Shown: piece after piece, positions 1-64,000 of the stretch | How positions within the stretch are numbered: position 1 is the stretch's first letter | Layout: every line of letters starts with the position of its first letter | Sequence record: NC_052654.1 | DNA: 64,000 nucleotides | Strand: one strand, 5' to 3' | Source of the DNA: Escherichia phage vB_EcoM-Ro121c4YLVW | Translations under genes and position numbers: made by a program | Notes under the pieces: model-generated | What the model was told of the DNA's origin: nothing | The model's database searches: none | The model's input: only the letters and a program-made list of their open reading frames with translations

Positions 1-1758
1 ACCAGCTACACCGATACCGATACCCCAGTTGGACAGAGGAATAGGAGCGTTAGTCCCATCGATATTAGACAGGTAAATATTCTCAATCACACAACCATCG
101 TCATAATGTTTATTGATGACGTTCAGTTCTATTGCATCACCTTGCATATCCATGAAGGTAAGGTTACGGAAGACACCACGTGTTACTGGTTCCCCTGTTC
201 CTTGTTGAAGGATGCCATACAACCCGTTTTTAAAAGTACAATTATCAATTTCAAAAGTACCTGATATTGGGTTGCCTTGGAATACCAAGCTACCAACTTG
301 ACCTGCGCGAGGAGCACCGTCCCACAAACAATCGAACATGCGCACAGCACCACCCCAATACATAACACGAGAGTTACGGAAAGTTGTGCCTTCTACTGTA
401 GCATTTTGCACACGATAGTCGCGTTGACCACGGAACACACCCCCACGCAAAGTGATACCTTGAATATCAAAAGAGCTTGTCGTGAAAGTCATATCGCAAC
501 CGTAAGCATCGAGAATCTTGCTTTTCGAAGCTTTTGCTGCTAACAGTGCCGCTTGGAAAGCTGCTTCTGGTGTGGTATATGTTGTTGTGTTGTTAGCAAA
601 TTCTGACAAGTAGACAACATCGAATAAATCGTTGTATGTTCCACCACGAGGGGTTAACAGTCCTTCTGTATTGGTCAGAACCCATGCATTTGGACCTAAT
701 CCACCGCTTGTCTCCAATGTATCGGAGGCCAAAATACTTTTTGGTAAACTTCCAGCCCAACGATAACGACCAGCACCACGTCCAATCGTCTGATTTTTAG
801 CTGTCAGAGTTACGTTATTACCAAAGCTTGTAGGCAAATGAACAAACTGTCCACGTTCAACAGCTAGTGCAGAAAGATCTACAGACCCCCCAGAATAAGT
901 CATTACTCCAGAAACAGACAAGGATGTTAAAGTTCCTGTGATGTTAGGAGGTAATGTGTAGGAAGACTGTGCTACTGGATCATACAGAGCTTTAATCCCT
1001 GTTAATGATTGACCTGCTGTTGCGTAAGCCACCTCATCATCTAACAAACCATATTTACGAGCAATAGTTTGCAGAGGGACTTTATCCATGCTTTCTGTTA
1101 GTTCTTCCGTTTTTGTTTCTAAACTAACAAGACGGTTCTCTAGATTAGGATCTGTATCTGCTGAAGCTACGATTTTACCAATATAAGCAAAAAGCTTGTT
1201 TGGTAGTCCTGTTGCAGGATCGTGTCCCAAAGGTTCAGATAAGATGATCTTACTATCTTCTATACGGAAAGCTTCCCCCAGAACCTGAATAACACCATTG
1301 ATCGTAACAATAGCACTATCAAAGATGTAAGGAGGACTAATTACTGTTTCATAACCCGTTGCACCAGAGTATACCCACGGGGTGACTTCTGTTGCTAATT
1401 GTTCTGTTTTCAGTCCCCACAATACCCAGTTGTTATCTCCTACTGGAGTCCCTTGCATAGGGATTGGGTTAACCAATGTAGCGTTAGGGGCATAGTAATA
1501 ACCGCTCAATACTCCATTCTGGAAATAACGAAGTTGGTTAAAAACTGTTTCGTTTGTGCCTTGCGCCCAATCCAATGGGCTTTTAAAGAAAAAGTTGTCA
1601 ACAAGGGCTTTTCTCAGGGTTGGTATCAACCCTGATTCTGTTTCAATACTCTCTGTAGCACTTCCATTAATAACATCATGGAGTTGGTTAGATGAGAAAA
1701 TAACCAGGTCTACGCCCTGTTCGAGAGACGTTGCTGGATATGTTGGGAATGTTGCCAT
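1..1758 (-). CDS. tail fiber/tailspike-like protein, partial (C-terminus beyond window edge)
   Basis: ATG at 1756-1758 on minus strand opens a frame with no stop to position 1 (spot-translated 1-120 and 1381-1757); absent from ORF track because truncated; Gly/Thr/Asn-rich beta-helix-like sequence at distal end of tail module. Confidence 0.5.
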   Translation of the reverse strand, partial: MATFPTYPATSLEQGVDLVIFSSNQLHDVINGSATESIETESGLIPTLRKALVDNFFFKSPLDWAQGTNETVFNQLRYFQNGVLSGYYYAPNATLVNPIPMQGTPVGDNNWVLWGLKTEQLATEVTPWVYSGATGYETVISPPYIFDSAIVTINGVIQVLGEAFRIEDSKIILSEPLGHDPATGLPNKLFAYIGKIVASADTDPNLENRLVSLETKTEELTESMDKVPLQTIARKYGLLDDEVAYATAGQSLTGIKALYDPVAQSSYTLPPNITGTLTSLSVSGVMTYSGGSVDLSALAVERGQFVHLPTSFGNNVTLTAKNQTIGRGAGRYRWAGSLPKSILASDTLETSGGLGPNAWVLTNTEGLLTPRGGTYNDLFDVVYLSEFANNTTTYTTPEAAFQAALLAAKASKSKILDAYGCDMTFTTSSFDIQGITLRGGVFRGQRDYRVQNATVEGTTFRNSRVMYWGGAVRMFDCLWDGAPRAGQVGSLVFQGNPISGTFEIDNCTFKNGLYGILQQGTGEPVTRGVFRNLTFMDMQGDAIELNVINKHYDDGCVIENIYLSNIDGTNAPIPLSNWGIGIGVAG

Positions 1759-1761
1759 TAA

Positions 1762-2097
1762 TTACCCCTTATTCTGTGTACGTTTAACTATGTCATCTAG
1801 CATCATTTGGATAGTCGCATTCTTGAGGTCCATAATCTTTTCAATTTTTTGCTCAAGGGTGTTATTATTTGCCATTAATGTAGAGTTAATTTGATTTAGC
1901 ATCTGGGTAAGTTCGGCTTTAGTTGCATAAGTTGATTCAACAAAGACCAACTTCTTCTCTAGCTCTCGACTTTTCTCCTCCATTTCCTCAAGATCAGAGC
2001 CGAATTTATCCATTTTTTGTTTGAAAAAGAACCAGATGACTCCGATTAAAGGGATTATTGCATCCTTTGCAAGTCCCCATGCTTCTTGAAATTCCAT
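1762..2097 (-). CDS. hypothetical protein with N-terminal hydrophobic helix and coiled coil
   Basis: 111 aa ORF; hydrophobic segment IIPLIGVIWFFF then K/E-rich heptads; abuts next gene. Confidence 0.5.
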   Translation of the reverse strand: MEFQEAWGLAKDAIIPLIGVIWFFFKQKMDKFGSDLEEMEEKSRELEKKLVFVESTYATKAELTQMLNQINSTLMANNNTLEQKIEKIMDLKNATIQMMLDDIVKRTQNKG

Positions 2098-2106
2098 AGT
2101 GATCCC

Positions 2107-2652
2107 TTATTCTGTCGGTAATGTAGGCCAATCTATAGCGTAAGGATAGTCTTTTTGGAGCGGAACACGATTTAGTTTAACTACATAAACTTGAAGATTT
2201 TTAAGATAAGCTAATTCGTCTTCAGTAGCCATTTCTAAATCTTTAGCATACTGTAAAGGTGTTATAAGTGCTACCGCTGTTTCTTGTAAAGAGCGAATTT
2301 TTGCACTAGCTTGTGTCATCAACTCTTCACGGGAATACTCTTTATCCTTAAGAGTTAAGGTTTCTAAATCCAGAACCTTGTTCCTAATATCCTCAAAAGT
2401 ATCTATATTAAAGTCTACTTGTGCTATAGAAAGATCTTCAGGGCAAAGTAGTGTAGGATCAGTATTCCAAAACACAATACGATTTTGATCATCAAAAACG
2501 ACTTTCATTTTATCGTTATTGAATTCTGTGCTACGTAAATCATACCAATCGTAACCTTGATCGCAACGAAGAAAAAGAATGTTCTCTGCTTCTACCAATT
2601 CTTTTAGTTCAGGGTCTTCAGGAATATATTTTTTAAAGTTTGTAAATATCAT
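2107..2652 (-). CDS. putative tail fiber assembly/chaperone protein
   Basis: 181 aa ORF directly downstream of a fiber gene; function by position only. Confidence 0.4.
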   Translation of the reverse strand: MIFTNFKKYIPEDPELKELVEAENILFLRCDQGYDWYDLRSTEFNNDKMKVVFDDQNRIVFWNTDPTLLCPEDLSIAQVDFNIDTFEDIRNKVLDLETLTLKDKEYSREELMTQASAKIRSLQETAVALITPLQYAKDLEMATEDELAYLKNLQVYVVKLNRVPLQKDYPYAIDWPTLPTE

Positions 2653-3714
2653 TTAGCCTCCAATATCGTACCAGTTTCCGTTAACGTTGCGCTGGAGGCG
2701 TTTGAAGTAAACCCCACCGATGTTATCCGCAGAGCTACGTCCTGTTTCCTGTACGATAATACCAGAAAGAACATAACCAGAAGAACAGATATAAGTCCAA
2801 GAAACCTCGTTCCCTGGTGGATAATACACACCTTGGCTAGTATAACGAATATCTCTTACAAAGGTTCCGTTAGCATAGTTGTAGTTATTTGTAATCTGAC
2901 TTTGATGATTACTTTCTACATTGTTTATACGAGAAGAGAGGTTGTTGTTAACATTATTCAAGTTGTTTTGAACACTGTTAATATTCGTCTGCAATGTGTT
3001 CTGAAGGGAAGTCAAACGAGAGTTCAGATAATCTAAACGAACTAAAGCATTTCCGTTAGAAGTATCTTGTCCACTGTTCGATCTTGGATTATCTATTAGA
3101 ACATAACCTGCATCATATAAACGAACACCTGCCGATATACTACCTGTGCTAGGATTTCTACGATAGATGTAAAGCTGACCTCCGCTTTGATACTCGGCAG
3201 AAATCTCACCATTTGTTTGTCCTGCAAAGTTTTTGAAGAACAGTGTTGCAGGATCTGTTGTGGAAGTACCGTTAACATAAACATCGCCACCATAAATAGC
3301 ACCACCCGCATCACGTTTTACCAACACGTTTGGTGTTACTGTTGAACTAGTGGCATCTGTAATGTTTGCCGACAAGTGATTATGACTGTTATCTTGAACC
3401 TGGATAGATAAAGTAACTTCTTTGTTACCGTTCCAAGTAGCCTCACCCGTAGCATCACCTGCCATTGTAATCTTAGTTCCCACTAAAGGCAAGTAGGTAT
3501 TAGGTAAAGTTGGAAGAAAGTCATCCACCAAATAGCGAATCCATAAACCGATATTATTAAGAATCCAGTTCATTTCTTCGCAAGTCATGATTTGACCATA
3601 ATCCATACCAACTGTGCGGATGGTTTCTTTAGGTCTAATTTTGTTTGTGTTTAAAGTTCCTGGGAGCGTTACAGTTTGTGTAGCCCAGTCAGGATAATAT
3701 ATTGGCTTCGCCAT
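2653..3714 (-). CDS. tail fiber protein
   Basis: 353 aa; N/S/T-rich with NNVNNNLSSRINNVESN-type repeats typical of fiber shafts. Confidence 0.6.
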   Translation of the reverse strand: MAKPIYYPDWATQTVTLPGTLNTNKIRPKETIRTVGMDYGQIMTCEEMNWILNNIGLWIRYLVDDFLPTLPNTYLPLVGTKITMAGDATGEATWNGNKEVTLSIQVQDNSHNHLSANITDATSSTVTPNVLVKRDAGGAIYGGDVYVNGTSTTDPATLFFKNFAGQTNGEISAEYQSGGQLYIYRRNPSTGSISAGVRLYDAGYVLIDNPRSNSGQDTSNGNALVRLDYLNSRLTSLQNTLQTNINSVQNNLNNVNNNLSSRINNVESNHQSQITNNYNYANGTFVRDIRYTSQGVYYPPGNEVSWTYICSSGYVLSGIIVQETGRSSADNIGGVYFKRLQRNVNGNWYDIGG

Positions 3715-3723
3715 TTAAACTCC

Positions 3724-4353
3724 TTAATCTATTTGCTTGAGAAGCGTACACATGCGTCCTGTTTCATCCCCAGTAGATTCCATGTACAGGGAACCTAAAC
3801 CACCAATACCATGAGGCGGTTTGGTAGCATAATAAGAACTAAAACCAAAAGCTGATCCTGCTTTTGCTCCAAGACGGTAGCTACTAATAATAGGGAAAAC
3901 ACTTAGCAACTGCTCTAAAGCTTGATCAGATTGAAGACACAGGTTGTAGAAAAACACATCAAAGGTTTTATTCAAACCTACGTAAGTATTAAGCGTTTCA
4001 CGCTCTGTTCCTGTGAAACGGGCGAAGATATCAATTATGTCACCACGAGTCCCCGATGAGGCTACGCGGTAAGCCCTGATTTTTAATATTGTTCTATACT
4101 CTTCATCATCAGAGCCATTACGTTCGATCCCCATTTCTTCCCCTAGAATATCTAAGTATTTGCCTGTGGCTGTAGAGATCAAGCGGTGTTTAGCAAGATA
4201 GATCATTGCCTGATCTATCTTTTGCTTTTCACTGGATACGATGTAGAGGAGCTTGACAATGTTAGGAGAAGATTTAAAATCTTCAATCAGAAGGTTTTTA
4301 ACATCTTCATTGATACTGGCCCAAGTTGTTACATGGTCAACACTCACTGCCAT
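3724..4353 (-). CDS. putative baseplate/tail protein
   Basis: 209 aa ORF immediately downstream of baseplate J-like gene; gpI-like by position. Confidence 0.4.
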   Translation of the reverse strand: MAVSVDHVTTWASINEDVKNLLIEDFKSSPNIVKLLYIVSSEKQKIDQAMIYLAKHRLISTATGKYLDILGEEMGIERNGSDDEEYRTILKIRAYRVASSGTRGDIIDIFARFTGTERETLNTYVGLNKTFDVFFYNLCLQSDQALEQLLSVFPIISSYRLGAKAGSAFGFSSYYATKPPHGIGGLGSLYMESTGDETGRMCTLLKQID

Positions 4354-4355
4354 TT

Positions 4356-5843
4356 TTACACTCCATACTCGTAAGAAATGTTATCAAGGTCAAAAGAAGG
4401 GACAACATTATAAGCAGGAACTATATTATTCTCTGTATATTTACTGTCATCCTCAGTATTAAGTTTAACATAAACACGAAGAGAAGTCAAGCGTCCAAAA
4501 GCAAGTGCTGCATAAATAACACCTTTGATTTGATCGTTCGTTACTGAAGAACCTAATTCAAAGTAAGCTTGCAGGTTTTGTAAAGCTTCTACAATGTTTT
4601 GTTTTTCTGTTCCACTTAAAGTTGTTCCGTTGACAGTTTGATAAACAAGTTTTACGGAATACATAGCAGAAGCACCAGGAGAGAAGCGAATAATTTCTTG
4701 TCCTCCATCTTCTGTTGTAACTGTTATGTTAGTTGTTCCGTGTGTCAAAGTGTTGATTGGTTTGGTTTTATAGATAACATTTGCAATTTCTTCTGCACTG
4801 CCACCATAAACTATAGTCTGGAAAGTCATAGCTGGAGCGTGTTCTTGATCATGTAACGTAGGGTTATCATAAATCTTCACCTTAGTGACACCATCTGTAA
4901 GTAACAGAGCTTTCACAATAGCTGCTCGTGTCCCTGCGTTAGCTTCGTCAACGTTGTCATTGAAACGAGAGCGGAATTCTGCATCTGTCTCAACATCTCG
5001 ACCAGGAGAAAATGAATAGAAGTTACCACTGTCAAGATAACCTGTAAAGGTAGAAGATATCCCTGTAATAGACTCCACACCAACAGGATTGTATCCTTTC
5101 TCTGCTGCAACTACCGGAATCTCACTCCATTTGGTTCCAACCGGAACACTAGCATAAAATTTAATAGGAGTTACCAGCCCCACTGGAGTATCACTGGTTA
5201 AAGAAGTAAAACCAATTGATAAGTTACCTGAATCAGAAAATACAAGACTACGATCAGCTTCTGTTAAATTTGCCTTGATAAAAGTTTCAAGATCGGTTAT
5301 AAATGTAGAAGAACCAGGTGCAAGTGTTTTACTGTTTAGTCCTCCATCGACCGCACTTTGTGCATAAAAAGTAATATTCGGAACACCTGTAGCAGTTGCA
5401 TTAGCACGAGAGATTTGATAAGCTGCAATCTTAGCATTCAACATAGTTGGTGTGCTAACATAGTAGTTCATATCACTATCAGAGTTGAAGTAAATATCCG
5501 TGCCTAGCTCATAAGTCCAAGCTGCTTTGTTATTACTCTTAACATATGCATAACCTGTACTTGCTGCTGCACCTGCTCGATAGAAACCGCGTTTAGAAAA
5601 GATTTCATCAAGATAAATACCTTCTGCACCATCCAGTGTTTGAGTATTATAAACACCTTGCATACCTTCCCACAATGTGTAATCTGTGTATGCAATTATT
5701 CTAAACAGTTGTCCGATCACAGTATCTTCCGAAGTGGCTGCATCTGCACCAAATGTGTTTTTTACTGCTGTCATGTAGTTGTTTAAAACATCGTCAAAAG
5801 TCGGGATTACAAATCCCGCATCTGTCAAACCATATTCGTCCAT
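4356..5843 (-). CDS. baseplate J-like protein
   Basis: 495 aa; N-terminal region resembles baseplate J family as recalled; unverified. Confidence 0.45.
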   Translation of the reverse strand: MDEYGLTDAGFVIPTFDDVLNNYMTAVKNTFGADAATSEDTVIGQLFRIIAYTDYTLWEGMQGVYNTQTLDGAEGIYLDEIFSKRGFYRAGAAASTGYAYVKSNNKAAWTYELGTDIYFNSDSDMNYYVSTPTMLNAKIAAYQISRANATATGVPNITFYAQSAVDGGLNSKTLAPGSSTFITDLETFIKANLTEADRSLVFSDSGNLSIGFTSLTSDTPVGLVTPIKFYASVPVGTKWSEIPVVAAEKGYNPVGVESITGISSTFTGYLDSGNFYSFSPGRDVETDAEFRSRFNDNVDEANAGTRAAIVKALLLTDGVTKVKIYDNPTLHDQEHAPAMTFQTIVYGGSAEEIANVIYKTKPINTLTHGTTNITVTTEDGGQEIIRFSPGASAMYSVKLVYQTVNGTTLSGTEKQNIVEALQNLQAYFELGSSVTNDQIKGVIYAALAFGRLTSLRVYVKLNTEDDSKYTENNIVPAYNVVPSFDLDNISYEYGV

Positions 5844-6085
5844 TAGTCATCCTCTTTGGTAGATTGTGATCTGCCCCAGCGTAAATCAATAAGATTTTTC
5901 ATGAGGCGAGAAGGAGTTATCATGAAAACAAAAGCCCAACCCATCCATTCAGGAATTTCTTTTTCTATTCCTAAAAAGATAAACATGCCTGTCATAACCG
6001 ACATGCCTACAGCGTTCCAGACTTTCGTAGAACTGACTTTATTATCAGGATATGTACAGAACATACCTATTAAAAATTTTCTCAT
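5843..6085 (-). CDS. small membrane protein
   Basis: 80 aa with hydrophobic helices (VMTGMFIFLGI, WAFVFMITP); holin candidate by composition only. Confidence 0.45.
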   Translation of the reverse strand: MRKFLIGMFCTYPDNKVSSTKVWNAVGMSVMTGMFIFLGIEKEIPEWMGWAFVFMITPSRLMKNLIDLRWGRSQSTKEDD

Positions 6086-6390
6086 AGTGCGTTCTCATTA
6101 CTTTTTAAATCACAAGATATAGCTAATTCCCCAAGGTCTACAGAACCCGCTGAATGCACAAGTACAGCAGCACTAAGACTAATGGCAGTAGTACCTGGGG
6201 CAATATCAGCAGGTAGGGAATACGCCCTTTGCGTCTCCTTATCATAGATAACCTTATACCCACCCAAATCCACACCAACTGAGAAGTAAACAACCTCAGA
6301 TTGTTTAACTCCAAAGTGACGGGCTACTGCTTGTTTATTGGTTAAGATTCCGGTTGAACCTTTACCACCTTGGGAGAACATTTCGTTCAT
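6082..6390 (-). CDS. hypothetical protein
   Basis: 102 aa ORF, 4 nt overlap with downstream gene. Confidence 0.45.
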   Translation of the reverse strand: MNEMFSQGGKGSTGILTNKQAVARHFGVKQSEVVYFSVGVDLGGYKVIYDKETQRAYSLPADIAPGTTAISLSAAVLVHSAGSVDLGELAISCDLKSNENAL

Positions 6391-6617
6391 AACAACCTCT
6401 TTGTTTTTCTAAGTAAGCCCCTCTTTGGAGGGGCTTGCAGTGGTAGTGACAACACTTTGAGTTAGTACGATAGTAACTAAAGACAAGATTAACCCTGCTA
6501 CGATATGTTTTCATCATTTTATCACATGGCGATGACATGCACTTGCAGGACATAGCTTGTGTGGATTGTGCTGAATGCAATTTTGGCCTATTGTCATCAG
6601 TAAGAAAGCATTCATTC

Positions 6618-6638
6618 CCCCGCCGAAGCGGGGTTTTT
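6618..6638 (+). terminator. intrinsic terminator-like hairpin oriented on plus strand
   Basis: CCCCGC-CGAA-GCGGGG followed by TTTTT on plus strand, inside a minus-strand gene block. Confidence 0.45.
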
Positions 6639-6639
6639 G

Positions 6640-8928
6640 TTATATAACTGAAGTAACAACACCATTGATTGTTGCTTTTATCTGTGCAGTTGGATGAGGT
6701 CTAACATTAATGGTTCCTCTATTGCTTGATGCCCCAATGAATACATCATACCCTGAAGTTGCGTTGAAATCCGAGAACAGGCTAACCGGGCTTGCATTCT
6801 GAGTGGCAGGCACAGCAGATGATGTTCCATAACGCTTCAGGATACCTGGTGTTGCTAAGGATGATGCAGCATCGCGACGGCAAGTAACGTCAAGATCAAA
6901 TGTGTATCCATCAAACCCGTATTGTGTTGAATCCTGATAAAGTTTCATTACTTCTACTGTTGAACCTCCGACAGAAGAGTTATGGTTAAGTCCTGTGAAC
7001 TTCATTCTGGTAAATCGATTGTCCTGCGCAACTGTATCGAATGTCTTTTCAATTTTAAGGCTGCTTAAACCATATACACCGTTCAGAAGTATAGGGTTCT
7101 GAACACGCGTACTCATGCTTATATCAATAGTCGGCGCGTTATACAGGTCAATCCTGTCACCAATGGAACCTGAACGATCTTTGATATTTACGGCAATAGA
7201 AAATGTAGCATCATTATTATCAATTTTTATTGTCGATCTCTTATCTACCTCTATTGTCATAGATGGAGATGACTCTGCTACTGAAGTTCCTGTTATTGTC
7301 AAAGAACGTGGATATTTAGTTACATATATTTTTGCTTCTTCGCTATAGTTTCCCGCCACAAAGGTTGCCTGGCTGTCTCCTATGCGTATTTCACCAGTTT
7401 CAACAGTTGCAGCAATAACAGACGTTCCAATAATCGGAACCTCTACTTTAGTTCCGGAAGGGAAATCAGATGTCATTGCTCGATCAAGAGTAATGACGTT
7501 TCCCGATATTGCTGTAATTCTTCGAGTCTCAACACCGCCAGTCGAGTTTGTAAAAGCAATCTCAAACCAGGTATCAAAACCAGAGGCATCTGCAACAGTA
7601 ACAGTGTTGTCATTGATAGATGCTGGCGATGTTAGTGTGGTGCTCATACCCTCAATAGACAAAGTACATTGGGCTTTGTCACTACTACCAATGTAACCCA
7701 TCAACTTGATGGAGTTATTACGAACTCGAACACCGTATTTAGTAGCCGTCGAGCCGTTTTTTGTTCCCTGTGAGTGTCCATACCAATACATAACAAGATG
7801 TAAAAGATCGTAGTTGCTGATACGGTGATCAATTGATTTATTACGAACAGTAGCATAAGGCGCAGTATAGATAGCTCTGGCTGCTGCGCTGGCACCATTA
7901 TTAGAAATGTTGCCATTTACGGTGAACCCTTCGACGGTTTGGTGCCAGTGGAAACGGTCACGGTTCCTGTCACGCGGATCAATTCCGACATGGTGCAGTG
8001 AAATGTCAGATGACGTTGACATGATTATTGTTGCGTCATTTCCGGCACCGGAAAAAGTAAATCCTCGACGATCAACATCAAGGTTGATTGTATTTGATAG
8101 ATAACTTCCGGAAGGGAATGATAACTTAGATATTATACTGTTAGCCCTTGCAACCCTGTTTGCTTCATCTATAGCAACTGAGTTTTCATCTGCGTCTGCA
8201 CCGCCAAAACCGAATTCATCATACCCCATGCTCTCTCTTACAATTAAGTTGGCATTAAACCCGCCCGCTATTGGGATTGAGTATGTATCATCATTTTGTG
8301 TTGTTGATATTAACCATTCTGACTCAGATCTTATTCCATGTTTGTTTTTATATGTTTTTACAGTCATCCCTTCGCTGAATGTGGCACCATCCCCTGATGG
8401 CAGAATTCCAGATATTAACTCTGAAACGCTATTAAATATTATAGTTGTGTTTTTATTAACCCACAATCTCAAAGAAGCATCGCCAACACTAACCCACGCA
8501 CTAGGACCAACGCCACCAGTTGATGTAGGGGTTGATTTAGGTGGTACATCTTTAGGGAAACCAGACCCCCATGTGTAGCACTGAGCACCCGCTATGTACC
8601 AGACAGCATCAGTTACACTGCCCACTGTAGCCCCTTCTTCAAAACTACCATCAACAAGAGTTAACCCAGCCTCGGCAAGACTACGACGCCACTGTTCACG
8701 ATCATTAAGAAGATTGTTATTCAACTCTTCCTGAACAGTATTACCATTTGAGGATTGTATTAAATCTGCTCCATCTGTATCTTTCAACTGGGTGGCTAAA
8801 ACCACCCCAGTGTCAGTAAGAAAGTTGGAAACTGTGCTTTTAACAGTCTTATCAGGTTGGTCTAAAACCAGGTAATCAGAACCATTAACTTTTGATGTTT
8901 CGGGTAAATTAGTAATTGTAGTTGACAT
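6640..8928 (-). CDS. tail fiber/tailspike protein
   Basis: 762 aa, Gly/Ser/Thr/Asn-rich. Confidence 0.55.
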   Translation of the reverse strand: MSTTITNLPETSKVNGSDYLVLDQPDKTVKSTVSNFLTDTGVVLATQLKDTDGADLIQSSNGNTVQEELNNNLLNDREQWRRSLAEAGLTLVDGSFEEGATVGSVTDAVWYIAGAQCYTWGSGFPKDVPPKSTPTSTGGVGPSAWVSVGDASLRLWVNKNTTIIFNSVSELISGILPSGDGATFSEGMTVKTYKNKHGIRSESEWLISTTQNDDTYSIPIAGGFNANLIVRESMGYDEFGFGGADADENSVAIDEANRVARANSIISKLSFPSGSYLSNTINLDVDRRGFTFSGAGNDATIIMSTSSDISLHHVGIDPRDRNRDRFHWHQTVEGFTVNGNISNNGASAAARAIYTAPYATVRNKSIDHRISNYDLLHLVMYWYGHSQGTKNGSTATKYGVRVRNNSIKLMGYIGSSDKAQCTLSIEGMSTTLTSPASINDNTVTVADASGFDTWFEIAFTNSTGGVETRRITAISGNVITLDRAMTSDFPSGTKVEVPIIGTSVIAATVETGEIRIGDSQATFVAGNYSEEAKIYVTKYPRSLTITGTSVAESSPSMTIEVDKRSTIKIDNNDATFSIAVNIKDRSGSIGDRIDLYNAPTIDISMSTRVQNPILLNGVYGLSSLKIEKTFDTVAQDNRFTRMKFTGLNHNSSVGGSTVEVMKLYQDSTQYGFDGYTFDLDVTCRRDAASSLATPGILKRYGTSSAVPATQNASPVSLFSDFNATSGYDVFIGASSNRGTINVRPHPTAQIKATINGVVTSVI

Positions 8929-8936
8929 TTTTACTC

Positions 8937-11090
8937 CTATATATAAAATTTTTGTGTTGTTACTAAATCTTCTCCAGATTTAGTAGCTAATGTAATTCCA
9001 CTTATGGTAGCAATCTCAACATTTGCTTGTTTAAGAGTGATATCTTGCAAATAACAATTCAAAGGCACATTACCCATATAGAAAACTTGGGATTGAGAAT
9101 TAACTACCGTGATGGAATCATGCATTATTTGAGGATAGGCCCATATATATTGTGTAAGCCCATTGAACTTATTGGCGTTCAACACTATATTACCTATAAT
9201 CATTTTCCAAAGATACGTGCGGTAGTTTGATTCAGGATCGAAGCCATACAAAGGTGCAAGAGTAGCATCTGGAACAAAACCCGAAAGATAGTGAATATCA
9301 GAATATTCAAAACCTAATTTTTCATGTGGTATGGTAATTGCATCGAATGCTTTCATCATTTTACCTTCCAGAAGCCAGTCGTAACACTCTGAACAGTAAA
9401 AATCAAAAGTTTCAGGAATGTAGTAATCAGACGGAAAGTTAACTTTCTCCATCAAACCGTTGCCAATAATTGACGGTAAGAACGGAAGCAATGTTACTTT
9501 AGCCCCTGGATAAGTTGCTCTGGTGTCTGTTGCAAACTTTGTAACTCTTAACCCTAGTTTACGAGACAAAAATGCATAGTATTCGTCAAATGGTGTTCCT
9601 GTTTTATAATTATCTATTGTTCCTGCATCTTGTGCAAATAAGCCTGTTTCTGTATTGAATGCCAGTTTGGTAGTGTAATCATATATACAAGGCATTTTAC
9701 TTGCTGTATTATACCACCACCAAGGTTCACCAATTTGAATGACGACTGGAATATTGTTAGCTTGAGAAATAGATGCTATTTTGTTAATAACATTTTGCAA
9801 ATATTCCATGCCTTCGTCAATAGTTGGAGACAACACGTAACTAGGAGGCTTATACCCTGTTGCTGCAAGAGCATCGTTCCAATCATGCTGGACCCATTCA
9901 ACAGGACAAACTGTGCTCATCAACTCAAAACTTAAAGAGTTCATTATTGTGTAACCCTTCTCGTTCGCTATAGAATGGAAACTATTTAGCCAAGCTTCTG
10001 TAGCTGGATTCAGGAAGACAGATCTATTTAAAGCCCAAGATGTTCCGTTCCATGAGAACTCATAATAGTGAGACATTCCGTTGTAATGGTTAATCATTCC
10101 ACGATAACCTAGTGCATATGTATTATAAATAACTCTCTCTGGAGTCAGGTTATACATATCATCATAAGATGTGCACATGCGAATATCATGTTCAGGCTGG
10201 ACAAGGTTGCTGACTTTCATCATACTGTAACCAGAAGTAGGTTCAAGAAGAGTGAAAGTAAACCAAGCCTCTTGACTGGCAATAGGTACAATCTCTTCTA
10301 TTTCTTCATACCTTGCTGTAATCAAAGAGAAGAAAATATTATCTACAGCACTCATATCCAAAGGAATATCATTATTAGGGCCAGAAAAGATATTACCAAA
10401 ATCTAACTTTATTGTGGCTGTTTTACCATCTTCTGAAATATCTGAAGCGTAGAATCCTAAACTGACATAATGAACACTTTTATCCAGGAGAGTTACAGTC
10501 AAAGTCGGCACCAAAGGTTCTTCTTTAAAACCTGGCATGTTTTGACTAATTTCCATTTTAAACCAAAGTTTCTCTGAACTTAAATCTGTGTGAGGCAAAT
10601 ACCCAACACCTTTATGGTCATATTTGTCAACTGTGCTCCAAATAACCCCTGCCAAACCTGCTGTTGTTCTGTTTACAAATCTTGCAGTAAAAGAGTCTCC
10701 ATGAGATACAATAGAACAACTTTCCGTTGCTTGAGAATCTATTGTCCAATACATAGGAGAGAACATTTTAACGTCTTTTGTAGTCCAAGTTATTGGAGTA
10801 GTATTTTCTTGGATAGTAGTTATAATACAATTGATGGTTGTTTCAACCATCATGTTATTTTGACTAATCCCTGAAACTTGGAGGGAGAAGTTAAGATCTA
10901 TTGAGTTCTTTGGTCGTTCAAATACTTCAACCACAATAGTAGCAGAATCAGCATCATCAGGGAACACAAGTGTTCCCGATTTTGCAATATAATCTCTACC
11001 AGCGACTGCTGTTCCGTCAACAGTCGTGTAGTTAAATGAACTCGCATTTACTCTCTTGTCTCGCGTGACAGTAAATATAGCTTGTTTCAT
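8937..11090 (-). CDS. large virion structural protein (tail fiber/baseplate associated)
   Basis: 717 aa ORF in tail module. Confidence 0.5.
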   Translation of the reverse strand: MKQAIFTVTRDKRVNASSFNYTTVDGTAVAGRDYIAKSGTLVFPDDADSATIVVEVFERPKNSIDLNFSLQVSGISQNNMMVETTINCIITTIQENTTPITWTTKDVKMFSPMYWTIDSQATESCSIVSHGDSFTARFVNRTTAGLAGVIWSTVDKYDHKGVGYLPHTDLSSEKLWFKMEISQNMPGFKEEPLVPTLTVTLLDKSVHYVSLGFYASDISEDGKTATIKLDFGNIFSGPNNDIPLDMSAVDNIFFSLITARYEEIEEIVPIASQEAWFTFTLLEPTSGYSMMKVSNLVQPEHDIRMCTSYDDMYNLTPERVIYNTYALGYRGMINHYNGMSHYYEFSWNGTSWALNRSVFLNPATEAWLNSFHSIANEKGYTIMNSLSFELMSTVCPVEWVQHDWNDALAATGYKPPSYVLSPTIDEGMEYLQNVINKIASISQANNIPVVIQIGEPWWWYNTASKMPCIYDYTTKLAFNTETGLFAQDAGTIDNYKTGTPFDEYYAFLSRKLGLRVTKFATDTRATYPGAKVTLLPFLPSIIGNGLMEKVNFPSDYYIPETFDFYCSECYDWLLEGKMMKAFDAITIPHEKLGFEYSDIHYLSGFVPDATLAPLYGFDPESNYRTYLWKMIIGNIVLNANKFNGLTQYIWAYPQIMHDSITVVNSQSQVFYMGNVPLNCYLQDITLKQANVEIATISGITLATKSGEDLVTTQKFYI

Positions 11091-11098
11091 TTTACCCC

Positions 11099-13975
11099 TT
11101 ACTCGGTAACGTCCACACTAATGTTTGCCATTGTCAAAACAGTAAGTGCAGGAATATTGCTCGAATCCAAAACAGGTAATGCATTTTGGGGATTAAGTTT
11201 TTTGTATAAAGCATACAACCCAAAACCACGTAACAACTCTCCAGCGTGGAAGCCAAAGAAGACTCCGTTATCACTGTCTGGTCTAGGAGCAGCACTCCAA
11301 CAACCATTCATAACGTGATTAGGACCAAGAACAATATAGTTTTCCTGAATAAGTTCAAAACAGCGGTCTGCTACTATTTTAATGTTAGGAATTTCTGAAT
11401 CATATCCAGCCATCCCCATTATAGCACATCCCGCCATAAAGAGCGCAGACATGTGACTTGTAAAATCATCTACAGGCGCAGCCACTTCTCCATTGGGATA
11501 AAATATTGTTGGTGTTCTTCCTTCGTTGTTATCTTGGAACCACTTCAGATAGTTGATCCAGTTTTTACAAACTGTTAAAAGTTTTTCAGGAACTTCTGCT
11601 CCTCGTTGTTTCAGTTCGTATACTGTATGACACGCACAGAAGAATGCTCGTGCTTCATAACCATCCCAAGCTTTATCGTTCCAATGATACATTGTGAACT
11701 CATTCTTGTTTCCGTATTTATGAGCATCCCAACGATCCCAAACATAAGCTTGTGCCATTGGCCCAGGCATCACAGGGGCAAACTTATTATAAAACCACAT
11801 TTGTGAATCATATAAAAAGTCTATACTGTTGTTCATACGAACCCAGTCAATATCTCTCCCTTTAAAACAATATAAGGATGGGTATTGATAACCTGGGTAA
11901 GGAATACCACGCCAACCGTCATATAATGCTGTGTTAGGATCACTAATATTGGAAAATGGAATGATTCCTGGAGTATAATTCAAACTGTCAAGTTTATAGT
12001 CCAGTATTGTACAATCTCCAAGTTTTGCTGTATAAGGATTTTCAGATGAAACTGTAACCCTGAAATACATTGTGTAATCATCGCCAGCGGCTGAAGAATA
12101 CAAAGATGGGATATCGTTAACGCAATAAAAGTCGATTGCCCCTGTCAAGCCATTTGCAGGTTCAGAATCCAATGCAATGTTGATCTGATCAACAGTAGTC
12201 AGGTTTATTGACGAAGGTTTTGTCTCTGTGTCATTGTGATTAGGTTGCCAAGTGCTTAATTTGAAATCAGCAGGACTTAAAGCTTTAGTAACCCATGCAG
12301 AATTTGTTTTTTCTAACATGGCCCACCATCTCCAACCTGCGGAATCCGTAATAGTGATGTTAAAATCATCTGCGTATGAACGATATGTAATAGATTTTAA
12401 ATTGGCTGTTTTAGTTGGTGTTAACCAAAACCCAACAGTAAAACCACCATCTGAATCCATATTAGCAGAAACTATCTGATCACTATTTGTCCCAGCAATA
12501 CCAGTTGCATATTTATATTGTATCACAGTATTGCTTCCCCAGTCAACAATAATTCTGGGTTCAGCAATAATATATACACCACCTCCAGGAGGTTCGGTGC
12601 GCATAAAACTAGATAAAGGTATATCCATCTTAGTCATATTAGCTGCACCAAGAGGTAAGCCACAACGATATGTCACTGTGTCTGTTTCACTCTTAGTTTT
12701 GCTTAATTCTAGCTCTGGACGGAAAAGAACACCTTCCCCTGCATCATCTACACCTTGAAACTCAATACGCAGTTTTGAATTCTGATCTACTCTGAACCAA
12801 ACTGCCTGTTGTTCTAGAGTTGTTTGTGCTGAAACATCTTGGCGAATTACTGTGTATCCTAATTCGTCACGAGAATATTTAGGTATTGCTGTAGATGGGT
12901 ATGAGTAATCATACGAGATACCATCTGTAAAAGGAATTATTGCTGTCGTAGATCTACGGAAGAATTTATCAAACATATCGATGTTTGAGTAGTCTTGACA
13001 CAACAATAAAGAAGATTGCCAGCAAAGCCAGTATTTTCTCTCTCCTGTGATCTGATACATCAAGTAGTTTGCATCACACCACCACGTTTCAGCATCGGAA
13101 GCATTATCTTGATAGCCTAACTCTACCGGAACGTTTACAGGACGGTTATGCCACATCTCATTACGCTTAAGCAGATATCCACCGTGTTCTACAGGATTGC
13201 ATGTAGCGTAGTTGAATTTATAGTCCCCGTTCACAGAAGCATTTTTAAGTTGCACTGTTCCATATTCTGCAAAGCTATGACCAGTAGATAAAATGTTACC
13301 ATCCCAATCAACTTTACGTCCTAGACGGTCTATAATCCATTCAACGTCCCACTGATCTCCATATTCTTTCCAGTTGGTTGAACCATCTGGGTTAGTTGCA
13401 TAAACTGTTGCGTTAACGGAGTTCCAACCAAGATTGCCATTGAAAGCAAACCAAGCTTTATCTAAGTATTCCCCCCAATGCGGTGCACCTTTAGGAATAA
13501 CAGTCCTTCCGTTAATCCAAGTCATCATGCTACCTTTGAACCCGCCGTGCGTAGGATACCCATCATCTGTGAGAGGGTAATGTGCTAAACGTGGTTCTTT
13601 ACCATTGATGATCCAGTTGGGACGATATTTAGCTGGAGGATCAGGAATAGGTTGGCCCCCGAAGAAGTGATCTATGTAGGCTTGCCAATACTTCTCGGCA
13701 GATTCAAGATATTTTTTATCCCCTGTAGCCAAATATGTATAAGCAAAACCAGTGATAAGCACAGATTGACCTTCGGTAGTAGCGTCACCGTTTGGTTGCC
13801 CTTCCTGCGCTGTCCAGTTAATAAAGTGTCTGTTGTTCGCCAATACGTTTTGTGGGTTGATAATGTAATGCTGAACCGTAGGATCTATGGTAAGCCCAGT
13901 ATTTCTTTCCAAAAACTGAACCAACCCTTCAATCAACTGAAACGTGTTGTCAATATTGTGCTTAACTTTTGACAT
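11099..13975 (-). CDS. large virion structural protein (baseplate/tail fiber component)
   Basis: 958 aa ORF, Trp/Tyr/Asn-rich. Confidence 0.5.
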   Translation of the reverse strand: MSKVKHNIDNTFQLIEGLVQFLERNTGLTIDPTVQHYIINPQNVLANNRHFINWTAQEGQPNGDATTEGQSVLITGFAYTYLATGDKKYLESAEKYWQAYIDHFFGGQPIPDPPAKYRPNWIINGKEPRLAHYPLTDDGYPTHGGFKGSMMTWINGRTVIPKGAPHWGEYLDKAWFAFNGNLGWNSVNATVYATNPDGSTNWKEYGDQWDVEWIIDRLGRKVDWDGNILSTGHSFAEYGTVQLKNASVNGDYKFNYATCNPVEHGGYLLKRNEMWHNRPVNVPVELGYQDNASDAETWWCDANYLMYQITGERKYWLCWQSSLLLCQDYSNIDMFDKFFRRSTTAIIPFTDGISYDYSYPSTAIPKYSRDELGYTVIRQDVSAQTTLEQQAVWFRVDQNSKLRIEFQGVDDAGEGVLFRPELELSKTKSETDTVTYRCGLPLGAANMTKMDIPLSSFMRTEPPGGGVYIIAEPRIIVDWGSNTVIQYKYATGIAGTNSDQIVSANMDSDGGFTVGFWLTPTKTANLKSITYRSYADDFNITITDSAGWRWWAMLEKTNSAWVTKALSPADFKLSTWQPNHNDTETKPSSINLTTVDQINIALDSEPANGLTGAIDFYCVNDIPSLYSSAAGDDYTMYFRVTVSSENPYTAKLGDCTILDYKLDSLNYTPGIIPFSNISDPNTALYDGWRGIPYPGYQYPSLYCFKGRDIDWVRMNNSIDFLYDSQMWFYNKFAPVMPGPMAQAYVWDRWDAHKYGNKNEFTMYHWNDKAWDGYEARAFFCACHTVYELKQRGAEVPEKLLTVCKNWINYLKWFQDNNEGRTPTIFYPNGEVAAPVDDFTSHMSALFMAGCAIMGMAGYDSEIPNIKIVADRCFELIQENYIVLGPNHVMNGCWSAAPRPDSDNGVFFGFHAGELLRGFGLYALYKKLNPQNALPVLDSSNIPALTVLTMANISVDVTE

Positions 13976-14448
13976 TAAATAACTCCTGCTAAAACTAAGC
14001 TACCTGTCCAAGTTGCTCCATTATCATAACTGATAAACTCAAAAGTGTCTGTTGCACCTTGACGATAACTCAAAACTGGGGAACGACCAAAACTCCATTT
14101 TACAGAAGAAGGCCATACGACTTTATTTGCACCACTTCCTTGACGCAAAGCTAAAGTAAAGTTTAAAACTGCATTTGTTGCTACTGGAATATTAGTAAAA
14201 CTAATTGTGCACGTTGCAGAAGATAAAGTTGCTGAAAAATATTCTGCCGAACTAATATCTAATGCCAGGGTGCTAGTTACTGTTCCCCGTGCATTCAGAC
14301 GGTTTCTAGTTACCCCTGCACCACTCAACAACACTTTCAAAGAAGTTTTCTTTGTTATTCCAGCCTGATCTGTTACAAAGAAATCTGTATCAGACACAGA
14401 GGTTGTTTGTGTAAGATCAGAAATTTTGATCGTAGTTAAATCTGCCAT
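13975..14448 (-). CDS. putative baseplate protein
   Basis: 157 aa ORF, start overlaps upstream stop. Confidence 0.45.
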   Translation of the reverse strand: MADLTTIKISDLTQTTSVSDTDFFVTDQAGITKKTSLKVLLSGAGVTRNRLNARGTVTSTLALDISSAEYFSATLSSATCTISFTNIPVATNAVLNFTLALRQGSGANKVVWPSSVKWSFGRSPVLSYRQGATDTFEFISYDNGATWTGSLVLAGVI

Positions 14449-15074
14449 TACTCTTCTACTCCTGTCATAGCTGTTATACCGAAATTATTGTTTGTAGCTA
14501 ATGCATCACCTTTTTCGTTAACCATGATTCTTTCCACTGCTGACTCTGTAGACCATTCATTCCACCAAGTAGAGTAGGTATCACGTGGCAAACCAACAAA
14601 GTTGATAAAGCGATAAAGTCTATTCGAATTCTCAACAATACTGTAAGCTTCACAAATGATCGCTGCATTGTCTTCACCAGCTTCAGGGTAAATAAACTCT
14701 TCAGAAGGTTGAGTATTGAATATAGATGTTACTGTATCTGCTCCTACTGTTACCATAACTGTCATTGAGTAATAACGTTGATCCATATCATAAGCAGATT
14801 TATAACTGTTTATTGTATCTATGTAAACGTTTTTGGCAATCTCTGCTAAAAATATTCTGTCTACAATATCTTTCTTTCTAGCAACACCAATAATCTCTTG
14901 TAAGTAAGGAACACCGAAGTTAGTATTTAAAAACCACTCCCCACGATACGTGTTCAGAGTTATCCCAAGAGTTTGTGCTGCAATTTCTGTTCTGGTTGTA
15001 GTGAGGACCAAATCCCCATCATCCATGATGAGGTCGTTGTTTGGCCCAAGTTTTAAGTCAAAAGGGATTCCCAT
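14448..15074 (-). CDS. putative baseplate wedge protein
   Basis: 208 aa ORF between spike-like gene and wedge genes. Confidence 0.4.
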   Translation of the reverse strand: MGIPFDLKLGPNNDLIMDDGDLVLTTTRTEIAAQTLGITLNTYRGEWFLNTNFGVPYLQEIIGVARKKDIVDRIFLAEIAKNVYIDTINSYKSAYDMDQRYYSMTVMVTVGADTVTSIFNTQPSEEFIYPEAGEDNAAIICEAYSIVENSNRLYRFINFVGLPRDTYSTWWNEWSTESAVERIMVNEKGDALATNNNFGITAMTGVEE

Positions 15075-15075
15075 G

Positions 15076-15810
15076 TTAGGCTCCTGTTGGTTTTAAGGAC
15101 TCGGCACTTGAGTTACCGCTCTGAATGTTACGAACCGTGTGCGTGTGAGTATGGAATCCGATGCCATTACCATCTGTCATCAAACCGTTCTGATCTATTT
15201 TAAGACCATTGATATCTGCCACGCCGCCTTTGAAAGTTAAATTACCACCTTTTAGATCCAAAGTCCCTATGCCATCTGTAATAGTAATACCGGAGGTAGT
15301 AATATCTATTTTCATCCCTTGACTATTCCATATTGAAATATTACCTGTAGGGTCGAAAGAAGCGTACGTGTTTTTGTTATTAGAAATAACTACCTTTTCA
15401 GAATCTACAGCTTCTGTTGAATCTGTTCCTGTAGCTATTTTGGGAATAAAACAAATAGGGTATAATCCACAAGGCTGCATAAAAGTGGATGATGAAGAGG
15501 TTTCTCCACTAGTTTGCAGTGCATTAGAAGGATCTCTTTCAGAAAATATAACAGTTCCTAAATCGCCAGCTTTAATAGGGAATGAGATTCTTCCTGTCCC
15601 ACCCCCATTAACCATAAAAGGAACATCTTCAAAAGTAGGATAATCTATTTCATCTTCACTAGATCGTGTGTTTTTAACAATAGATTCTAAAGTGACAGTT
15701 TTAGCACCATAATTAACGCCAGTCACACGGACTGGCAGGGCTGTATGGACTTCTGCTAATTGTTCTGTCATTAAGCCACGCATTGCTGTGACAAAATTCA
15801 ATGCATCCAT
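15076..15810 (-). CDS. baseplate central spike protein (gpV-like) with C-terminal HxHxH motif
   Basis: 244 aa; Gly-rich C-terminal segment ending GIGFHTHTHTV, resembling metal-binding apex of P2 gpV-type spikes. Confidence 0.45.
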   Translation of the reverse strand: MDALNFVTAMRGLMTEQLAEVHTALPVRVTGVNYGAKTVTLESIVKNTRSSEDEIDYPTFEDVPFMVNGGGTGRISFPIKAGDLGTVIFSERDPSNALQTSGETSSSSTFMQPCGLYPICFIPKIATGTDSTEAVDSEKVVISNNKNTYASFDPTGNISIWNSQGMKIDITTSGITITDGIGTLDLKGGNLTFKGGVADINGLKIDQNGLMTDGNGIGFHTHTHTVRNIQSGNSSAESLKPTGA

Positions 15811-16820
15811 TATTTCTCCTTAGTCATTATTTCAGACACGGATACACATTCCACTTCAGTAACCCACTCTTTACCTTCTTTATCTCCGTTGTGAGAAACA
15901 GAAACTACTTTAAATGGACCATCATAATCTCGGCTTTTTAACCAGATTGTTTTTTCTGGTAATATTGCACCATTCATTTGGCATTTGAATTTAACACCAT
16001 CTGTAGGTTTCTTTGCCTTCTTAGAGGACTTGGTAACTTTTTTAGTAGGTTTTATATCGTTGTGGAATGGTTCTGGACTTCCTATCAGACCAGTTTCAGG
16101 GCTAATATAGGCGCTACGTGCACTAGACATTTGTGAACGAGGAGTGACATAAACAGATCCATCTTGTATTGACACATTGTGATCAATACTTTTACAAATA
16201 TGTTCTAGGTAATGTGAAGTGTTTCCACACATAGCTGTTGCTGAGGATAAGGTTTGATCATTATCTACGTGTATATTACCTTCTGTAGTTCCTAAATCCT
16301 TTACCAAATCTGTCACAACACGTTTGATTTTAGTTCCTTTTGGATAACTGCGGCTTGTTCTTGCTTCTGCAATGTTAATACCGCCATCCAAACAGTGTAA
16401 AGTGGTTTTCCTGTCTACCGAGTCAAAAGTGTCACTAACCCACTGGATAGTTCCTTTGAAGACCATAACCAACTCTTCACCTTCGTATCCTACCGCTAAA
16501 GCAACAGCCAAGTTATTTCGGATACCACGGTTTATATAGTTAACAGTATCATCCGAAAGGTTATAAACTACAATCTCTGCTTGGTTAGGATCTTTGTTAT
16601 TATCTTTCTTAATACTGAAGGTTATTTGATGGTCTTGCAACAAATACAAATTAGAAGAGGATTTTTCTGTTGTTCCTAACTTGGTATCCAAATCTACTGT
16701 AGATTTAAATGCCGAGTTCTTAGTTCTCTTCTGTATTGTGTTTGTGGCAGAACCAATTAATAATTTGTATGCCCTGTTTAAATTAGGGGCAGGAGCTTTT
16801 GTATACTCTCTTTCTGCCAT
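15810..16820 (-). CDS. putative baseplate hub protein
   Basis: 336 aa ORF upstream of spike gene; assignment by position. Confidence 0.4.
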   Translation of the reverse strand: MAEREYTKAPAPNLNRAYKLLIGSATNTIQKRTKNSAFKSTVDLDTKLGTTEKSSSNLYLLQDHQITFSIKKDNNKDPNQAEIVVYNLSDDTVNYINRGIRNNLAVALAVGYEGEELVMVFKGTIQWVSDTFDSVDRKTTLHCLDGGINIAEARTSRSYPKGTKIKRVVTDLVKDLGTTEGNIHVDNDQTLSSATAMCGNTSHYLEHICKSIDHNVSIQDGSVYVTPRSQMSSARSAYISPETGLIGSPEPFHNDIKPTKKVTKSSKKAKKPTDGVKFKCQMNGAILPEKTIWLKSRDYDGPFKVVSVSHNGDKEGKEWVTEVECVSVSEIMTKEK

Positions 16821-16829
16821 ATTATCTCC

Positions 16830-17243
16830 TTACGCCTGATTAGGTTTGTTATCAATATAAACCAATACAAAACGTTTATCTCGACCTGTAGTTGTATACC
16901 CAGGACGACCATTAATCTTAACTGTATCTACTATATACAATTGACCATCTGGCACACTTTCAAGATATTTATAAGGTTTAAGAAGATCTAAACCATTTGT
17001 AACTTTGAAACTTATACTTGGATCATCTCCAGATAATCCTATCTGACATTGCCAAGACTCGTCCCTCGTGTTCCACCTTAAACGAATGTCATAATCAACT
17101 CCATCCAATGTAACTGTATATGTTTGATCAGGGTACTCTTCAGTTTTCAGATACCATGCAAAATAAGTAGAATGGTCCTCCAGATAAACTGCACTGTAGC
17201 CAGTATTACTTGTAGACCTTGTTGTTTTAGAATAAGTTGTCAC
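16830..17243 (-). CDS. hypothetical tail protein
   Basis: 137 aa ORF. Confidence 0.45.
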   Translation of the reverse strand: MTTYSKTTRSTSNTGYSAVYLEDHSTYFAWYLKTEEYPDQTYTVTLDGVDYDIRLRWNTRDESWQCQIGLSGDDPSISFKVTNGLDLLKPYKYLESVPDGQLYIVDTVKINGRPGYTTTGRDKRFVLVYIDNKPNQA

Positions 17244-17245
17244 TA

Positions 17246-17947
17246 TTAACCTCCGTTGTTTGTTGGGGTATTAGTAGCTTCAGCAGTTCTTACTGTAATA
17301 TCTGACTTAGGACCATTAGAAGCGACTTGACCTTTCACATCACCACCAGTTGACTTATTTGGTGCTGTTTTTACAGCAATAGCATTAGTAGTGGCCTTAG
17401 AGACTAGACGAATTTGTTCGAACTCTAAATCAAATTGCATAGCAAATTCAGATTTATAATCATAAGAGTAGCCTTTCAGAATAACATTTTCAAAAGTCCT
17501 GTGTTCTGTCAAAAGAACTATTGGTTGTCTTGACTCAAATATTTGATCTAGATATTCTATTGCTTGAGAAATCCTTGCCCCATTTACACCTGCACTGTAT
17601 AATTGATCTCGCATAAGCCGAATTGGTGTTTCGGTAATTATACCTGAAAGTTTAAATCTGTTGTTTTTTATTTGAACGTGGTCACTTACATCCGATCCTG
17701 ATTCTACTGGAAAACTTGTAACATCTGCCTCACGAGTTACACCTACTTCAGGGACCGAATCGAAAGTAATTGCTTTAAAGTTTTGAATGTATTGATCACT
17801 TGAACTATTATAAACACTTGCTAAAATGCAGAAACCATTATCACCCTTTACAGTAGATGCCGAGGTATTTTTATTCTCGGTAGAGTTGATTTCCTGTTCT
17901 GCCTTATAGACGGCTCTCACCGACTGTTGTGGAGTCATTGCTGCCAT
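17246..17947 (-). CDS. hypothetical tail protein
   Basis: 233 aa ORF downstream of tape measure gene. Confidence 0.45.
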   Translation of the reverse strand: MAAMTPQQSVRAVYKAEQEINSTENKNTSASTVKGDNGFCILASVYNSSSDQYIQNFKAITFDSVPEVGVTREADVTSFPVESGSDVSDHVQIKNNRFKLSGIITETPIRLMRDQLYSAGVNGARISQAIEYLDQIFESRQPIVLLTEHRTFENVILKGYSYDYKSEFAMQFDLEFEQIRLVSKATTNAIAVKTAPNKSTGGDVKGQVASNGPKSDITVRTAEATNTPTNNGG

Positions 17948-18044
17948 GATAACCTCGTAGTAATGATAATGCCAAAAGGAAGATGCAAGATCTTCCCATA
18001 TTGATTATTGTAACACATATAGAAACTTCGTGTCAAGGGAAACG

Positions 18045-18066
18045 AAAAAACCCCGCCGAAGCGAGG
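18045..18066 (-). terminator. intrinsic terminator
   Basis: minus-sense CCTCGC-TTCG-GCGGGG followed by TTTTTT, downstream of tape measure gene. Confidence 0.6.
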
Positions 18067-18073
18067 TATTTTA

Positions 18074-20062
18074 TTAACCACCAGTGTTAGATTGTCCACT
18101 TAGAGTTGAAAGAGACAAACGTTGGAAAATGCTATTTCCGCTATTTTGAATTCTTGCATCAAGAATATTTCCAAACTCTGAAGAAGGGCTGATCGTAACT
18201 TTGATAAGATCACTTGGTATTGCTACCGTATTCTCAACAACAGGTTGATTACGAGCCAAACTTACGTTAGGTGTATAGGCTGATTCACGTAAATCTTCAA
18301 GAGGATTACCAAATCCAAAAGCACGTGTCCTTGTTTGTTCTCCTCTCCACATACGACCAATGTCTTGTGTATCAATACCTGTTAAATTGTACAACCAATC
18401 TGCTACAGGATTGCTGTCTCCACTTTGCGTTGCCTCGTATGCTTTTTGTGCCATAGATTTATTAGGATCTGTGTTGTCTCCGAATGTATCTGGGAATGTT
18501 TCTTTAAGCCAATTGGTAAAAGATCCGAAACCATCTCCCAACTCTTTAGCAAAACCTCCTAATTGAACTGTTGTCTTACCGAGTTCTTCACCTAAATCTT
18601 TGGCAAACTGATCTAGCACTTTAACGTTATCCAACCAAGAATCATCTTTAGGTAAGGCTTTCACAAAACCCTCTAAGAAGTGGTTCTGCATACCTTGACC
18701 TACAAGCTGAACTGTTGCAGCAAAACGAGTAAACTCTTTAGAAGCATCTATTTGTTCTTGAGTTAATGTTGCACCTGTTCTTTGAAGCATTTTCAATACT
18801 TCATTATACCCTTCGCCGTTTTTACTAAACATACGTTGGTAGTGCATAAGGTCATCACCAAGGTTTTCAAGAAGTCGCCCGATTTGAGCAGAGTTCATAC
18901 CTCGACGCTCACCTTCATTAACAGTAGCCTGAATAAAAGCTAAAGGATCGTTCTGTAAAGGTTTAAGCTGTTCTGGATTCCATCCAAACAAGTTCATAAT
19001 GTCATTTATGCCATTATCACCGCCTTTCCACTTCCCTTCTTTTTCATTCCACTTTGCAGCTAAAACGGTATTACCAAGACGTTCACGAACGTCTTTAATA
19101 TTATCTATTGATTTAATAATATTTGCAGAGTCTACACCGTTCTGTTCACCCCAAGCCGTCATTGCCAAAATAGCGTTGGCGTTTGTCTGAACGTTTTCAG
19201 CACCACGGCTTACAAGTTTAATTCTTTCGTTAGTATTCATCAACGTGTTACCAACTACAGAACCACCTGCAAACAGACCAGCACCTATCAAAGAGGATGC
19301 AATCATACGTGGATTAAGACCTGCTGCACCTTCTTTTAATTGTCCGTATCTACGATCACGATCACGTTTCTGTTGAGCTAATTCACGCTTACGGTTGCGT
19401 TCTATATCTCTAAGTTCACGATTTCGCATACGTATACGCATTTTAGCTTCTGCTTCTAGCTCTCTACGAATACGGCGACGACCGCGAACCTCGTCTTCTA
19501 TTTCAGCATTCTTTTCACGATGAGATCTGCGTAAAGCATCCAACTGGTGAGCAAGAGCTTGGTTCATACGTTGAAGAGTTATTTCACCCTTTTTGTATTG
19601 CTCTACAGCTTTACCCATAACGTCCCTAGCTTCTTGCATAGCGCCAGGACTGGCTTTACTAAATGCTCTTGCTCTGTAGTTAAAGTTCTGCAAACGAAGA
19701 TTACCTAAATCTTCCCTACGTGCTGCTGCTTTAGCTTCGCGTTCAGCAGCTTTACGAGCTTTTTCTTCTTCTCTTCCTTGCGGGGTTTTAGGAGTTCTAG
19801 GTCTACCAGATCCTCCTACAGGAGCACCCGCTCCAGCGGGAGTAGGTGCTCGCATAGGTTTTTGACTTTGAGTTTGAGCTTTCTTAAGTTCACGCTCAAT
19901 CTCTTTCATTTGTTGTCTAAACTTGGTCATGTTCATAGTGGGTTGCATTTTATTTGCAAACTTCTGAACACTCAACACGGCATCTTTTGCTTCCTTGAGA
20001 CTGTTCTTGTCCACCTTAAACGTAACCACGTTACTAATTTTGGAGGCGTTAATTTCTAACAA
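18074..20062 (-). CDS. tail tape measure protein
   Basis: 662 aa; Arg/Lys/Glu-rich coiled coil (RRIRRELEAEAKMRIRMRNRELRDIERNRKRELAQQKRDRDRR); located after chaperone pair. Confidence 0.7.
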   Translation of the reverse strand: MLEINASKISNVVTFKVDKNSLKEAKDAVLSVQKFANKMQPTMNMTKFRQQMKEIERELKKAQTQSQKPMRAPTPAGAGAPVGGSGRPRTPKTPQGREEEKARKAAEREAKAAARREDLGNLRLQNFNYRARAFSKASPGAMQEARDVMGKAVEQYKKGEITLQRMNQALAHQLDALRRSHREKNAEIEDEVRGRRRIRRELEAEAKMRIRMRNRELRDIERNRKRELAQQKRDRDRRYGQLKEGAAGLNPRMIASSLIGAGLFAGGSVVGNTLMNTNERIKLVSRGAENVQTNANAILAMTAWGEQNGVDSANIIKSIDNIKDVRERLGNTVLAAKWNEKEGKWKGGDNGINDIMNLFGWNPEQLKPLQNDPLAFIQATVNEGERRGMNSAQIGRLLENLGDDLMHYQRMFSKNGEGYNEVLKMLQRTGATLTQEQIDASKEFTRFAATVQLVGQGMQNHFLEGFVKALPKDDSWLDNVKVLDQFAKDLGEELGKTTVQLGGFAKELGDGFGSFTNWLKETFPDTFGDNTDPNKSMAQKAYEATQSGDSNPVADWLYNLTGIDTQDIGRMWRGEQTRTRAFGFGNPLEDLRESAYTPNVSLARNQPVVENTVAIPSDLIKVTISPSSEFGNILDARIQNSGNSIFQRLSLSTLSGQSNTGG

Positions 20063-20082
20063 AGTATGTTCCTCGTGTTGGA

Positions 20083-20831
20083 TTAAACAAGTTTCTTAAA
20101 CAAATCTGACATTTTATTTGTCTGGTTTTGATGTTTTCTCTTTATTGAAGTGTCTTTAACATACATGGCTTCAACATACTCTTCGTATGTTAAATACTCA
20201 TATAGTTTTAAAAGATAATCTACACCGTAGTTATCCAATGTTTTCAGTGTTTCCGAGGTATCTTTAACGACTTTGCAAAGAATAACCTCATACCACTTCA
20301 AAGTAAGGGTTTTCGTTGCTGTGTCGATAGCATGTTCAATCGCAGGTGTTAATTTGCTGCTAAACTCGTCATCGCCTGAAGCTGTGTGAACAGTTTTCCG
20401 AAACCTCGTTTGAAAAAAGGGCCGTAGTTTACCTCCAGAACTTTAGCAGTAAGATCTAACACTAGTTCTGGGTGAGCCATAAATAATTCATCAAAATTTT
20501 CTGCAACGTTATAACCGTCTTGCGTATAAACCTCATCTAAAATTTTACGCAAAAAGACAGTTAAATTCTTTTCTTCCAAACCTGCAAAAAGTTGGATCAG
20601 TGCCATAGCAATACGTGACTCAAGGTCTTCGTCTGCCGACATTGTTGCTGTGCTATACATAGTCATAGGAACAACCAGAACACTACCCAATTCTGGAATC
20701 CTGTCAAACACTTTAGATGGACTCCACTTCATAATACGGAAAGTAACAGATCTGTTTCCATCTAACGGAATCTCAACTACTTCTTCTGGTCGAGCATATT
20801 TTTGAATTGTGTTATCTTGTTCTTGTGACAT
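20083..20831 (-). CDS. tail assembly chaperone fusion product via programmed -1 frameshift (GT-like)
   Basis: hand translation shows -1 frame open from slippery heptamer at 20412-20418 through track ORF 20083..20301, no stops. Confidence 0.5.
20349..20831 (-). CDS. tail assembly chaperone (G-like, zero-frame product)
   Basis: 160 aa ORF between tube and tape measure; contains slippery U UUU UUC near 3' end. Confidence 0.6.
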   Translation of the reverse strand: MSQEQDNTIQKYARPEEVVEIPLDGNRSVTFRIMKWSPSKVFDRIPELGSVLVVPMTMYSTATMSADEDLESRIAMALIQLFAGLEEKNLTVFLRKILDEVYTQDGYNVAENFDELFMAHPELVLDLTAKVLEVNYGPFFKRGFGKLFTQLQAMTSLAAN

Positions 20832-20848
20832 ATTTTCCTCTCTAATGA

Positions 20849-20869
20849 TAAAAAGGGCATTTCTGCCCT
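20849..20869 (-). terminator. intrinsic terminator after tail tube gene
   Basis: minus-sense hairpin AGGGCA-GAAA-TGCCCT followed by TTTTT. Confidence 0.5.
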
Positions 20870-20876
20870 TTATTTA

Positions 20877-21356
20877 TTATTGAATTGTCAGAGCAGAGAT
20901 TGAGTTAAGGGTGCTCAAACCTACACCAACTTCATTACGCAGAAGGCTTGCATCTTTAAGACCAATAACCCATTGGTTCTCTGTAATCATTTCGCCAATA
21001 GTATCTTCAGGCTGACTTTGAATCCATCCAATCGTGCTAATGTAATAGCCACGTGGGTCTTCCAAGTAAACACTGAATGCTACTTGACGAGTAGAATACA
21101 TTGTTTGTGCATATGTTGCAAGTACTTCGTTAGCTGGAGATGTGCGTTGCAAAGACATTGTGAGTGTTCCCAAACGGTTACGACTCAAAGCTAGTGAAAC
21201 GTCGCCATCAGTCCCTGAATAAGGGTTGATAATATCGTTAGATTTAGCAATAACGATTTTAGTATCAGCCGCAAAACCCCACGGTTCCCAACCACCTAAT
21301 GAAAGGATAACTTGAGATGGGTCGTAGGCCATTACGCCAGTAAGCATTTTATCCAT
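20877..21356 (-). CDS. tail tube protein
   Basis: 159 aa ORF immediately downstream of sheath gene. Confidence 0.6.
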   Translation of the reverse strand: MDKMLTGVMAYDPSQVILSLGGWEPWGFAADTKIVIAKSNDIINPYSGTDGDVSLALSRNRLGTLTMSLQRTSPANEVLATYAQTMYSTRQVAFSVYLEDPRGYYISTIGWIQSQPEDTIGEMITENQWVIGLKDASLLRNEVGVGLSTLNSISALTIQ

Positions 21357-21380
21357 TATAGATCCTCTTTATTTTGATAA

Positions 21381-21397
21381 CGGGGGCTTAACCCCCG
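21381..21397 (-). other. GC-rich stem-loop in sheath-tube intergenic region
   Basis: CGGGGG-CTTAA-CCCCCG perfect hairpin, no U tract. Confidence 0.35.
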
Positions 21398-21402
21398 CCG
21401 TA

Positions 21403-22776
21403 TTAGTTTGCAGTACGGTTAGTCAGGACGTTGACCTGAACTTTAACGTAATGGAAGAAGCCAGCGTAAACATATTCAATCTTCATCCCATCAACCAGAC
21501 GAGCATTGATTTGCGCATCAGTCATATCGGCACGAGAAGGAATATAAACAATAGGTTTCAGATCGACACGCAAACCAGTCTCTTCAGAAGTAACAACTTC
21601 ATTAGCGATGGAACCGTTGAGGATACCTACTTGGATCGGGTTAGCCAGAACAGCTTGTCGAATCAAAGCCAGACCGTTTGAAGTAGCACGAACACCACCA
21701 CCCAGCATAGACTGTTGTTTAAACAGTGTAAACAGTGATTCTTCTGTGCGAGCTTTAAACCACAAAGCATGAACAACATAGTCAACAAAGAAACCGCTAA
21801 CCATCAATCCGTCACGATAGAACAGAGTTCCATGCTCTTTACGATAGATGTTACCGTTCTGTTGAACAATATTGTTTTCCGAAGTCTGATCCAGTTTCTC
21901 GATCTCTACACCTACCAGTGTTTTACCGTGAAGAGTAGTCAAACCAGGTTGACGAGAACAGATTGCACCAACAACTGCTGCTTCTGGGAATACAGAATCT
22001 GCATCGGTCATCCACAAAGCAAAGCAAGTGTTATTATAACCGAGGTCATTCAGTCGTTCCAGAACGTTGTCTTCTGCTTTCGTTTTAATTCCAGGTTCAG
22101 AGCTAGAGAAGAAGTAAACTTTATCATTCTCTTCTACCCATGCAGCCAAAGCTAGAACATCTTCTGTTTCATGGGAATCTGAAAGGGTCCAGAACCAGCT
22201 ACTATCAATATCATGCAGAGCAGCAATATCTTCCGTAATAGCATTAGCATAGACAGTTTCTTGAGTGAAACCTGTGCTGTCAATAGAACCAAACTTACCT
22301 TCTACTGGAGTGAAAGTCATTGCAGCGCCGTTGTTAGCTACTGTAAACAGTGGGCCATAAACAAGATCTGCATTGATCATTTCAGTCAGACCAACTACAA
22401 TCTCTTGTGCAGTTGCAGTGTCATCAGCAATGAATTTAAATTCTTTTTTCTTGGTACCATTTTTGATGGTAATTGTGTAAGTTGCACTATCTTCTACGAT
22501 TGGAGTTAGAGTAAAGTTTGTAACTTCACGCTTACCAACCATGACTTGATCTGGTGGGAACAAACCGTTAAACAGTTTGACTGCCATAATATACGCTGGA
22601 TCATTTAATCCATAACCTGCTTCCAAAAGTGCATCGGAAGAAGAGTAATATTGAATCGCTTCGCCAGTTACGTTCTGACCTGTAAGGATCAGAGGAATAT
22701 CGAACTGGGTTTCACGAATTGATGTAGCACCATACAGTAAAGTTACGGTTGCTACCTTTTCACGAAAAGTTGCCAT
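21403..22776 (-). CDS. tail sheath protein
   Basis: 457 aa ORF upstream of tube gene; size and position typical. Confidence 0.65.
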   Translation of the reverse strand: MATFREKVATVTLLYGATSIRETQFDIPLILTGQNVTGEAIQYYSSSDALLEAGYGLNDPAYIMAVKLFNGLFPPDQVMVGKREVTNFTLTPIVEDSATYTITIKNGTKKKEFKFIADDTATAQEIVVGLTEMINADLVYGPLFTVANNGAAMTFTPVEGKFGSIDSTGFTQETVYANAITEDIAALHDIDSSWFWTLSDSHETEDVLALAAWVEENDKVYFFSSSEPGIKTKAEDNVLERLNDLGYNNTCFALWMTDADSVFPEAAVVGAICSRQPGLTTLHGKTLVGVEIEKLDQTSENNIVQQNGNIYRKEHGTLFYRDGLMVSGFFVDYVVHALWFKARTEESLFTLFKQQSMLGGGVRATSNGLALIRQAVLANPIQVGILNGSIANEVVTSEETGLRVDLKPIVYIPSRADMTDAQINARLVDGMKIEYVYAGFFHYVKVQVNVLTNRTAN

Positions 22777-22810
22777 TTATGCTCCTGTTAGAAACTTAAT
22801 TCCAATGAGT

Positions 22811-23470
22811 TTATTCGGTAGGGTTGTTAAATAATGATCCATTTTGATTAACTGACGAGTATTCGCCTGGAACCAAAGTAATTGCATAAACCCTGTTTAG
22901 AATTAAATCTAAAGGGATAGGATCATTGTAACTATCTCTGAATGAACGGATGTGCATGTTGATTGCTTCTATTGGTGTAGTAGCAATATCTTCAATACTC
23001 ATACGAGTGTTGAACGTCATAACCATACGCGCTCTTAATTCAGTCTTATCTCCGTCTACAATCGTATTGGCTTGAGCTATATTAGAGGCTCCTAAAAAAC
23101 CAAGACCTTTAGAATAGAGATGTTTGTATTTTAATTCCTCTGCACCACGGAGAGCAGCCAGAACATAGCTCATCAAAGTGGTAGGTCTTCCACGATAGGC
23201 TACAAGTTCAATCTCGTAGGTATTATCCATCTCGTAGGAATACATATCATTTTGAATAGAGCTTCGGTAAGACCAACCTCCAGAATCGCTGGAAGTGATA
23301 ATACGTAGTGCTAGGTAAGGAGTATCCGGTTTAATGAATGGCTTATCCATAACATAGACTGGCAACCCCACTAATTCTTGAAGGAAGCCACCTATATTTA
23401 AGTAGATGGCATTTTCGTATGCTTCTATTTGTTGGTAAATATTAGCCAAAGTTTCCTCCTTCTGTTCCAT
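22811..23470 (-). CDS. putative neck/head-tail connector protein
   Basis: 219 aa ORF between capsid and sheath genes. Confidence 0.45.
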   Translation of the reverse strand: MEQKEETLANIYQQIEAYENAIYLNIGGFLQELVGLPVYVMDKPFIKPDTPYLALRIITSSDSGGWSYRSSIQNDMYSYEMDNTYEIELVAYRGRPTTLMSYVLAALRGAEELKYKHLYSKGLGFLGASNIAQANTIVDGDKTELRARMVMTFNTRMSIEDIATTPIEAINMHIRSFRDSYNDPIPLDLILNRVYAITLVPGEYSSVNQNGSLFNNPTE

Positions 23471-23891
23471 AAGACCAGGAGTTGTTTTGATCGTCTAATA
23501 TTGCAACACAGTGATGATGGACTAAGAAAGATGTTCTGGTCCAATCTTTAAGGGAATAAACAGAATACCATTTACCATCTATCAATATCTGATCTGATAA
23601 CTGTTCTGTTCCTTGTTGTAACCCCTTCATTTCTGTTTTAGTCCAGAAACTATATTGAGCCTTAGATCTGTAACCTTCAGGTAGTGCATTCAGTGTTTTA
23701 CCAGATATCGGTTGTAAGCTTGCCGCTTCAATAGTAAATGGTTCATATTCTACACTACTGTCTAAGTTAGCAATAACTGAATCAACTGCCTCTTTGTAGA
23801 TTCGTCTACGACCTTGGTATTCAGTTAGATCAAGGAGAGTAAATTGATCTAGTAACACTTGTATCTCCTTTTTAGTATACATCAAAAACAA
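23442..23891 (-). CDS. putative neck/head-tail connector protein
   Basis: 149 aa ORF. Confidence 0.45.
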   Translation of the reverse strand: MFLMYTKKEIQVLLDQFTLLDLTEYQGRRRIYKEAVDSVIANLDSSVEYEPFTIEAASLQPISGKTLNALPEGYRSKAQYSFWTKTEMKGLQQGTEQLSDQILIDGKWYSVYSLKDWTRTSFLVHHHCVAILDDQNNSWSYGTEGGNFG

Positions 23892-23903
23892 AGTTTATGC
23901 AAG

Positions 23904-24392
23904 TTATTTTTTAGACTTGCTTTTTGTGATTTTTGTTTCGATTGCATTTATCATGTGTGCCGTATCTATTAAGATATGATTAGAATAGTTGCCTTTATCT
24001 TGTCGTATCTTAATTGTCACAGGAGATAAAGGACGATAACGTTGCATTGCAATCGCTTGAGCTATTCCTTCTCTAGAGGCTCTCGCTATAGGCTCAAAAA
24101 CAGCTAACCCGACATTATTCATTAAGTAATTTGCAAACACCTGCTTCATCTTTTTAGCGATATTGTTCTGTGAGATAACAGCGCCATCTGTTATAAAAGG
24201 GCGAGCAGGTATGTTATTTGTTTCATTACCATATTGTTGAATAGCTGCTATTGCAGGAATAGTGAGATCTGATTCAGGATGCCTTTTGTTTGTTAAAAAA
24301 CCAGCTTCGATTTGAACTTGTTCAAGGTCCATCATCTTTTTGATAATGGTTTCCCAATCCGTATCATCACCTGGTAAGATCTCACTTTCCAT
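23904..24392 (-). CDS. putative head completion protein
   Basis: 162 aa ORF. Confidence 0.45.
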   Translation of the reverse strand: MESEILPGDDTDWETIIKKMMDLEQVQIEAGFLTNKRHPESDLTIPAIAAIQQYGNETNNIPARPFITDGAVISQNNIAKKMKQVFANYLMNNVGLAVFEPIARASREGIAQAIAMQRYRPLSPVTIKIRQDKGNYSNHILIDTAHMINAIETKITKSKSKK

Positions 24393-24940
24393 TATTTGTC
24401 CCTACGATAAAAAGAAACAGGTCCATAATTTCGCAAATAATTAACGTTGCGTGTATTACGATCAACACTTGCAACATTACCAAGACCATTTACAGAGTTA
24501 GGATCACTGTTTACTCGATCAATCTCACGAGCATCAACACCACCAATAAGAACTTTACTGGTTGCTCCTCGTCCTGCCGTGCACCCAGGAATGACCATAA
24601 GACCATTTAAATAGTTATGATAGATATCTTCCCACGGAGATTTATAAGTGACTTGACCGTTGTTAAATTTAACTTCAACTTCGACTTCACCCATCTTTTC
24701 TCTGCGGGACATAGCTCCTCCTGTTTGAGTACTGTTGTTAAGAACATCGTTGTTCCATAAATACTCTAAAACAGAAATCAAGCTGTTCCACAATACTGCA
24801 CACTTATCCTTATCTTCATTCCCTATAATATCAATCCAAGTTTGGATGATCTGAATCAGCATCGCATCTGGCAATACTTCTTGAGAAGGGTTATAAACAA
24901 GAATTCGGATCAGTGGTGCCAACTCTACCGCATTCAGCAT
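24392..24940 (-). CDS. putative head-tail joining protein
   Basis: 182 aa ORF. Confidence 0.45.
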   Translation of the reverse strand: MLNAVELAPLIRILVYNPSQEVLPDAMLIQIIQTWIDIIGNEDKDKCAVLWNSLISVLEYLWNNDVLNNSTQTGGAMSRREKMGEVEVEVKFNNGQVTYKSPWEDIYHNYLNGLMVIPGCTAGRGATSKVLIGGVDAREIDRVNSDPNSVNGLGNVASVDRNTRNVNYLRNYGPVSFYRRDK

Positions 24941-24949
24941 AAGCCCACC

Positions 24950-25348
24950 TTATTTTTTACGAAGGGAACGTTTTTTAGCTGGAGTGTCTACCGCTTCTAC
25001 TTTTAAAACTTCTTCTTTGATTTTTACAGGTGCATAGTCTTCGTAACTTACAAGATAGTAACCCATGTGTTCTTCACTTGCAAAAGGATGCACAAGAATA
25101 CCTGTTTCTTCTCTCAAACGCGTGAGGAAGTGAATGAAGTTTCCACCTAATGCAATACGACCATCTTTCAGATAGAAAGACATTGGTGGCGCAGATACTA
25201 ATGTTTTATCAGCATCAATCAGTGGTGAAAGCGATTCGAAATCACGAATCATTTCGTGATAACTAAAGTAACGTTTCAATTCTGGGTTTGACATATCAAT
25301 CTCCTCGTTGTAAACTCTTATTGTAAACAGAAAAGGCTCGCCCATCAC
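24950..25348 (-). CDS. hypothetical head protein
   Basis: 132 aa ORF directly downstream of capsid gene. Confidence 0.45.
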   Translation of the reverse strand: MMGEPFLFTIRVYNEEIDMSNPELKRYFSYHEMIRDFESLSPLIDADKTLVSAPPMSFYLKDGRIALGGNFIHFLTRLREETGILVHPFASEEHMGYYLVSYEDYAPVKIKEEVLKVEAVDTPAKKRSLRKK

Positions 25349-25378
25349 GGACGAGCCTCTAATCTTAACAGAGTTCTA

Positions 25379-26380
25379 TTAAGCCGTAGTCAGTTTAACT
25401 ACCAGTTCTGGACGGGTGTTAACTGCGAGCAGCGAGAATTCAGACTGAAGCTGAATAGTGCGGTGCTGGCTGATCATGAAGGTATACAGTTCACGAGCCT
25501 GGGTGTTAGCCAGTTCTGGAGTATCCGCAGGAGCGTAGTGCGCCTGGAACATACCTTCGATACCCATAGGCAGAACATATGCTTCACCAGCAGGGATGTT
25601 ACCGTGGATATCTTCAATGTAAGTTACACCATTCCATTCAAACACCTGAACATCCATGTTACCGCTAAGGCGGTCACGCAGAAGGTTAGGAGTTCCCTGG
25701 AAATACTGATATGCCTGGCGAACAAATGGAGAGTTAACCAGAGATGCGAAAAATTCACGAGAACACAGAGCTACGATACGAGTAGCGGTAGAGCCATCTT
25801 GTTTAGTATCGATGATGTAAGCACGAGCTTCTTGCTCGATAGTGGCTGCTGGAGAAACAGTGGTAGAAGCAAAGTCTACAGCAACAGATTTCTGGGTAGC
25901 ATTCCACTCGGTATACCAGTTGTATGCAGAGTTAGCTGCACCACCTACGCCGTTATAGGCACGACCCATAACTGCTTCTGCAAAGATTTTCTCTTTGGTT
26001 TTTGCTACGTCACGCAGAATCTGGGACATATAGCGGTTAACAACTTCAGCGTCTGTGCGCAGAGAGTCATTGATTCCTGCCATTGCAAAGCTACGGAAAG
26101 ATTGAATATCTTGAGCTTTGATGTTTTTATCCAGAGGGAAGAACGGAATGCGGAACGCTTTCAGTTCTGGATTTTTCATGGTCAGGAAGTTACGCTCACC
26201 ACCACGCTCACGAGCGGAGATCAGAGCATCTTCAGCTTTTTCTTTACCGATTTCAATAGCGGTAGTTGAATGATAGTCAACACTGAACAGATTCAGGCTG
26301 GCAATCAGTGTATCAGGGGAATCCTGAAGTTCGATCATAGGGCTGAAATCTACAACCTGATCTAAAATTACTGCTGGCAT
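25379..26380 (-). CDS. major capsid protein (lambda gpE-like)
   Basis: 333 aa, size and position after decoration and scaffold genes; family assignment by recollection. Confidence 0.6.
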   Translation of the reverse strand: MPAVILDQVVDFSPMIELQDSPDTLIASLNLFSVDYHSTTAIEIGKEKAEDALISARERGGERNFLTMKNPELKAFRIPFFPLDKNIKAQDIQSFRSFAMAGINDSLRTDAEVVNRYMSQILRDVAKTKEKIFAEAVMGRAYNGVGGAANSAYNWYTEWNATQKSVAVDFASTTVSPAATIEQEARAYIIDTKQDGSTATRIVALCSREFFASLVNSPFVRQAYQYFQGTPNLLRDRLSGNMDVQVFEWNGVTYIEDIHGNIPAGEAYVLPMGIEGMFQAHYAPADTPELANTQARELYTFMISQHRTIQLQSEFSLLAVNTRPELVVKLTTA

Positions 26381-26401
26381 TATATTAATCTCCTATTAAA
26401 A

Positions 26402-26800
26402 TTAAGAAGTGAAAACGACTTTTTCGGTCAGTTTCAGATCATGTGTTTCCAGTGCTGCTACGCCAGCGTCATCTACCAGGGAGCCATCTTTGTAGTATAC
26501 TGCAAAGCGGTTCAGAGTAAGATCACGTACGCCAACAACTGCGGTGAAAGTGTCACCTACTGCTACATCGTCAATACCGAACAGAGCATCAGTCCAAATC
26601 AGAACTTTAGCAGCATCGGCAGCTTCAGCTTTAGCAGCTTCAGTGTTGTCAGCTTTCAGGATAGAACCAATTTTCATGGTTGCTGTTTTAACCAGGTTAA
26701 CTTCACGTACACAGTGTCCAAGGTCAGAGCTAAACACTCCACCCAGAACCAGGTGTCCGAATTCCTGGCGAGAGTTAGATAAAGTAATTCCTTTAGCCAT
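26402..26800 (-). CDS. head decoration protein (gpD-like)
   Basis: 132 aa ORF immediately upstream of capsid gene. Confidence 0.5.
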   Translation of the reverse strand: MAKGITLSNSRQEFGHLVLGGVFSSDLGHCVREVNLVKTATMKIGSILKADNTEAAKAEAADAAKVLIWTDALFGIDDVAVGDTFTAVVGVRDLTLNRFAVYYKDGSLVDDAGVAALETHDLKLTEKVVFTS

Positions 26801-26819
26801 TTAATTTAATCTCCTAAGA

Positions 26820-27935
26820 TTATTGTTTCTGGGCTTTTTTAAGTTCAGCAGCTTTCTGACTAATCAGTTCAGAAGAAGATTTAGCTACAGGTTGAGTATT
26901 GATCACATCAACACCACGTTCTGTTCCAAATTCTTTCTTAACTGCGTCCACTTCTGCACGTGCTTTTTCGAATGCTTTGACGATAGTTTCAGCGATATCT
27001 TTATTGTCTACCAGATATTTAACGAGAGCTTCAACTTTGTCTTCTTCTACGAAAGAATAGGATTTAACAACAGTTGTATATTCTTCTTCGATACGAGCTT
27101 GTTCAGCTTTACGAAGTTCTTCTGCTTCCTGTTCTGCCTTAGCGATTTTTTCCTGTGCTTCAAGTTCTGCGGCTGCACGTGCATCTGCGGCTGCTTTTTC
27201 TACAGCTTCAGCGATCTGTGCTTTCATCAGTTCTTGGAATTCAGCAGATTTCAGGAATTCTTCTTTGTTGATATTTTCCAAAGGGGTTTCTCCTTTATTG
27301 ATTCCAGTTGTGTTTGCAGATTTATCACCTGCGGGGTTAGCCTCTGCATCCACAGAGTTTGTATTAGCTTTAGCGTGAGCTTTCACTAAATAATCTTTAA
27401 CTTGACTTTGTTTCAAGGAACTCTTAACGAGATTACTCAAAGCATCGTCTAAAACGTCCTCAAAGAAATCAATGGAGATCATTACATCACCATCAACAAC
27501 TTGATAATCAGTAACACGAACAACAGGTTTAGCAACCTCTTCAACTTCAACATTCAGTCCGTCAACTTTAAAGCCAACAGAGAACATACCGTTATCTGAA
27601 CAGAAAATTGCAACGTTCGCATCGAAGTCAGCATCAATAACGTAAACCCAATCCCAACCAGCTTCAAATTTTTCACGCACTTTTTCAGAAATGCGATCCA
27701 TCACTTGTTGAATATAGCTTTTACGTAACTCTGTAACATCTTCTCCCATTTTAGTGAGAGCTTCTAACTTTTCAAAAGTTATGTCTGGAGATCCGTCTGA
27801 CTTAAATAAAAGGGGGGTATTGTAACCAGATGCCGCTCCACCTTGAAAATCAAAAGTGTAAGCAATATGAGCACCTAGTGACTCTTCCGTAGCTTTTCCA
27901 GAAAAGTCTACGTTAGTTAAATATGTATTTGCCAC
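26820..27935 (-). CDS. head scaffolding protein (possibly protease-scaffold fusion)
   Basis: 371 aa; C-terminal Ala/Glu/Lys-rich coiled coil. Confidence 0.5.
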   Translation of the reverse strand: MANTYLTNVDFSGKATEESLGAHIAYTFDFQGGAASGYNTPLLFKSDGSPDITFEKLEALTKMGEDVTELRKSYIQQVMDRISEKVREKFEAGWDWVYVIDADFDANVAIFCSDNGMFSVGFKVDGLNVEVEEVAKPVVRVTDYQVVDGDVMISIDFFEDVLDDALSNLVKSSLKQSQVKDYLVKAHAKANTNSVDAEANPAGDKSANTTGINKGETPLENINKEEFLKSAEFQELMKAQIAEAVEKAAADARAAAELEAQEKIAKAEQEAEELRKAEQARIEEEYTTVVKSYSFVEEDKVEALVKYLVDNKDIAETIVKAFEKARAEVDAVKKEFGTERGVDVINTQPVAKSSSELISQKAAELKKAQKQ

Positions 27936-27937
27936 GA

Positions 27938-28417
27938 TTAGTCCTTCTTGACTTTAACGCCCATTGCGCCTATACTCAAACCTTTAAGAACGCCGTCTTT
28001 ACGAGCTTGATATAATTCAGGGTCGTTGAATTGGATTTTAACGAGGGGAGTTCCTTCCACAACGAGTTCGTCACCAATGTAACAATCGACTTCATTTACC
28101 CAAGCTTTAATTGGAGAAAACTTATCGGTGTTCTTCATGTGACCAAGATTACCACTAATATTGGTAATATTCTCATTGAAGTTGTCAACCATCTTCCTGA
28201 TTTCCAAATCAGACATGCGCTCTCCGTGGAGATCGTCTTCTTCAGGTGGACAATACAAGACCTCAATAACCTGCATCTTTTCTTCATCAAATTTATTTTG
28301 TTTGACTAGAGTTTCAGGTTTTTGAGATGGTATAGAATCTTGTTGGGATTCAGAATTCTCTTTAAAACCAGCGAAGGTTTTGAAGAGTTCCCACAGTGTA
28401 TCTTTATTGAGTTCCAT
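27938..28417 (-). CDS. hypothetical head morphogenesis protein
   Basis: 159 aa ORF between portal and scaffold. Confidence 0.4.
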   Translation of the reverse strand: MELNKDTLWELFKTFAGFKENSESQQDSIPSQKPETLVKQNKFDEEKMQVIEVLYCPPEEDDLHGERMSDLEIRKMVDNFNENITNISGNLGHMKNTDKFSPIKAWVNEVDCYIGDELVVEGTPLVKIQFNDPELYQARKDGVLKGLSIGAMGVKVKKD

Positions 28418-28453
28418 TTGAAACCTCTTAAAAACAGATATCCCATAAATCTT

Positions 28454-28482
28454 AGTCTACAGGATATTTGTTGTTTTGTCAA
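28454..28482 (-). promoter_or_regulatory. sigma70-like promoter (minus strand)
   Basis: minus-sense TTGACA, 17 nt, TAGACT upstream of gene 27938..28417. Confidence 0.45.
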
Positions 28483-28510
28483 TAGAAAAATTAAAAAATA
28501 TTAAATATTT

Positions 28511-30076
28511 TTAATTCGACAGGTTTTGTGCTGAAGGATCTAAAGCAGAAACAGTATCAGATGTTCCAGTTCCCGCTGTAGCTAAACCATCTCCTGATCG
28601 TGAAGTTTTATCAGGCATATAGTTATCCATGAATTCAAAGAATTTCTCTTTATTGGCAACAATATCGTCAGGGATGCGATATTCAAAACCAATTTTTTCA
28701 AGGAACTCGTTAATAACTTCTGGGGTTAAAGGTATTGCACCAGAGGCTACCAACTGCTGAATAGCTTTAGCATTTACTTCAATATCAGGATCACCCATTT
28801 CACCACTGACAAACTTAGGCATATCTTCATCAGAAAGGAAGATATTGTTTAGTCGTAGTGTTTGAGGGATCAGTTGAGAGTTTATAGCTTCTACAACAAT
28901 ATCTACATCTCGCTCAATAAAATGAGACAATAGTGTTTGTTTGTTGTCAGAAAGCGCAAAACTTCCTGCATCACCATCACCCATAATCAACACACCCGCA
29001 CCAAAGCGGTTATAAATATCTAGCTTGCGTTGTTTGATTAGTGCTTGAGTGTCAAACTGTTTACCCGTGCCATCAACACCTTGGAATACAAGATCGTATT
29101 GACGCATCACTGTGCCTTCATAAACGTCTGAAGGCAATACCATGTAGGCTTGCTCACCAGAGTGCAGGTTAGCGATGTTGGCTTGGAGAACTCGAAGAGA
29201 TTGTGCTTCATCCCCAGCAGGATCTAAAGATGCCCTGTTTAGAATGTCACTTGGAACCTTAAGAACTGGCATACCGCCTAAATCTTTAGATACCCCAATA
29301 ACCTCAAATTCCTGAATAAGAGATTTTTCACGCCAGCTACGATATACAGCTAAAAGCGGACTAACTCCTAGTGGGTTATTCTCTGTAATGTTACTACCAA
29401 CAAATAAAACTTTACTGAAAGGAATTTCTTTAATACCAGTTTCTAAAGTTGTATTACCTGGAGCTAACATCGTATTGGTGATATTCTGGTTAACAGATAG
29501 AATAGAACGTCCGTCTGCCGAATATGTAAAAGGTTGAGCCATGTGAAGAGTGTCTTGTGGTCTAAAAGCCAGTTTGGTCAATCGCCAATACCCAAAGTAA
29601 GGACTTTTAGGATCTTCATCCAACTCATAAACTTTCTCTGCGAATGCAAAACCATATTGCTTATATGTCAAAAGTGATCTAACATATTGACGTAGAGGGG
29701 CTTGCATATTGCGTAACATGTAATCAATAAACTTAGCAGCTTTTCTTGACTTTGCCGAGTTTACATTGTATTTTATCTTGAAATCAAAGAATGCTCTATC
29801 TACAAAGATATATGTAGCGTCAAGAGCAGTAGCTACATCAGGGTCTTCACCCATCTCTTTAAAAGTGCGAATACATTCTGGGAAACGAGTCTCATAAGGT
29901 TGCATGAAATTCGTAAATGCTTTGATTGAGTTTAATCCGATCGTTCCTATTTCAGGTGACAGGAGTAACGTTTTCTCTTTCTCTGCCTCTTTTGTTGGAG
30001 AGAGAGCAGCTTTATTTGCAGCACCTTTGTCCCAGTATTCTGACTTTTTAGTGTACGTTCTTTTTCCTGTTGACAC
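28511..30076 (-). CDS. portal protein
   Basis: 521 aa ORF directly downstream of terminase large subunit. Confidence 0.6.
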   Translation of the reverse strand: MSTGKRTYTKKSEYWDKGAANKAALSPTKEAEKEKTLLLSPEIGTIGLNSIKAFTNFMQPYETRFPECIRTFKEMGEDPDVATALDATYIFVDRAFFDFKIKYNVNSAKSRKAAKFIDYMLRNMQAPLRQYVRSLLTYKQYGFAFAEKVYELDEDPKSPYFGYWRLTKLAFRPQDTLHMAQPFTYSADGRSILSVNQNITNTMLAPGNTTLETGIKEIPFSKVLFVGSNITENNPLGVSPLLAVYRSWREKSLIQEFEVIGVSKDLGGMPVLKVPSDILNRASLDPAGDEAQSLRVLQANIANLHSGEQAYMVLPSDVYEGTVMRQYDLVFQGVDGTGKQFDTQALIKQRKLDIYNRFGAGVLIMGDGDAGSFALSDNKQTLLSHFIERDVDIVVEAINSQLIPQTLRLNNIFLSDEDMPKFVSGEMGDPDIEVNAKAIQQLVASGAIPLTPEVINEFLEKIGFEYRIPDDIVANKEKFFEFMDNYMPDKTSRSGDGLATAGTGTSDTVSALDPSAQNLSN

Positions 30077-30145
30077 TTGTTCCTCCAGTCAGGTATAAAA
30101 TCGTTAAGGCAAGGCTGTATTATATACAACCTCACCTATCTAGTT

Positions 30146-30174
30146 ATAATACACTTTAAAGTGACTTTTGTCAA
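30146..30174 (-). promoter_or_regulatory. sigma70-like promoter (minus strand)
   Basis: minus-sense TTGACA, 17 nt, TATTAT between terminase stop and portal start. Confidence 0.5.
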
Positions 30175-30177
30175 CAA

Positions 30178-32253
30178 TTATCTTTTACGGACACTATACG
30201 GTTGGTGAAATCCGCTGTTCATTCTACTGTATCCTGTAGGAGCATTTGTTGTTGCAGGGATAGCTACTGCTTTGAAAGTATTCTCTTTTGACAGAGTATT
30301 GAAACAAGAAGCAGCAGCATCGGGAATGTCATCTTTAATAGTGGCTGTAGATCTTTCACCATTGAAAGATTCCAATTCTTTATAAAAGTGGGTTAAAGTT
30401 TCCACATTAGGGAAAGAATCTTCAACAATATAAACAAAACCGTTTTGACACGCACTACTAAAAGGCATAAAACGCTGAAGCTTTTTCTTGTTGCCTGGCA
30501 TAGCATCTGGTTTAACAACAAAACCCTCTAGAATAAGTTTCTTTGCAGACTCTGTATATTCTATTGTCCCAGCACCAGATGGGTCTTTAGGAAGAACTAC
30601 TGTAACTTCTGGTCCATCAATCTTACATTGATTTAGAATCAGGTTATCCCTTTCCCCAGGTAATCTTCGAAACCTTCCGAAAATTTTACTTTTCTCATCC
30701 ACAGCATCATAATCATAGTCACCAAAGATGTAGATATTACCATCTTGGTCTTTACCCATTTTGACAGATGTTGTATAGTCTGGATAACGATAAGTTTCTG
30801 TAGGAACTGAAACAGCTTTATCCCATGCTCGCATTAGTTTAAGATTATTAGGAACATCTTTATAAGATATCTTATGCAACCATTCACGTTGGAAGAAAGA
30901 CTCTTTCTGTATACGTGCAAACCAACAGCCGTCCAAGAGTTGTGCTCTTTTGATTGCTGTTTGTGATTTAAGCTGTGCTAAATAATTAGGGTTAAGCCTA
31001 ATCAATTCTGGGTTATCAAATATTGTCCCACCGATAAATACGAAAGTTTGTGGTTCAATAACAACTGTCTCCCCTGTATTAGGGTTTTCCATGAAACAGT
31101 TTTCTGGATATTTTTCTTTCAGTTCTTCAGGTGTGTCAGCAAAAACAGGTTCATCGTTAACAATGATGAAATATTTTTGTTTACCACACATATCTTCTCT
31201 AGGATAACCGCCCTCATCGAGATAAGGTAGTACCCAATTCAAAACCCAACTATCTGCATCGGGGTTACATGTGCACAACATGAAGCTTGTTTCTGATTCT
31301 GAACGCATACGTCCCAGAAGATAGAGCATTTCATACTGTGTGAAGTGGGTTAACTCGTCAAAACCTACCATTGAATACTGTGTACCCTGATGGTTTGTTT
31401 CTGCGGTTACGTTATCGTTTTCCAAATGGTCAAATTTGAGGGTTCCGCCGCCAGTGGCTTCAAAAATGATATCCATTGTACTTTCTTTTACGTGTGGTTG
31501 TAAAGGAAGATACAAACGTTTTGCTTCTGTAAACAGACCACCTGGTTTACGGTGAGCAGTGGTGTTCTTACGGAAAAGTATTCCACCAAACAAAGGGTCT
31601 TTGTAGGCGTATTTTAAAGCTTTCAGCAATAGCAGACGAGACTTGCCGCTATTCCCAGTAACGAAGCAGTGATCGCCACGTCTAAAGACAATATAGCTGC
31701 TTGGAGTCTCAAAACAATATTTCTTATCATCTGTTGAAATAACCTCGTGTATTTTTAAGTAAGTGCTCTTTTTACCAGGTATGTTAAAAGGAACACGTTT
31801 ACCGAATGGATTTTCTACATAACCTTGCAGGGGTTTTCCTATTTGCTGTAATGCAATAAGATCTCCTACAAGAATCTCGAAATGTTTCTTTGATTTCTTT
31901 TTCTTATAGAATACAAAACGGTGTTCCATACTAAGTTCTTGGAACAATCCTACACCATTTGTTATTCTGTATAGATTATCTCCATTTAAATCGTATTCTA
32001 CAAAGTAAGGTGTTACCAATTCTAAACGCTTATTCTTAGGGTTGTATTGGTAAATATCCTCTCCCGAATATTCACTAATCTGTTTCCAACCATCTTTTGT
32101 AAGATATTCCGTTTCAGCAGAAACACATCCAGCGGCACCACCATAAATCATAACTTCTGGCATTAAATCCATTGCAAGAGTCTGTTTACCTGGTTGAGCC
32201 TTTACTTCAATATCTACTCCAGCTAAACTACCTGCTGCCTTTTTCTTTGCCAC
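30178..32253 (-). CDS. terminase large subunit containing a mini-intein in the Walker A P-loop
   Basis: 691 aa; joining exteins gives Walker A GGAAG-SGKS; Walker B VGFDELTHF. Confidence 0.85.
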   Translation of the reverse strand: MAKKKAAGSLAGVDIEVKAQPGKQTLAMDLMPEVMIYGGAAGCVSAETEYLTKDGWKQISEYSGEDIYQYNPKNKRLELVTPYFVEYDLNGDNLYRITNGVGLFQELSMEHRFVFYKKKKSKKHFEILVGDLIALQQIGKPLQGYVENPFGKRVPFNIPGKKSTYLKIHEVISTDDKKYCFETPSSYIVFRRGDHCFVTGNSGKSRLLLLKALKYAYKDPLFGGILFRKNTTAHRKPGGLFTEAKRLYLPLQPHVKESTMDIIFEATGGGTLKFDHLENDNVTAETNHQGTQYSMVGFDELTHFTQYEMLYLLGRMRSESETSFMLCTCNPDADSWVLNWVLPYLDEGGYPREDMCGKQKYFIIVNDEPVFADTPEELKEKYPENCFMENPNTGETVVIEPQTFVFIGGTIFDNPELIRLNPNYLAQLKSQTAIKRAQLLDGCWFARIQKESFFQREWLHKISYKDVPNNLKLMRAWDKAVSVPTETYRYPDYTTSVKMGKDQDGNIYIFGDYDYDAVDEKSKIFGRFRRLPGERDNLILNQCKIDGPEVTVVLPKDPSGAGTIEYTESAKKLILEGFVVKPDAMPGNKKKLQRFMPFSSACQNGFVYIVEDSFPNVETLTHFYKELESFNGERSTATIKDDIPDAAASCFNTLSKENTFKAVAIPATTNAPTGYSRMNSGFHQPYSVRKR
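31651..32127 (-). other. mini-intein (159 aa, no homing endonuclease domain) in terminase
   Basis: starts Cys (CVSAETEY), block B-like SMEH, ends FVTGN with +1 Ser; coordinates checked codon by codon. Confidence 0.7.
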
Positions 32254-32262
32254 ATTCCCTCC

Positions 32263-32607
32263 TTATTCAGCAATAATACCTTTTTCTTGCAGTGTTTTAA
32301 TATATGTTTGTAAACCTAAAACCTTTCGTCTATCTTGCTCCCAAAGAGCGTTGTTTTGAGTTTGGTTGTTAACAACTTCAGATCTACTAACCCCTTTTGC
32401 AATTTGATTTTTAGTGTATGGCACAGGTGTCGATACTTTATCCATCAAATCCGAATCTGGACCTTTAACCTTTTCTATGGCTACAGCCTTACACTCATCA
32501 ATAAGAACTGGGGAAACTTTTGTTGATGATGAACAACCCGTCATCATTAGGGGCAAAGCAAGACATACTGCCAGAATTAGTTTTTGCATAATTCGTTGTA
32601 TCCTCAT
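32263..32607 (-). CDS. outer-membrane spanin lipoprotein (Rz1-like)
   Basis: signal peptide with lipobox LMMTGC; gene overlaps 3' end of i-spanin gene in another frame. Confidence 0.6.
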   Translation of the reverse strand: MRIQRIMQKLILAVCLALPLMMTGCSSSTKVSPVLIDECKAVAIEKVKGPDSDLMDKVSTPVPYTKNQIAKGVSRSEVVNNQTQNNALWEQDRRKVLGLQTYIKTLQEKGIIAE

Positions 32608-32890
32608 TGATCGTTTGTTTCTTCTTCTCTAAATCTGCTTTTAATTGTGCATTGTTTTTAGACAAGTTGTTTATTTGGGTATTTAATAATGCTCTTTCTT
32701 CATCTGCTCTTTTTTGAAGAACATCAAAATCCTGTTTTGCTTTTGCTTGGGCTGCTTGATATAATTGCGCTTGATAGGCAACACCATCTTTGTAGCCAGA
32801 CTCATGTATCTTGTTATAAGCAAACATTCCGGCAAGAATAAGAACAACAATTAAAACAAAACCTAATACAGTTTTAGTCTTTAGATTCAT
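32498..32890 (-). CDS. inner-membrane spanin (Rz-like)
   Basis: N-terminal TM helix (VLGFVLIVVLILAGMFAY) followed by coiled coil; overlaps o-spanin gene. Confidence 0.6.
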   Translation of the reverse strand: MNLKTKTVLGFVLIVVLILAGMFAYNKIHESGYKDGVAYQAQLYQAAQAKAKQDFDVLQKRADEERALLNTQINNLSKNNAQLKADLEKKKQTINEDTTNYAKTNSGSMSCFAPNDDGLFIINKSFPSSY

Positions 32891-33089
32891 TATCTTCTAC
32901 TTCCTCATAAAATTTTATTTTAGGAAGAGAAGGGGCGTTGTTAACTATCTTCTTCACTTCCATCGGTTGAGCCTCCACTAGGATCTCTTCCCACGTCTTC
33001 TCTGTCATCATAAAGTTCTTCCTCCAAGTTCCAAGCCCGTGTGTAATCATTCTTTTTATCTTTATGATAAGAAGAACGGTTAAAATCAT
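32874..33089 (-). CDS. hypothetical small protein
   Basis: 71 aa ORF. Confidence 0.35.
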   Translation of the reverse strand: MILTVLLIIKIKRMITHGLGTWRKNFMMTEKTWEEILVEAQPMEVKKIVNNAPSLPKIKFYEEVEDNESKD

Positions 33090-33160
33090 TTTTAACTACA
33101 AAATTGCGCATATTTTATCCTCCTCATATCTGATCTTATCACAAAAGTATATACAATTGC

Positions 33161-33193
33161 AAGCATTAAAAATAAAAAGCCCCTAACCTTTCG
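33161..33193 (-). terminator. intrinsic terminator (second of two tandem hairpins)
   Basis: minus-sense hairpin ACCCCT...AGGGG followed by CTTTTTATTTTT. Confidence 0.5.
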
Positions 33194-33252
33194 GAGAGGG
33201 GTGTTAAAAATAACAAGGAGGAGGGGGGCAAAGCCCCAAGAGAGGAGAGGGA

Positions 33253-33549
33253 TTAGATTACGATCTTTTTAGGAACGTCATCTGTATTCTGCACGGCAGG
33301 AGTTTCTTCTTCCATAGCTTCATAATGTTCTTCTAACCATTCTTCTACTTGCTCTTTAATAGCTTTAGCTGCTTGGAAGCGGAGAGGTTTTGCTGCATCC
33401 TTATCATTAACAAGTTCAACAATATATCGCATAGCTTCTAAATAATGCTCTGCAAATAATTCTTTTACACTTGCTTGCGCCGCATCCATTGCGTAGATCT
33501 GTTGCATTTCGGCTGTTGGTCTTCCACGACCACGTTTTAGTTTAGGCAT
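33253..33549 (-). CDS. hypothetical protein (basic N-terminus KRGRGRPT; terminase small subunit candidate)
   Basis: 98 aa ORF with SD GGAGG; first protein gene after tRNA cluster. Confidence 0.5.
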   Translation of the reverse strand: MPKLKRGRGRPTAEMQQIYAMDAAQASVKELFAEHYLEAMRYIVELVNDKDAAKPLRFQAAKAIKEQVEEWLEEHYEAMEEETPAVQNTDDVPKKIVI

Positions 33550-33570
33550 AATAAAATCCTCCTAAACTTT

Positions 33571-33599
33571 ATCTTAACATATAAAAAATAATAAGTCAA
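33571..33599 (-). promoter_or_regulatory. sigma70-like promoter (minus strand)
   Basis: minus-sense TTGACT, 17 nt, TAAGAT upstream of gene 33253..33549. Confidence 0.4.
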
Positions 33600-33617
33600 G
33601 TTTTATTCAATAGATAG

Positions 33618-33641
33618 CAAAAAGCCTCCAATAAGGAGGCT
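33618..33641 (-). terminator. intrinsic terminator closing the tRNA cluster
   Basis: minus-sense AGCCTCC-TTATT-GGAGGCT followed by TTTTTG. Confidence 0.55.
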
Positions 33642-33756
33642 AGTAAATACTGTTAAGTTGAAATGCTTTATTATAATTGTGCGTTAATGAGTCGCACCCC
33701 TCCATCTTAGAAGGAACCAGGCAAGGTCTTCAAAGATACCGCTGGCAAGCGATATT

Positions 33757-33835
33757 TGGAGGCGGGAATCGGATTTGAACCGATGATCTCCAGCATATGA
33801 AACTGGCGAGGACGACCAGACTCCTCTATCCCGCT
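33757..33835 (-). tRNA. tRNA-Met (anticodon CAT)
   Basis: hand-folded cloverleaf; loop TTCATAT; T-arm ATCGG-TTCAAAT-CCGAT; CCA encoded; ends approximate. Confidence 0.7.
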
Positions 33836-33841
33836 ATTATG

Positions 33842-33913
33842 TATCCCGTGCTGGATTCGAACCAGCATCACAATAAGCTGTGGAACTCTTATCCTGTAAG
33901 TCTAACGGGAAAC
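33842..33913 (-). pseudogene. degenerate tRNA-like element
   Basis: canonical T-arm GCTGG-TTCGAAT-CCAGC and pairing acceptor strands but too short; no canonical anticodon arm; no CCA. Confidence 0.3.
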
Positions 33914-33987
33914 TGGTTGTTTCGACAAGAATCGAACTTGTGTCTCACGATTATCAGTCGTGGGTTCTACCATTGAACTACGAAACA
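33914..33987 (-). tRNA. tRNA-Ile (anticodon GAT)
   Basis: acceptor TGTTTCG/CGAAACA; stem CACGA/TCGTG; loop CTGATAA; CCA encoded. Confidence 0.8.
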
Positions 33988-33993
33988 TTTAAT

Positions 33994-34070
33994 TGGTCGG
34001 GACGGAGTGATTCGAACACTCGACCTCTCGCTCCCAAAGCGAGCGCACTACCAAGCTGTGCTACGTCCCG
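33994..34070 (-). tRNA. tRNA-Pro (anticodon TGG)
   Basis: acceptor CGGGACG/CGTCCCG; stem CTCGC/GCGAG; loop TTTGGGA; CCA encoded. Confidence 0.85.
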
Positions 34071-34163
34071 TGATAACATTCTAAAGGTACACCGCAAAAG
34101 AAAGTGTTCGGCGGCTCCTCGTTTTTAACTTCACACTTAAGGTAGTGACTCACCTTTGTTATA

Positions 34164-34239
34164 TGGCTGGTCTGTCTGGATTTGAACCAAACCTACGACA
34201 GTCAAAGTGTCGTGTGCTACCGGACTACACTACAAACCA
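34164..34239 (-). tRNA. tRNA-Gln (anticodon TTG)
   Basis: U1-A72 acceptor; stem CGACA/TGTCG; loop CTTTGAC; CCA encoded. Confidence 0.8.
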
Positions 34240-34337
34240 ATAAATCATTTAATGAAGGGCAACCAGAAGAAGTGTGAGAGAAGGAGAAAACCATGAGTAA
34301 AAGAGAAAGTTTTCTGGCAACCCTTTATTAAATAATT

Positions 34338-34411
34338 TGGAGCGTTCTACGAGGATCGAACTCGTGCCGCCGACTTGGAAGGACGGAATGCTACCGCTAC
34401 ACCAAGAACGC
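34338..34411 (-). tRNA. tRNA-Gly (anticodon TCC)
   Basis: acceptor GCGTTCT/AGAACGC; loop CTTCCAA; T-arm ACGAG-TTCGATC-CTCGT; U73; one stem mismatch. Confidence 0.65.
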
Positions 34412-34422
34412 CATATATATTT

Positions 34423-34452
34423 ACTATACTACATTTTACTATTTGTTGTCAA
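34423..34452 (-). promoter_or_regulatory. sigma70-like promoter inside tRNA cluster
   Basis: minus-sense TTGACA, 18 nt, TATAGT just upstream of tRNA-Gly 5' end. Confidence 0.5.
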
Positions 34453-34725
34453 GACTTTTATTGATTGGGACAGTGACGAGTATCCCGTTGGGTGACTAGC
34501 CCTACGTTCGGTAAGCTAACTTAAAATAATACAAAACCAAAGTCAAATATTATTCTTCGTTGCTGTCGATGGGAGAGCCGCTTCTCATTTTGCCCCATCC
34601 AACCCTACTCCGGTCAAGTTTCGGGTGACTCTTTTTGTGATCAACACAATACTAAGAACACTGTCTTTCGAGCAGACCTTGTGCACAGGATACGACGATC
34701 AATCACAGTGCTCTTAATGTTGTGT

Positions 34726-34800
34726 TGGTGCTCCCACACTGAATCGAACAGAGATCCACGGATTACAAAACCGTTGTAATAGCCATTATACTATAGGAGC
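34726..34800 (-). tRNA. tRNA-Thr (anticodon TGT)
   Basis: acceptor GCTCCTA/TGGGAGC; loop TTTGTAA; CCA encoded. Confidence 0.7.
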
Positions 34801-34806
34801 AATGCT

Positions 34807-34884
34807 GGGACTCGGCAGGATTCGATACCTGCAATTCCAGAAGCCTATTGGCGACTGGGGGGTTTACCTTAACTCTACAAGTCC
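34807..34884 (-). pseudogene. degenerate tRNA-like element
   Basis: pairing acceptor strands and T-arm-like GCAGG-TATCGAAT-CCTGC (8 nt loop) but no anticodon arm; no CCA. Confidence 0.3.
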
Positions 34885-34891
34885 ATAATTC

Positions 34892-34977
34892 TGGCGATGA
34901 GTATAGGATTCGAACCTATATTGTTCTTTCGAACACGGATTAACAGTCCGCCGCTTAAACCATTCAGCCAACTCATC
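34892..34977 (-). tRNA. tRNA with Asn anticodon arm (GTT) and long type-II variable arm
   Basis: 86 nt; acceptor GATGAGT/ACTCATC; arm GCGGA-CTGTTAA-TCCGT; extra arm GTTC-GAAA-GAAC; G73; CCA encoded. Confidence 0.6.
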
Positions 34978-34983
34978 TTAATT

Positions 34984-35071
34984 TGGTGGTGAGTGATGGA
35001 GTCGAACCACCCGAATCGCAATGATAACAGATTTACAGTCTGCCCCGCTACCCCTACGGAATTAACTCACC
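34984..35071 (-). tRNA. tRNA-Tyr (anticodon GTA)
   Basis: 88 nt type II; acceptor GGTGAGT/ACTCACC; loop CTGTAAA; A73; CCA encoded. Confidence 0.8.
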
Positions 35072-35201
35072 TAAATACTAATATTTAAATTCTTTTTAAA
35101 ATAGCCAGTGTTCACACCACTAACTATGAGGTATCGGTAAAGTGGTTACCGCCACTTGCCGAAGATTTACTCTGCTAAAGTAAGCTACATTAAAAAGAAC
35201 T

Positions 35202-35287
35202 TGGCGGTAGATGTAGGACTCGAACCTACACGCCGTTTCCGACTACAGTTTAGCAAACTGTCGTGGCTACCATTTCACCAATCTACC
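35202..35287 (-). tRNA. tRNA-Ser (anticodon GCT)
   Basis: 86 nt type II; acceptor GGTAGAT/ATCTACC; loop TTGCTAA; CCA encoded. Confidence 0.85.
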
Positions 35288-35292
35288 TAATC

Positions 35293-35383
35293 TGGCGGAA
35301 GGAGGGAGAGTCGAACTCCCAAGGCTCTTTCAAGCTCGGCGGTTTTCAAGACCGTTTTCGTCGCCACATCGATTTGCCCTTCC
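35293..35383 (-). tRNA. tRNA-Ser (anticodon TGA)
   Basis: 91 nt type II; loop CTTGAAA; T-arm GGGAG-TTCGACT-CTCCC; CCA encoded. Confidence 0.85.
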
Positions 35384-35391
35384 ATACTTAT

Positions 35392-35421
35392 AATCTAACA
35401 TAAAATAATGTTTGTTGTCAA
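35392..35421 (-). promoter_or_regulatory. sigma70-like promoter inside tRNA cluster
   Basis: minus-sense ATTGACAA then TTAGATT about 17 nt later, just upstream of tRNA-Ser(TGA). Confidence 0.45.
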
Positions 35422-35627
35422 TAGTTTTTTAAAACATTTTACCATGAATGGTGACTCCACCAACCCCCGTTCTCCACGAACGGTGCTCTTCGAGCATTTA
35501 TGTCTTCTAATATAACCGTGGCCTTTGTTTATAATGTCTGACATACTTGCCTCATTCTCTGCCACCATGATCAGTAGTGGGTTCAAATCACTTGAGCTAA
35601 TTCATGTTAAAATGTTCTGGTGTCTTT

Positions 35628-35702
35628 ACAAGGAATCGAACCTTGACTAAGAGTTTAGAAGACTCCTGTGCTATCCATTACACCATAAAGACTTTGGTGG
35701 CC
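35628..35702 (-). tRNA. tRNA-Arg (anticodon TCT)
   Basis: acceptor GTCTTTA/TAAAGAC; loop CTTCTAA; CCA encoded. Confidence 0.8.
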
Positions 35703-35704
35703 CT

Positions 35705-35779
35705 GGCTGGTTTCGATCCAGCTACCTATCGGTTATGAGCCGACAGCTCTCCCATTGAGCTACAGGGCCATAAATGTGG
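35705..35779 (-). tRNA. tRNA with CAT anticodon, tRNA-Ile2 (lysidine) -like
   Basis: acceptor GGCCCTG/CAGGGCC; loop CTCATAA; resembles E. coli tRNA-Ile2 as recalled; CCA encoded. Confidence 0.75.
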
Positions 35780-35978
35780 TAACAGAGACGCTGACGATTG
35801 TAGAGAACCGCTACATTCTCTAAGACCAAGCCCAACTTTCAGCGTAAAAGTTCTTGAGCCGAGACTATTCCTTTTCCTCTTTGGTAGCTAACCTCTGAAG
35901 AAGTAGTCTCTAACACTACCGCAGTGCAAGCCCCTCTTAACAAAAGTCAACGACCCTGTTACCACACTTGATGAACGT

Positions 35979-36008
35979 ATCCTAACATATGAAGGATACG
36001 TTTGTCAA
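35979..36008 (-). promoter_or_regulatory. sigma70-like promoter at head of tRNA cluster
   Basis: minus-sense ATTGACAA, 18 nt, TAGGAT; paralogous to promoter at 35392-35421; about 190 nt leader before first tRNA. Confidence 0.45.
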
Positions 36009-36015
36009 TAGTTAT

Positions 36016-36264
36016 TTAAGCATATTCTGCTACTTCTTCACTATCTTTCTTTTCCAGAAGAGCAACAACCAAAGCTTCTGCGTTAAAAGTGTTAATTTCA
36101 AGATCCATCTCTCGCATCAGAGCCAAGAAATCAATAACTTTAACATCTTTAGTGATTACAATAGAAGTTGTACCATTGTTTTCAGATGTGTATTTTTCTG
36201 GATGGAAAAGAAAAACTGCATTGCCGTTACCATCTTCAAACACGTGTTTTTCTAATAGAGACAT
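36016..36264 (-). CDS. hypothetical small protein
   Basis: internal ATG of track ORF 36016..36330 preceded by AGGAGG. Confidence 0.5.
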   Translation of the reverse strand: MSLLEKHVFEDGNGNAVFLFHPEKYTSENNGTTSIVITKDVKVIDFLALMREMDLEINTFNAEALVVALLEKKDSEEVAEYA

Positions 36265-36272
36265 TGTTCCTC

Positions 36273-36524
36273 CTAATCTGTTAGTTGTTCGTCCTCTACC
36301 AAGTTTGACACGAGAACGTCTGTTATACATTGATGCTGATAAACCCTTTCGGGACTATCATCAAAAGCCAAACCTGTGCAAATAGAACAGAGGTCTGATT
36401 CCTTGATGACTCCATTTTTATCACGTCTGGAGTGGTTTGTCAAATGCCTATTACAAGCACGGCACCTAAAATAAAAACTATTTTGCATATATCCTTCGAA
36501 CCCCAAATGGGGAGTGATCGGCAT
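36273..36524 (-). CDS. small Cys-rich (zinc-finger-like) protein
   Basis: 83 aa with CRACN...CSICTG cysteine pairs; start may be internal ATG. Confidence 0.45.
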   Translation of the reverse strand: MPITPHLGFEGYMQNSFYFRCRACNRHLTNHSRRDKNGVIKESDLCSICTGLAFDDSPERVYQHQCITDVLVSNLVEDEQLTD

Positions 36525-36561
36525 CTCCTCACTTCTAGTTTAGCACGAAGGATATCTTAAG

Positions 36562-36747
36562 TCAACTAGGAATAATTTTATCCTTTTTGGTTTCATAACC
36601 AGTCCAATCTAAATCCTCCCAGCCTTCATCATCGTCTAACACATTGTCATCGTCATAAGATGCAATGTTATAAATAGAACGTGGATTACAAGACATACAA
36701 TCTTTAATAGGTACATGATGCCATTTGCACGGATTCTCGCTAATCAT
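36562..36747 (-). CDS. hypothetical small acidic protein
   Basis: 61 aa ORF, first leftward gene next to control region. Confidence 0.45.
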   Translation of the reverse strand: MISENPCKWHHVPIKDCMSCNPRSIYNIASYDDDNVLDDDEGWEDLDWTGYETKKDKIIPS

Positions 36748-36774
36748 TGCACACCTCCATTCTTGTTAAGATGT

Positions 36775-36975
36775 TCCGTACTGTACTTCATACTGATCTA
36801 TAGATCAAGTATTATTTATAATAATTTATTATTTTATTTTTAATTGATAGAAGTTGATCTGTACGTACCAGTTCTGATACACTGTACCTGTTTGTTAGAT
36901 CTAATAATTATTTATTATTAATATTTAATAATTATTAATCTAGTACGGAGTACAGTACTTGAGTACAGAGTACTA
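36775..36975. promoter_or_regulatory. AT-rich palindromic control region, candidate replication origin / divergent promoter hub
   Basis: inverted repeats GTACTGTAC (36778-36786) and GTACAGTAC (36950-36958) flank AT-rich core; 14 bp palindrome TGATCTATAGATCA; several GATC and GTAC sites. Confidence 0.4.
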
Positions 36976-37227
36976 CATCAACAACCTAAAACCTTAACTC
37001 GCTGCGCTCGTTAATAGATTTCTAGGGTAGCATACTTCGAACACAAAAGTCAAGAGTTTTATTAAAATTATTTTCTGTGTGCAAAAACCTTGCTTAAACA
37101 GGTAGCAATAGTATAGCCTATAACATAAGCTTCATAAGAGGCTCGTAGAGCAAGTTCACTTACTAGGTAAGGTGATTTATCATCTTATATATAAAAAGTG
37201 CGTCAGAGACGCGTTTAGGAGGCTAGA

Positions 37228-37551
37228 ATGAGATTTACAAGACAAGAGGTAGTTGTGCTGGACGAAGCAATGACAATGATCGTCTTTTACTACGAGGATA
37301 TCTTCTGTGCAGCATATCATTTAAATGACATTCAGATCGAATGGCAGCAGATAGCATTTTTGTTGGACAAGAGTACTCATTTGGATGGCTTTGAGTATTT
37401 GGAATGGGATGGTGCAAAGGAAGTTAAAATTGTAGGGTTAAATCACGATCAGATTGTTGACATGCAATGTAAGTTGTGTCATTATCAGTTCTCAAACAAA
37501 GTCAAACTCGAAAGGCAATTGGAGGTGGTTAAAGATGATAGCACTAATTAG
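37228..37551 (+). CDS. hypothetical early protein
   Basis: 107 aa ORF with SD AGGAGG; first rightward gene. Confidence 0.55.
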   Translation: MRFTRQEVVVLDEAMTMIVFYYEDIFCAAYHLNDIQIEWQQIAFLLDKSTHLDGFEYLEWDGAKEVKIVGLNHDQIVDMQCKLCHYQFSNKVKLERQLEVVKDDSTN

Positions 37552-37651
37552 TGAGAATCCAGTCCTGACAACAATTGTTCTGATTTTTGCCATGTGTGTG
37601 GTTCACGATGTTCTGGTAAGTTATTTTGACAACAAAGGAGGTAAGAAATGA
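37535..37651 (+). CDS. small membrane protein
   Basis: internal ATG of track ORF 37454..37651 preceded by GGAGG; hydrophobic 38 aa. Confidence 0.4.
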   Translation: MIALISENPVLTTIVLIFAMCVVHDVLVSYFDNKGGKK

Positions 37652-37842
37652 AAGACGTTATTCAAATGGTATTCCGTGTAACTCTAGATGGTATACACGT
37701 TGTTAAAGGCACACAGAACTACACAGAAGCGAAAGAACACTTCTTAGAGTGGATTGATACACTGAAGACACAAGATGTGTCCTACAGCCGTGTTACGCTT
37801 ACTGGCGACCATACCCCAATCATGGAGTACGTAAAGAAATGA
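37648..37842 (+). CDS. hypothetical early protein
   Basis: 64 aa ORF, ATGA overlap with neighbours. Confidence 0.5.
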   Translation: MKDVIQMVFRVTLDGIHVVKGTQNYTEAKEHFLEWIDTLKTQDVSYSRVTLTGDHTPIMEYVKK

Positions 37843-38078
37843 GCAACTATCCAATTACAGGCGTAACCTATTCTTGTGTAGCAAAAGGTGGTTTATATAC
37901 GGTAGTGGAATTTCCAAAACCTGCCGGAATATCTAAAGTGTTTGATCCTGTGGTTATCTATGAAGATCTTAGAACAGGTCAACGTTACTGGAGATTTGTG
38001 AATGACTTTTTAGATCGTATGGAGGTAGTAAGTGGCGAAAACACCGAAGAAGTTATCAAAGCCAAAGAACGTTACTAA
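37839..38078 (+). CDS. hypothetical early protein
   Basis: 79 aa ORF. Confidence 0.5.
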   Translation: MSNYPITGVTYSCVAKGGLYTVVEFPKPAGISKVFDPVVIYEDLRTGQRYWRFVNDFLDRMEVVSGENTEEVIKAKERY

Positions 38079-38385
38079 GAAACCGAAAAACGAGGTTCTC
38101 AAAGTAGCCAAATCAGTTCCTAAGAAAGATAAATTTGATACGGAGGCATTCGTCTTTGACACACCAATCGAGAAGATTGAAGAAGCGTTGCAACGTCTTG
38201 AGGAGCAGGAGGCAGATCCAATGGCTGAACCACTCACGGCAGACCAAATTTATTGGTGGGGAATATGGACTTTGCAACTACCAGAAGCAAAAAGAAGGGG
38301 AATGACTTCGGTTCCTACTTGTGCAAAAGAAGCGGCTGTGTTAGGTTTGTATGAGAAATCTAAAAAGAGGAGCAAAAAGAAATGA
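38032..38385 (+). CDS. hypothetical Lys-rich protein (possible nucleic acid binding)
   Basis: GTG start with SD GGAGG; Lys-rich N and C termini. Confidence 0.45.
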   Translation: MAKTPKKLSKPKNVTKKPKNEVLKVAKSVPKKDKFDTEAFVFDTPIEKIEEALQRLEEQEADPMAEPLTADQIYWWGIWTLQLPEAKRRGMTSVPTCAKEAAVLGLYEKSKKRSKKK

Positions 38386-38663
38386 TCAAGACTTTCCTGA
38401 AGTGTGTAAAAGCAACAGATAACGAGTGGTACTCTGGATTATTCACTGCTGGCAAGAAATACGAGATCCTCAACGGGACAGGCAAGAAGTTTTCTCTCGT
38501 TGTAAACGATGAAGGCACGAAGCAAATGGTATTTGCTGAAAGTTCTGTTTATGGTATTTTTGAAGTAGTGCAAGAAGGCTCTCCAATGATTCTGGAATAT
38601 CATGGCACTAATAAACCATATACTACTATGGATGTTATCAACAATAAGAGGAATGCAAAATGA
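38382..38663 (+). CDS. hypothetical early protein
   Basis: 93 aa ORF. Confidence 0.5.
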   Translation: MIKTFLKCVKATDNEWYSGLFTAGKKYEILNGTGKKFSLVVNDEGTKQMVFAESSVYGIFEVVQEGSPMILEYHGTNKPYTTMDVINNKRNAK

Positions 38664-38842
38664 TTTTACTTTATTCCGGTAAGGCGAAATACATGCAAGG
38701 TGTTAAACGTGTAGAGGTTACTAAGACAGTAACAATCGGAAAATCTTTTATAGTTTATTATTTCATTATTAATGGGAAGGAGTATGCTGTAGCAAAAACC
38801 TTGGTTGATAATGGTAAAACGTGGAAAGTGGAGGCACTATGA
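38660..38842 (+). CDS. hypothetical early protein
   Basis: 60 aa ORF. Confidence 0.45.
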   Translation: MILLYSGKAKYMQGVKRVEVTKTVTIGKSFIVYYFIINGKEYAVAKTLVDNGKTWKVEAL

Positions 38843-39045
38843 TCCCTGTAGCTGGGTGGGTGGTATTGGCAACACTTAATGGGAATGTTACTGTGGAGAC
38901 TAAAACCATCTTCAAAGCACCAGAAGATTGCTATAACTCCTTGGTAACTTGGCCTCGTGATGATGATGATAAGGCAGAGTATCAGTGTTTTTACATTGAG
39001 GGTAATCCTGTAGAATTTGAGGTTAAAGTGAAGGAGGAAAAATGA
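38839..39045 (+). CDS. hypothetical early protein
   Basis: internal ATG of track ORF 38821..39045 with SD GGAGG. Confidence 0.45.
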   Translation: MIPVAGWVVLATLNGNVTVETKTIFKAPEDCYNSLVTWPRDDDDKAEYQCFYIEGNPVEFEVKVKEEK

Positions 39046-39512
39046 GAATTAAAGTAACTAAAGCTTACGATGATAACCCGAAGTTTATCTCTTTGAATAA
39101 GAGTTATGGTGTCGAAAACGGCGATGAGTTCGAGGTTATCGATCTTTTTGAGGACCACGGTTATATTGTCAAAGCCCCAATCACAGAGCAGGCTATTATC
39201 ATCTTACGCACAGAGGCTGTTGAGGTAGGTTCTGATGAGCCTCAATATGACAGCCCATACATGACAGAGTGGATCGTAGCTGTGGATGTTGGAGGTATGG
39301 TTTCTGTACTGAAGGCTCCTAATCTCCATCCTAGTTTTACAGAGAACGGTAAGACAGCTTTGGATTATGGGTTGCCAGAAGATGTTGAGAATACACCGCC
39401 AGGTATGTACCGTTGGATTTGCTCTTTCCATGAAGAGAAGGATTGGGAATCAGGGCTTGTTGATGATTGGCATTTTGAAGTGGAAAGTTCTTTTTTAATC
39501 ATGCCAGCTTAA
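39042..39512 (+). CDS. hypothetical acidic protein
   Basis: 156 aa ORF, Asp/Glu-rich. Confidence 0.5.
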   Translation: MRIKVTKAYDDNPKFISLNKSYGVENGDEFEVIDLFEDHGYIVKAPITEQAIIILRTEAVEVGSDEPQYDSPYMTEWIVAVDVGGMVSVLKAPNLHPSFTENGKTALDYGLPEDVENTPPGMYRWICSFHEEKDWESGLVDDWHFEVESSFLIMPA

Positions 39513-39522
39513 AGGAGGTTAT

Positions 39523-39867
39523 ATGAAAGTTTGGATAGATGATATGCGGAACCCAGCCGACTATGGACAGGAGGATGCAATTTGGTTTAAAACGTCACAA
39601 GAAGCTATGGCCTTTCTCAACGATCCTGCTAAACTGTATCGAAGAGTAACCGAGTGGTCTTTTGACAATGATTTAGGTATGGAGTCAGACCAAGATGGGT
39701 ATGATGTTTTCCTGTACCTGGAAGAACTTCTGGCGTTTGGTAAACCTTGCTTTGGTTCACCCACCATTTTCGTGCATACTTCTAATCCCGCCGCTGGGGA
39801 TAAATTCATGCTTGCAAAAGAATCTATGCTGCGTTATGGTATTAAAATGATTCGTGTGCACTACTAA
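39523..39867 (+). CDS. hypothetical early protein
   Basis: 114 aa ORF with SD AGGAGG. Confidence 0.5.
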   Translation: MKVWIDDMRNPADYGQEDAIWFKTSQEAMAFLNDPAKLYRRVTEWSFDNDLGMESDQDGYDVFLYLEELLAFGKPCFGSPTIFVHTSNPAAGDKFMLAKESMLRYGIKMIRVHY

Positions 39868-40026
39868 GGAGAGAACATGCATCATTCGGTTTGGTCGGAA
39901 CAAGAAGAGGACGAAGGTTACTTTATCTACCGAGAAGAAGAGGATTGGCCCGACACAAGTAATGATCTTTTACTTCCAGACACTAGTTTTTTCGAGGATA
40001 ACTTAAGAGAGGAGGATTAGGAAACA

Positions 40027-40383
40027 ATGAGTGGTATTGAAAACAATATTTGTTACCAACCTCTTACCTGGATGGGTGAGGGTCATTATGCGCAACGTGT
40101 TATCGTCTGTGCTGCAAATAAGTATATTTTGAATAATGGTGAAGAGTTAATTATTCCTTGTGTTCGACATGCAAATCCTGTACTATATGCACAGTTAAAC
40201 GTGTTGAAAGAAGCAGGTGTAATCAACAAAACTTTGTGCACACCAGATAATCAAGGCTTTATCGATCAGTATTACAATTGGTGGAGTCGTGCGGATGCTT
40301 ACATCATCGCGGAAAATGCTGACCAGATCGACCATGAGCGTAATGGTCACGACCATGAATTATTTAGCGAGGGATTATACTAA
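40027..40383 (+). CDS. hypothetical early protein
   Basis: 118 aa ORF. Confidence 0.5.
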   Translation: MSGIENNICYQPLTWMGEGHYAQRVIVCAANKYILNNGEELIIPCVRHANPVLYAQLNVLKEAGVINKTLCTPDNQGFIDQYYNWWSRADAYIIAENADQIDHERNGHDHELFSEGLY

Positions 40384-40934
40384 TGTTTATTACAAGCGAT
40401 TTGCATTTTATGCATAAACGTATTCGAGAGTTTGCTCCTGAATATCGTCCGTGGGAAGATATGGACCACATGACAGAAGCCTTGATCGAAGCATGGAACA
40501 AATGTGCTACTACTCCTGGTGTTAAGATGTGGCATTTGGGCGACTTCTGTTTCGGAACTGAAGAAGATACCCGTAAAATTGCTTCTCGTCTCCAAGGAGA
40601 TATCACCTACTGTGTTGGGAACCATGACTACAGCAAACACCGAGAAGTGCTTGCAGAGTATGGTGAAGTGGTGTATTATGACGAAGTGAAATATCAGAAG
40701 CTGTTCTTCGTCTTAAGTCATTACCCTATGGCCTCCTGGAATAAACAAGGTCGTGGATCAATCATGCTACACGGGCATTCCCACGGATCTTTCCCTGATG
40801 AAGCTTATGGTAAAATGTTAGATGTGGGTTGGGATGCACACGGAAAAATCTTGCATTTTGATGAGATAATTTCTATGATGAGTAAACGAGATATCGTGAC
40901 TGTAGACCATCACAAAATAATCAAAGGAGAGTAA
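40383..40934 (+). CDS. calcineurin-like metallophosphoesterase (putative 2',3'-phosphatase of RNA repair cassette)
   Basis: motifs HLGDFCFG, VGNHD, LHGHSHG; adjacent to ligase and kinase. Confidence 0.7.
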   Translation: MFITSDLHFMHKRIREFAPEYRPWEDMDHMTEALIEAWNKCATTPGVKMWHLGDFCFGTEEDTRKIASRLQGDITYCVGNHDYSKHREVLAEYGEVVYYDEVKYQKLFFVLSHYPMASWNKQGRGSIMLHGHSHGSFPDEAYGKMLDVGWDAHGKILHFDEIISMMSKRDIVTVDHHKIIKGE

Positions 40935-40935
40935 T

Positions 40936-41868
40936 GTGACTAAATTTAATTGCGACGATTTGGTTGAAAAAGGTTTAGTTCATAAGAAAACATATAAAGA
41001 AGGAGAGTATTCTGGTCTATCTGTTCTTAAGTATAAGAACAAAGTTTTCTGGGATAACTTATGGAGCATTGATTCTCGTCTTCTAGAATGTCGCGGAATC
41101 GTTGTTGATGCTGATGACAATGTTGTTATTTGGCCTTTCACTAAGATTTTTAATCGTTTTGAGAATGGCACAGATCTACCATTGGATGAACTTGTAGATG
41201 TGGTTCGTAAAGTAAATGGTTTTATGGCCTCTGTAGGTGTATATAAAGGTCAACTTATTGTATCGACAACAGGAAGCCTTGAATCAGATTTTGCAAGTAT
41301 TGCAAAGAATCGTATTGTTTCAGAGTGTGATGACATAGAACATTTCATCAAATGGACAGAGAGTGCAAAAGCAACTTTCCTTTTTGAAATCTGTGATCCT
41401 TCTGATCCGCATATTGTCGAAGAAGAACCAGGTGCATACTTAATTGGTGCCAGAATTCAAAATCCTGATGGGACAAGTTTTATGTTACCTGAAGGTGCTC
41501 TTGATGGAATTGCTTCTGTCACCAAATTTAAGCGTCCTGAAGTTCATCCAATGGTTAAGTTTTCAGATGTTGTTGAAATGTCTAAACATTGTAAACACGA
41601 AGGGTTTGTAGTTCGTGAAACAAACTATCCGTTCAACTTACTTTTAAAAATTAAATCACCACACTATCTTACTAAGAAGTTTCTTATGCGCGGTGGAGAT
41701 AAAAAGTGGGATCTGATTTGGGATAATCCAAAAAATGCCAAACAAATGGTTGACGAAGAATATTACGCTTTGTTAGAATGGATTCGAAATAATTTTACGA
41801 AGACTCAATGGGCTGCTTTAAATCAGCAAGAGCGACGTGAAAAAATCGAAAACTTTTTTGGAGGATAA
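40936..41868 (+). CDS. ATP-dependent ligase, RNA-ligase-like
   Basis: motif I KVNGFM (no Arg), III FLFEICD, IV EGFVVR, V LKIKS; GTG start with SD. Confidence 0.6.
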   Translation: MTKFNCDDLVEKGLVHKKTYKEGEYSGLSVLKYKNKVFWDNLWSIDSRLLECRGIVVDADDNVVIWPFTKIFNRFENGTDLPLDELVDVVRKVNGFMASVGVYKGQLIVSTTGSLESDFASIAKNRIVSECDDIEHFIKWTESAKATFLFEICDPSDPHIVEEEPGAYLIGARIQNPDGTSFMLPEGALDGIASVTKFKRPEVHPMVKFSDVVEMSKHCKHEGFVVRETNYPFNLLLKIKSPHYLTKKFLMRGGDKKWDLIWDNPKNAKQMVDEEYYALLEWIRNNFTKTQWAALNQQERREKIENFFGG

Positions 41869-42273
41869 ATGAAACAACTTATCATTTTACGTGGCGTTTC
41901 AGGTGCTGGTAAATCTACAGTAGCAGAAATTATTTCTGAAGGTTATTGGCCTATCTGTGAGGCAGATCAATATCATTACACAGAGAGTGGTGTTTACGAT
42001 TGGAAGCCAGAAAATGTAGGTAAAGCACACGCATGGTGTCAGGGTATTGTTCGTGATGCTATGGCATCTAATCTTAACAAGATTATTGTTTCTAATACTT
42101 CAACCACAGAGAAAGAACTTAAACCTTATCTAGCTCTTGCTGAAGAGTTTGGTTATCAAGTTATCTCTTTAATTGTTGAAAATAGGCACGGTAATGATTC
42201 AATTCACGAGGTTCCACAATATATCCGTGATCAGCAAGAGAAACGTCTTCGTGGTTCACTTAAACTTCAATAA
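41869..42273 (+). CDS. P-loop kinase, putative polynucleotide 5'-kinase
   Basis: Walker A GVSGAGKST; small kinase directly after ligase. Confidence 0.55.
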   Translation: MKQLIILRGVSGAGKSTVAEIISEGYWPICEADQYHYTESGVYDWKPENVGKAHAWCQGIVRDAMASNLNKIIVSNTSTTEKELKPYLALAEEFGYQVISLIVENRHGNDSIHEVPQYIRDQQEKRLRGSLKLQ

Positions 42274-42282
42274 GGAGAAATA

Positions 42283-42609
42283 ATGCAGATTTATACAGAT
42301 GATCGTAAATATGAGACAATTTTAGATGAAGATACTGGACGAATTACCGTTCTCCGTCACGGTGAAGAGTGGCGTGATGAAACGGGAGACAATTATATCT
42401 TGTCTCTGATTCATCTTATTGAACAAATGCGTGATGATTACGCTGAACTGCATTATGAAAATGAGGCTAATAAAGTAAAATTTGAAAATGAATTAGAAGA
42501 GAAAGAATCCGAAATGGTATATCTAAAAGAAGAGATCTCCCGTTTGGAGGAAGAGATTGATGCTCTTCAAGAAGAGATTTACGAACTCAACAACGAACTG
42601 AACGCTTAA
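42283..42609 (+). CDS. hypothetical acidic coiled-coil protein
   Basis: 108 aa, Glu-rich C-terminal heptads. Confidence 0.5.
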   Translation: MQIYTDDRKYETILDEDTGRITVLRHGEEWRDETGDNYILSLIHLIEQMRDDYAELHYENEANKVKFENELEEKESEMVYLKEEISRLEEEIDALQEEIYELNNELNA

Positions 42610-42618
42610 GGAGGGATT

Positions 42619-42810
42619 ATGAAAAAAGATATCGTTGTTGTTGGTTGGCTGACTTGCCCTTGTGGTAGTAATGACATAACTGTAAACACAGAGGGTGATA
42701 AAAATTATTTATTCTACGGGGATAAAATCACTTGCAATACCTGCGGACGTGTTGGTATTATAGAAACCGATGATTGTTGTGCTTTTGAATCTTGGGATGA
42801 AGAAGAATGA
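42619..42810 (+). CDS. small zinc-ribbon protein
   Basis: 63 aa with CPCG...CNTCG cysteine pairs. Confidence 0.5.
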   Translation: MKKDIVVVGWLTCPCGSNDITVNTEGDKNYLFYGDKITCNTCGRVGIIETDDCCAFESWDEEE

Positions 42811-43028
42811 GTACTGCATTTTATGTTCGTAGCGGAGACGAGGATTTTCTAGCTACTTTTGATGACGGTGATCTTGAAGATATGTATGAAGATATGCTTG
42901 ACTATGCCAAAGGGCAAGGTTTCACAAGCATTGATTATATGTTGGCAACATCTACAACGTTACTCGACGCAGATTTGGATGAAGTGTGTAACAGATTGAA
43001 AATTTCAGTTTTTAAATGGGAGGACTAA
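42807..43028 (+). CDS. small highly acidic protein
   Basis: 73 aa Asp/Glu-rich. Confidence 0.45.
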   Translation: MSTAFYVRSGDEDFLATFDDGDLEDMYEDMLDYAKGQGFTSIDYMLATSTTLLDADLDEVCNRLKISVFKWED

Positions 43029-44143
43029 TGCAACAAACAAATCAAACGCTGTATGGTAAAGATTCAAAAGGAAAACTTAAACAGTGGACAGTATATACAG
43101 ATGGTGCAGTTGTTACTGTAGCTCATGGAAGAGTAGGTGGAAAGATCACAGAAAAATCTTATACAGCAGAAGCAAAAAACATTGGTCGTTCCAATGAAAC
43201 AACACCGGAAGAACAAGCTGAACTTGAAGCTTTTGCCAAATGGACAAAACAGTTAAAGAATGGCTATTATAAAACAAAAGAAGAAGCTGAAAACCATGTT
43301 CCTTCCACACCAATGAAATGCCAGGATTATAAAGATTATCCTGAAAGGGTTGTGTTCCCTGGTTATGCACAATACAAACTGAACGGGTTACGTTCTATGA
43401 TTAACATGAAAGGGGAGTGTTTATCAAAAGCTGGGGAAGTGTATAACCTGCCACCTCATTGGAAAGGTATTCCAAACTTTATTAGTGAAGTTGTTGGTCA
43501 TCCTCTTGATGGTGAAGTGTTTGCTGGGTTAGGTGTCCTTAGTCTGCAACAAATTAACAGTGCTTGGAAGAAGCATAATGCAAATACACCTTTGCTGAAT
43601 TATTACGTATACGATATTCCAGTTCCAGGTCTACCGTTTGAAAAACGTGTTGATGCTCTTGCTGCTCTTAAGGCAGTAGTTGAAGATTATGGTCTTGACG
43701 AGCTTATTTGTGTAGTTCATACAGAGTATATTGAAAACCAAGAGCAGTTTGACGCTTTCTATGAAAAAGCTTTACTTGAGAAAGCTGAAGGTGTAGTATA
43801 TCGTAATGCTCACGGAGTTTACGAATTTGATAAACGTTCTTATGACGTTATTAAACGTAAGCCTCGCCACACCCTTGAAGTTAAAGTAACAAATTCAAAA
43901 AGCGATAAAAATGGCGATGGAGTGTTGACAGGTGAGATGGAAAATGGTAAAGTAGTCGAATTCTTAATGCGTAAAGATGCTCATGAGACTATCAATTATC
44001 GTAAAGCAGAGAATGCTTCTACCTTGATTAATCAGTTCGTTGAAATAGAGTATGAAGAATTTTCAGATGAAGGTATTCCAACAAAACCTGTTGGTGTTCG
44101 TATTCGAGAAATGATCCTAGGCACTTGGGAACCAGCAGAGTAA
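43028..44143 (+). CDS. ATP-dependent DNA ligase
   Basis: motif I KLNGLR, IV EGVVYR, V DVIKRK; ATG at 43028 with SD GGGAGG. Confidence 0.7.
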   Translation: MQQTNQTLYGKDSKGKLKQWTVYTDGAVVTVAHGRVGGKITEKSYTAEAKNIGRSNETTPEEQAELEAFAKWTKQLKNGYYKTKEEAENHVPSTPMKCQDYKDYPERVVFPGYAQYKLNGLRSMINMKGECLSKAGEVYNLPPHWKGIPNFISEVVGHPLDGEVFAGLGVLSLQQINSAWKKHNANTPLLNYYVYDIPVPGLPFEKRVDALAALKAVVEDYGLDELICVVHTEYIENQEQFDAFYEKALLEKAEGVVYRNAHGVYEFDKRSYDVIKRKPRHTLEVKVTNSKSDKNGDGVLTGEMENGKVVEFLMRKDAHETINYRKAENASTLINQFVEIEYEEFSDEGIPTKPVGVRIREMILGTWEPAE

Positions 44144-44152
44144 GGAGGAAAA

Positions 44153-44347
44153 ATGTTCTTAGCCATTTTAATCGTTTTCAGTGTACTTTCTTTTTATTGT
44201 ATGAATGCTTCGGAAAACTTTCCTAAGAATTCAAAGAAAAGAACCGTATGTGTTGTGATTGATTCATGTATGTCTGGAGTTGGGTATGCGGTAGTTTCTT
44301 GTTTCTTAGCTTATCATTGTTCAAAATACCTGGAGGCATTTTTATGA
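44153..44347 (+). CDS. small membrane protein
   Basis: 64 aa with hydrophobic helices. Confidence 0.45.
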   Translation: MFLAILIVFSVLSFYCMNASENFPKNSKKRTVCVVIDSCMSGVGYAVVSCFLAYHCSKYLEAFL

Positions 44348-44526
44348 TAATTTTAGCAACAATTCTTATGATGCTGATAGCAATTGCTATTGTAATTCTG
44401 GCATCTTTTCCAGCGGATAAATGGTATTTCAATATTCCACGTATGCTTGTTTTCGGTTTCGCAGGAATTTACATGGGTGAGACTGTAGTAAATATTAGCA
44501 ACTTTCTAGAAAGCTATTTTAAATAA
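44344..44526 (+). CDS. small membrane protein
   Basis: internal ATG (ATGA overlap); hydrophobic MIILATILMMLIAIAIVILA. Confidence 0.45.
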   Translation: MIILATILMMLIAIAIVILASFPADKWYFNIPRMLVFGFAGIYMGETVVNISNFLESYFK

Positions 44527-44535
44527 GGAGTTATA

Positions 44536-45261
44536 ATGATCGAGAATTTTTTTAAAGATATTAAGTTCGATACTGAATTTTTCAAAAATGCAGCGAAGCA
44601 CGTGATTGATTGGAATGCTAAAGCACGAGGTGGTGAACAACCTGAATTCACTCAAGAGCTATTTATGTCCCAAATCGGATTCGTTCGTGAAGAGCTTAAA
44701 GAGTATGAAACAGCCGCGAAAGTAAACGATCATGTAGAACTCTTGGATGCAGCAGCGGATATTTTTGTAGTATCCAGTTATCTGACCTACATGTTCTTTG
44801 GTGAAGAACATACGATGAATTTCTTGGACTATGCTGTAGGCGATGTTTTTACTCCAACTGTGTATACTGATTTTGATGCTTTGGAACAAACATTTACAGA
44901 GCCAGTTCAAATGGCACTAATGGCTGCTGGTATTATGCGTATGTCTCGTGACACTCTAATCCGTTCAAAATATCCAGAAAAGAAAGTTATTAAAGAGGTA
45001 TTGAAAAGTAATGATTCCAAGTATCCAACTAAACAACAGTTGCTGAAAACTTGGAAAACTTCGGATATCGATTCAGCCATTGCACAAGAATGCGCTGCAA
45101 TTGAAGAACGAAATGCCAATCGTCCAGAAGGGGCATACACTGGTGTTCATGCTGTTTATAATGAAAAACAGAAAGTGTATGTGTTCTTTGATGATAAAGG
45201 TAAGATCATGAAACCATCGACCTTTGTCAAACCTAATATTGCAGGTATTATTAACAAGTAA
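44536..45261 (+). CDS. hypothetical protein (possible MazG-like NTP pyrophosphohydrolase)
   Basis: 241 aa; acidic helices EELKEYE...ELLDAAAD; weak assignment. Confidence 0.5.
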   Translation: MIENFFKDIKFDTEFFKNAAKHVIDWNAKARGGEQPEFTQELFMSQIGFVREELKEYETAAKVNDHVELLDAAADIFVVSSYLTYMFFGEEHTMNFLDYAVGDVFTPTVYTDFDALEQTFTEPVQMALMAAGIMRMSRDTLIRSKYPEKKVIKEVLKSNDSKYPTKQQLLKTWKTSDIDSAIAQECAAIEERNANRPEGAYTGVHAVYNEKQKVYVFFDDKGKIMKPSTFVKPNIAGIINK

Positions 45262-45264
45262 TGT

Positions 45265-45290
45265 TGTAAGCCGCCCTTTACGGGCGGTAA
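45265..45290 (+). other. GC-rich stem-loop after gene 44536..45261
   Basis: CCGCCC-TTTAC-GGGCGG, no U tract. Confidence 0.3.
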
Positions 45291-45317
45291 TGTGAGATGT
45301 ATTAAATAGGAGGAAAC

Positions 45318-46196
45318 ATGTTTGTAAAATCTTTTAAATCCGCTCTGCCTATGGTTGTTGGTGACAATGCTTCTGTAGCATCCCTTAACAGCATTACAGA
45401 TATTCCTCTGGAATTTGTAACAGCAGAAGGCTCCCAGTCACACACTATCGGTCTTGTTCGTTTCGAAGATGACTCTAAATTTGTAAAAGAGTTTTCAGAT
45501 CTTGAACTGCTTAATGTAGGTCAATCTGTGAAGAAGGTAGATAAAAAGAAAGTTAAACGTATTCTGAATGAACGTCTAGAAGAAATGCGTCAGGACATGG
45601 AGAGCGAAGGTAAAGAGTTTTATGTCGATAAAGAAGTAGTCAAAGCAATGAAGGAAGATATTGAATTTGCACTATTGCCTGAAACAGAACCTGAAGATTT
45701 CTTTAACTATGTTGTCTTGGATAAAACTACGAATCTTCTTTATGTTCTTAATGGAAGTAAAAAGGTTGCAGAAGAGATTACTTCTTTCCTCCGTTCCGTT
45801 CTGGGGACTTTCCCTTCGGTAGGTTTTAGTGTGCACGAAGAAGCTATTGTAAAAGGTTTTGGTGAATTGCTGGAGAATCACGAAGCAGATCGTATTACTC
45901 TCGGAAATTATATCAAAATGGAGGATAGCGAGGGCGTTGTTGTTTGGAGTAAAGAATCCCTATACGAGTCTAAAGCTGTCGAACTAAAAGAAGATGGTAA
46001 AGATGTTGTTGCAATCGGTCTTGAATATGACGGTGTTGTAGATTTCGTAGTGGATAAAGAGTTTAAACTTTCTAAACTACGTTTTCCGAAATATTTTGCA
46101 GACGAAGAAGGCAGTATTGAAGCTTCAGTCCTTCTGTGCTTCAATGAGATTCGAGGTCTGATGGAAGATTTAACCAAAGCAACAATCCTTAAATAA
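45318..46196 (+). CDS. RdgC-like recombination-associated protein (tentative)
   Basis: 292 aa; segment NLLYVLNGSKKVAEEITSFLRSVLGTFPSVGF resembles RdgC as recalled. Confidence 0.5.
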   Translation: MFVKSFKSALPMVVGDNASVASLNSITDIPLEFVTAEGSQSHTIGLVRFEDDSKFVKEFSDLELLNVGQSVKKVDKKKVKRILNERLEEMRQDMESEGKEFYVDKEVVKAMKEDIEFALLPETEPEDFFNYVVLDKTTNLLYVLNGSKKVAEEITSFLRSVLGTFPSVGFSVHEEAIVKGFGELLENHEADRITLGNYIKMEDSEGVVVWSKESLYESKAVELKEDGKDVVAIGLEYDGVVDFVVDKEFKLSKLRFPKYFADEEGSIEASVLLCFNEIRGLMEDLTKATILK

Positions 46197-46200
46197 GTTC

Positions 46201-46229
46201 TTGACTTGCGGGATTAGTTATGATATTAT
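46201..46229 (+). promoter_or_regulatory. sigma70-like promoter
   Basis: TTGACT, 17 nt, TATTAT; immediately precedes terminator hairpin. Confidence 0.45.
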
Positions 46230-46258
46230 GCCTACCTACTTAATGAGGTAGGCTTTTT
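46230..46258 (+). terminator. intrinsic terminator
   Basis: GCCTACCT-ACTTAATG-AGGTAGGC followed by TTTTT. Confidence 0.55.
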
Positions 46259-46268
46259 AGGAGGCGTT

Positions 46269-46478
46269 ATGAAAAAGATTCTGACAGTCGTTCTTTTAGC
46301 TTTTAGTTTCACAGTAGCAGCAGGTCAAATTACTTTAATCTTGTCTGATTCTGAAGTTAATGGCAATACAAAATATTGCTACTATTCTAACGCTAACCAA
46401 GATGAAGTTATAGCAATCCCGAAAAGTCGTCAATGTCCGTATACTAAAACATTCTCAACAGAGGATGACGATGAATAA
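46269..46478 (+). CDS. small secreted/lipoprotein-like protein
   Basis: 69 aa with signal peptide MKKILTVVLLAFSFTVAAG; SD AGGAGG. Confidence 0.55.
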   Translation: MKKILTVVLLAFSFTVAAGQITLILSDSEVNGNTKYCYYSNANQDEVIAIPKSRQCPYTKTFSTEDDDE

Positions 46479-46919
46479 TTAGGGGGAAATATTAGCGGTT
46501 ATATTTTAATTAAACCTGAAGATCTTCATTTATATGTCAACGAAGAAACAATAGCTGCAATTGATTATGATCAGATCGCTTTCCAAGCAGCGTCTGCATT
46601 AGAGAAAAGAACAATCATTGCGAAGCACATCCCTTCAGGTGCTCAAAAGGAATTTAAAAATAAGACAGAGTTTTGGGGTAAAAGCAAGACTAAAATTGGA
46701 GGTTGGCTAGGAGATACAAATGCAGAAAGAGCCTCCAAAAACAAACGTCCCTTCACAAAGGAAGAGTTCGAAATCATTGATAAGCAATACCCGCCAGAAG
46801 ATATCGGACACACCTTCCAAGCAGCTAAAACAAAAGTCTTAGGTATTCTAAAACATCTACGTTTAGAAAAATATTGCGGAGTTATTGGCGTAGGAAAAAC
46901 TTTCAGACACGCCTTCAAA

Positions 46920-47609
46920 ATGCCTGTAGAATATAAGTCTGAACGATTAGATATCAAACCACTTCAGCTTTCAGAAACCAAAGATTATCTTGTGGAGTTC
47001 CACAATGGTGATGTTGTTACTGTAATAGAGGCTGATGATGAGTTAGAGAAGTATGGTTTCCAAGGTTATAAAGATTATAAAAGGACGGGTAAATTTTCTT
47101 ATATCGTAGTGTCTATAGATAAAGATAGTTTACATACTCCTAGTATCCTTTTTAATTTCTACAAAGAGGATGGAGTATTTAAAAATCCAGATATAATTCT
47201 TATTGACGAGTCTATTGGCGATATATGGATCGTAGATAAAGGTAAAAAGAAAGAAGTTAAAGGTTGGGGCAGTTACTGGTTAGCATATCAGATGCTAATG
47301 GGAGATAAAACAGATAGTATCCGACCTTATCAAGATTTTGATATTAAGTTCGGAGATATTACTTGTTTTAATCTTCTTTCAGCTTGTAAAACTCAAGCAG
47401 AACTTTTCCAAACAGTTAAAGATACTTACTACTCATGGTTCCCAGATGGTGTTAATTTTACTTCTTGGGATGGAGAAGAAGTCCATATGACAACAGATGA
47501 ATGGATAGAAACAATTTTCCAGTTGGTATACATGAAACGCTGGGATAATGACGATACAACATTTGAGAGTATGCTTCAGTCATACATCTCGCAACAGGAG
47601 GCAGAGTGA
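46920..47609 (+). CDS. hypothetical protein; coding frame is open upstream to 46479 without canonical start
   Basis: 229 aa from first ATG; same frame has 147 further sense codons back to TAA stop of upstream gene. Confidence 0.5.
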   Translation: MPVEYKSERLDIKPLQLSETKDYLVEFHNGDVVTVIEADDELEKYGFQGYKDYKRTGKFSYIVVSIDKDSLHTPSILFNFYKEDGVFKNPDIILIDESIGDIWIVDKGKKKEVKGWGSYWLAYQMLMGDKTDSIRPYQDFDIKFGDITCFNLLSACKTQAELFQTVKDTYYSWFPDGVNFTSWDGEEVHMTTDEWIETIFQLVYMKRWDNDDTTFESMLQSYISQQEAE

Positions 47610-48565
47610 GCAGATTAACAGAAGAGCAGAAAGCAGATATCCTTAGTATGAGTGCAGAGGGTATGTCTTCTCGAAATATTGCAGCAATTGTTTTAGGTAG
47701 CCCAACAAGAAAAAGCACAGTAAATGATTTCCTTGCACGTTTCAGTGGAAGTAAACAAGAACCCGTTAAAAAGAAACAACCAGTTATTAAAATTATTGAT
47801 GTTGAAACTGCACCAGAGATTGCATATACTTTCCGTCGATTCAAAGCCTTCATTTCTCCAGACCAGGTGATTCGCAGAGGTTATTTGTTATCCTACTCTT
47901 CTGCTGACCTGTATACTGGTGAAGTGGAAGGTAAGAACTTGTCTTCTTATCCTCTTTTCGATATTGATCATACAGATGATTGGGAGCTTTGCCAAGATCT
48001 TTGGAACCTTCTGAATGAGGCAGATGTAGTTGTGGCACACAACGGATATAAGTTTGACCGTGCATACATTAACCAACGATTTGCATATCACGATATGGCT
48101 CCTCCTTCTAATTATGTAGTCGTTGATACATTGAAGGCAGCTAAGAAACAATTTGCACTTCCTTCCAACTCCCTTAAAGAAATGGGAGCATATTTCGAAA
48201 CAGAAAGTGAAAAACTGGATAACGAGGGGTTCCCTTTATGGAAAGCATGTTGTGAAGGTGATCGTGATGCTTTTGAACGTATGCAGATTTACAATGATGG
48301 CGATGTTGTTTCACTCCGTGATTTGTATATGAAAATCCTTCCGTGGATTCCACAGCATCCTAACTTATCCGCTTATTACCCAGATGAGAAAGTCCGTTGT
48401 TCTCGTTGCGGCAGTGATCATGTTCACGTTGTTACTGGTAAGCAATACCACACTGCGGTAAGTTCTTTCGATATCATTCGTTGTGAATCTTGTGGAGGTT
48501 TGTCACGTAGTAGAGCAAACACCAGATCCAAAGATAAACGAGCAGCAACTATTATTGGAATCTAA
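47606..48565 (+). CDS. DEDDh 3'-5' exonuclease with N-terminal HTH and C-terminal zinc ribbon
   Basis: Exo motifs IDVETAP, HNGYKFDRAYI, YNDGD; C-terminal CSRCG...CESCG; GTG start with SD AGGAGG. Confidence 0.65.
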   Translation: MSRLTEEQKADILSMSAEGMSSRNIAAIVLGSPTRKSTVNDFLARFSGSKQEPVKKKQPVIKIIDVETAPEIAYTFRRFKAFISPDQVIRRGYLLSYSSADLYTGEVEGKNLSSYPLFDIDHTDDWELCQDLWNLLNEADVVVAHNGYKFDRAYINQRFAYHDMAPPSNYVVVDTLKAAKKQFALPSNSLKEMGAYFETESEKLDNEGFPLWKACCEGDRDAFERMQIYNDGDVVSLRDLYMKILPWIPQHPNLSAYYPDEKVRCSRCGSDHVHVVTGKQYHTAVSSFDIIRCESCGGLSRSRANTRSKDKRAATIIGI

Positions 48566-48571
48566 TAATCA

Positions 48572-48594
48572 GGGAGCTTATTGCTCCCTTTTTT
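48572..48594 (+). terminator. intrinsic terminator
   Basis: GGGAGC-TTATT-GCTCCC followed by TTTTTT. Confidence 0.6.
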
Positions 48595-48595
48595 A

Positions 48596-48624
48596 TTGAC
48601 AAAAATTTGATATTAGTGTATACT
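48596..48624 (+). promoter_or_regulatory. sigma70-like promoter
   Basis: TTGACA, 17 nt, TATACT. Confidence 0.6.
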
Positions 48625-48651
48625 CTGCTAACCACAATAAAAGGAGGAAAT

Positions 48652-48879
48652 ATGAGCATTACATTAACAGGTAACGAAATTTTTGAACTGTTTGAAATGT
48701 TAGGTTTGAACTATACCATCGAGAAAGACCCAGATTTACTTGATGTTGAAATAACAATTCAAGAAGATACAGCAATCTACAATAATGATGGTGATGTTAT
48801 CTATCAAGGTAGGGTAGCTTATTATACAGACTACCCAGAAGAAGGCGCAGTAGGAATTCAGGAGGAAAATTATGTCTAA
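48652..48879 (+). CDS. hypothetical protein
   Basis: ATG at 48652 preceded by AAGGAGG. Confidence 0.5.
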   Translation: MSITLTGNEIFELFEMLGLNYTIEKDPDLLDVEITIQEDTAIYNNDGDVIYQGRVAYYTDYPEEGAVGIQEENYV

Positions 48880-49273
48880 TGCTTTTGATAATCAGGTTGA
48901 CGGTGATCACTACACAAAAATGGCAATGCAACCTATTGAACTAGCTTATTTGGTTGGTGGCACACCTTGTTTTTGCAAATTGGCAAAATACGCAACACGT
49001 ATTAAAGGTGAACGTCAGATTAACCTAGATAAAGCTATTCATTGTATTGAACTAGAAAGAACCCTTATGCAAAATAACACGTATATGGTTCGTGAAAATT
49101 ACCCATCTATGACAAATGCAGCTAAACATGATCAAGCTATGCTTCTTATTGATTTCTTCACAAAAGATCCTTTAATCCGAGTGGCACTGAAACACATGTA
49201 TAACTCTTCTTATGTAGATGCAGTTGAAGCTATTAAACAACTTAAGGAACGTATTAGTGGCGAGCAATACTAA
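48872..49273 (+). CDS. hypothetical protein
   Basis: 133 aa ORF. Confidence 0.5.
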   Translation: MSNAFDNQVDGDHYTKMAMQPIELAYLVGGTPCFCKLAKYATRIKGERQINLDKAIHCIELERTLMQNNTYMVRENYPSMTNAAKHDQAMLLIDFFTKDPLIRVALKHMYNSSYVDAVEAIKQLKERISGEQY

Positions 49274-49363
49274 ACAATATGGAGCAGGAGAAGTTTATAA
49301 AATATTCAACCGAAAAGGTGATAAACTTTTACTAACTTTGACTATTCCAGAAACAATGTGCAA

Positions 49364-49391
49364 GGCGGGGTTAGACCGCCTTTTGTTTTTT
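49364..49391 (+). terminator. intrinsic terminator
   Basis: GGCGG-GGTTAGA-CCGCC followed by TTTTGTTTTTT. Confidence 0.55.
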
Positions 49392-49461
49392 AAACACAAT
49401 ATCCCACCAGGGGAATATACAGCTAAAAAGGTGAGCAATATTGGCAGGTGAACCAAAAATA

Positions 49462-50016
49462 ATGTGGGGTGAAGGAACACCCTGGAAAACACAAGCTGAA
49501 TTTTATACTTATCTTAGGGGATGTTTTAGAAAAGCATGGATGAGACACCCTAATAAAATTAAGGTTATCAATGCAAGGCGTTTTAAAGTTGATCGAGTAG
49601 ATAAAGACGGCAATGTGATGATAGACAAGAAAACTGGAAAACCAAAACAAGTTTGGAATTGTGAGTGCGAAATATGTGGACATAGAGGAGGAATGAAAGA
49701 CTTCCAAGTGGATCATATTCACGCAGCAAAACAACTTCAATGTTTTGATGATATTCCTCTTTTTGTTTTCCGTTTAATCTATGTGAAAGAAGAAGATTTG
49801 CGAATGGTTTGTAAATTGTGCAACTCTATTCTTGCTTATGCAGACAAGCAAGGCATATCTTTTGAAGAAGCAAAAGCTGAAAAAGAAGCGATAGCTTTGT
49901 GTAGAGCTAAGAAAGATAAAGCGTGGCTGAAGAAGCGTAAAATAGAACCTGAAAGCACAGTAGCAAAACGCCGTAAACAAATAGTCAAAATCCTATTGCA
50001 GGAAATTGAAAGTTAG
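49462..50016 (+). CDS. Endonuclease VII-like Holliday junction resolvase
   Basis: CECEICGH, VDHIH, CKLCN arrangement as in T4 endo VII; ATG at 49462. Confidence 0.55.
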   Translation: MWGEGTPWKTQAEFYTYLRGCFRKAWMRHPNKIKVINARRFKVDRVDKDGNVMIDKKTGKPKQVWNCECEICGHRGGMKDFQVDHIHAAKQLQCFDDIPLFVFRLIYVKEEDLRMVCKLCNSILAYADKQGISFEEAKAEKEAIALCRAKKDKAWLKKRKIEPESTVAKRRKQIVKILLQEIES

Positions 50017-50052
50017 TATAAGATAACTATACTGAAAGAGAGAGGAGGTTTT

Positions 50053-50661
50053 ATGCAGATAGTATGTGATTGGGATTTAGTTGTGGCTCCATTAGATGTT
50101 GCTTGGTTAGAATGGTTGAATAAGATTAGTGGACTTGGTGTTAAGATAGATACATTCACAAAAAATGCAGACTATGATCTTACCAACTACTTTCCTGGTT
50201 TCAGGGAGGAGTTCAATATAGATCCTTACGGATTTCTGGATAATCCTCATCTCTATGATACAATGGGTTTTGTTCCAGGTATGCCAGATTTCTTAAAGTA
50301 TGTTTCAAGGAAAGGTAGCAATCTTTTGATCGCAAGTGTGACAAAAGGTGGTCACTTAAGTTCTAAACATAAGCATGTTTTAAGAACGTTAGATACGATT
50401 GATTTTAGCAAAGGATCTGGTAACGGCTTTTTTGCTACGAAAGAAAAATACTTATTGCCTTGTGATATAGCAATAGATGACAGGGCTGATAACCTACTAT
50501 ATTTTCCAGATGAAGTGGTTAAAATATATTTTAATACGCCTTATAAAGATAACCATCTAGAAGAACTAAAGAAAAAACCAAATGTTGTGATCACAGGTTT
50601 AGAAGATCAGTGGCTAACATGTTTGGATGTTTTTAACACTTTGAACAATTTTAAAAACTAA
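50053..50661 (+). CDS. HAD-family 5'-(deoxy)nucleotidase
   Basis: motif I VCDWDLVVA (DxD), motif IV IAIDDRADN. Confidence 0.5.
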   Translation: MQIVCDWDLVVAPLDVAWLEWLNKISGLGVKIDTFTKNADYDLTNYFPGFREEFNIDPYGFLDNPHLYDTMGFVPGMPDFLKYVSRKGSNLLIASVTKGGHLSSKHKHVLRTLDTIDFSKGSGNGFFATKEKYLLPCDIAIDDRADNLLYFPDEVVKIYFNTPYKDNHLEELKKKPNVVITGLEDQWLTCLDVFNTLNNFKN

Positions 50662-50670
50662 GGAGAAAAA

Positions 50671-51669
50671 ATGACAAAACAGATTTCGGCTAGTATTATT
50701 GCGCATTCCATCACTGAAGACGGAAAAGAGATTGTAACTTTCGAACTTGAATATCCACGTATTATTCATTCAGAACTGATGACTCACCGCCTGTTCAGTC
50801 GTAACGCTGCTTCTAGCCGTGCTATACCTGTTAAAACATTGATCGAAATGGTGCGAAATCAGCCTGCTCGTCCTTATCGTTTTGGGGCTAACCAACCTGG
50901 TATGCAGGACAAAGGTGTTGACCATGATGCTCTTATTGATGCAGGTTATACTGCTCAAGAGTGGTGGGATCTTGCCGCGCTTAGTGCAGCACGTTTTGCA
51001 GAAGAATTCTCTTTGGCAGGGTACCACAAACAAGTTGCAAACCGTCTTCTGGAACCTTTCCAACGAATTAAAACAGTTCTGACAGCAACAGAATATGAAA
51101 ATTTCTGGTGGCTACGTGATGACAAAGAAGCCGATCCTACTATCGAAGCTTTGGCTAAAGAGATGCACAAAGAGTATGAAGGATCTACACCAGAAGTGCT
51201 GAAACCAGGGCAATGGCACACACCTTATGTAGACCATTTCTATGATAGTATTGGCACAGAAGGTGACGATCATTTTGTTTTTGGTGGATACTACGTTCAA
51301 GATGAATCTGGAGAAGTTGTTGTGCTTACTTTGGAAGAAGCCAAAGCTATTTCAGCTTCGTGTTGTGCACAGGTTAGCTATCGTCGTTTAAATGCAACTA
51401 AAGATAAAGCTTTAGATATCTATGGTCGTTTGCTGACTGGGCGTAAGGTTCATGCTTCTCCGTTTGAACATCAAGCTACTCCAATGCAAGAAACATGCGA
51501 ACAATATGGAGAGAACTGTTTTGAAGATTTGTTTATCAATGCTCCTTGGGATTTTAACTCTTGGGAACCAGGTATTACCCATGTAGATCGTAATGGTAAG
51601 TTTTGGTCTGGCAATTTCAAAGGCTGGATTCAACATCGTCAACTTTTAACAAATCATACTAAATGGTGA
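50671..51669 (+). CDS. thyX: ThyX-like flavin-dependent thymidylate synthase (atypical)
   Basis: ThyX-like THR-x7-SSR where RHR-x7-S is expected; 332 aa, longer than typical ThyX. Confidence 0.5.
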   Translation: MTKQISASIIAHSITEDGKEIVTFELEYPRIIHSELMTHRLFSRNAASSRAIPVKTLIEMVRNQPARPYRFGANQPGMQDKGVDHDALIDAGYTAQEWWDLAALSAARFAEEFSLAGYHKQVANRLLEPFQRIKTVLTATEYENFWWLRDDKEADPTIEALAKEMHKEYEGSTPEVLKPGQWHTPYVDHFYDSIGTEGDDHFVFGGYYVQDESGEVVVLTLEEAKAISASCCAQVSYRRLNATKDKALDIYGRLLTGRKVHASPFEHQATPMQETCEQYGENCFEDLFINAPWDFNSWEPGITHVDRNGKFWSGNFKGWIQHRQLLTNHTKW

Positions 51670-51685
51670 TCTGTTTAAATAGTTA

Positions 51686-51713
51686 TTGACTTTAGTATTA
51701 GTTTTAGTATAAT
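51686..51713 (+). promoter_or_regulatory. sigma70-like promoter
   Basis: TTGACT, 16 nt, TATAAT; followed by 5' UTR hairpin at 51727-51746. Confidence 0.65.
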
Positions 51714-51767
51714 ATAGCACAATACTGGGAGGAGGTGAGTCCTCCCATTCAAAATGAAGGAGAAAAT

Positions 51768-52178
51768 ATGTCATTAGTAAATACTACAACTTGGGCTACC
51801 GTAAGCATGTCTACTGTAATGTCTACCCCTATCTGGAAACTAGAATCAAATAAACACAATGGCAATATCCCACACGAGAAACAAAATGCTGTTATTAGAG
51901 CGTCGCTTGTAATGCTGGGTATGGCTGAAGATTCACACTATTCTGTTGAGCGTAATGTGAATATCCGAAGCAATAACGATAAGCGAGTAGTGTTTGCAAA
52001 TACAACGCTTTTCACTTTCCCTGTTTCACCTAATTGTGGTTTTAAACGAATCTACCAAGAAAATGATATTTTTCATTTTGGTGATGAAGAATTTACAGGT
52101 TGGGGTGCGTCACATATTAAGATGGATGATTTCGGTAACTCTTATGATCCTGCGAAAGCAGATGATACTAATCAATGA
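51768..52178 (+). CDS. hypothetical protein
   Basis: ATG at 51768 preceded by AAGGAG; track GTG start at 51735 lies in UTR hairpin. Confidence 0.5.
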   Translation: MSLVNTTTWATVSMSTVMSTPIWKLESNKHNGNIPHEKQNAVIRASLVMLGMAEDSHYSVERNVNIRSNNDKRVVFANTTLFTFPVSPNCGFKRIYQENDIFHFGDEEFTGWGASHIKMDDFGNSYDPAKADDTNQ

Positions 52179-52429
52179 GAGGGACAATGACTGATAATAA
52201 ATATGAAGGCTGTGAAATCGAAGTCTATTTTGATGAAACTGTTGGTTGTAATGTAACTGTAATTCTAGACACTTCAAAACGTTTATCTCCTAAAAGACAA
52301 GAAGCAGACCGTCGAGCAAAAGCAAAAGGGTTTGATGACATAACTCATTTTGAAGGTTTTCTATATGCTAATGGACTTTTTAATGAAATGAAGTTCGGTT
52401 ATGATGTAGATGTTTTGAATATGCATTAA
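52175..52429 (+). CDS. hypothetical protein
   Basis: 84 aa ORF, ATGA overlap. Confidence 0.5.
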   Translation: MRGTMTDNKYEGCEIEVYFDETVGCNVTVILDTSKRLSPKRQEADRRAKAKGFDDITHFEGFLYANGLFNEMKFGYDVDVLNMH

Positions 52430-52445
52430 TAATAGGGAGGAGAAG

Positions 52446-54686
52446 TTGATTCGTTTTGTAACTAAATCTAACGGTAAGACAGAGGAGTTTAATCCAGAAA
52501 AACTTCGTAAGTGGTCTGAATTTGCAGCAGGTAAACTAAACTGGTCTGAAATTGAATTAGAAGCTGTGAAGCGGTGTTATGACGGTGTGTCTACACGTGA
52601 TCTGCATAAAGCAATGATTGCAGCGTGTATTGACAAGAAAACACAAGCTTACAGTGATATGGCAGGAAGACTTCTTCTGGGTATGATTTACAAACAGGCT
52701 CATGGGGGATACCACAGTATCCCTTCACTGAATACCTTTTATCATGATATGGTAGAACGTGGACATTGGGCTAAAATGGATTATACCGATGAAGAGATCA
52801 AAGAAATCGGTAAGATTGTAAAGCATAATAAAAATCTAACTTATGGTTATTCTGTTTTACGTCAGATGGTAGATAAATATCTTATTCGAGATGCAGTAAA
52901 CGATGTGGTGCATGAGTCTCCACAGTTTCTTTTCATTGGTATCGCAATGAAGGTTATGGAGATCCAACCAAAAGAACGCCGTATAGAAGATATTAAAAAA
53001 CTTTATACTTATGTTAGCGATCTTAAGATTAATCTGCCATCGCCGTATCTGACAACTCTACGAACTCCAATCAAAGGAAGTGCGTCTTGTTGTTTATTCC
53101 GTGCAGACGATACGGCAGAGTCTTTAGCCATTGCTAATTACTTAGCTCATGAGTATACGTTGAATAACGCAGGTATTGGTGTTAATCTTCAAACTCGTGC
53201 CACAGGTCAAGGTGTTAAGAATAATCGTATTATTCATGGTGGTCTTCTTCCGTATCTGAAATGGATGGAAGATAGTGTTGGAGCTTCAAAGCAAGCAAGT
53301 CGTGGAGGTAGTGCTACAGTTACCTTTACCATACTTGAACCAGACTTCGACGATCTGATTCGACTGAAGAATCCAACAACACCTATAGATAAACGAGTAG
53401 ACAAACTGGATTATTCTATTGTTGTTAACCGTTCGTTCTTGCGTCGAGCAGCTAAAAACGAAGACTGGATGTTAGTTAGTTGTGATGATGCTCCTGAACT
53501 TTATGAAGCTTTGTATAAAAGTGAAGAAGAGTTTGATGCAGTTTATGACAAAGTAAGCCGACGTCGCATTAAGAAAAAATTCGTCAAGGCTCGTGATCTT
53601 CTTACAGAGATTATTGTTCAACGTGCAGAAACAGGACGTATTTACATGTTCTTTGCTGACAACGTTAACAACCATACACCTTTCTTGGATACGGTGTATC
53701 AATCAAACCTGTGTCAAGAGATCTTCTTACCAACTAAAGCTTTCCACAGTATGCCGGATCTCTTTACTGGTGAAAATACAGAAGATCAAGAATTGGCTTT
53801 ATGTTTCTTATCTTCTATTGTTGCTGGTCGTGTATTACCTGAAGAATATGAGGATGTTGCATACTACACTGTATTGACAATTGACAACGTTATTGAAACA
53901 ATGGATTATCCATTTAAACATAACGAAATAACTGCTAAAGCACGTAGATCTATTGGTGTAGGCATTACAAACTTAGCACATTACTTGGCAAGTAATTTTG
54001 TAAATTATTCAGATGATTATGCTAAAAAATTAATGCATGAACTTGCAGAACGTCATTACTTTTGGTTGGCAAAAGCCTCTTTGCGTCTGGCTAAGGAAAA
54101 AGGTAATGCAGAATGGATCGATAAGACCAAATGGCCTCAAGGTTGGCTACCAATTGACACCTATGCTAAAGCAGTAGATAGTGTCGGTAACTTTGATCTT
54201 AAAATGGACTGGGAAGGTTTACGTGCTGAAATCATTGAACAAGGTGGTATCCGTAATAGTGTCTTGGCTGCTATTGCACCTAATGAGTCCAGCAGTTTGG
54301 TAAGCAATACTACTAACTCTCTGTACCCTGTTCGTGATACTATTATGTATAAACAAAGTCAGAAAGGTAGTGTATTATTTATTGTTCCAGACTACGAAAA
54401 ACTGAAAATGTTCTACCAATCCGCCTGGGATACTCCGGCTAAAGATCTTGCAGAAATGTATGGTATCTTTACCAAGTTTACGGACCAAGGAATTTCTTGT
54501 GATTCTTGGCTAGATTATTCTAAATTGGTAGGTGGACGTTTATCAGTGAAAGCCGAGATGCAGTTTATTCTGAATTTTGCTAGATTGGGTGGCAAGTCAT
54601 TGTATTACCTTAATAGTAGAACAAAATCAGCAGATTCTTTAGCACAAGAAGATTCTGATGGTGGTTGTGAAGCTTGCAAGATGTGA
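52446..54686 (+). CDS. nrdA: ribonucleotide reductase class Ia alpha subunit
   Basis: 746 aa; N-terminal ATP-cone-like VTKSNGKTEEFNPEKL; C-terminal Cys pair; TTG start with SD GGGAGG. Confidence 0.85.
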   Translation: MIRFVTKSNGKTEEFNPEKLRKWSEFAAGKLNWSEIELEAVKRCYDGVSTRDLHKAMIAACIDKKTQAYSDMAGRLLLGMIYKQAHGGYHSIPSLNTFYHDMVERGHWAKMDYTDEEIKEIGKIVKHNKNLTYGYSVLRQMVDKYLIRDAVNDVVHESPQFLFIGIAMKVMEIQPKERRIEDIKKLYTYVSDLKINLPSPYLTTLRTPIKGSASCCLFRADDTAESLAIANYLAHEYTLNNAGIGVNLQTRATGQGVKNNRIIHGGLLPYLKWMEDSVGASKQASRGGSATVTFTILEPDFDDLIRLKNPTTPIDKRVDKLDYSIVVNRSFLRRAAKNEDWMLVSCDDAPELYEALYKSEEEFDAVYDKVSRRRIKKKFVKARDLLTEIIVQRAETGRIYMFFADNVNNHTPFLDTVYQSNLCQEIFLPTKAFHSMPDLFTGENTEDQELALCFLSSIVAGRVLPEEYEDVAYYTVLTIDNVIETMDYPFKHNEITAKARRSIGVGITNLAHYLASNFVNYSDDYAKKLMHELAERHYFWLAKASLRLAKEKGNAEWIDKTKWPQGWLPIDTYAKAVDSVGNFDLKMDWEGLRAEIIEQGGIRNSVLAAIAPNESSSLVSNTTNSLYPVRDTIMYKQSQKGSVLFIVPDYEKLKMFYQSAWDTPAKDLAEMYGIFTKFTDQGISCDSWLDYSKLVGGRLSVKAEMQFILNFARLGGKSLYYLNSRTKSADSLAQEDSDGGCEACKM

Positions 54687-54694
54687 TGAAACTA

Positions 54695-54716
54695 GGGGCT
54701 TCGGCCCCTTTTTATT
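54695..54716 (+). terminator. intrinsic terminator/attenuator between nrdA and nrdB
   Basis: GGGGC-TTCG-GCCCC followed by TTTTT. Confidence 0.5.
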
Positions 54717-54730
54717 GAGGAGAATTTTAA

Positions 54731-55816
54731 ATGGCAGCAATTAATTTACACAATGAAGTTTACAAAACAGGAAAATATCCAGTATTTTTAGGGGAACAAT
54801 TAGGGATTTTTGATTCTGTTAACGTAACTTATCCAGAGATGCACAAACTCTACAAACTTCAAAAAGCACAAGATTGGGATGAGAATGAAGTCAATCTGGA
54901 TCAAACACGTAAAGATTTCGTAGCTTGTTCTAAAAACAACTATGATGTTATGATTAAAAACTTATCGTTCCAATGGGAAAATGATTCTCTTGCAAAATCA
55001 ATCATCACTTTGTTCTCTCCATTCTTGAGTAACAATGAAGCCTGTGCTATGATGATGAAGCAGAGTGAAATGGAAGTTCTCCATGCGTTAACGTATTCTG
55101 AAATAATCCGTCAATGTACTCCAGATCCAATCGAAGTCATCAATCAGATTATGATTAATGATAAAATTTTCAATCGTATGGGTATCATTGCTGATATCAT
55201 GGGTCAGTTGGAAGAAGCTGGTCATAAGTATGCTCTAGGATTGATTGAAGCTAACGATGAACTTCGACTGCTGATTCTTAAAGGGATGGTAGCCCTGATT
55301 GGATTAGAAGGTATTCAGTTTATATCTTCCTTCTCTGCTACTTTTGCTATGGCAGAACAACAACTGTTTGTTGGGGCTTGTAAACTGATCCAGAAAATTA
55401 TGCTAGATGAAATCTTGCATGTTAAGATGGATTACGCTGTAATTGATGCATTGATGCATGACCCAATTTGGCGTAAAATTTACGAAGATAATATTGAAGA
55501 GTTGACTTTGATCCTCGACACTGTTGTTGAACAAGAGGAACAGTGGTGTGACTACCTGTTTAGTGAAGGGCGTTTTATTGTAGGTCTTAACGCCGAATTG
55601 TCTAAACAGTGGGTTTATTTCAATGCTGCTCCTATTTATCGTCGATTGAAAATGAAAGCCAAGTTTAAAGCACCTAAACATAGTCCTTTAGCTTGGATGG
55701 AAAAATGGTTGAATCCTGATTTGATTCAGTCAGCAGCCCAAGAGATTCAGTTAACTAATTACAAATTGAATTCAGCTAACAAAGATCTCTCTGATGATGA
55801 GGAGCTTGACTTCTAA
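54731..55816 (+). CDS. nrdB: ribonucleotide reductase class Ia beta subunit
   Basis: 361 aa ferritin-like; immediately downstream of nrdA. Confidence 0.8.
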   Translation: MAAINLHNEVYKTGKYPVFLGEQLGIFDSVNVTYPEMHKLYKLQKAQDWDENEVNLDQTRKDFVACSKNNYDVMIKNLSFQWENDSLAKSIITLFSPFLSNNEACAMMMKQSEMEVLHALTYSEIIRQCTPDPIEVINQIMINDKIFNRMGIIADIMGQLEEAGHKYALGLIEANDELRLLILKGMVALIGLEGIQFISSFSATFAMAEQQLFVGACKLIQKIMLDEILHVKMDYAVIDALMHDPIWRKIYEDNIEELTLILDTVVEQEEQWCDYLFSEGRFIVGLNAELSKQWVYFNAAPIYRRLKMKAKFKAPKHSPLAWMEKWLNPDLIQSAAQEIQLTNYKLNSANKDLSDDEELDF

Positions 55817-56025
55817 TGATTTTGAGATGTGTTGGTATAATCGACACATTCAAAGACGTTTTTGATAAAGGGGCTTCTTATGAAGCCTCTGAAATGAAGA
55901 ATGGTTTTTGTGATGTATTCGGTAAACGCCTGAAGAAAAACGGCGATCCTTGGCTAGGAGTTATGTCTTGTGGTCATATTATTGTAAATGGTGTTGCCAA
56001 ATTTGAAATAATTAAGGAGGAATAG
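55816..56025 (+). CDS. hypothetical small protein
   Basis: 69 aa ORF. Confidence 0.45.
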   Translation: MILRCVGIIDTFKDVFDKGASYEASEMKNGFCDVFGKRLKKNGDPWLGVMSCGHIIVNGVAKFEIIKEE

Positions 56026-56177
56026 TGGCTGAAAAACTTATTTTTTGTCCTGTGTGCGGTGGGACGGGACAGATGGAAGTGGAAATTATGGTAACATTTC
56101 CTTGCCTGAATTGTCATGGTGAGGGGCGAGTAGTAGTCTTTGAAAAAGAAGGGTTGGAGGTAGAAGATGGAGAGTGA
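56025..56177 (+). CDS. small zinc-ribbon protein (50 aa)
   Basis: GTG start after AAGGAGG; CPVCGG...CLNCHG; below track size cutoff, hand translated. Confidence 0.4.
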   Translation: MAEKLIFCPVCGGTGQMEVEIMVTFPCLNCHGEGRVVVFEKEGLEVEDGE

Positions 56178-56320
56178 AAAAGAGTATGTCCGCATTCCAC
56201 GAGAATTAACAGATCACATTGCAGAAGCAATAGCTTTCGAAGCTAGATGTTGTGGAGGTATTGCTTACGATATTTATGAAGCAATTATTAAAGCTGCTCA
56301 AGAAGAGGAGGAGATGAATA

Positions 56321-56647
56321 ATGGGTATTGATATCGAATGGCGTATGTTACAGGGTGCACCATATGATAAATGGAAAGAAATATTTGGAGACGACCCACA
56401 AGTTGAAGACCAGTTCGATGGGGACTTTAATTGGTTTCTCTGCGAAGGTTTGGGCTTGGAAAACATTTCCCCGTGGTACGATGCAGATCCTGAAGATTGT
56501 GTCTTCGGTGTCAAGCTGTGTAGCGGCTGTGGTGCTTGTGCCATAGACCTCACAAGCTTAAATAAAAAAGCGAATGAGATCTATTTTGAACTGCTTAATA
56601 AGTATAATATTGAAACTGAAACATTAGTATCACAAAACGTCTGGTAA
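56321..56647 (+). CDS. hypothetical Cys-containing protein
   Basis: 108 aa ORF with CSGCGAC. Confidence 0.5.
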   Translation: MGIDIEWRMLQGAPYDKWKEIFGDDPQVEDQFDGDFNWFLCEGLGLENISPWYDADPEDCVFGVKLCSGCGACAIDLTSLNKKANEIYFELLNKYNIETETLVSQNVW

Positions 56648-56656
56648 GGAGAACTG

Positions 56657-57649
56657 ATGCGCTATCTGGTAACAGGTGGTCTTGGTTTTATTGGGAGTGC
56701 CGTGGTGCGCTCTCTTTGTCAAGATCCTAATAACGAAGTTTTTGTCGTTGATAAGATGAGCTATGCAGCAGATATTGAGAATGTAGGCGATATCACTCAC
56801 GTTAAACTAAGCATGACAGATTTGGCAAACGAAGCCCAAGTAAAAAGTTTAGTAGTAGAGTGCAATCCCGATTTCATCATTCACTTAGCGGCAGAGAGTC
56901 ATGTGGATAATTCTATCAAGAATCCACGAGTTTTCATCGACTCCAATATTATTGGTACATACAATTTATTGGAAGCTGCAAGGCTCCTCCCAAAGAATAA
57001 ACTGAAGATGTTCGTACACGTCTCCACAGACGAAGTGTACGGCGATATGGCAGACTCTGGCGTTCCCTTTACCGAAGAGACAGCTTATGCCCCTTCAAGC
57101 CCATACAGTGCGTCTAAGGCAGCATCTGACCATCTTGTGAAAGCTTGGCACCGTACCTACGATTTGCCTGTTGTGATAACCAACTGCTCCAATAACTTTG
57201 GACCTTATCAACATCCAGAAAAGCTGATCCCAAAAATCATCACAAGTATTTTGACGAATAAAGAGATTCCGGTGTATGGTAAAGGCGATCAGGTGCGAGA
57301 CTGGCTTTTTGTTGAGGATCATGCGAGAGCTATTCTTCAAGTGGCAACAGGTGGAGAACCAGGCCAAACGTATAACGTTGGAACACGTAATCCCAAAACC
57401 AATATGGAGATCATCTATATGGTTTGTGACTACATGGATGCTGTACATCCAGAAGCAGGAACCTACCCTTCTTCCAACTTGATAACTTTTGTTGAAGATC
57501 GTAAAGGACATGACTTGCGTTATGAAATCAATCCTTCTAAGATAGAGTCTGAACTGGGTTGGAGTGCAAACTCTACATTTGAACAAGATCTCTACTCAAC
57601 GATTGAATGGTACTTAAACAACCCTCAATGGTGGAGTGAGAAGATTTAA
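56657..57649 (+). CDS. rmlB: dTDP-glucose 4,6-dehydratase
   Basis: Rossmann GGLGFIGS, catalytic YSASK; close to E. coli RmlB as recalled. Confidence 0.9.
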
Positions 57650-57657
57650 GGAGGGCT

Positions 57658-58536
57658 ATGAAAGGTATTATTTTGGCTGGAGGAAGTGGAACCCGCCTTC
57701 ATCCGGTAACACGCAGCGTGAGCAAGCAATTGCTCCCTGTGTATGACAAACCCATGATCTACTACCCTTTATCGGTATTGATGTTGGCTGACATTAAGGA
57801 TATCTTAATCATCACCACACCAGGCGATCAGGAAGACTTTGAGTATCTTCTCGGAGATGGGTCTATGTTTGGGATAAAACTCACTTACGCAATCCAATCC
57901 GAGCCACGAGGTCTTGCGGACGCTTTCATCATCGGTAAAGATTTTATCGGAGAAGACTCTGTTGCTCTTATTTTAGGTGACAACCTATTCTTCGGACAAA
58001 GCTTTGGTAAACTACTGATTAACGCCAGTGAGATGGTAGATGTTTGGGGCGGAGCTTGTATCTTCGGGTATTTGGTGAAAGATCCTGAACGATTCGGTGT
58101 GGTTGAATTTGGGAGTAATCGTCAAGCTATTTCTATTGAAGAGAAACCTGAAAATCCTAAATCAGATTACGCTGTCACAGGTTTGTATTTCTATGATAAC
58201 TCTGTTGTTCAACGTGCATTAGAAGTAACCCCTTCCGCGCGTGGAGAACTGGAGATCACAGATATCAATCGCAGCTACCTCGAAGACAGGAAGTTACAAG
58301 TGGAAGTTCTCGGACGAGGATTTACTTGGCTTGACACAGGAACACACGCCAGTCTGATGGAAGCTGGTCAATTCGTGCAGACTATTGAGAACCGGCAAGG
58401 ATTGAAGATTGCGTGCCTGGAAGAAATTGCTTTCAAAAAAGGGTGGATTTCTTTAGAGACTTTGGTGTATCATGGAAACTCACTGAAGAAAACAGAATAC
58501 GGGCAATACCTACTCAAATTAGCGGAGAGAAAATGA
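57658..58536 (+). CDS. rmlA: glucose-1-phosphate thymidylyltransferase
   Basis: N-terminal [16 protein letters not shown] signature. Confidence 0.9.
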
Positions 58537-59099
58537 AAGTAGAAAAAACAAAAATTGAAGGTGCGGTAATTATCAAACCAGACGTTTATAAAGATGATCG
58601 TGGTTTCTTTTTAGAAACATATAATGAACAAAAATACGAAGATATTATTGGTAGACAAACTTTCGTTCAAGATAACATGTCTAAATCAAACTTCGGTGTT
58701 TTGCGAGGAATGCACTTTCAAACAAATAATCCGCAAGGTAAGCTTGTTCGTTGTGTAAGTGGGGAAGTATTGGATTTCGCTGTAGACCTACGTAAAGATA
58801 GTCCTACTTACGGTGCTTGGGACGGTGTTGTTCTTCGTGCACGACACCATACACAGTTCTGGCTTCCACCTGGTTTGGCACATGGTTTTATAGTGTTGAG
58901 TATGGATGCTATCTTCGAATACAAATGCACAACTCCATACGACCCTTCCAGCGAACAAAGTTTACGTTGGGATGATCCTGATATAGGGATTGATTGGGGC
59001 TTCGATATGATTTTTGACGAAGATTTTAAACCTATCTTATCAACAAAAGATGCAATGGCTAAGTCTTTTCAACAGCTACGTAGCGAGGGTGTATGCTAA
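58533..59099 (+). CDS. rmlC: dTDP-4-dehydrorhamnose 3,5-epimerase
   Basis: [11 protein letters not shown] and LRGMHFQ motifs; ATG at 58533 overlaps rmlA stop. Confidence 0.85.
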
Positions 59100-59935
59100 C
59101 ATATCTGGTATTGGGCGGTAATGGACAACTGGGACAAGCTTTACGTAAAGTGGCTCCTTCAAATGTATCTTTAATTTATCCTAAAGAACGTGTAGATATT
59201 ACAAATTTTGAAGCTGTGCGAAACGCTATTGTTGAAGATTATGTAGATGGTGTTATTAATTGCGCTGCTTATACGGCTGTAGATAAAGCAGAACATGATT
59301 TTGCTACTGCTTTGGCTGTTAATTCCTACGGCCCTGCAAACATTGCAGCAGTGTGCAGTAAACTTAAAATTGATTTTGTGCATATTTCTACAGACTATAT
59401 TTTTAATTACTCTCATCCTATTTTTGAAGATACTACACCTAACCCAATAAACAATTATGGGTATACGAAAGAACTTGGTGAAAAAATGGTGCGAGGAGTT
59501 AACCCAAATGCATATATTATTCGAACAGCCTCGGTATATAGCGAATTTGGAAATAACTTTCTAAAAACCATGTTGTCTCGCTATAATGATGGACAACGTG
59601 ATTTTATTATTGTTGCTGATCAGTTCTCTTGTCCAACATATGCTCCAGATTTAGCAGAAGCTATTTTTGAAGTATTAAAAACAGGTTGGTCAAGGTCTGT
59701 TAAGACTTACCATTTTGCAGGAAGCCATCTTATTTCTTGGGCGGAGTTTGCGGAAAAGATCTTGACACAGATGCCAGAACCTGTTAAGATATCGGCGGTA
59801 TCAGCTTCAACCTATAATGCTCCAGCAGCACGTCCGGTGAAGTCACAATTAGTAACCAGTCACTATCTTACAAAATCAGATTTAAATAAAGGTATTGAAC
59901 GGTCTTTAGCAGTATTACTTAATAAGGAGAGGTAA
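59093..59935 (+). CDS. rmlD: dTDP-4-dehydrorhamnose reductase
   Basis: LVLGGNGQLGQAL and HISTDYIF motifs. Confidence 0.85.
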   Translation: MLTYLVLGGNGQLGQALRKVAPSNVSLIYPKERVDITNFEAVRNAIVEDYVDGVINCAAYTAVDKAEHDFATALAVNSYGPANIAAVCSKLKIDFVHISTDYIFNYSHPIFEDTTPNPINNYGYTKELGEKMVRGVNPNAYIIRTASVYSEFGNNFLKTMLSRYNDGQRDFIIVADQFSCPTYAPDLAEAIFEVLKTGWSRSVKTYHFAGSHLISWAEFAEKILTQMPEPVKISAVSASTYNAPAARPVKSQLVTSHYLTKSDLNKGIERSLAVLLNKER

Positions 59936-60195
59936 TGGAATTTGTAATTTTTGGTAAACCTAACTGTCAATTTTGCGAAATGTCAAAACAACTATTAACC
60001 ATGCGCAATAAACAGTTTGAATATTTAAGTCTTGACCAAGACTACGATTTAGAATCAATGACTAAAACAGTTGTTGATCTTACCGGAGTTCCTCCACGCA
60101 CATTTCCACAAATTCTGTCTGAAGTGAACGGGGAGGTAACATACGTAGGCGGTTTTACCGAACTGCGTGATCTCATGGCTCAAATTGCGGAGTAA
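59935..60195 (+). CDS. glutaredoxin/NrdH-like redoxin
   Basis: 86 aa with CQFC active site. Confidence 0.7.
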   Translation: MEFVIFGKPNCQFCEMSKQLLTMRNKQFEYLSLDQDYDLESMTKTVVDLTGVPPRTFPQILSEVNGEVTYVGGFTELRDLMAQIAE

Positions 60196-60357
60196 CACTT
60201 ATGAAAAGTAAACAGAAACGTAAGATCTTTTCTCGTGCTTTGGCAAATGAGCTGAAGTCCAACATAAAGAAAACGAAACCAAAACGTGAAACTTCTCCAG
60301 AACATCTGTTGTTTAATGAGTTGGATCACGGAGTAGGAGACGACGAATAGGAAGTAA

Positions 60358-60858
60358 ATGGCTAAAGTAGTAGATGAGTTTGATATGCTACGAGTCGATG
60401 AAGGACTGAAGCTTACTGTTTATCAAGACCATCTTGGTTATTGGACAGTCGGCATAGGACACCTTCTGACTAAAATAAAAGATAAAGCAAAGGCTATTCA
60501 AATCTTAGATAATCTCCTTGGTCGTAAGACCAATGGAGTTATCACAGAAAAAGAAGCCCGTCAAATCTTTGCTGACGATGTTGCAAAAGTGAAGAGAGAC
60601 ATAAAAAACAGTGCTATCTTATCACCAATCTATGATAAGGTGAGTGATACTCGTAAATTGGGAATAATCAACATGGTTTTCCAGTTGGGGTTAAAAGGTG
60701 CTGAAGGGTTTAAAAATAGCTTGACTTTAATCAGCAATGCATATTATACTCAAGCAGGTAAAAACATGCGTAAAAGCCGATGGTATAGCCAGACGCCAAA
60801 CCGTGCTGAACGAGTAATTAAAGTTCTGACTTCTGGAACTTTAGATGCTTACAACTAA
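60358..60858 (+). CDS. T4-type lysozyme (endolysin)
   Basis: MLRVDEGLKLTVYQDHLGYWTVGIGHLL, near-identical in pattern to T4 e N-terminus. Confidence 0.9.
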   Translation: MAKVVDEFDMLRVDEGLKLTVYQDHLGYWTVGIGHLLTKIKDKAKAIQILDNLLGRKTNGVITEKEARQIFADDVAKVKRDIKNSAILSPIYDKVSDTRKLGIINMVFQLGLKGAEGFKNSLTLISNAYYTQAGKNMRKSRWYSQTPNRAERVIKVLTSGTLDAYN

Positions 60859-60862
60859 TAAA

Positions 60863-60880
60863 GGGGCTTCGGCCCCTTCT
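60863..60880 (+). other. GC stem-loop after lysozyme gene
   Basis: GGGGC-TTCG-GCCCC followed by TTCT, no clean U tract. Confidence 0.35.
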
Positions 60881-60895
60881 AAAAGGAGTGCTACT

Positions 60896-61654
60896 ATGGG
60901 AAATAAAACCGCAGCTAAAACACAACGGCAGAAACTGGCTAATTCAGCAAAGATTGAAAGCCGTTATGCAGCAAAAGCGGTAGGTAATGACGATTACCGT
61001 TTAGATGAATTTATGCCTGAAGGGGACCAAAATAAGATTGTTCAAAGCATGATTTGGAATGATCTGACTGTTGTAAATGCTCCGGCAGGGACTGGTAAAA
61101 CCTCTGTTGCTTTATGGAAAGCTTTGCAGATGCTTCGTTCAGGAGACTTCCGTAAACTACTTTTTATCAAGAACCCTACTGAAGTCGGAGATGACCAGAT
61201 TGGTTTCTTGTCTGGGGATAAAACAGATAAACTAGCAGCACACTATGAATCTACAAAACGTATTTTCCAGCAATTCATGACAGCCAACAAATTGGAAAAC
61301 GATATTGGATCAGGTAAGATCGAATTGAATATTCCTAACTATTTGTTGGGGGCTACCCTGGATAATACAATCGTCATTATTGACGAAGCACAACTCATGT
61401 CAACAGAAACACTTAAACTTCTTATTGAACGTGCAGGTATTAATACGCATGTTATTGTATTAGGCGATGTTCGCCAGACATATGCAATTAAAAAACGTAG
61501 CAATGGTCTGCATCAAATTTTGGAACTTTTATATCCAGAAAATGAAGAAGGTGTTCGTGAGCCAATTGTAGATTTTATTGGATACGTTGAACTGACAACG
61601 GACGATAATAAACGTGGACGTTTGTCTAAACTGATTACTGAAGTGTTTATTTAA
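60896..61654 (+). CDS. phoH: PhoH-like ATPase
   Basis: Walker A APAGTGKTS, Walker B VIIDEAQ; ATG at 60896 with SD AAGGAG. Confidence 0.8.
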   Translation: MGNKTAAKTQRQKLANSAKIESRYAAKAVGNDDYRLDEFMPEGDQNKIVQSMIWNDLTVVNAPAGTGKTSVALWKALQMLRSGDFRKLLFIKNPTEVGDDQIGFLSGDKTDKLAAHYESTKRIFQQFMTANKLENDIGSGKIELNIPNYLLGATLDNTIVIIDEAQLMSTETLKLLIERAGINTHVIVLGDVRQTYAIKKRSNGLHQILELLYPENEEGVREPIVDFIGYVELTTDDNKRGRLSKLITEVFI

Positions 61655-61686
61655 TAATGTGGCAGGGAAGCCATTTATAAGGAGGA

Positions 61687-62190
61687 TTGATGGGTGTAGC
61701 AACAATAGCTATCGGAAGAAGCGGTATAGATGAGTGCTATCAAACGGGACTCGTAAAACCTAACGAATTTCGTCAAATTTGTGTAAACCATATTGAAAAA
61801 GAGATTGCTCTTACTTTAGAGAATATGACCCTCCGAGATAAACTGGAAATGTTTAAATGTTGGTGTCTAGGAGAAGATTGGCTTTTAAACCATTTTCAAG
61901 AACTTTCTGATAGTAAAGAAAGCTTGTTTGATTGTATAATAGGAATAGCTGGCTCCGATCCTAGCCTTCTGCACATAACAGAAGAAGAGGCGAAGTTACT
62001 GTTCTTAAGTAATTTGTTTAATAAGAAAGCACTGCTTGTTCGTGATTGTAGTGATCTTCTTAATAACCCGCTCGCAACGTCTGATCAAATTTTTGTTGAC
62101 AAAGAGACACTACGTGCGATAGAATACATCTGCAAATATGTGAATGGCGGGAAAGCGGTTCTTAAAACATTAACAGAGGAGGAAGAATAG
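61687..62190 (+). CDS. hypothetical protein
   Basis: 167 aa ORF upstream of HslV-like gene. Confidence 0.5.
   Translation: MMGVATIAIGRSGIDECYQTGLVKPNEFRQICVNHIEKEIALTLENMTLRDKLEMFKCWCLGEDWLLNHFQELSDSKESLFDCIIGIAGSDPSLLHITEEEAKLLFLSNLFNKKALLVRDCSDLLNNPLATSDQIFVDKETLRAIEYICKYVNGGKAVLKTLTEEEE
62096..62125 (+). promoter_or_regulatory. possible internal sigma70-like promoter upstream of HslV-like gene
   Basis: TTGACA, 18 nt, TAGAAT inside 3' end of gene 61687..62190. Confidence 0.3.
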
Positions 62191-62882
62191 TGACGACAAT
62201 TATTGCAACCAAAAATAAGATTTTGAGTGACGGTAAGGTAACTTTTGGTGGACGTGTAGATTCTATTAATTTCAAAAAGGTCCGAAAAATTGGAGATTAC
62301 CTTGTAGGTGGTGCTGGTCGTCTGACCTCCGTGCTTTCTTTCTTTCAATGGTTTGAACAAAATCTACAGTGCGAAGCAGCACGTGATGCTGTCCCTGGTT
62401 TGATGATTCACTCTGATCCAGATAAAGAAGATGAAGAGTTTATTGCACTTGTTGTTCATCCAGACGGACGTATTTTCCTGCACGAAGGTAATAACCCAAC
62501 ACGTGCATATCCGATTGATGAAGAATATTATGCGGTAGGAAGCGGGTCAGACTTTGCTTTAGCTGCTCTTGATGCAGGGGCAACACCAGAACAGGCTATG
62601 GAAGTAGCTAAAAAGCGAGATGCTTTTTCTGGTGGTGAAACATTTATTGAAGAACAAGACGAGATTATTGAATTAACAGATGATGATTTAGAAAACTTCT
62701 CCAAAGAAGAATTGATCAATCTTTTGAAATTCGGTAATCCCTACGGTGAAGAAGAACCTCGTAACGTGGCAGGTAACGAGGCGGATACTGAAGAAAAATC
62801 TGTTGCAGAAAACAACTTGACTTCTAAATCTGAAAATATTAATCTCGTAAATGTGGCGGATTTCGAAGGAACCGCTATTTAA
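62190..62882 (+). CDS. HslV/ClpQ-like Ntn-hydrolase protease with acidic C-terminal extension
   Basis: N-terminus MTTIIA (Thr after initiator), KKVRK, GGAG and GSG segments align by eye with E. coli HslV; 230 aa. Confidence 0.65.
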   Translation: MTTIIATKNKILSDGKVTFGGRVDSINFKKVRKIGDYLVGGAGRLTSVLSFFQWFEQNLQCEAARDAVPGLMIHSDPDKEDEEFIALVVHPDGRIFLHEGNNPTRAYPIDEEYYAVGSGSDFALAALDAGATPEQAMEVAKKRDAFSGGETFIEEQDEIIELTDDDLENFSKEELINLLKFGNPYGEEEPRNVAGNEADTEEKSVAENNLTSKSENINLVNVADFEGTAI

Positions 62883-62888
62883 CAAACT

Positions 62889-62902
62889 GCCCCTTCGGGG
62901 GC
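62889..62902 (+). other. GC stem-loop after HslV-like gene
   Basis: GCCCC-TTCG-GGGGC. Confidence 0.3.
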
Positions 62903-62927
62903 ATTTCTTAAACATAGGAGATTAATA

Positions 62928-63362
62928 ATGTTACAAGTTCCTGCTAAGTTTGTTGAAGGCGCTATCCACTCTTACCGTCAAACATGTAAGAGGGCAAGAA
63001 ACTGTTTAGATGGTCTGGTGGCAAAAACCTATACTGTTGAAAAGAAGAAACGTTGGTTTGGCAAAGATGTTTACGAAGTTAATATTTTTGGTGAACATAA
63101 ACTAAACCACGATACTCCTGAAAACATGTTAGAAATATTTCTAAGAGATGACAAAATATCTCCTATGGATTACCAACTTTTAAAATTTTATGATTCTTCT
63201 TTGGCTATTGATAAGTTTGTTGAAGATATTCTGTCTAGAAAAACAGATAAAAACACTTATCCTCTAGAGGCTGATCAAATAGGATTATTAAACGAGATTT
63301 CATCCTTTAAAGAGTTGGATAATATTACAAAAGAGGAGATTTTAGATGGCATTAGATTATGA
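62928..63362 (+). CDS. hypothetical protein
   Basis: 144 aa ORF. Confidence 0.5.
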   Translation: MLQVPAKFVEGAIHSYRQTCKRARNCLDGLVAKTYTVEKKKRWFGKDVYEVNIFGEHKLNHDTPENMLEIFLRDDKISPMDYQLLKFYDSSLAIDKFVEDILSRKTDKNTYPLEADQIGLLNEISSFKELDNITKEEILDGIRL

Positions 63363-63855
63363 TCGCCCAACGAGCGATTATTATCCGACACCGCAAAAAG
63401 CAATCAATAGTTTGTTTAGTGTTATAGATTTCAAAAATCTAAAGGAAGAAGGTTGGGTTTTTGCAGAACCTTGCAGAGGTGAAGCTGAAGCGATTTATCG
63501 CCATTTTCCTGAAGGTTCAGAATATTGCGAACTTGAAGAAGGTAAAGATTATTTTAGTCATGAATGGGAAAATCGTCCCGACATTATAATCACAAATCCT
63601 CCATTTAAGTTAGCAATGGAGTTCTTGGAAAAGAGCTTAAAAGAGGCGGATGTTTGTATTTATCTTCTTCGGTTGGGCTTCTTGGAGTCAAAGAAACGAC
63701 GAGAGTTCCATCAAAAGAATCCACCAACAAACCTTATAGTCCTTTCAGAACGGCCTTCGTTTGTTGCAGGTGGAACAGATAAGACAGCATACGCTTGGTA
63801 TGTATACGACCCAAAGAATCGTTTGGGCCTCTCTCAACCATTTTATTTTGTTTAA
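63346..63855 (+). CDS. small DNA N6-adenine methyltransferase (phage Dam-like)
   Basis: 169 aa with catalytic IITNPPF motif. Confidence 0.65.
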   Translation: MALDYDRPTSDYYPTPQKAINSLFSVIDFKNLKEEGWVFAEPCRGEAEAIYRHFPEGSEYCELEEGKDYFSHEWENRPDIIITNPPFKLAMEFLEKSLKEADVCIYLLRLGFLESKKRREFHQKNPPTNLIVLSERPSFVAGGTDKTAYAWYVYDPKNRLGLSQPFYFV

Positions 63856-63866
63856 GGAGTGTGAAC

Positions 63867-64000
63867 TATGGGTAAACTAATTATGACAGTGGCTATTGAT
63901 TTTGATGAAGTAGATGAAAGCCTCAACCTTTCACTTTCTACTGACGTAGATGGCGAAATGGATAATATTGAAGCAGCTACTGCTCTTTTCTTCAAAAAAG
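63867..64000 (+). CDS. hypothetical protein, partial (continues beyond window)
   Basis: ATG at 63867 after SD AAGGAG; open to window end. Confidence 0.4.

Follow-up and report, generated by a model that had tools for sequence, protein, structure and literature searches.

Conserved structured RNA modules in the spacers of a Phapecoctavirus tRNA operon

Introduction

Non-tRNA RNAs within a phage tRNA cluster have been described in T4, where rnaC and rnaD (the stable species 1 and 2 RNAs), of ~120-140 nt, are found directly 3' of tRNA-Arg and are co-transcribed, and where rnaC folds in part like a tRNA, with a T arm. YrlA and tmRNA combine a tRNA-like part with other helices and in both the 5' and 3' ends are paired; their T arm is retained and their anticodon arm is missing. 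Hairpins processed by RNase III, as in the early mRNA of T7 and in the flanks of 16S and 23S rRNA, bracket a unit that is excised from a polycistronic RNA and need no conserved core, HDV-like 'theta' ribozymes are positioned right after the 3' end of a tRNA, and elements of the ERIC or MITE type have inverted arms with variable cores, occur in several copies per genome and show insertion polymorphism. Beside phage tRNA arrays are also found ROOL and GOLLD, structured non-coding RNAs that form homo-oligomers (PMC12286853).

Escherichia phage vB_EcoM-Ro121c4YLVW belongs to the genus Phapecoctavirus and carries its tRNA cluster on the minus strand. The window analysed here is a stretch of 64,000 nucleotides of record NC_052654.1, for which a first-pass annotation, made from the letters alone, had suggested that three tRNA-free spacers inside the cluster may encode small stable RNAs; the precedent to which it appealed is sound, as rnaC and rnaD do adjoin tRNA-Arg in T4. 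We find that all three spacers belong to a single minus-strand tRNA operon, that they are non-coding and that they hold four mutually unrelated, conserved structured RNA modules (A1, A2, B and C), whose own 5' and 3' ends are paired.

Results

That the tRNAs are on the minus strand follows from ARAGORN, from Rfam and from what is annotated in ASO2A, a near-identical phage. Scanning the sequence for signals yielded three sigma-70-like promoters and one terminator in the cluster, all of them consensus matches, just as numerous in this region as expected from shuffling. The putative promoter P1 (35979..36008, minus strand; TTGACA, an 18-nt spacer and TAGGAT, with a TG extension, 10/12 consensus positions) would head the operon, and the leader of roughly 190 nt that had been noticed behind it is confirmed. 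tRNA-Met/Ile2(CAU) (35769-35695) and tRNA-Arg(UCU) (35692-35618), both on the minus strand and both given by ARAGORN, Rfam and the ASO2A annotation, stand between modules C and B. Spacer B is bounded by tRNA-Ser(UGA) (35297..35383, minus strand), which was overlooked by ARAGORN and is identified by an Rfam clan match of 35.7 bits and by its annotation in ASO2A as tRNA-Ser-TGA; tRNA-Thr(UGU) (34726..34800, minus strand) was placed by ARAGORN and Rfam. A second candidate promoter, P2 (35392..35421, minus strand; TTGACA, 18-nt spacer, TAGATT, with TG, 10/12), is at the transcription-downstream end of spacer B, and a third, P3 (34423..34452, minus strand; TTGACA, 18-nt spacer, TATAGT, 11/12), is at the transcription-downstream end of spacer A ahead of tRNA-Gly, and is predicted to drive tRNA-Gly onward. 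Promoter-like sequences equivalent to P3 are present in Tr1 and KP2025. The predicted intrinsic terminator that closes the operon (33623..33641, minus strand; terminator scan) is annotated at the same place in ASO2A. Two further gaps (34891-34801 and 33913-33836) consist of tRNA-like elements that are non-canonical and have T arms, and the tRNA content varies among relatives.

All three spacers exist, with coordinates that differ by up to 10 nt from those first given. Spacer A (34412-34725) is located between tRNA-Gly and tRNA-Thr, spacer B (35384-35617) between tRNA-Ser(UGA) and tRNA-Arg, and spacer C (35770-35978) between tRNA-Met/Ile2(CAU) and P1; the end previously assigned to spacer B, 35627, reaches 10 nt into tRNA-Arg. 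That they contain no canonical tRNA was borne out, neither tRNA nor tmRNA being detected by ARAGORN or by Rfam, even at E<=10. Their ORFs are of at most 63 aa and none is conserved, in agreement with the earlier remark that no convincing protein gene is present; in 6 of 8 homologues stops or frameshifts interrupt the longest of them, that of spacer B, and the substitutions in this spacer show no codon periodicity, and on these grounds protein coding was rejected. The hairpins are real, the minus-strand folds having z-scores of -2.5 (A), -4.0 (B) and -5.8 (C), and all spacers are kept in related phages with compensatory base-pair changes, a conservation whose absence had been named beforehand as grounds for refutation. 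The Rfam/Infernal scan that had been recommended gave no known family inside the spacers, even at E<=10. Searches with Rfam 15 returned only tRNAs and sub-threshold noise, in the cluster at the gathering threshold and at E<=10 and in five related loci at E<=0.1, and at E<=10 the spacers matched neither the YrlA and tmRNA models nor those of HDV-like, hammerhead, twister, pistol and hatchet ribozymes. The literature yielded no RNA-seq or Northern data for these spacers and no transcriptome of a Phapecoctavirus.

Paralogy among the spacers was not found by blastn. The motif GGTGACT, which had been seen as a repeat common to them, does occur there in three copies, at 34491, 34624 and 35450 (two of the original coordinates were off by 10), but it fails as a link between spacers and is not enriched window-wide, since 5 copies are observed against 5.6 expected. 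Only the copy in B is part of an invariant hairpin (GGUG-GAGU-CACC), and both copies in A2 are not kept in relatives. The pair GCUCAAG...AGAGAAUG, which has equal spacing in B and C, was likewise rejected as a shared element because the second string is a strand of a covarying stem in C and is invariant and unpaired in B. GATC showed no avoidance in the window that could be taken as a Dam-related signal of the conserved loops (268 observed, 226 expected). What stands of the original proposal is thus that the spacers encode non-tRNA structured RNAs that are conserved, carry compensatory changes and are non-coding, whereas the GGTGACT tie is lost and the modules are mutually unrelated.

Module B (35432..35617, minus strand; fold z = -4.0) comprises 186 nt with paired ends. 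Its first base is the base directly after the CCA of tRNA-Arg and, in relatives, its last base is the base directly before tRNA-Leu. A leader/trailer helix of 9 bp encloses an acceptor-like stem of 7 bp, CAUGAAU (35606-35600) with AUUCAUG (35449-35443), a D arm and an anticodon arm like those of tRNA-Ile(GAU) (35599-35563) with the invariant loop CUGAUCA (35574-35568), a variable domain (P4), the hairpin CCGUUC-GUGGA-GAACGG and the invariant hairpin GGUG-GAGU-CACC (35461-35450). B is conserved across Stephanstirmvirinae and Seunavirus, with homologues inside the tRNA clusters of Seunavirus and of Klebsiella phage 05F01, and was absent from the chromosomes of 5,426 E. coli genomes. In a nine-sequence alignment 90-94% of the cells of 49-50 pairs are paired, as compared to 34-46% in slid controls, and 21-23 of ~50 pairs show changes on both sides (0/500 shuffles). 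About 70 nt, mostly unpaired, are invariant across two phage subfamilies in which the flanking tRNAs differ.

Over nucleotides 19-55 module B is identical to the phage's own tRNA-Ile(GAU) at 30 of 37 positions (0/300 shuffles), and tRNA-Ile is the top-scoring tRNA for B in 6 of 9 lineages. The two are collinear through the acceptor-like stem, U8-A9, the D arm, N26, the 5-bp anticodon stem, of which 4 of 5 pairs covary in B, and the 7-nt loop. B is therefore tRNA-derived in the sense of collinear tRNA similarity combined with maintenance of the corresponding helices, a derivation that had escaped the first-pass annotation, and yet it is not a tRNA as defined by RF00005. The position of the T arm is occupied by the 4-bp hairpin GGUG-GAGU-CACC and the 3' end is buried in the leader/trailer helix; since the T loop, G18-G19 of the D loop and CCA are missing, B can neither take up the fold of a tRNA nor be charged as one.

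Module C (35773..35969, minus strand) is a leader of ~200 nt that folds into a multi-hairpin domain (MFE -76.8 kcal/mol, z = -5.8, 0/200 shuffles) closed by a helix of 22 bp, AAGUGUGGUAACAGGG.CGUUGA / UCAGCG.CUCUGUUACCACAUUU, and its 3' end is 3 nt ahead of tRNA-Met/Ile2(CAU). Comparison with phiWec179 (79% identity) showed that 66 pairs are 100% paired with none broken and that there are 8 double compensatory changes, as compared to 0-1 in slid controls, the covariation of C coming from two sequence types only. C occurs in Phapecoctavirus-type genomes only and has no similarity to tRNA.

Spacer A is a composite of an inserted hairpin (A1), an ancestral trailer RNA (A2) and the putative promoter P3, an arrangement that had previously been missed. 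Module A2 (34460..34634, minus strand) is a structured trailer RNA of ~175 nt that follows tRNA-Thr in every Stephanstirmvirinae examined, its homologues being directly after this tRNA in phiWec179, Tr1, KP2025 and 05F01. It consists of a 5' block, GAGUCACCCGAAAC..GGAGUAGGGUUGG, a covarying helix, a variable hairpin followed by the hairpin CUUAC-CGAAC-GUAGG, and a terminal hairpin, GGGAUA-CUCGUCAC-UGUCCC. Across relatives the covarying helix varies from GGAUGGG/CCCAUC to GGUUGG/CCAACC and GAUUGG/CCAAUC, and the terminal stem from GGGAUA/UGUCCC to GAGAUA/UGUCUC. Compensatory change is seen in 9 of 31 predicted pairs and the covariation support is moderate, because several pairs are broken. Descent of A2 from a decayed tRNA-Gln was considered and not adopted, as a resemblance with p ~0.01 in the window phage and phiWec179 was not reproduced in Tr1, KP2025 and 05F01.

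Module A1 (34641..34727, minus strand) forms a hairpin of 85 nt whose outer stem measures ~22 bp and whose core, GAUUGAUCGUCGU-[small hairpin]-GUCUGCUCGAAAG, is conserved. According to the fold and to the covariance-model match (34727-34641) it base pairs with the last two bases of the CCA of tRNA-Thr. The outer stem is composed of 8+14 pairs with one bulge. With stem positions numbered from the core towards the outside, compensatory changes fall on 5 of 14 pairs and G-U-compatible ones on 2. As compared to other Stephanstirmvirinae A1 is an insertion, the same site being empty in Tr1, KP2025 and 05F01. Its covariance model, with a score of 91.5 bits for the minus strand and of 23.6 for the plus strand, also matches lambda, IME10, PAT1, S192, Bas78 and PJ16, and the family is found in the late leader of lambda (at ~44,785-44,866, close behind the terminator tR'), in P22-like, epsilon15-like and 9NA-like phages and in E. 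coli prophages; in PJ16, Bas78 and L024 it is present in multiple copies within the genome. At all five loci tested the tRNA-sense strand folds 5-14 kcal/mol better than its complement by means of G-U wobble, and A1 always has the strand of the tRNAs next to it, also where the genes on either side have the opposite orientation. In lambda, Bas78 and PAT1 it is far from any tRNA. A1 itself shows no similarity to tRNA.

Among unrelated phages the flanking arms of A1 are conserved around at least four different cores, and such swapping of cores between conserved flanks could reflect recombination at the DNA level and not RNA function. The core gave 8 matches in representative bacterial genomes, all of them attributable to chance, in GC-rich coding DNA that forms no hairpin, and these were discarded. 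Neither A1 nor strings of its core are mentioned in the literature searched; papers on prophage sRNAs (AgvB/AsxR, Pas sRNAs, P22 sncRNAs) concern other loci, and P22E is unlike A1. Upstream of A1 homologues in the siphophages SCNJ1-C and PJ16 we noticed weak tmRNA-like matches that are far below threshold.

Discussion

The modules are analogous to rnaC and rnaD of T4 in position and in their probable biogenesis, without likeness in sequence. B abuts tRNA-Arg, A1 and A2 follow tRNA-Thr and C precedes the first tRNA, all on the same strand, and B is partly tRNA-like as is rnaC, but in its D and anticodon arms. The window phage is of another family than T4, its modules are larger and their long helices pair both ends. 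Comparing rnaC and rnaD with all spacers of the window phage by blastn-short gave only chance 7-11-mers, the best match being a T-loop string shared with a tRNA-like gap, and the first-pass annotation had not noted this lack of sequence relation.

As the boundaries of the modules coincide with tRNA ends, A2 for example being placed after the CCA of tRNA-Thr, the route of T4 species 1/2 RNA is the most likely one for their biogenesis. RNase P would cut at the downstream tRNA and 3' maturation would trim the upstream tRNA, and discrete RNAs of ~85-200 nt would be released whose base-paired termini may protect them from exonucleases. Conserved RNA structure is found in B, in C (two sequence types) and in A1, and more weakly in A2. 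The account as a whole, i.e., conserved structured modules, their release via tRNA processing and the roles proposed below, we consider reasonably probable.

It is conceivable that the spacers act purely in cis, their folds shielding the folding of the tRNAs and presenting sites for RNase III, E or P while the excised pieces are waste. All spacers of the cluster fold with their ends paired, the short ones (Ser/Tyr, Gly/Gln, Gln/Pro) included, and this architecture therefore fits processing or insulation in cis as well as a function in trans; moreover, the module boundaries are exactly at tRNA ends. The stems of A1 and C, ~20-22 bp with some internal loops, resemble RNase III processing hairpins and have the near-continuous duplex of at least 20 bp expected of a substrate (22 pairs in C, 8+14 in A1), and they are predicted to bracket an excised unit in the same way. 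However, RNase III sites need no conserved core, whereas the distal core of A1 and the large interior domains of B and C are conserved, the ~70 invariant and mostly unpaired nucleotides of B would be superfluous in a spacer or an RNase III site, the anticodon-like arm of B is retained with covariation and its 7-nt loop is invariant, and A1 is remote from tRNAs in lambda, Bas78 and PAT1. A role confined to cis is thus possible and, in our view, doubtful. Decay of tRNA pseudogenes without selection, in a cluster of fast turnover, would account for the clear tRNA-Ile likeness of the 5' third of B, for the two tRNA-like gaps with T arms and for the varying tRNA content of relatives. We hold it to be very unlikely, as the helices of B, C and A1 are maintained by compensatory substitutions, Stephanstirmvirinae and Seunavirus both keep B as a unit of ~186 nt that includes invariant blocks, 8 of 9 sequences share a fixed A-to-C change at loop position 37 of B, the likeness between A2 and tRNA-Gln does not hold across lineages and A1 and C have no tRNA similarity.

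The presence or absence of A1 at one site, its several copies in some genomes and its inverted arms with exchanged cores recall ERIC- and MITE-type elements, and one could regard the inverted repeats as DNA-level elements such as a miniature mobile element, a recombination 'linker', an operator or an origin. In contrast to such elements A1 is confined to non-coding RNA islands of phages and is always on the strand of the neighbouring tRNAs, its sense strand is favoured both by the fold and by the covariance model, and its compensatory and G-U changes indicate selection on RNA. Neither a linked transposase nor a clear target-site duplication could be seen, the only candidate flanking repeat being the 5-nt CACAA, which is not convincing; as the argument is also not applicable to B, C and A2, a DNA-level explanation appears highly improbable. 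Finally, the position of A1, A2 and B immediately 3' of a tRNA CCA is that of HDV-like 'theta' ribozymes, and the strings CGAAAC and GGAGUAG of A2 loosely recall core motifs of the hammerhead, so that self-cleavage trimming the tRNA ends was weighed, by model and by eye against known classes. Even at E<=10 the ribozyme families of Rfam 15 give no match, A2 and B lack a downstream complement for an HDV-type P1 (in A2 for its first 7 nt, GAGUCAC) and A1 is a simple unbranched rod, and we give this reading hardly any credence.

Within the preferred account, that of conserved modules released by tRNA processing, we propose that B descends from a gene of the tRNA-Ile(GAU) type that kept the acceptor-like stem, the D arm and the covarying anticodon arm, and in which the variable and T region would have been replaced by a conserved domain of ~115 nt with loss of the free CCA end. 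B joins a tRNA-like part to other helices with its ends paired, as do YrlA and tmRNA, but in the reverse manner, having lost the T arm and kept the anticodon arm. With low certainty, the most likely role of B is one in trans, in which it would mimic a tRNA or serve as a scaffold for a factor recognising the D/anticodon half, and it might then be a decoy for a host factor or a defence nuclease that reads this half of tRNA. tRNA-targeting defences and the tRNAs of phages are a matter of current debate that is relevant to B (PMC10264068, PMC11555353). Self-association through the invariant palindromic loop UGAUCA may be an alternative: this 6-nt palindrome could support kissing-loop dimers, oligomerisation being pure conjecture. 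B shares with ROOL and GOLLD its location as a structured RNA next to a phage tRNA array, but it is several-fold smaller and has no Rfam match.

A1 may be a horizontally mobile hairpin that phages place in long non-coding transcripts, such as tRNA units and the late leader of lambda, and is most likely, again with low certainty, an element of RNA processing or stability that resembles RNase III substrates. C and A2 are probably a leader RNA and a trailer RNA, each restricted to its lineage, whose role would at least be to insulate the folding of the tRNAs and to set the sites of processing, which we also propose with low certainty. B and A1 are both absent from Rfam 15 and from the literature that could be searched. 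The joint proposition that B is an exapted, tRNA-Ile-derived mimic acting in trans and that A1 represents an unnamed, horizontally mobile family of RNA hairpins is unlikely to hold in full.

If true, A1 would be an unnamed hairpin family that occurs both in virulent myoviruses and in the late leader of lambda, and a general module of processing or stability. The family puts an unannotated covarying hairpin into the late leader of lambda, and genetic tests are therefore immediately feasible in the best-studied phage. B is a tangible example of how a tRNA gene can be turned into a structured RNA of another kind. A1, B and A2 are three families ready for covariance models that can be added to RNA family databases, and such models would keep automatic pipelines from annotating spurious 'hypothetical proteins' over the modules, as in the records of WPEC, FENT2 and Tr1. 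The tRNA clusters of phages are usually annotated as tRNAs and empty spacers. In this cluster selection acts on the 'empty' parts as RNA, which extends the 50-year-old and still unexplained observation of T4 species 1/2 RNA to the phi92/rV5-like phages that are found in therapy collections.

Results

Over its 2.46 kb the tRNA region matches that of Escherichia phage ESCO13 (Phapecoctavirus, Stephanstirmvirinae) at 100% identity and that of about 70 relatives at 95-99.9%. Every tRNA of the cluster lies on the minus strand; ARAGORN calls ten, and Rfam adds tRNA-Tyr (35071-34987) and tRNA-Ser(UGA) (35383-35297), both also annotated in the near-identical phage ASO2A. Three sigma-70-like promoters, P1 (36008-35979), P2 (35421-35392) and P3 (34452-34423), and a sole intrinsic terminator (33641-33623) are predicted on the same strand as consensus matches only, in numbers not above shuffle expectation; P3-like sequences occupy the equivalent position in Citrobacter phage Tr1 and Klebsiella phage KP2025. 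Transcription would run through P1, C, tRNA-Met/Ile2, tRNA-Arg, B, P2, two tRNA-Ser, tRNA-Tyr, tRNA-Asn, a tRNA-like element, tRNA-Thr, A1, A2, P3 and tRNA-Gly, on to tRNA-Met and the terminator, where A1, A2, B and C denote putative structured RNAs. In Klebsiella phage ZCKP1 the homologous cluster (matches H14/H15) is broken by an insertion of ~0.7 kb, annotated as an XRE-family antitoxin (HTH) gene and a hypothetical gene, which would be a moron within the tRNA operon.

The first-pass annotation had described three spacers lacking tRNAs and convincing protein genes, with hairpins and a repeated GGTGACT. This was largely right: all three gaps exist (34412-34725, 35384-35617 and 35770-35978, spacers A, B and C), the original coordinates being off by at most 10 nt, and in them ARAGORN finds no tRNA or tmRNA, and Rfam, even at E<=10, no family. 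Their ORFs do not exceed 63 aa; six of eight homologues break the frame of the longest one, in B, and substitutions lack codon periodicity. Folding of the transcribed strand is more stable than that of shuffled sequences (z = -2.5, -4.0 and -5.8 for A, B and C). As the window has five copies of GGTGACT against 5.6 expected, the motif (true positions 34491, 34624 and 35450) provides no significant link among the spacers. In public records (WPEC1/2/4/6, FENT2, Tr1, EP57, ETEC-TG) 'hypothetical protein' CDSs are automatically annotated over A1, A2, B and C; the covariation and the broken frames make it very likely that these CDSs are spurious.

Module B (35617-35432, minus), a conserved structured RNA, was found by BLAST in all Phapecoctavirus genomes, at ~82% identity in the phiWec179 lineage, at ~70% in Seunavirus, Vequintavirinae (PVP-SE1, SSE121, 4MG, GAP31, FENT2). 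It was also found in Klebsiella phage 05F01, but in none of 5,426 complete E. coli genomes. It occupies precisely the interval between tRNA-Met and tRNA-Leu(UAA) in 05F01, and in Seunavirus ends ~4 nt before tRNA-Leu(UAA). A nine-sequence alignment contains long invariant blocks (AUUAGCUCA, ACUGAUCAU, GAGAAUGAG, GGUGGAGUCACCAU) and a consensus fold of 49 pairs, in which 94% of cells are paired compared to 35-45% in slid controls (pairing partners shifted), and 21 pairs are changed on both sides compared to 4-7; none of 500 shuffles attains this level.

The 5' third of B aligns with ESCO13's own tRNA-Ile(GAU) at 30 of 37 positions, beginning at U8 and extending to the end of the anticodon stem (0/300 shuffles), and tRNA-Ile is the best-scoring tRNA in most lineages. 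The 7-bp acceptor-like stem CAUGAAU/AUUCAUG covaries within Stephanstirmvirinae, four of the five anticodon-like pairs covary, and the invariant loop CUGAUCA corresponds to CUGAUAA of tRNA-Ile, the A to C change at position 37 creating the 6-nt palindrome UGAUCA. In place of the variable and T region stand ~115 nt with two hairpins, the invariant GGUG-GAGU-CACC and the covarying CCGUUC-GUGGA-GAACGG (CCACAC-GUGGA-GUGUGG in 05F01). A 9-bp leader/trailer helix lengthens the acceptor, so that no CCA would be free. By the tRNA-Ile alignment, the covarying stems, the replaced T region and the lack of a free CCA, B is a tRNA-derived, strongly constrained and non-chargeable RNA.

Module C (35969-35773, minus), a putative leader RNA, is confined to Phapecoctavirus-type genomes. 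Compared to phiWec179 (79% identity) all 66 predicted pairs are kept, with eight double and three single compatible changes (slid controls, 0-1 double); between the two, the 22-bp closing helix has one changed position whereas the interior is ~25% diverged. The comparison of these two sequence types gives good support to a conserved fold.

Spacer A is composite. A2 (34634-34460, minus), a putative trailer RNA, has homologues directly 3' of tRNA-Thr(UGU) and ahead of a promoter and tRNA-Gly in phiWec179, Citrobacter Tr1, Klebsiella KP2025 and Klebsiella 05F01. One helix changes compensatorily from GGAUGGG/CCCAUC to GGUUGG/CCAACC or GAUUGG/CCAAUC, and the terminal helix from GGGAUA/UGUCCC to GAGAUA/UGUCUC; since some predicted pairs break among homologues, support for the fold is moderate.

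The hairpin A1 (34727-34641, minus) is absent from the equivalent site in Tr1, KP2025 and 05F01 and was therefore inserted in the Phapecoctavirus lineage. The A1 core, GAUUGAUCGUCGU...GUCUGCUCGAA, is identical in unrelated phages and prophages: in Klebsiella siphophage SCNJ1-C it precedes tRNA-Arg and tRNA-Met by 126 nt on the same strand, and it recurs in the 9NA-like phage PJ16, 17 IMG/VR contigs and 15 metagenome contigs. A query spanning the hairpin matched 40 of 5,426 E. coli genomes; one of these prophages has the hairpin between Q and the holin gene, another has it next to a pseudo-tRNA. Counted outward from the core, 5 of 14 stem pairs show compensatory double and 2 of 14 G-U-compatible single changes. 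The outer stem CACAACAGGUAAGAGCAUUGA...CAGUGCUCUUUCCGUUGUG also surrounds other cores, in lambda directly after terminator tR' (~44,785-44,866), in P22-like IME10, S192, Bas78 and epsilon15-like PAT1, and in a second copy in PJ16. Searched with a covariance model of the first core type, the window has a single copy, scoring 91.5 bits on the minus strand vs 23.6 on the plus; the model also matches lambda (37 bits), IME10, PAT1, S192 and, with two copies each, Bas78 and PJ16, with no match in Seunavirus, Tr1, 05F01, KP2025 or T4. At the five loci compared, folding of the tRNA-sense strand is favoured over that of its complement by 5-14 kcal/mol, which points to selection on A1 as an RNA.

In one E. 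coli prophage (locus L028, 3004-3194) the A1 3' strand GUUGUGG also serves a pseudo-tRNA-Gly as the 5' side of its acceptor stem. This pseudo-tRNA is 115 nt long, with 55 nt inserted in its anticodon region, and its fold and that of A1 would exclude each other. Non-coding islands of 0.75-1.1 kb with B or A1 homologues occur in other phages, at 2198-3171 of the Salmonella phage PVP-SE1 locus (L003), 456-1583 of PAT1 (L049) and 1808-2560 of PJ16 (L009). They carry additional conserved hairpins, e.g. GCGCAGGCUGAUGCGC and GCCGGAGAUCAGCACCGGCC, siphophage islands (sometimes including tRNAs) run opposite to the flanking structural genes, and they are probably multi-module ncRNA loci.

Within the cluster, a non-canonical tRNA-like element between tRNA-Asn and tRNA-Thr (34801-34891, minus) shows an acceptor stem of 7 bp (GGACUUG/CGAGUCC), a T arm whose loop has 8 nt (UAUCGAAU) and an extended anticodon arm without a 7-nt loop; neither ARAGORN nor Rfam calls it, and it is 97% identical in phiWec179, though the adjoining tRNA-Asn is replaced there. 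A second uncalled element, between tRNA-Ile and tRNA-Met (33836-33913, minus), combines a canonical T arm (GCUGG-UUCGAAU-CCAGC) and an acceptor-like stem (UCCCGU/ACGGGA) with an aberrant anticodon region. The Gly/Gln spacer (34240-34337; 99% identical in phiWec179) forms a long hairpin of ~26 bp with a pyrimidine-rich loop that lies antisense to a plus-strand 12-codon mini-ORF (34293-34331, MSKRESFLATLY; feature 34281-34331) preceded by a strong Shine-Dalgarno, GAAGGAG. An extremely AT-rich intergenic block (36795-36939), upstream of genes neighbouring the tRNA operon, contains a 39-nt direct repeat spaced by 103 nt, several near-perfect palindromes and GTAC-rich strings on its flanks, and could be an origin-like or regulatory region.

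Discussion

The modules are conserved, covarying, non-coding, strand-specific and bounded at tRNA ends, and B is of tRNA ancestry. The suggestion that the spacers encode small stable RNAs, as in T4, is thereby partly supported, without the GGTGACT link. In T4, rnaD and rnaC sit directly after tRNA-Arg, and RNase P together with tRNA 3'-end maturation yields paired-end, exonuclease-resistant RNAs from the tRNA cluster. As these two RNAs have no sequence in common with any ESCO13 module, the relation would be one of kind, not family. Rfam scans of the cluster and related loci gave no match to ribozyme, Y-RNA, tmRNA, ROOL or GOLLD models, and nothing was found in the literature on these module sequences or loci.

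By analogy with T4, we propose that the modules would be co-transcribed with the tRNAs, freed by RNase P and tRNA 3'-end maturation, and left as paired-end RNAs resisting exonucleases. The main rival is that they are structured spacers acting purely in cis, which agrees with the paired ends seen even in the short spacers of the cluster, but leaves ~70 invariant, mostly unpaired positions of B across subfamilies to be accounted for, as well as the A1 copies far from any tRNA. Roles are speculative: B may mimic half a tRNA or be a scaffold that associates with itself, A1 may be a mobile hairpin for RNA processing or stability, and C, as leader, and A2, as trailer, may insulate.

The finding is best grouped with the stable or structured RNAs of phage tRNA clusters, and includes at least three RNA families that Rfam 15 lacks. 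Its interest would grow were B to function as a tRNA mimic, or the lambda hairpin to turn out to be a general phage RNA element.

Follow-up and report, generated by a model that had tools for sequence, protein, structure and literature searches.

A phage tRNA-Asn(GUU) gene with a class-II-like long variable arm and its recurrence in many unrelated phages

The genome of Escherichia phage vB_EcoM-Ro121c4YLVW (NC_052654.1), of which a 64,000-nt stretch was analyzed (the window), carries a tRNA gene with an asparagine anticodon arm and a long variable arm. Bacterial long-arm tRNAs are those for Leu, Ser and Tyr according to passages of a review (PMC9976931), in agreement with what the original prediction for this locus had taken as established. 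The questions are whether the gene is a genuine tRNA-Asn, which amino acid it carries and why it has the extra arm.

ARAGORN called a tRNA-Asn(gtt) of 86 nt at 34892-34977 on the minus strand, with the anticodon at position 34. The Rfam tRNA model (RF00005) matched the locus with 62.1 bits (E=3.7e-12; gathering score 29), and the variable arm appeared in that alignment as a 12-nt insertion. From the acceptor to the anticodon arm the layout is GAUGAGU / UG / GCUGAAUGGUUUAAGC / G / GCGGA-CUGUUAA-UCCGU, and from the variable arm to the 3' end it is GUUC-GAAA-GAAC-AAU / AUAGG-UUCGAAU-CCUAU / ACUCAUC / G / CCA. The parts of the gene are as follows.

34892..34977, minus strand: 86-nt gene for tRNA-Asn(GUU), with encoded CCA and a long variable arm like that of class II tRNAs (ARAGORN, Rfam, fold, annotation)
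34971..34977, minus strand: 5' strand of the acceptor stem, GAUGAGU, in perfect pairing with ACUCAUC at 34896-34902 (sequence, fold)
34953..34968, minus strand: D arm, GCUG-AAUGGUUU-AAGC (sequence, Rfam, fold)
34935..34951, minus strand: anticodon arm, GCGGA-CUGUUAA-UCCGU, with the anticodon GUU at 34942-34944
34920..34934, minus strand: variable arm, 15 nt, consisting of a 4-bp stem GUUC/GAAC, a GAAA tetraloop and a 3-nt 3' spacer AAU (sequence, fold)
34903..34919, minus strand: T arm, AUAGG-UUCGAAU-CCUAU (sequence, Rfam, fold)
34892..34895, minus strand: discriminator G73 at 34895 and encoded CCA at 34892-34894 (sequence)

The minimum-free-energy structure computed with RNAfold is a five-arm cloverleaf whose D stem has 3 bp and whose variable stem has 4 bp, and all stems are perfect or contain G-U pairs. 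The perfect 7-bp acceptor stem, G73 and CCA of an 86-nt tRNA, which the original prediction had described, are all present, and the 15-nt arm that it had read as GTTC-GAAA-GAAC is seen in the sequence and forms its stem in the RNAfold structure. The acceptor stem opens with G1-C72, A2-U71 and U3-A70. The D stem consists of G10-C25, C11-G24 and U12-A23, with G13 and A22 unpaired. The conserved U8, G18 G19, U33, purine 37 (A37), T-loop UUCGAAU and 3' CCA are retained, and the gene has the cloverleaf, 7-bp acceptor and above-threshold score of an elongator tRNA (RF00005). In place of the short variable loop of type I tRNAs (4-5 nt) there is a 15-nt region with a 4-bp stem. Class II tRNAs typically have a 3-bp D stem, and the gene shares with that class both this feature and a variable region of more than 10 nt that forms a stem-loop. 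However, it has neither a Leu, Ser or Tyr anticodon nor A73 or the Ser acceptor signature.

The reference tRNA-Asn of E. coli was matched at 100% identity in 5,425 of 5,426 E. coli genomes, where it is annotated as tRNA-Asn. The phage gene shares with it the GUU anticodon, G73, the loop context for Q34 and t6A37 and every nucleotide of positions 27-43 (17/17), so the host anticodon arm given in the original prediction was correct. Because the anticodon arm is identical to that of the host, no change is expected in its decoding or in its modification at Q34 and t6A37. The remainder of the molecule is different: the variable loop of the E. coli tRNA is 5 nt long (AUGUC), its D stem has 4 bp and its first pair is U1-A72, while the phage gene has a 15-nt arm, a 3-bp D stem and G1-C72, and the overall identity is 66%. 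The combination of an Asn-type anticodon arm and acceptor end with a class-II-type variable arm and D stem bears out the proposal of a chimeric or evolved tRNA. The further suggestion that the tRNA exploits a host modifying enzyme found nothing in the analysis to support it.

In GenBank, the gene is annotated as tRNA-Asn in ESCO13 (Phapecoctavirus) and relatives; many phage records give it the plain label tRNA-Asn, and nothing in the annotations examined flags its oddness. The tRNA with short flanks (98 nt) is 98-100% identical in Phapecoctavirus isolates, among the matches listed, and the surrounding 3-kb tRNA cluster is 96-100% identical. Two features upstream of the gene are relevant.

34984..35071, minus strand: tRNA-Tyr(GUA) with a 15-nt variable region, 9 nt upstream of the Asn gene (Rfam tRNA, 39 bits)
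35392..35421, minus strand: promoter-like TTGACA-18-TAGATT with a TG element (consensus scan only)

The tRNA-Tyr(GUA), which was not called by ARAGORN, is annotated as tRNA-Tyr in relatives. Its acceptor stem differs from that of the Asn gene at one pair, the two genes are 68% identical, and both have a 15-nt variable region with a 3-nt 3' spacer. The closest paralogue of the Asn gene is the tRNA-Ser(GCU) of the window (72% identity), which equals it in total length and likewise has a variable region of 15 nt and a stem of 4 bp. The promoter-like site is the nearest upstream candidate for a transcript with Ser(UGA)-like, Ser(GCU), Tyr, Asn, a tRNA-like element and Thr. However, the number of promoter sites in the consensus scan was not above that in shuffled sequence, so the promoter evidence is weak and the boundaries of the transcription unit are tentative. 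The window also holds a gene for an Rnl1-family RNA ligase next to a metallophosphoesterase gene. Asn codons amount to 57.6 per 1000 in its long ORFs.

The long-arm tRNA-Asn(GUU) is not unique to this gene and recurs in many unrelated phages. It was found in Phapecoctavirus, Justusliebigvirus, Winklervirus, Bragavirus, Mosugukvirus, Epseptimavirus and the phiKZ-like PA1C, which places it in T4-like, T5-like and phiKZ-like phages and in the Stephanstirmvirinae. It was also present in 113 IMG/VR loci, and about 100 distinct metagenomic viral sequences were collected. Because the search pattern for this sample prescribed the anticodon arm, the conservation of that arm within the sample is by construction. 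In a scan keyed only on the canonical Asn arm, the long form made up 13 of 120 viral loci (~11%), and about 12 of the 49 (~24%) with at least 5 tRNAs. Eleven viral loci hold long-arm and short-arm Asn tRNAs together, with different anticodon stems. Other normally short-arm isotypes also have long arms at low frequency, namely Cys, Thr(UGU), Trp, Gly and Pro; in the same loci the long-arm share is 0-10% for most short-arm isotypes, with the exceptions of Trp (15%) and Ile(UAU) (~20%). Members of the family also occur throughout environmental viromes.

The long form is phage-associated and rare in bacterial genomes. No match was found in 5,426 E. coli genomes, and 103 of 113 tRNA-Asn matches in bacterial genome contigs had the usual length of 75-76 nt. 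Of the ten long ones, six lie within multi-tRNA arrays of a phage-like kind; the other four are the sole tRNA of the fetched locus, and one of these looks mis-called. A published description of a long-arm tRNA-Asn was not found in the full-text literature, a search in which most subscription journals were outside the scope and an earlier mention is possible. The recurrence of the long-arm tRNA-Asn as a phage family is new, while the tRNA-Asn label of the single gene is already in GenBank.

Covariation analysis of 29 family members addressed the extra arm itself. Each of the inner three pairs of the variable stem had changed on both sides with pairing retained in 7-18 of the 29 sequences. The covariation score of this stem was 0.555, compared with 0.142 for shuffles (0 of 500 as high), and fell to 0.10 or less when the partners were slid. 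The T stem was paired in 100% of cells across the 29 members. The mean folding energy of the variable region was -3.45 kcal/mol against -0.58 for shuffles. In Justusliebigvirus, the sister genus, the variable stem is GAAC/GUUC, with two pairs flipped relative to the window gene. These sequence comparisons indicate that the extra hairpin is kept by selection in the phage family, and such compensatory changes, together with the recurrence in many phage lineages, also back the chimeric or evolved tRNA of the original prediction. The hairpin has a form of its own. Its loop is of the GNRA type in 71% of long-arm Asn tRNAs as opposed to 10% of phage tRNA-Tyr, and its stem is 3-4 bp long where phage Ser mostly has 5-7 bp. 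The 3' spacer is 3-4 nt in 72 of 91 long-arm Asn tRNAs; it is 3 nt in 27 of 39 phage tRNA-Tyr, 1 nt in Ser and 2 nt in Leu. Bacterial and phage tRNA-Tyr(GUA) likewise has a long arm with a 3-4 bp stem and a 3-nt spacer, and its anticodon is one base away, but it differs in A73 (49/49), G1-C72 and mostly non-GNRA variable loops.

The charging of the tRNA was considered next to these features. According to the review (PMC9976931), asparagine identity resides in the anticodon and G73, and moving these onto a different tRNA body transfers it. This AsnRS identity set, GUU and G73, is present in the phage gene. G73 was found in all 96 parsed long-arm Asn tRNAs and in close to 100% of both long-arm and short-arm viral Asn tRNAs, compared with A73 in all Tyr and Leu tRNAs of the same loci. 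The U1-A72 pair, which a passage of the review gives as the element read by the Asn amidotransferase (PMC9976931), occurs in 64 of 93 other long-arm Asn tRNAs versus 59 of 82 viral short-arm ones, and in 22 of 27 sampled bacterial tRNA-Asn. It is absent from every Ser, Tyr and Leu tRNA of the same loci. The window gene has G1-C72 and not the U1-A72 typical of bacterial tRNA-Asn. Judged by its identity elements, the tRNA very probably receives asparagine from the host AsnRS. That AsnRS tolerates the long arm is assumed, because the class II synthetases of the Asp/Asn/Lys group come to their tRNAs from the side of the variable loop.

Known tRNAs that join a class II body to the anticodon of another amino acid include Candida tRNA-Ser(CAG) and engineered anticodon-swapped tRNA-Ser. 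These stay Ser-charged because the synthetase of the new codon does not capture them, unlike the long-arm Asn tRNA, in which the anticodon and G73 make up the full AsnRS identity set. Allo-tRNAs are described in excerpts of PMC5389517 as having a long V arm, G73 or U73 and anticodons of other amino acids, some of them in phages. Allo-tRNAs and tRNA-Sec-like molecules have an 8/4 or 9/3 geometry, long D stems and predicted Ser charging, while the geometry of the window gene is the canonical 7/5, its D stem has 3 bp and the Ser acceptor signature is lacking. No Rfam tRNA-Sec match was listed at the locus, which is weak evidence, as overlapping matches of the same clan were collapsed to the best.

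What the arm might do is suggested by host nucleases that attack tRNA-Asn. The PARIS nuclease AriB cleaves E. coli tRNA-Asn(GUU) at 40|41, and T5 tRNA-Asn is needed along with T5 tRNA-Lys and tRNA-Thr for full rescue from PARIS, as reported in the sections concerned of PMC12409363. In the same work AriB is inferred to recognize regions of the tRNA distant from the cut, and an AlphaFold 3 model has it reaching up to the D loop (PMC12409363). The anticodon arm of the phage gene keeps the sequence of the AriB site given there, U36-A-A-U-C|C41; U39 C40 C41 are those of E. coli tRNA-Asn and unlike those of T5, so the gene has no cut-site substitution. With the site retained, any protection would have to come from shape alone. 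The variable arm begins 3 nt past the cut site, and on the modelled contacts it may interfere sterically with AriB. That the arm serves to evade a host tRNA nuclease is a plausible but tentative proposal, on the sequence evidence somewhat short of probable.

The possibility that T5 itself carries the long arm was ruled out: its tRNA-Asn is 78 nt long, with a short arm and an anticodon stem altered around the cut site. The T5 tRNA-Asn(GUU), an anti-PARIS variant, is likewise a phage-encoded Asn isoacceptor, and it lies at a syntenic Cys-Asn-Asp position in T5-like phages. At this position T5 has the short-arm Asn tRNA with 39-41 changed, whereas Epseptimavirus has a long-arm one with the canonical arm; in the long-arm form the host stem is kept and the tRNA body is altered. 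From their sequences the two could be two solutions to one problem, although a contribution to escape from AriB has been shown experimentally for the T5 short-arm form only (PMC12409363). A wider anti-PARIS tRNA kit was rejected, since co-occurrence and neighbor counts were no different from those of short-arm Asn loci: neither tRNA-Lys(UUU) nor tRNA-Thr(UGU), which AriB also targets, was enriched in long-arm Asn loci (0.56 and 0.41, versus 0.44 and 0.44 in short-arm loci). The Lys-Tyr-Asn-Thr order in Justusliebigvirus is suggestive of such a kit but is not general. Phage Bas34 (SelmaRatti), the one related case found in publications, is reported to remain PARIS-sensitive although it encodes a tRNA-Asn. 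This tRNA-Asn is of the long-arm type with 3 nt of the 3' acceptor strand deleted, and it is rejected by ARAGORN. Since its acceptor stem is broken, the sensitivity of Bas34 says nothing about intact long-arm genes.

The reading that we favor, if tentatively and at a little less than an even chance, is that of a working, AsnRS-charged phage tRNA-Asn whose arm lets it escape host enzymes that read the tRNA body. The tRNA would decode AAC and AAU with asparagine supplied by the host AsnRS, and the host-identical anticodon arm would be kept for AsnRS and the modification enzymes. In its other parts the molecule is built like a class II tRNA, with its 3-bp D stem, GAAA-capped 4-bp extra hairpin and 3-nt spacer. 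The extra arm would reshape the tRNA core beside the 3' strand of the anticodon stem, such that body-reading host enzymes, with AriB as the prime example, would reject the tRNA while AsnRS would still accept it. Phage translation could then continue when the host attacks its own tRNAs.

The strongest competitor also takes the gene as a functional AsnRS-charged tRNA-Asn, but treats the long arm as a purposeless relic of a type II ancestor acquired by anticodon remoulding, and it is quite possible, though on balance improbable. AsnRS, reading nothing but the anticodon and position 73, would tolerate the arm, and selection would merely hold the hairpin stable for tRNA folding; the covariation shows a stem needed for folding without proving an extra role. 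The routes are short. A tRNA-Tyr would need GUA changed to GUU and A73 to G73, and a tRNA-Ser(GCU), which already has G73, would need GCU changed to GUU; by the identity rules of the review (PMC9976931), one or two substitutions are enough for either to carry all Asn identity elements. The window gene lies just downstream of a tRNA-Tyr with a near-identical acceptor stem and a variable region of equal length, the spacer length of the family fits phage tRNA-Tyr and not Ser or Leu, and other short-arm isotypes one change away from type II anticodons are also occasionally long-armed. A further point for a relic is that the phiKZ-group D arm CCCGAG.GGUAGCAGGG appears to resemble that of E. coli tRNA-Tyr. 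However, no consistent parent was found among the nearest D-arm neighbors or same-locus relatives, and these comparisons do not trace the scaffold to a single type II parent. Among 1,242 tRNA D regions (positions 8-26), the nearest neighbors were scattered over Ser (12.6), Tyr (9.2) and many short-arm isotypes, and, when the anticodon arm was masked, the most similar tRNA of the same locus varied between Leu, Pro, Tyr and Ser (median identity 66%). The adjacent Tyr and Asn genes of Justusliebigvirus are unlike each other, and the preference for GNRA loops is not that of phage tRNA-Tyr. Furthermore, four family members (L049, L092, L105 and L034) join a 4-bp D arm like that of E. coli tRNA-Asn (GUUCAUCCGGUAGAAC) with the long arm, and the arm is far commoner in Asn than in most other short-arm isotypes, Trp and Ile(UAU) excepted.

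The remaining explanations change the function of the molecule. An abundant look-alike of tRNA-Asn could act as a decoy that occupies a host nuclease or modification enzyme and does not translate; overexpressed viral tRNAs were raised as possible competitive inhibitors by the AriB authors in a passage of PMC12409363, and a host-identical anticodon arm with the AriB site would be good bait. All translation features are nevertheless kept (acceptor stem, G73, CCA, T loop, G18 G19, U33 and A37), the Asn-type acceptor ends across the family are needless for a decoy, and Asn codons are heavily used by the phage. This leaves the decoy a small chance, and the two roles are not mutually exclusive. A missense tRNA, in which the long arm and G73 would recruit SerRS, or a Tyr-like arm TyrRS, and Ser or Tyr would be placed at Asn codons, has a precedent in Candida tRNA-Ser(CAG). 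The tRNA-Ser(GCU) of the window, the closest paralogue, has the same length and arm size. Serine identity comes mainly from the long arm, with the anticodon ignored and G73 favorable, according to part of the review (PMC9976931), an argument also used for the allo-tRNAs in PMC5389517. The same portion of the review lists G73 as an antideterminant for TyrRS and LeuRS and C2-G71 as a reported anti-SerRS element (PMC9976931), the latter present in 44 of 96 family members. The Ser acceptor signature points the same way: G1-C72 with G2-C71 occurs in 15% of long-arm Asn tRNAs versus 90% of phage Ser, and A3-U70 in 11% versus 93%. The window gene, with A2-U71 and U3-A70, does not have the G2-C71/A3-U70 signature that 90-93% of phage tRNA-Ser carry. 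The arm is shorter than that of phage Ser and its spacer is 3-4 nt instead of 1, while the Asn hallmark U1-A72 is present in ~70% of the family and the AsnRS identity set is complete. SerRS or TyrRS charging was rejected on the acceptor-stem and discriminator statistics, and missense insertion appears very unlikely. It is barely credible, finally, that the gene is decaying or that software misplaced its anticodon. Some relatives have decayed, as the Bas34 gene illustrates, but two independent methods agree on the fold and anticodon, identity among Phapecoctavirus isolates is high, and compensatory changes are seen against the sister genus and across the family. None of the covariance-model and ARAGORN checks moved the anticodon or scored the locus as a pseudogene, and a pseudogene or misplaced anticodon was ruled out by ARAGORN, Rfam, covariation and the RNAfold cloverleaf.

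Escape of a working tRNA-Asn from body-reading enzymes remains our preferred reading. Its broadest form, that long-arm Asn is a fourth long-arm class kept by phages, all but missing from bacterial genomes, and evades nucleases via the tRNA body and not the anticodon loop, is doubtful; under it the strategy would extend to the less frequent long-arm Lys(UUU), Thr(UGU), Trp and Ile(UAU) tRNAs that share phage clusters with it.

A widespread, conserved phage-associated exception for Asn means that the amino acid does not dictate the split between class I and class II tRNAs. A further implication is that an extra helix on tRNA-Asn is accepted by AsnRS, EF-Tu and the ribosome, and orthogonal or tagged Asn tRNAs could be built on the family as a natural scaffold. 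Cleavage of tRNA is a common anti-phage defence to which phage tRNAs are a counter-measure, and to our knowledge the escape route so far has been point mutation around the cut site. A change at the level of the tRNA body with the anticodon arm untouched would, if true, be a second escape route.

The gene at 34892-34977 on the minus strand was called by ARAGORN as an 86-nt tRNA-Asn(gtt). It matched the Rfam tRNA covariance model at 62.1 bits (E=3.7e-12), the fifth-best score of the cluster, where the tRNA clan has twelve matches. Its sequence is GAUGAGU UG GCUGAAUGGUUUAAGC G GCGGA-CUGUUAA-UCCGU GUUC-GAAA-GAAC-AAU AUAGG-UUCGAAU-CCUAU ACUCAUC G CCA. The minimum-free-energy structure obtained with RNAfold is a five-arm cloverleaf with acceptor, D, anticodon and T stems of 7, 3, 5 and 5 bp and an extra arm made of a 4-bp stem, a GAAA loop and a 3-nt spacer. 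The E. coli tRNA-Asn sequence was a 100% match to an annotated tRNA-Asn gene in 5,425 of the 5,426 complete genomes of that species, and the window gene is identical to it at 17 of 17 positions from 27 to 43. The description in the original prediction, an Asn(GUU) tRNA bearing a long variable arm, was right in every detail. The locus itself is not new, since it is annotated as tRNA-Asn in both GenBank and RefSeq.

The window shares its tRNA cluster, at 100% identity, with Escherichia phage ESCO13 (Phapecoctavirus, Stephanstirmvirinae), and the clusters of the other Phapecoctavirus-like isolates listed match it at 96-100%. The order on the minus strand is Met, Arg(UCU), Ser(UGA)-like, Ser(GCU), Tyr(GUA), Asn, a tRNA-like element, Thr(UGU), Gly, Gln, Pro, Ile, a second tRNA-like element and Met. 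Further features of the cluster are as follows.

34984-35071, minus strand: tRNA-Tyr(GUA), only 39 bits in Rfam; unannotated in ESCO13, annotated in relatives
35294-35383, minus strand: tRNA-Ser(UGA)-like gene, irregular in its D arm; unannotated in ESCO13
34803-34885, minus strand: tRNA-like element between tRNA-Asn and tRNA-Thr, a homologue of T5 rna3
33845-33912, minus strand: second tRNA-like element, between tRNA-Ile and the last tRNA-Met, with acceptor-like pairing and a T arm
35421-35392: candidate promoter-like site, the nearest one upstream of the genes from Ser(UGA)-like to Thr, from a consensus scan
33641-33623: candidate terminator-like hairpin

ARAGORN called neither the Tyr nor the Ser(UGA)-like gene. 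In the former the acceptor and D stems are apparently three nucleotides apart and the D pairs rich in G-U; the sole Rfam match of the latter is to tRNA-Sec, at 35.7 bits, below threshold. The first tRNA-like element was called by neither ARAGORN nor Rfam. Its T5 homologue, 'rna3, putative tRNA-like RNA' (NC_005859 33877-33949), likewise directly follows tRNA-Asn, and a homologue occupies the same spot in the sister genus Justusliebigvirus (L250:793-871, L248:793-883). A 5' UGUAGAGUUAAG..AAAC is conserved, and a T-arm-like hairpin, GCAGG-UAUCGAAU-CCUGC, carries compensatory changes. The second element combines the acceptor-like pairing UCCCGU/ACGGGA with a perfect T arm, GCUGG-UUCGAAU-CCAGC; no D or anticodon arm is recognisable in it. 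Promoter-like sites were no more numerous in the scan than in shuffled sequence, so the promoter-like site and the terminator-like hairpin are candidates only.

The order Tyr-Asn-(tRNA-like)-Thr is common to the window and Justusliebigvirus, where positions 534-958 of L248 and L250 read Lys(UUU), Tyr(GUA), long-arm Asn(GUU), tRNA-like, Thr(UGU). The window is without this Lys gene, and the corresponding 130-nt gap (35072-35201) holds no tRNA. In the two Justusliebigvirus loci the three reported targets of PARIS adjoin one another, together with Tyr. tRNA-Tyr is the target of a retron-associated nuclease.

In a sensitive BLAST search, the 98-nt region of the window gene matched 756 of 50,697 phage records, and in the rows sampled gapless alignments often crossed the variable arm uninterrupted. 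The members listed below, drawn from widely differing phages, share GUU, G73, an identical anticodon arm and a variable-region hairpin.

Long-arm tRNA-Asn genes in phage groups (lengths include CCA)
T5-like Epseptimavirus (L002): 86 nt
T4-like Winklervirus (L003): 84 nt
T4-like Bragavirus (L004): 84 nt
T4-like Mosugukvirus (L005): 85 nt
phiKZ-like Pseudomonas phage PA1C (L006): 87 nt
Justusliebigvirus (L248, L250): 85 nt

A pattern consisting of the Asn arm, 15-27 nt and GTTC was found in at least 120 IMG/VR loci, in which ARAGORN called at least 114 tRNA-Asn genes of 79-94 nt. When IMG/VR, isolate and bacterial examples were pooled, there were at least 103 distinct long sequences. A second IMG/VR scan, blind to variable-region length because its pattern was the 15-nt Asn arm alone, also gave at least 120 loci; 104 of the 120 listed were new and nearly all short-arm. 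The long form accounts for about 11% of these listed loci (13 of the 16 common to both scans, n=120), assuming that the long-arm scan begins with these same 16 loci. Many short-arm matches listed are lone tRNAs, eight of them identical throughout to the E. coli gene, and the lone ones may be host genes at prophage borders. Of the listed Asn-arm loci that hold five or more tRNAs, about 12 of 49 (24%) have the long form.

In 185,579 species genomes of bacteria and archaea scanned with the long-arm pattern, 103 of the 113 tRNA-Asn called were ordinary 75-76 nt genes matching by chance. Six of the ten long ones lie within arrays of 7-36 tRNAs, in Micromonospora/Verrucosispora and in MAG contigs with phage-like clusters; the other four are the sole tRNA of the fetched locus, and one of these (L161) gives a poor parse and appears to be a mis-call. 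Three Verrucosispora or Micromonospora chromosomal loci (L136, L144, L172), with 32-36 tRNA genes inside 8 kb, including a 90-nt long-arm tRNA-Asn, are cellular or integrated-element examples of the design. Nothing similar to the window gene was found in any of 5,426 E. coli genomes.

Covariation was evaluated in a gapless alignment of anticodon arm, variable region and T arm from 29 distinct members, all of them with a variable region of 15 nt. Pairing is present in 95.1% of cells in the three helices. Each of the three inner extra-stem pairs shows double-sided changes with pairing intact in 7-18 of the 29 sequences (at one pair AU 10, GC 10, UA 8). The covariation score was 0.555 against a shuffle mean of 0.142, with none of 500 shuffles as high and at most 0.10 in a partner-sliding control. 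The mean folding energy of the variable region was -3.45 kcal/mol, as against -0.58 for shuffles. Between the window (GUUC/GAAC) and Justusliebigvirus (GAAC/GUUC) two pairs of the stem are flipped. The arm has its own signature when compared with other long-arm isotypes.

Variable arms of long-arm tRNA-Asn and of class II tRNAs in the same phage loci
Asn, long-arm: stem 3-4 bp; 3' spacer 3-4 nt (72 of 91); GNRA loop 71%, GAAA alone 54%
Tyr: stem 3-4 bp; 3' spacer 3 nt; GNRA 10%
Ser: stem mostly 5-7 bp; 3' spacer 1 nt; GNRA 57%
Leu: stem 2-5 bp; 3' spacer 2 nt; GNRA 52%

In other normally short-arm isotypes of phage clusters long arms are occasional, mostly at 0-10%. One set of loci shows 15% for Trp, and Ile(UAU) forms a group of its own at about 20%. 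This group, of 91-96 nt (L008, L020, L023, L024, L026, L027, L048, L093, L108, L109 and also L191), has a conserved CAGAUUA, CAGAUAA or CUAGAUUGG motif in the variable loop and looks like a separate long-arm class; it makes up 12 of 63 and 7 of 29 Ile tRNAs in these clusters, Ile(GAU) counted in. GNRA-capped long arms were found in Trp(CCA) (6), Thr(UGU) (5), Lys(UUU) (4) and Cys, Glu and Gly (3 each). Long-arm examples include Trp in L011, L018, L049 and L105, Lys(UUU) in L119, L121, L131 and L191, Thr(UGU) in L029, L053, L089 and L119, and Cys in L011, L045 and L054. AriB, the PARIS nuclease, acts mainly on Lys(UUU) and Thr(UGU).

The three anticodon bases together with G73 make up bacterial Asn identity, which is transferable to a tRNA-Lys body (PMC9976931). 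All four bases are present in the window gene, and G73 occurs in 96 of 96 parsed long-arm Asn sequences. U1-A72, also read by the Asn amidotransferase in hosts without AsnRS (PMC9976931), occurs in about 70% of them, equal to viral and bacterial short-arm Asn, and is present in the Pseudomonas phage member, PA1C. The acceptor ends of the family resemble those of ordinary tRNA-Asn. A73 occurs in all Tyr and Leu tRNAs of the same loci, and G73 is an antideterminant for TyrRS and LeuRS (PMC9976931). The long arm and G73 raise the possibility of mis-charging by SerRS. However, the Ser acceptor signature is scarce in long-arm Asn: G1-C72 with G2-C71 occurs in 90% of phage tRNA-Ser versus 15%, A3-U70 in 93% versus 11%, and the window gene has A2-U71 and U3-A70. 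Because of the identity bases and the acceptor-end and discriminator statistics, long-arm tRNA-Asn is likely to be charged by AsnRS, and mis-charging by SerRS appears unlikely. E. coli uses about 40 Asn codons per 1000, below the 57.6 per 1000 in the window's long ORFs. This heavy use is a reason for having an Asn tRNA; it leaves the arm unexplained.

Remoulding is an attractive route to the long-arm body, because one change in Ser(GCU) or two in Tyr(GUA) yield the Asn identity set on it. The window gene adjoins tRNA-Tyr and their acceptor stems differ at one pair; over the whole gene, however, identity with Tyr is 68%, compared with 72% for Ser(GCU) and 66% for E. coli Asn. In Justusliebigvirus the neighbouring Tyr and Asn genes are dissimilar. 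The nearest D-arm neighbours of the family are dispersed over isotypes, as are its same-locus relatives, and the L049 group joins an E. coli-Asn-like 4-bp D arm to the long arm. Several independent origins and heavy divergence would both fit.

The possibility was considered that the arm protects against nucleases. AriB cuts E. coli tRNA-Asn(GUU) between positions 40 and 41 (PMC12409363). The T5 Lys, Thr and Asn tRNAs jointly neutralise PARIS, and T5 tRNA-Lys stays uncleaved when its cut-site sequence is restored, which means that recognition by AriB must extend to further parts of the tRNA (PMC12409363). An AlphaFold 3 model places a second AriB subunit on the D loop, and the word "variable" is absent from the main text of that report (PMC12409363). 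The AriB cut site lies three nucleotides ahead of the start of the long arm, which could obstruct a nuclease reaching from the anticodon stem to the elbow. In T5 the tRNA-Asn gene is of the short-arm type, 78 nt long, and its anticodon stem is altered, whereas Epseptimavirus has, at the same Cys-Asn-Asp position, a long-arm gene with a host-identical stem; an arm-based block would be a second route to the end reached by the point mutations of T5. Circumstantially, at 40380-41865 (plus strand), about 6 kb from the tRNA cluster, a T4 Rnl1-family RNA ligase (Pfam PF09511, E=5.9e-15) immediately follows a calcineurin-like metallophosphoesterase with which it could form an RNA-repair pair, and 11 viral loci hold both long-arm and short-arm Asn with differing anticodon stems. 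However, the long-arm form retains the AriB cut-site sequence, and Lys(UUU) or Thr(UGU) does not co-occur with it in excess. Nuclease evasion is proposed tentatively as the role of the arm, and a neutral relic is an only slightly less probable alternative.

Phage SelmaRatti (Bas34), the sole published long-arm relative, has an annotated tRNA-Asn (L357:12599-12682) with a long arm (GUCGAAAGACAAC) and U32 replacing C32. It gave no protection from PARIS (PMC12409363). Three nucleotides of its 3' acceptor strand are missing, leaving four acceptor pairs, and ARAGORN rejects it; the broken stem may explain the failure and makes this phage uninformative on evasion.

In the literature covered, which dealt with tRNA identity, unusual cloverleaves and the tRNAs of phages and came mostly from outside the subscription journals, no long-arm tRNA-Asn was found. 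The class-II-like build, the recurrence across phage families and the cellular rarity of this tRNA appear to be undescribed. A long-arm tRNA-Asn is likely to surprise a tRNA specialist, and it can be tested directly by existing assays.

Follow-up and report, generated by a model that had tools for sequence, protein, structure and literature searches.

Does the AT-rich, repeat-bearing stretch at positions 36,775 to 36,975 of the 64,000-nucleotide segment analysed here (the window; Escherichia phage vB_EcoM-Ro121c4YLVW, NC_052654.1) mark a replication origin, or is it a hub from which transcription is controlled? The initial annotation, made from the letters alone, offered both readings. The stretch lies within a 480-bp non-coding gap (36748-37227), and we compared the homologous gap across six clades of the Stephanstirmvirinae. 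The genomes comprised an ESCO13-type set (ESCO13, nepoznato, phAPEC8, KKP 3954, dw-ec, anhysbys, EP57 and nieznany), the phages phiWec179, phiWec190, phiWec188 and PsgM04F together with one IMG/VR contig, phi92, BME3 and ALITA (Justusliebigvirus), Klebsiella phage phi1_175008 (Klebsiella phi1) and Citrobacter phage Tr1. On this comparison the gap is probably, at odds that we put near 70%, the main divergent promoter and control region of a lytic myovirus; it is not a demonstrated origin.

Setting of the gap and its predicted promoters

The 1.2 kb around the feature matches ESCO13 (KX552041.2; Phapecoctavirus, Stephanstirmvirinae) at 100% identity and recurs at 95-100% identity in about 60 close relatives. 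To the left of the gap, small ORFs form a leftward block, beyond which comes a cluster of ten tRNAs; to the right lies a rightward block that opens with small early-type ORFs and continues with RNA ligase, DNA ligase, exonucleases, ribonucleotide reductase and others. The divergence of genes from this point, already proposed from the reading frames, is borne out, as the minus-strand ORF starts at 36747, the plus-strand ORF at 37228, and both are annotated in the ESCO13 record. The small flanking ORFs (61-107 aa) have no Pfam domain match and fall only into PHROG families of unknown function. An Rfam scan of 36500-37400 at E ≤ 1 gave zero matches; the hairpin ahead of the first rightward gene (Table 1) looks like a terminator when read on the minus strand.

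The AT-rich core described initially is also present and consists of two tracts, 36810-36849 and 36902-36941, each 97% A+T. In the window, and in the whole genome of about 150 kb, these two rank as the least stable 40-mers, and the segment 36795-36944 is the least stable 150-bp stretch in those ~150 kb (-155.5 kcal/mol vs -166 for the next; mean -193, sd 7.2). All motifs listed in the initial annotation were found as well, at the reported position or at most one base away.

Table 1. Features in and around the divergent gap (window coordinates; a dot marks features without strand).
Feature	Position	Strand	Remarks
First gene of the leftward block	36562..36747	-	61 aa, function unknown, PHROG 26411; ORF and record annotation
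Ribosome-binding site of the 61-aa gene	36753-36759	-	GGAGGTG (reverse complement of these positions)
Imperfect inverted repeat, ~57 bp	36778..36959	.	right arm resembles an inverted copy of P_L and AT tract A without the -35 hexamer
GTACTGTAC	36778-36786
P_L, predicted leftward sigma-70 promoter	36780..36808	-	-35 TTGATC (36808 to 36803), 17-nt spacer, -10 TACAGT (36785 to 36780)
TGATCTATAGATCA	36794-36807		perfect 14-bp palindrome
AT tract A, ~45 bp	36809..36853	.	between P_L and P_R1; holds a 97% A+T 40-mer
P_R1, predicted rightward promoter	36854..36883	+	-35 TTGATC, 18-nt spacer with GTACGTAC, -10 TACACT
GATC	36856
GTACGTAC	36861-36868
P_R1 transcript start segment, predicted	36884..36901	+	contains CTGTTTGTTAGATCT; TGTTAGATC core common to phi92 and Tr1
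AGATCT	36897-36902
AT tract B	36902..36941	.	(TAATTAT)n / 17-bp tandem repeat, 97% A+T; confined to the ESCO13 clade; contributes to the right arm of the inverted repeat
Degenerate heptamer array	36942..36975	.	AGTACGG AGTACA GTACTTG AGTACAG AGTACTA, five GTAC sites; clade-specific
GTACAGTAC	36950-36958
Most conserved non-coding block of the subfamily	36988..37023	.	CTCGCTKCGCTCG ... TTAGGG; first ~30 nt of the predicted P_L2 transcript
P_L2, predicted leftward promoter	37024..37053	-	-35 TTGACT (37053 to 37048), 18-nt spacer ending TGC (extended -10), -10 TACCCT (37029 to 37024)
P_R2, predicted gene-proximal rightward promoter	37155..37183	+	TTCACT, 17-nt spacer, TATCAT; flagged by promoter scan, 9/12
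GC-rich hairpin	37200..37212	+	GCGTC aga GACGC in the 5' leader, directly ahead of the ribosome-binding site
First gene of the rightward (early) block	37228..37551	+	107 aa, function unknown, PHROG 14390

The suggestion of a regulatory hub is upheld by predicted promoters of the sigma-70 type, which occupy syntenic positions in all six clades examined. One architecture is common to all of them, with a leftward P_L at the left edge of the AT tract, a rightward P_R1 at its right edge and 43-57 bp between the two -35 hexamers. A hexamer table of ten genomes from the six clades, built with regular expressions composed after inspection of the sequences, contains P_L, P_R1 and P_L2 once each per genome, with conserved hexamers and divergent spacers. 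In four other clades the promoter scan itself calls syntenic sites that agree with the consensus at 9-11 of 12 positions. The P_L sites recovered by the scan, each a 9/12 match, are TTGACT-17-TAGAGT in phi92, TTGACT-18-TAGAGT in phiWec190, TTGACC-17-TAGTAT in Tr1 and TTGACC-17-TACACT in Klebsiella phi1, while the counterparts of P_R1 read TTGTTA-17-TAGTAT in phi92 and TTGTAA-17-TAGTAT in Tr1. P_R2 likewise has counterparts in Klebsiella phi1 (TTGACA-17-TATCAT, 11/12) and Tr1 (TTGACT-17-TACCAT). In ESCO13, P_L, P_R1 and P_L2 reach just 8 of 12 consensus matches, which is under the scan threshold, and the scan flags TTCATA-17-TATTAT at 36787-36815 instead.

P_L2, which is directed into the GTAC array and the AT tracts, reads TTGAC(A/T)-17/18-TGnTACCCT on the minus strand, its hexamers being invariant and its spacers different in all ten genomes. 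The conserved block at the start of its predicted transcript contains a small hairpin with three compensatory pairs; the RNA fold of that transcript is modest (z = -2.1), and an IMG/VR pattern scan with the block matched one contig.

Substitutions within the ESCO13-type set provide a second line of evidence. Only two touch a hexamer, and both lead toward the consensus: C>T at 36781 in KKP 3954 changes the P_L -10 hexamer TACAGT to TACAAT, and C>A at 36859 in phAPEC8 changes the P_R1 -35 hexamer TTGATC to TTGATA. The rest fall in spacers, as do all changes of KKP 3954 in P_R1, so that the natural variants behave as the promoter model predicts. At the second divergence point of the genome stands a plain TTGACA-17-TAGAAT promoter, which indicates that the phage uses host-type promoters. 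A literature search returned no mapped transcription start sites or transcriptome data for any member of the subfamily; that the predicted promoters fire is an inference.

On the model that these observations suggest, host RNA polymerase carrying sigma-70 would start leftward at P_L, toward the small ORFs, the tRNA cluster and the NAD-salvage genes, and rightward at P_R1, toward the early and nucleotide-metabolism genes. The two promoters would stand back to back, with AT tract A as upstream, UP-element-like DNA shared by both, and would be followed further right by the conserved leftward P_L2 and the rightward P_R2. Read in this way, the 14-bp palindrome, together with three of the four GATC sites, would be nothing other than the TTGATC -35 hexamers and spacer of P_L and P_R1: the -35 and spacer of P_L contain the palindrome and two GATC sites, and GTACTGTAC overlaps its -10.

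The arrangement has a counterpart in the related large myovirus rV5, which also has four transcription blocks and for which 33 sigma-70-like promoters were described genome-wide, among them the back-to-back pair P010/P011 at a divergence point, host-type TTGAC-N17-TAnnnT promoters placed where both gene orientation and GC skew reverse (Kropinski et al., 2013; PMC3606486). rV5 belongs to another subfamily, and the likeness drawn here is one of layout, to which ESCO13 adds a tract of 97% A+T, the GTAC array and an apparent inverted duplication. The feature is most likely a previously unannotated example of an already known kind of element, the divergent early promoter region. For Phapecoctavirus, whose members are used in phage-therapy cocktails, the analysis yields a concrete and testable map of predicted promoters in the control region.

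Evidence bearing on a replication origin

The initial annotation had proposed cumulative GC skew as a check on the origin reading, and the minimum of the window does fall here, at ~37.0 kb, where it coincides with the strand switch. Across the whole genome there are four transcription blocks, two points of divergence and two of convergence; the sign of the skew equals gene orientation in all four (r = 0.88), and the second divergence point gives a second minimum. Since skew follows transcription throughout, the minimum carries no independent information about an origin, and the authors of the rV5 study similarly concluded for their own phage that skew analysis does not locate the origin (PMC3606486). 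Coding-strand skew, estimated by eye, amounts to ~0.15, 0.08, 0.16 and 0.14 in the four blocks, values that no simple origin placement fits.

The search for initiator sites was equally unproductive. There is no DnaA box (TTATCCACA) with one mismatch or fewer in 36000-38000, and only two of the 338 two-mismatch sites of the whole window lie in 36600-37300. The oriC-type 13-mer GATCTnTTnTTTT has a single two-mismatch match in the region (36823, without GATC) among 59 in the window, GATC-containing candidates in the region having three mismatches. No IHF consensus site occurs in the region, and in place of an iteron array, that is, at least three direct repeats of ~17-22 bp beside or within an initiator gene, we found only two 12-mers and the degenerate heptamers. 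With a skew that reflects transcription and without DnaA boxes, 13-mers, IHF sites or iterons, the proposal of a replication origin is left with no specific support.

A further argument had rested on the clustering of GATC and on a Dam-like methyltransferase encoded at 63346-63855. Four GATC sites within 110 bp is a chance-level count, as the window has two such clusters where random placement would give 3.2 (observed/expected for GATC, 0.91-1.0), and two of the four sites are lost in phAPEC8 and nieznany. The 14-bp palindrome is present and perfect as described, but its occurrence is within chance (seven perfect 14-bp palindromes in the window, 5.2 +/- 2.7 in shuffles) and of 8 close relatives no more than 4 retain it intact. 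As for the enzyme, the 169-aa ORF is real and encodes a small amino-methyltransferase-like protein that falls into PHROG 799 ('DNA methyltransferase') and bears an NPPF motif at residue 84; depositors name its homologues N6-adenine methyltransferase. Searches of Pfam, NCBIfam and PDB gave no match for it, and a specificity for GATC is unsupported. Sister clades keep the methyltransferase at 80-86% identity whatever their GATC and GTAC content. The combined argument therefore falls, the cluster being neither enriched nor conserved and the enzyme being present in relatives regardless of the motifs. Neither the skew minimum nor the GATC count is evidence for an origin at this locus.

By analogy with pac and oriR of P1, which are rich in GATC, the region could also be read as an element under Dam/SeqA control, as a site of packaging or as a terminus of the genome; we regard this as highly improbable. 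GATC does occur in the P_L spacer of several clades (TAGATC right after the -35), phiWec190 and Tr1 carry five GATC in 150-200 bp, and two database records (nieznany, ALITA) begin or end in the gap. Against these stand the chance-level count and the losses in ESCO13 relatives, the low numbers in phi92 (2) and Klebsiella phi1 (1), and a methyltransferase that lacks a Pfam Dam match. The only mapped terminal repeat in the subfamily (BME3, 342 bp) is situated ~48 kb from the divergent region of BME3, and it has no match in the window. We also considered the 148-bp end overlap of the phiWec179 record as a terminus and discarded it, as it maps inside a 336-aa ORF of the window (15810-16820) and is probably an assembly artefact. 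The resemblance to E. coli oriC and P1 oriR is similarly loose: AT-rich DNA with some GATC is shared, and the 7-bp repeats beside an AT tract faintly recall the GATC heptamers of oriR, but ESCO13 is without DnaA boxes or 13-mer matches, its GATC content is that of chance and its heptamers carry GTAC.

Origins of a different kind are activated by transcription. In the primary origin of T7 and in oriF and oriG of T4, all experimentally mapped, transcription from at least one promoter runs into a short AT-rich element that unwinds, and DnaA boxes and iterons are absent; T7 employs a phage RNA polymerase and T4 MotA-dependent middle promoters. By analogy, the gap might double as such an origin, in which transcripts from P_R1 or P_L2 would form an R-loop in easily melted DNA and prime the phage replisome. 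ESCO13 resembles the T7 and T4 elements in sequence, with predicted promoters aimed into AT-rich DNA, P_R1 into AT tract B and P_L2 into both tracts, and no DnaA boxes or iterons. The proposal gains from the exceptional instability of the DNA, with the two tracts ranking first and second among 40-mers, from P_L2 being the best-conserved non-coding element across the subfamily, and from the fact that no initiator protein was seen adjoining the region in the Pfam and PHROG searches of the flanking ORFs. Phages of the rV5 type, moreover, carry a podovirus-related primase/helicase (PMC3606486). However, AT tract B, the transcribed tract, is missing in the sister clades, in which respect ESCO13 differs from T7 and T4; the nieznany and EP57 records have deletions (possible assembly errors) that remove P_R1 or P_L; AT-rich DNA between strong promoters is to be expected of any promoter hub; and the region is devoid of recognisable initiator sites while its skew is fully accounted for by transcription, second minimum included. 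We consider an additional role of this kind possible but improbable; should it prove real, no earlier origin would have been defined in the subfamily.

A probable inverted duplication and the GTAC cluster

The remaining peculiarities of the locus are its inverted repeats and its GTAC sites. The two inverted 9-mers pointed out initially belong to a longer imperfect inverted repeat of ~57 bp with arms at 36778-36834 and ~36903-36959, which is beyond chance (score 40 vs 18.7 +/- 3.3 in shuffled sequence, reached in 0 of 500) and agrees with 'repeat_region' features annotated by other authors in the nepoznato and anhysbys records. Its right arm is formed by AT tract B and the adjoining TACAGTAC and looks like an inverted duplicate of the module made up of P_L and AT tract A, from which the -35 has been lost. 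In the alignment, AT tract B and the five-GTAC array are missing from every sister clade. Tandem Repeats Finder (TRF) flags only AT tract B, the AGTACAG heptamers not reaching a score of at least 30. Slippage of 7-bp units is a plausible source of the repeats. AT tract B and the GTAC repeats to its right would accordingly represent a lineage-specific inverted duplication of the P_L module that was extended by 7-bp slippage. They have no convincing promoter of their own, and their presence is thus explained by history and not by function. The module also varies among close relatives: dw-ec has lost 13 bp of the heptamer array with two GTAC sites, in KKP 3954 four of the five sites of the array carry mutations, and in anhysbys 9 bp are duplicated in tandem immediately to the right of the module. 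A mobile-element reading of the array was rejected after a BLAST search with 36932-36990 matched the ESCO13 clade only.

Among the motifs listed initially, the GTAC cluster alone exceeds chance. The window contains 64 GTAC sites where 191 are expected from trinucleotide content, a threefold depletion, and 10 of the 64 are packed into 196 bp (36778-36973); under random placement the probability of any 200-bp stretch with at least five is 0.003. In the near-identical phage B15 (~150-kb genome), with 162 sites and an observed/expected ratio of 0.36, no GTAC cluster is larger than this one. Of the 4-bp palindromes, GTAC is the one most depleted in the ESCO13 lineage, the ratio being 0.34 in ESCO13 and 0.17 in KKP 3954, compared with 0.73 in Justusliebigvirus alia, 0.66 in the phiWec clade and 0.93 in the Tr1 and Klebsiella phi1 loci.

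In KKP 3954 the removal of GTAC is in progress. This phage differs from ESCO13 by 1.5% overall; of 42 comparable sites it has lost 20, 18 of which are still GTAC in B15, and it has gained two. B15, equally divergent from ESCO13, has lost 2 of 42. Outside the intergenic gap GTAC is the most often destroyed of all 4-mers in KKP 3954 (39% of sites vs a mean of 6.9%), and within the gap 7 of 10 sites are destroyed, chiefly by G>A or C>T. Across eight genomes, substitutions are 9.4-fold enriched at GTAC positions (p = 2.6e-6), an excess that stems wholly from KKP 3954; when it is left out, variable positions number 2/40 at GTAC and 15/440 elsewhere. Given that KKP 3954 is viable with 7 of its 10 sites gone, the GTAC sites are dispensable and there is no sign of purifying selection on them.

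These figures weigh on the possibility that the GTAC repeats are operators for a phage or host DNA-binding regulator of the divergent promoters, with GTAC avoided elsewhere to limit off-target binding. Candidate sites would be GTACTGTAC at the P_L -10, GTACGTAC in the P_R1 spacer and a palindrome with 22-nt arms, TAGTAC-N3-GTAC ... GTAC-N3-GTACTA, around 36958. Ten sites in so depleted a genome could mean that something binds there, all the more as the sites overlap core promoter elements, as the region holds both the inverted repeat with 22-nt arms (I3) and two 12-mers AGTACrGAGTAC 20 bp apart, and as the lineage with the cluster is also the one in which depletion is strongest. Yet the sites are being destroyed in KKP 3954 and have in part been deleted in dw-ec, they otherwise evolve like their surroundings, and in sister clades the promoters are the same but GTAC is absent. 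We identified no DNA-binding gene specific to the clade, and the predicted DNA hairpins or cruciforms of three GTAC/GATC palindromic stretches are not more stable than shuffled sequence (z = -0.97, -0.79 and +1.08). The purge in KKP 3954 strikes dispersed and clustered sites alike, which fits restriction better than a binding code. An operator function is therefore unlikely.

We attach similarly little weight to a combination of the preceding ideas, in which AT tract B and the GTAC heptamer palindrome, flanked by P_R1 and P_L2, would constitute a transcription-primed origin or unwinding element with the GTAC repeats as binding or methylation-sensing sites. Such a role, if true, would explain why the repeats persist in a genome that purges GTAC.

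The GTAC cluster is best read as the product of small duplications whose erosion is incomplete, the sites having piled up through duplication within a genome otherwise purged of GTAC. The depletion itself is most likely due to restriction avoidance. Avoidance of restriction sites in phage genomes has been described (Rusinov et al., 2018, as cited in PMC8594841), and this phage group was reported to be exceptionally sensitive to restriction-modification systems (PMC8594841). Avoidance of GTAC in particular is documented in Helicobacter and Campylobacter, where PabI-family restriction enzymes are common (PMC10273834). ESCO13 resembles such systems in that GTAC is its most depleted 4-bp palindrome and one lineage is still removing sites directionally; it differs in that the present analysis identified no GTAC-specific restriction system of the E. 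coli hosts and in that the cluster opposes the genome-wide trend. The methyltransferase was considered as the driver of the depletion and rejected, since clades without depletion retain it at the same 80-86% identity.

The continuing loss of GTAC, the 4-bp palindrome avoided most, from a single lineage (47% of sites at 1.5% divergence) is of some interest for studies of the arms race between phage and host, and the case cautions that motif clusters in genomes of this kind need not be functional sites. CTAG is absent from the sampled loci of one sister clade. The only other local excess of GTAC in the window lies at ~56.5-57.6 kb, in a relatively GC-rich stretch where relatives annotate dTDP-sugar genes; if these genes are young, this would fit with GTAC persisting in younger sequence.

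Loss of GTAC sites and depletion of other palindromes

KKP 3954 (OR067838.1, 76000-122000), a close ESCO13-type relative, was compared with window 16709-62791. At 1.5% divergence, 20 of the 42 ESCO13 GTAC sites are gone in KKP 3954, while only two were gained; B15, another relative of this type, still reads GTAC at 18 of the 20 lost sites. GTAC is the 4-mer most often destroyed in KKP 3954, where its observed/expected ratio is 0.17. The purge of GTAC in this phage is directional and genome-wide.

A different palindrome is missing from the sampled loci of one sister clade: across roughly 25 kb of sampled loci of phiWec179, phiWec188, phiWec190, PsgM04F and an IMG/VR contig, there are no CTAG sites where about 50 would be expected, and the corresponding observed/expected ratio in ESCO13 is about 0.58. 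The 4-bp palindrome being purged seems to differ between lineages of the subfamily.

A second, looser cluster of seven GTAC sites lies at window 56476-57610, in and around a 330-aa ORF (56657-57649). It falls within one of the most GC-rich stretches of the window (41-44% G+C), in a part of the genome where relatives annotate dTDP-sugar (rml-type) genes. This DNA may have been acquired horizontally and not yet been reached by the GTAC purge.

Conserved and variable elements of the probable divergent promoter region

Among the non-coding blocks of the subfamily, the best conserved one reads, from its sequence, as a predicted leftward extended -10 promoter, P_L2. Its transcript would carry, close to the predicted 5' end, a small hairpin with three compensatory pairs among five clades; the equivalent block of phi92 and Klebsiella phi1 takes the form of a terminator-like hairpin on the plus strand. 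The GC-rich hairpin on the rightward side of the gap is kept in the phiWec clade, and its minus-strand reading scores as an intrinsic terminator. Between P_L2 and the predicted rightward promoter P_R2, the phiWec clade carries an additional 70-aa ORF (phiWec190 locus 2659-2871; equivalent to window ~37060-37150), in an interval that in ESCO13 is non-coding and only about 100 bp long.

Sequence features in the window
Feature	Window position	Details
Non-coding block with the highest conservation in the subfamily	36988-37053	CTCGCTKCGCTCG ... TTAGGGTAGCATA ... GTCAA
GC-rich hairpin	37200-37212	GCGTC-aga-GACGC; followed directly by the ribosome-binding site belonging to the first rightward gene
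Putative DNA methyltransferase	63346-63855	169 aa; NPPF at residue 84

The records of two close relatives lack parts of the gap. The nieznany record (NC_052659.1), whose first base falls inside the gap, is without window 36821-36882, which removes the predicted rightward promoter P_R1, and EP57 is without ~36755-36793, which removes a ribosome-binding site and the -10 element of the predicted leftward promoter P_L. Either the deletions are genuine and this AT-rich repeat region is unstable, or the records contain assembly errors.

Methyltransferase, termini and record labels

The 169-aa protein, a putative minimal orphan methyltransferase, gave no match in sequence searches of Pfam, NCBIfam and PDB; its 542 phage homologues are spread over Stephanstirmvirinae, Vequintavirinae and many other groups.

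The record of phiWec179 has a 148-bp overlap between its ends. Since this overlap maps inside a 336-aa ORF (15810-16820; overlap at window ~16118-16265), the ends of the record seem to have arisen during assembly and not to represent a genuine terminal repeat. A candidate place for the Phapecoctavirus termini is a 1.5-kb stretch outside the window (B15 reverse complement ~130623-132139) containing no ORF of at least 80 aa, because it resembles the large non-coding region in which the 342-bp terminal repeat of BME3 is mapped.

The B15 record itself (MG065650.1, 'Campylobacter phage B15', UNVERIFIED) carries a Campylobacter jejuni host label. The phage is a Phapecoctavirus that matches the window at 98.6% identity along most of its length and at 100% in the 1.2 kb surrounding the probable promoter region. 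The label is probably wrong. Several further 'Campylobacter phage' records also belong to Stephanstirmvirinae.
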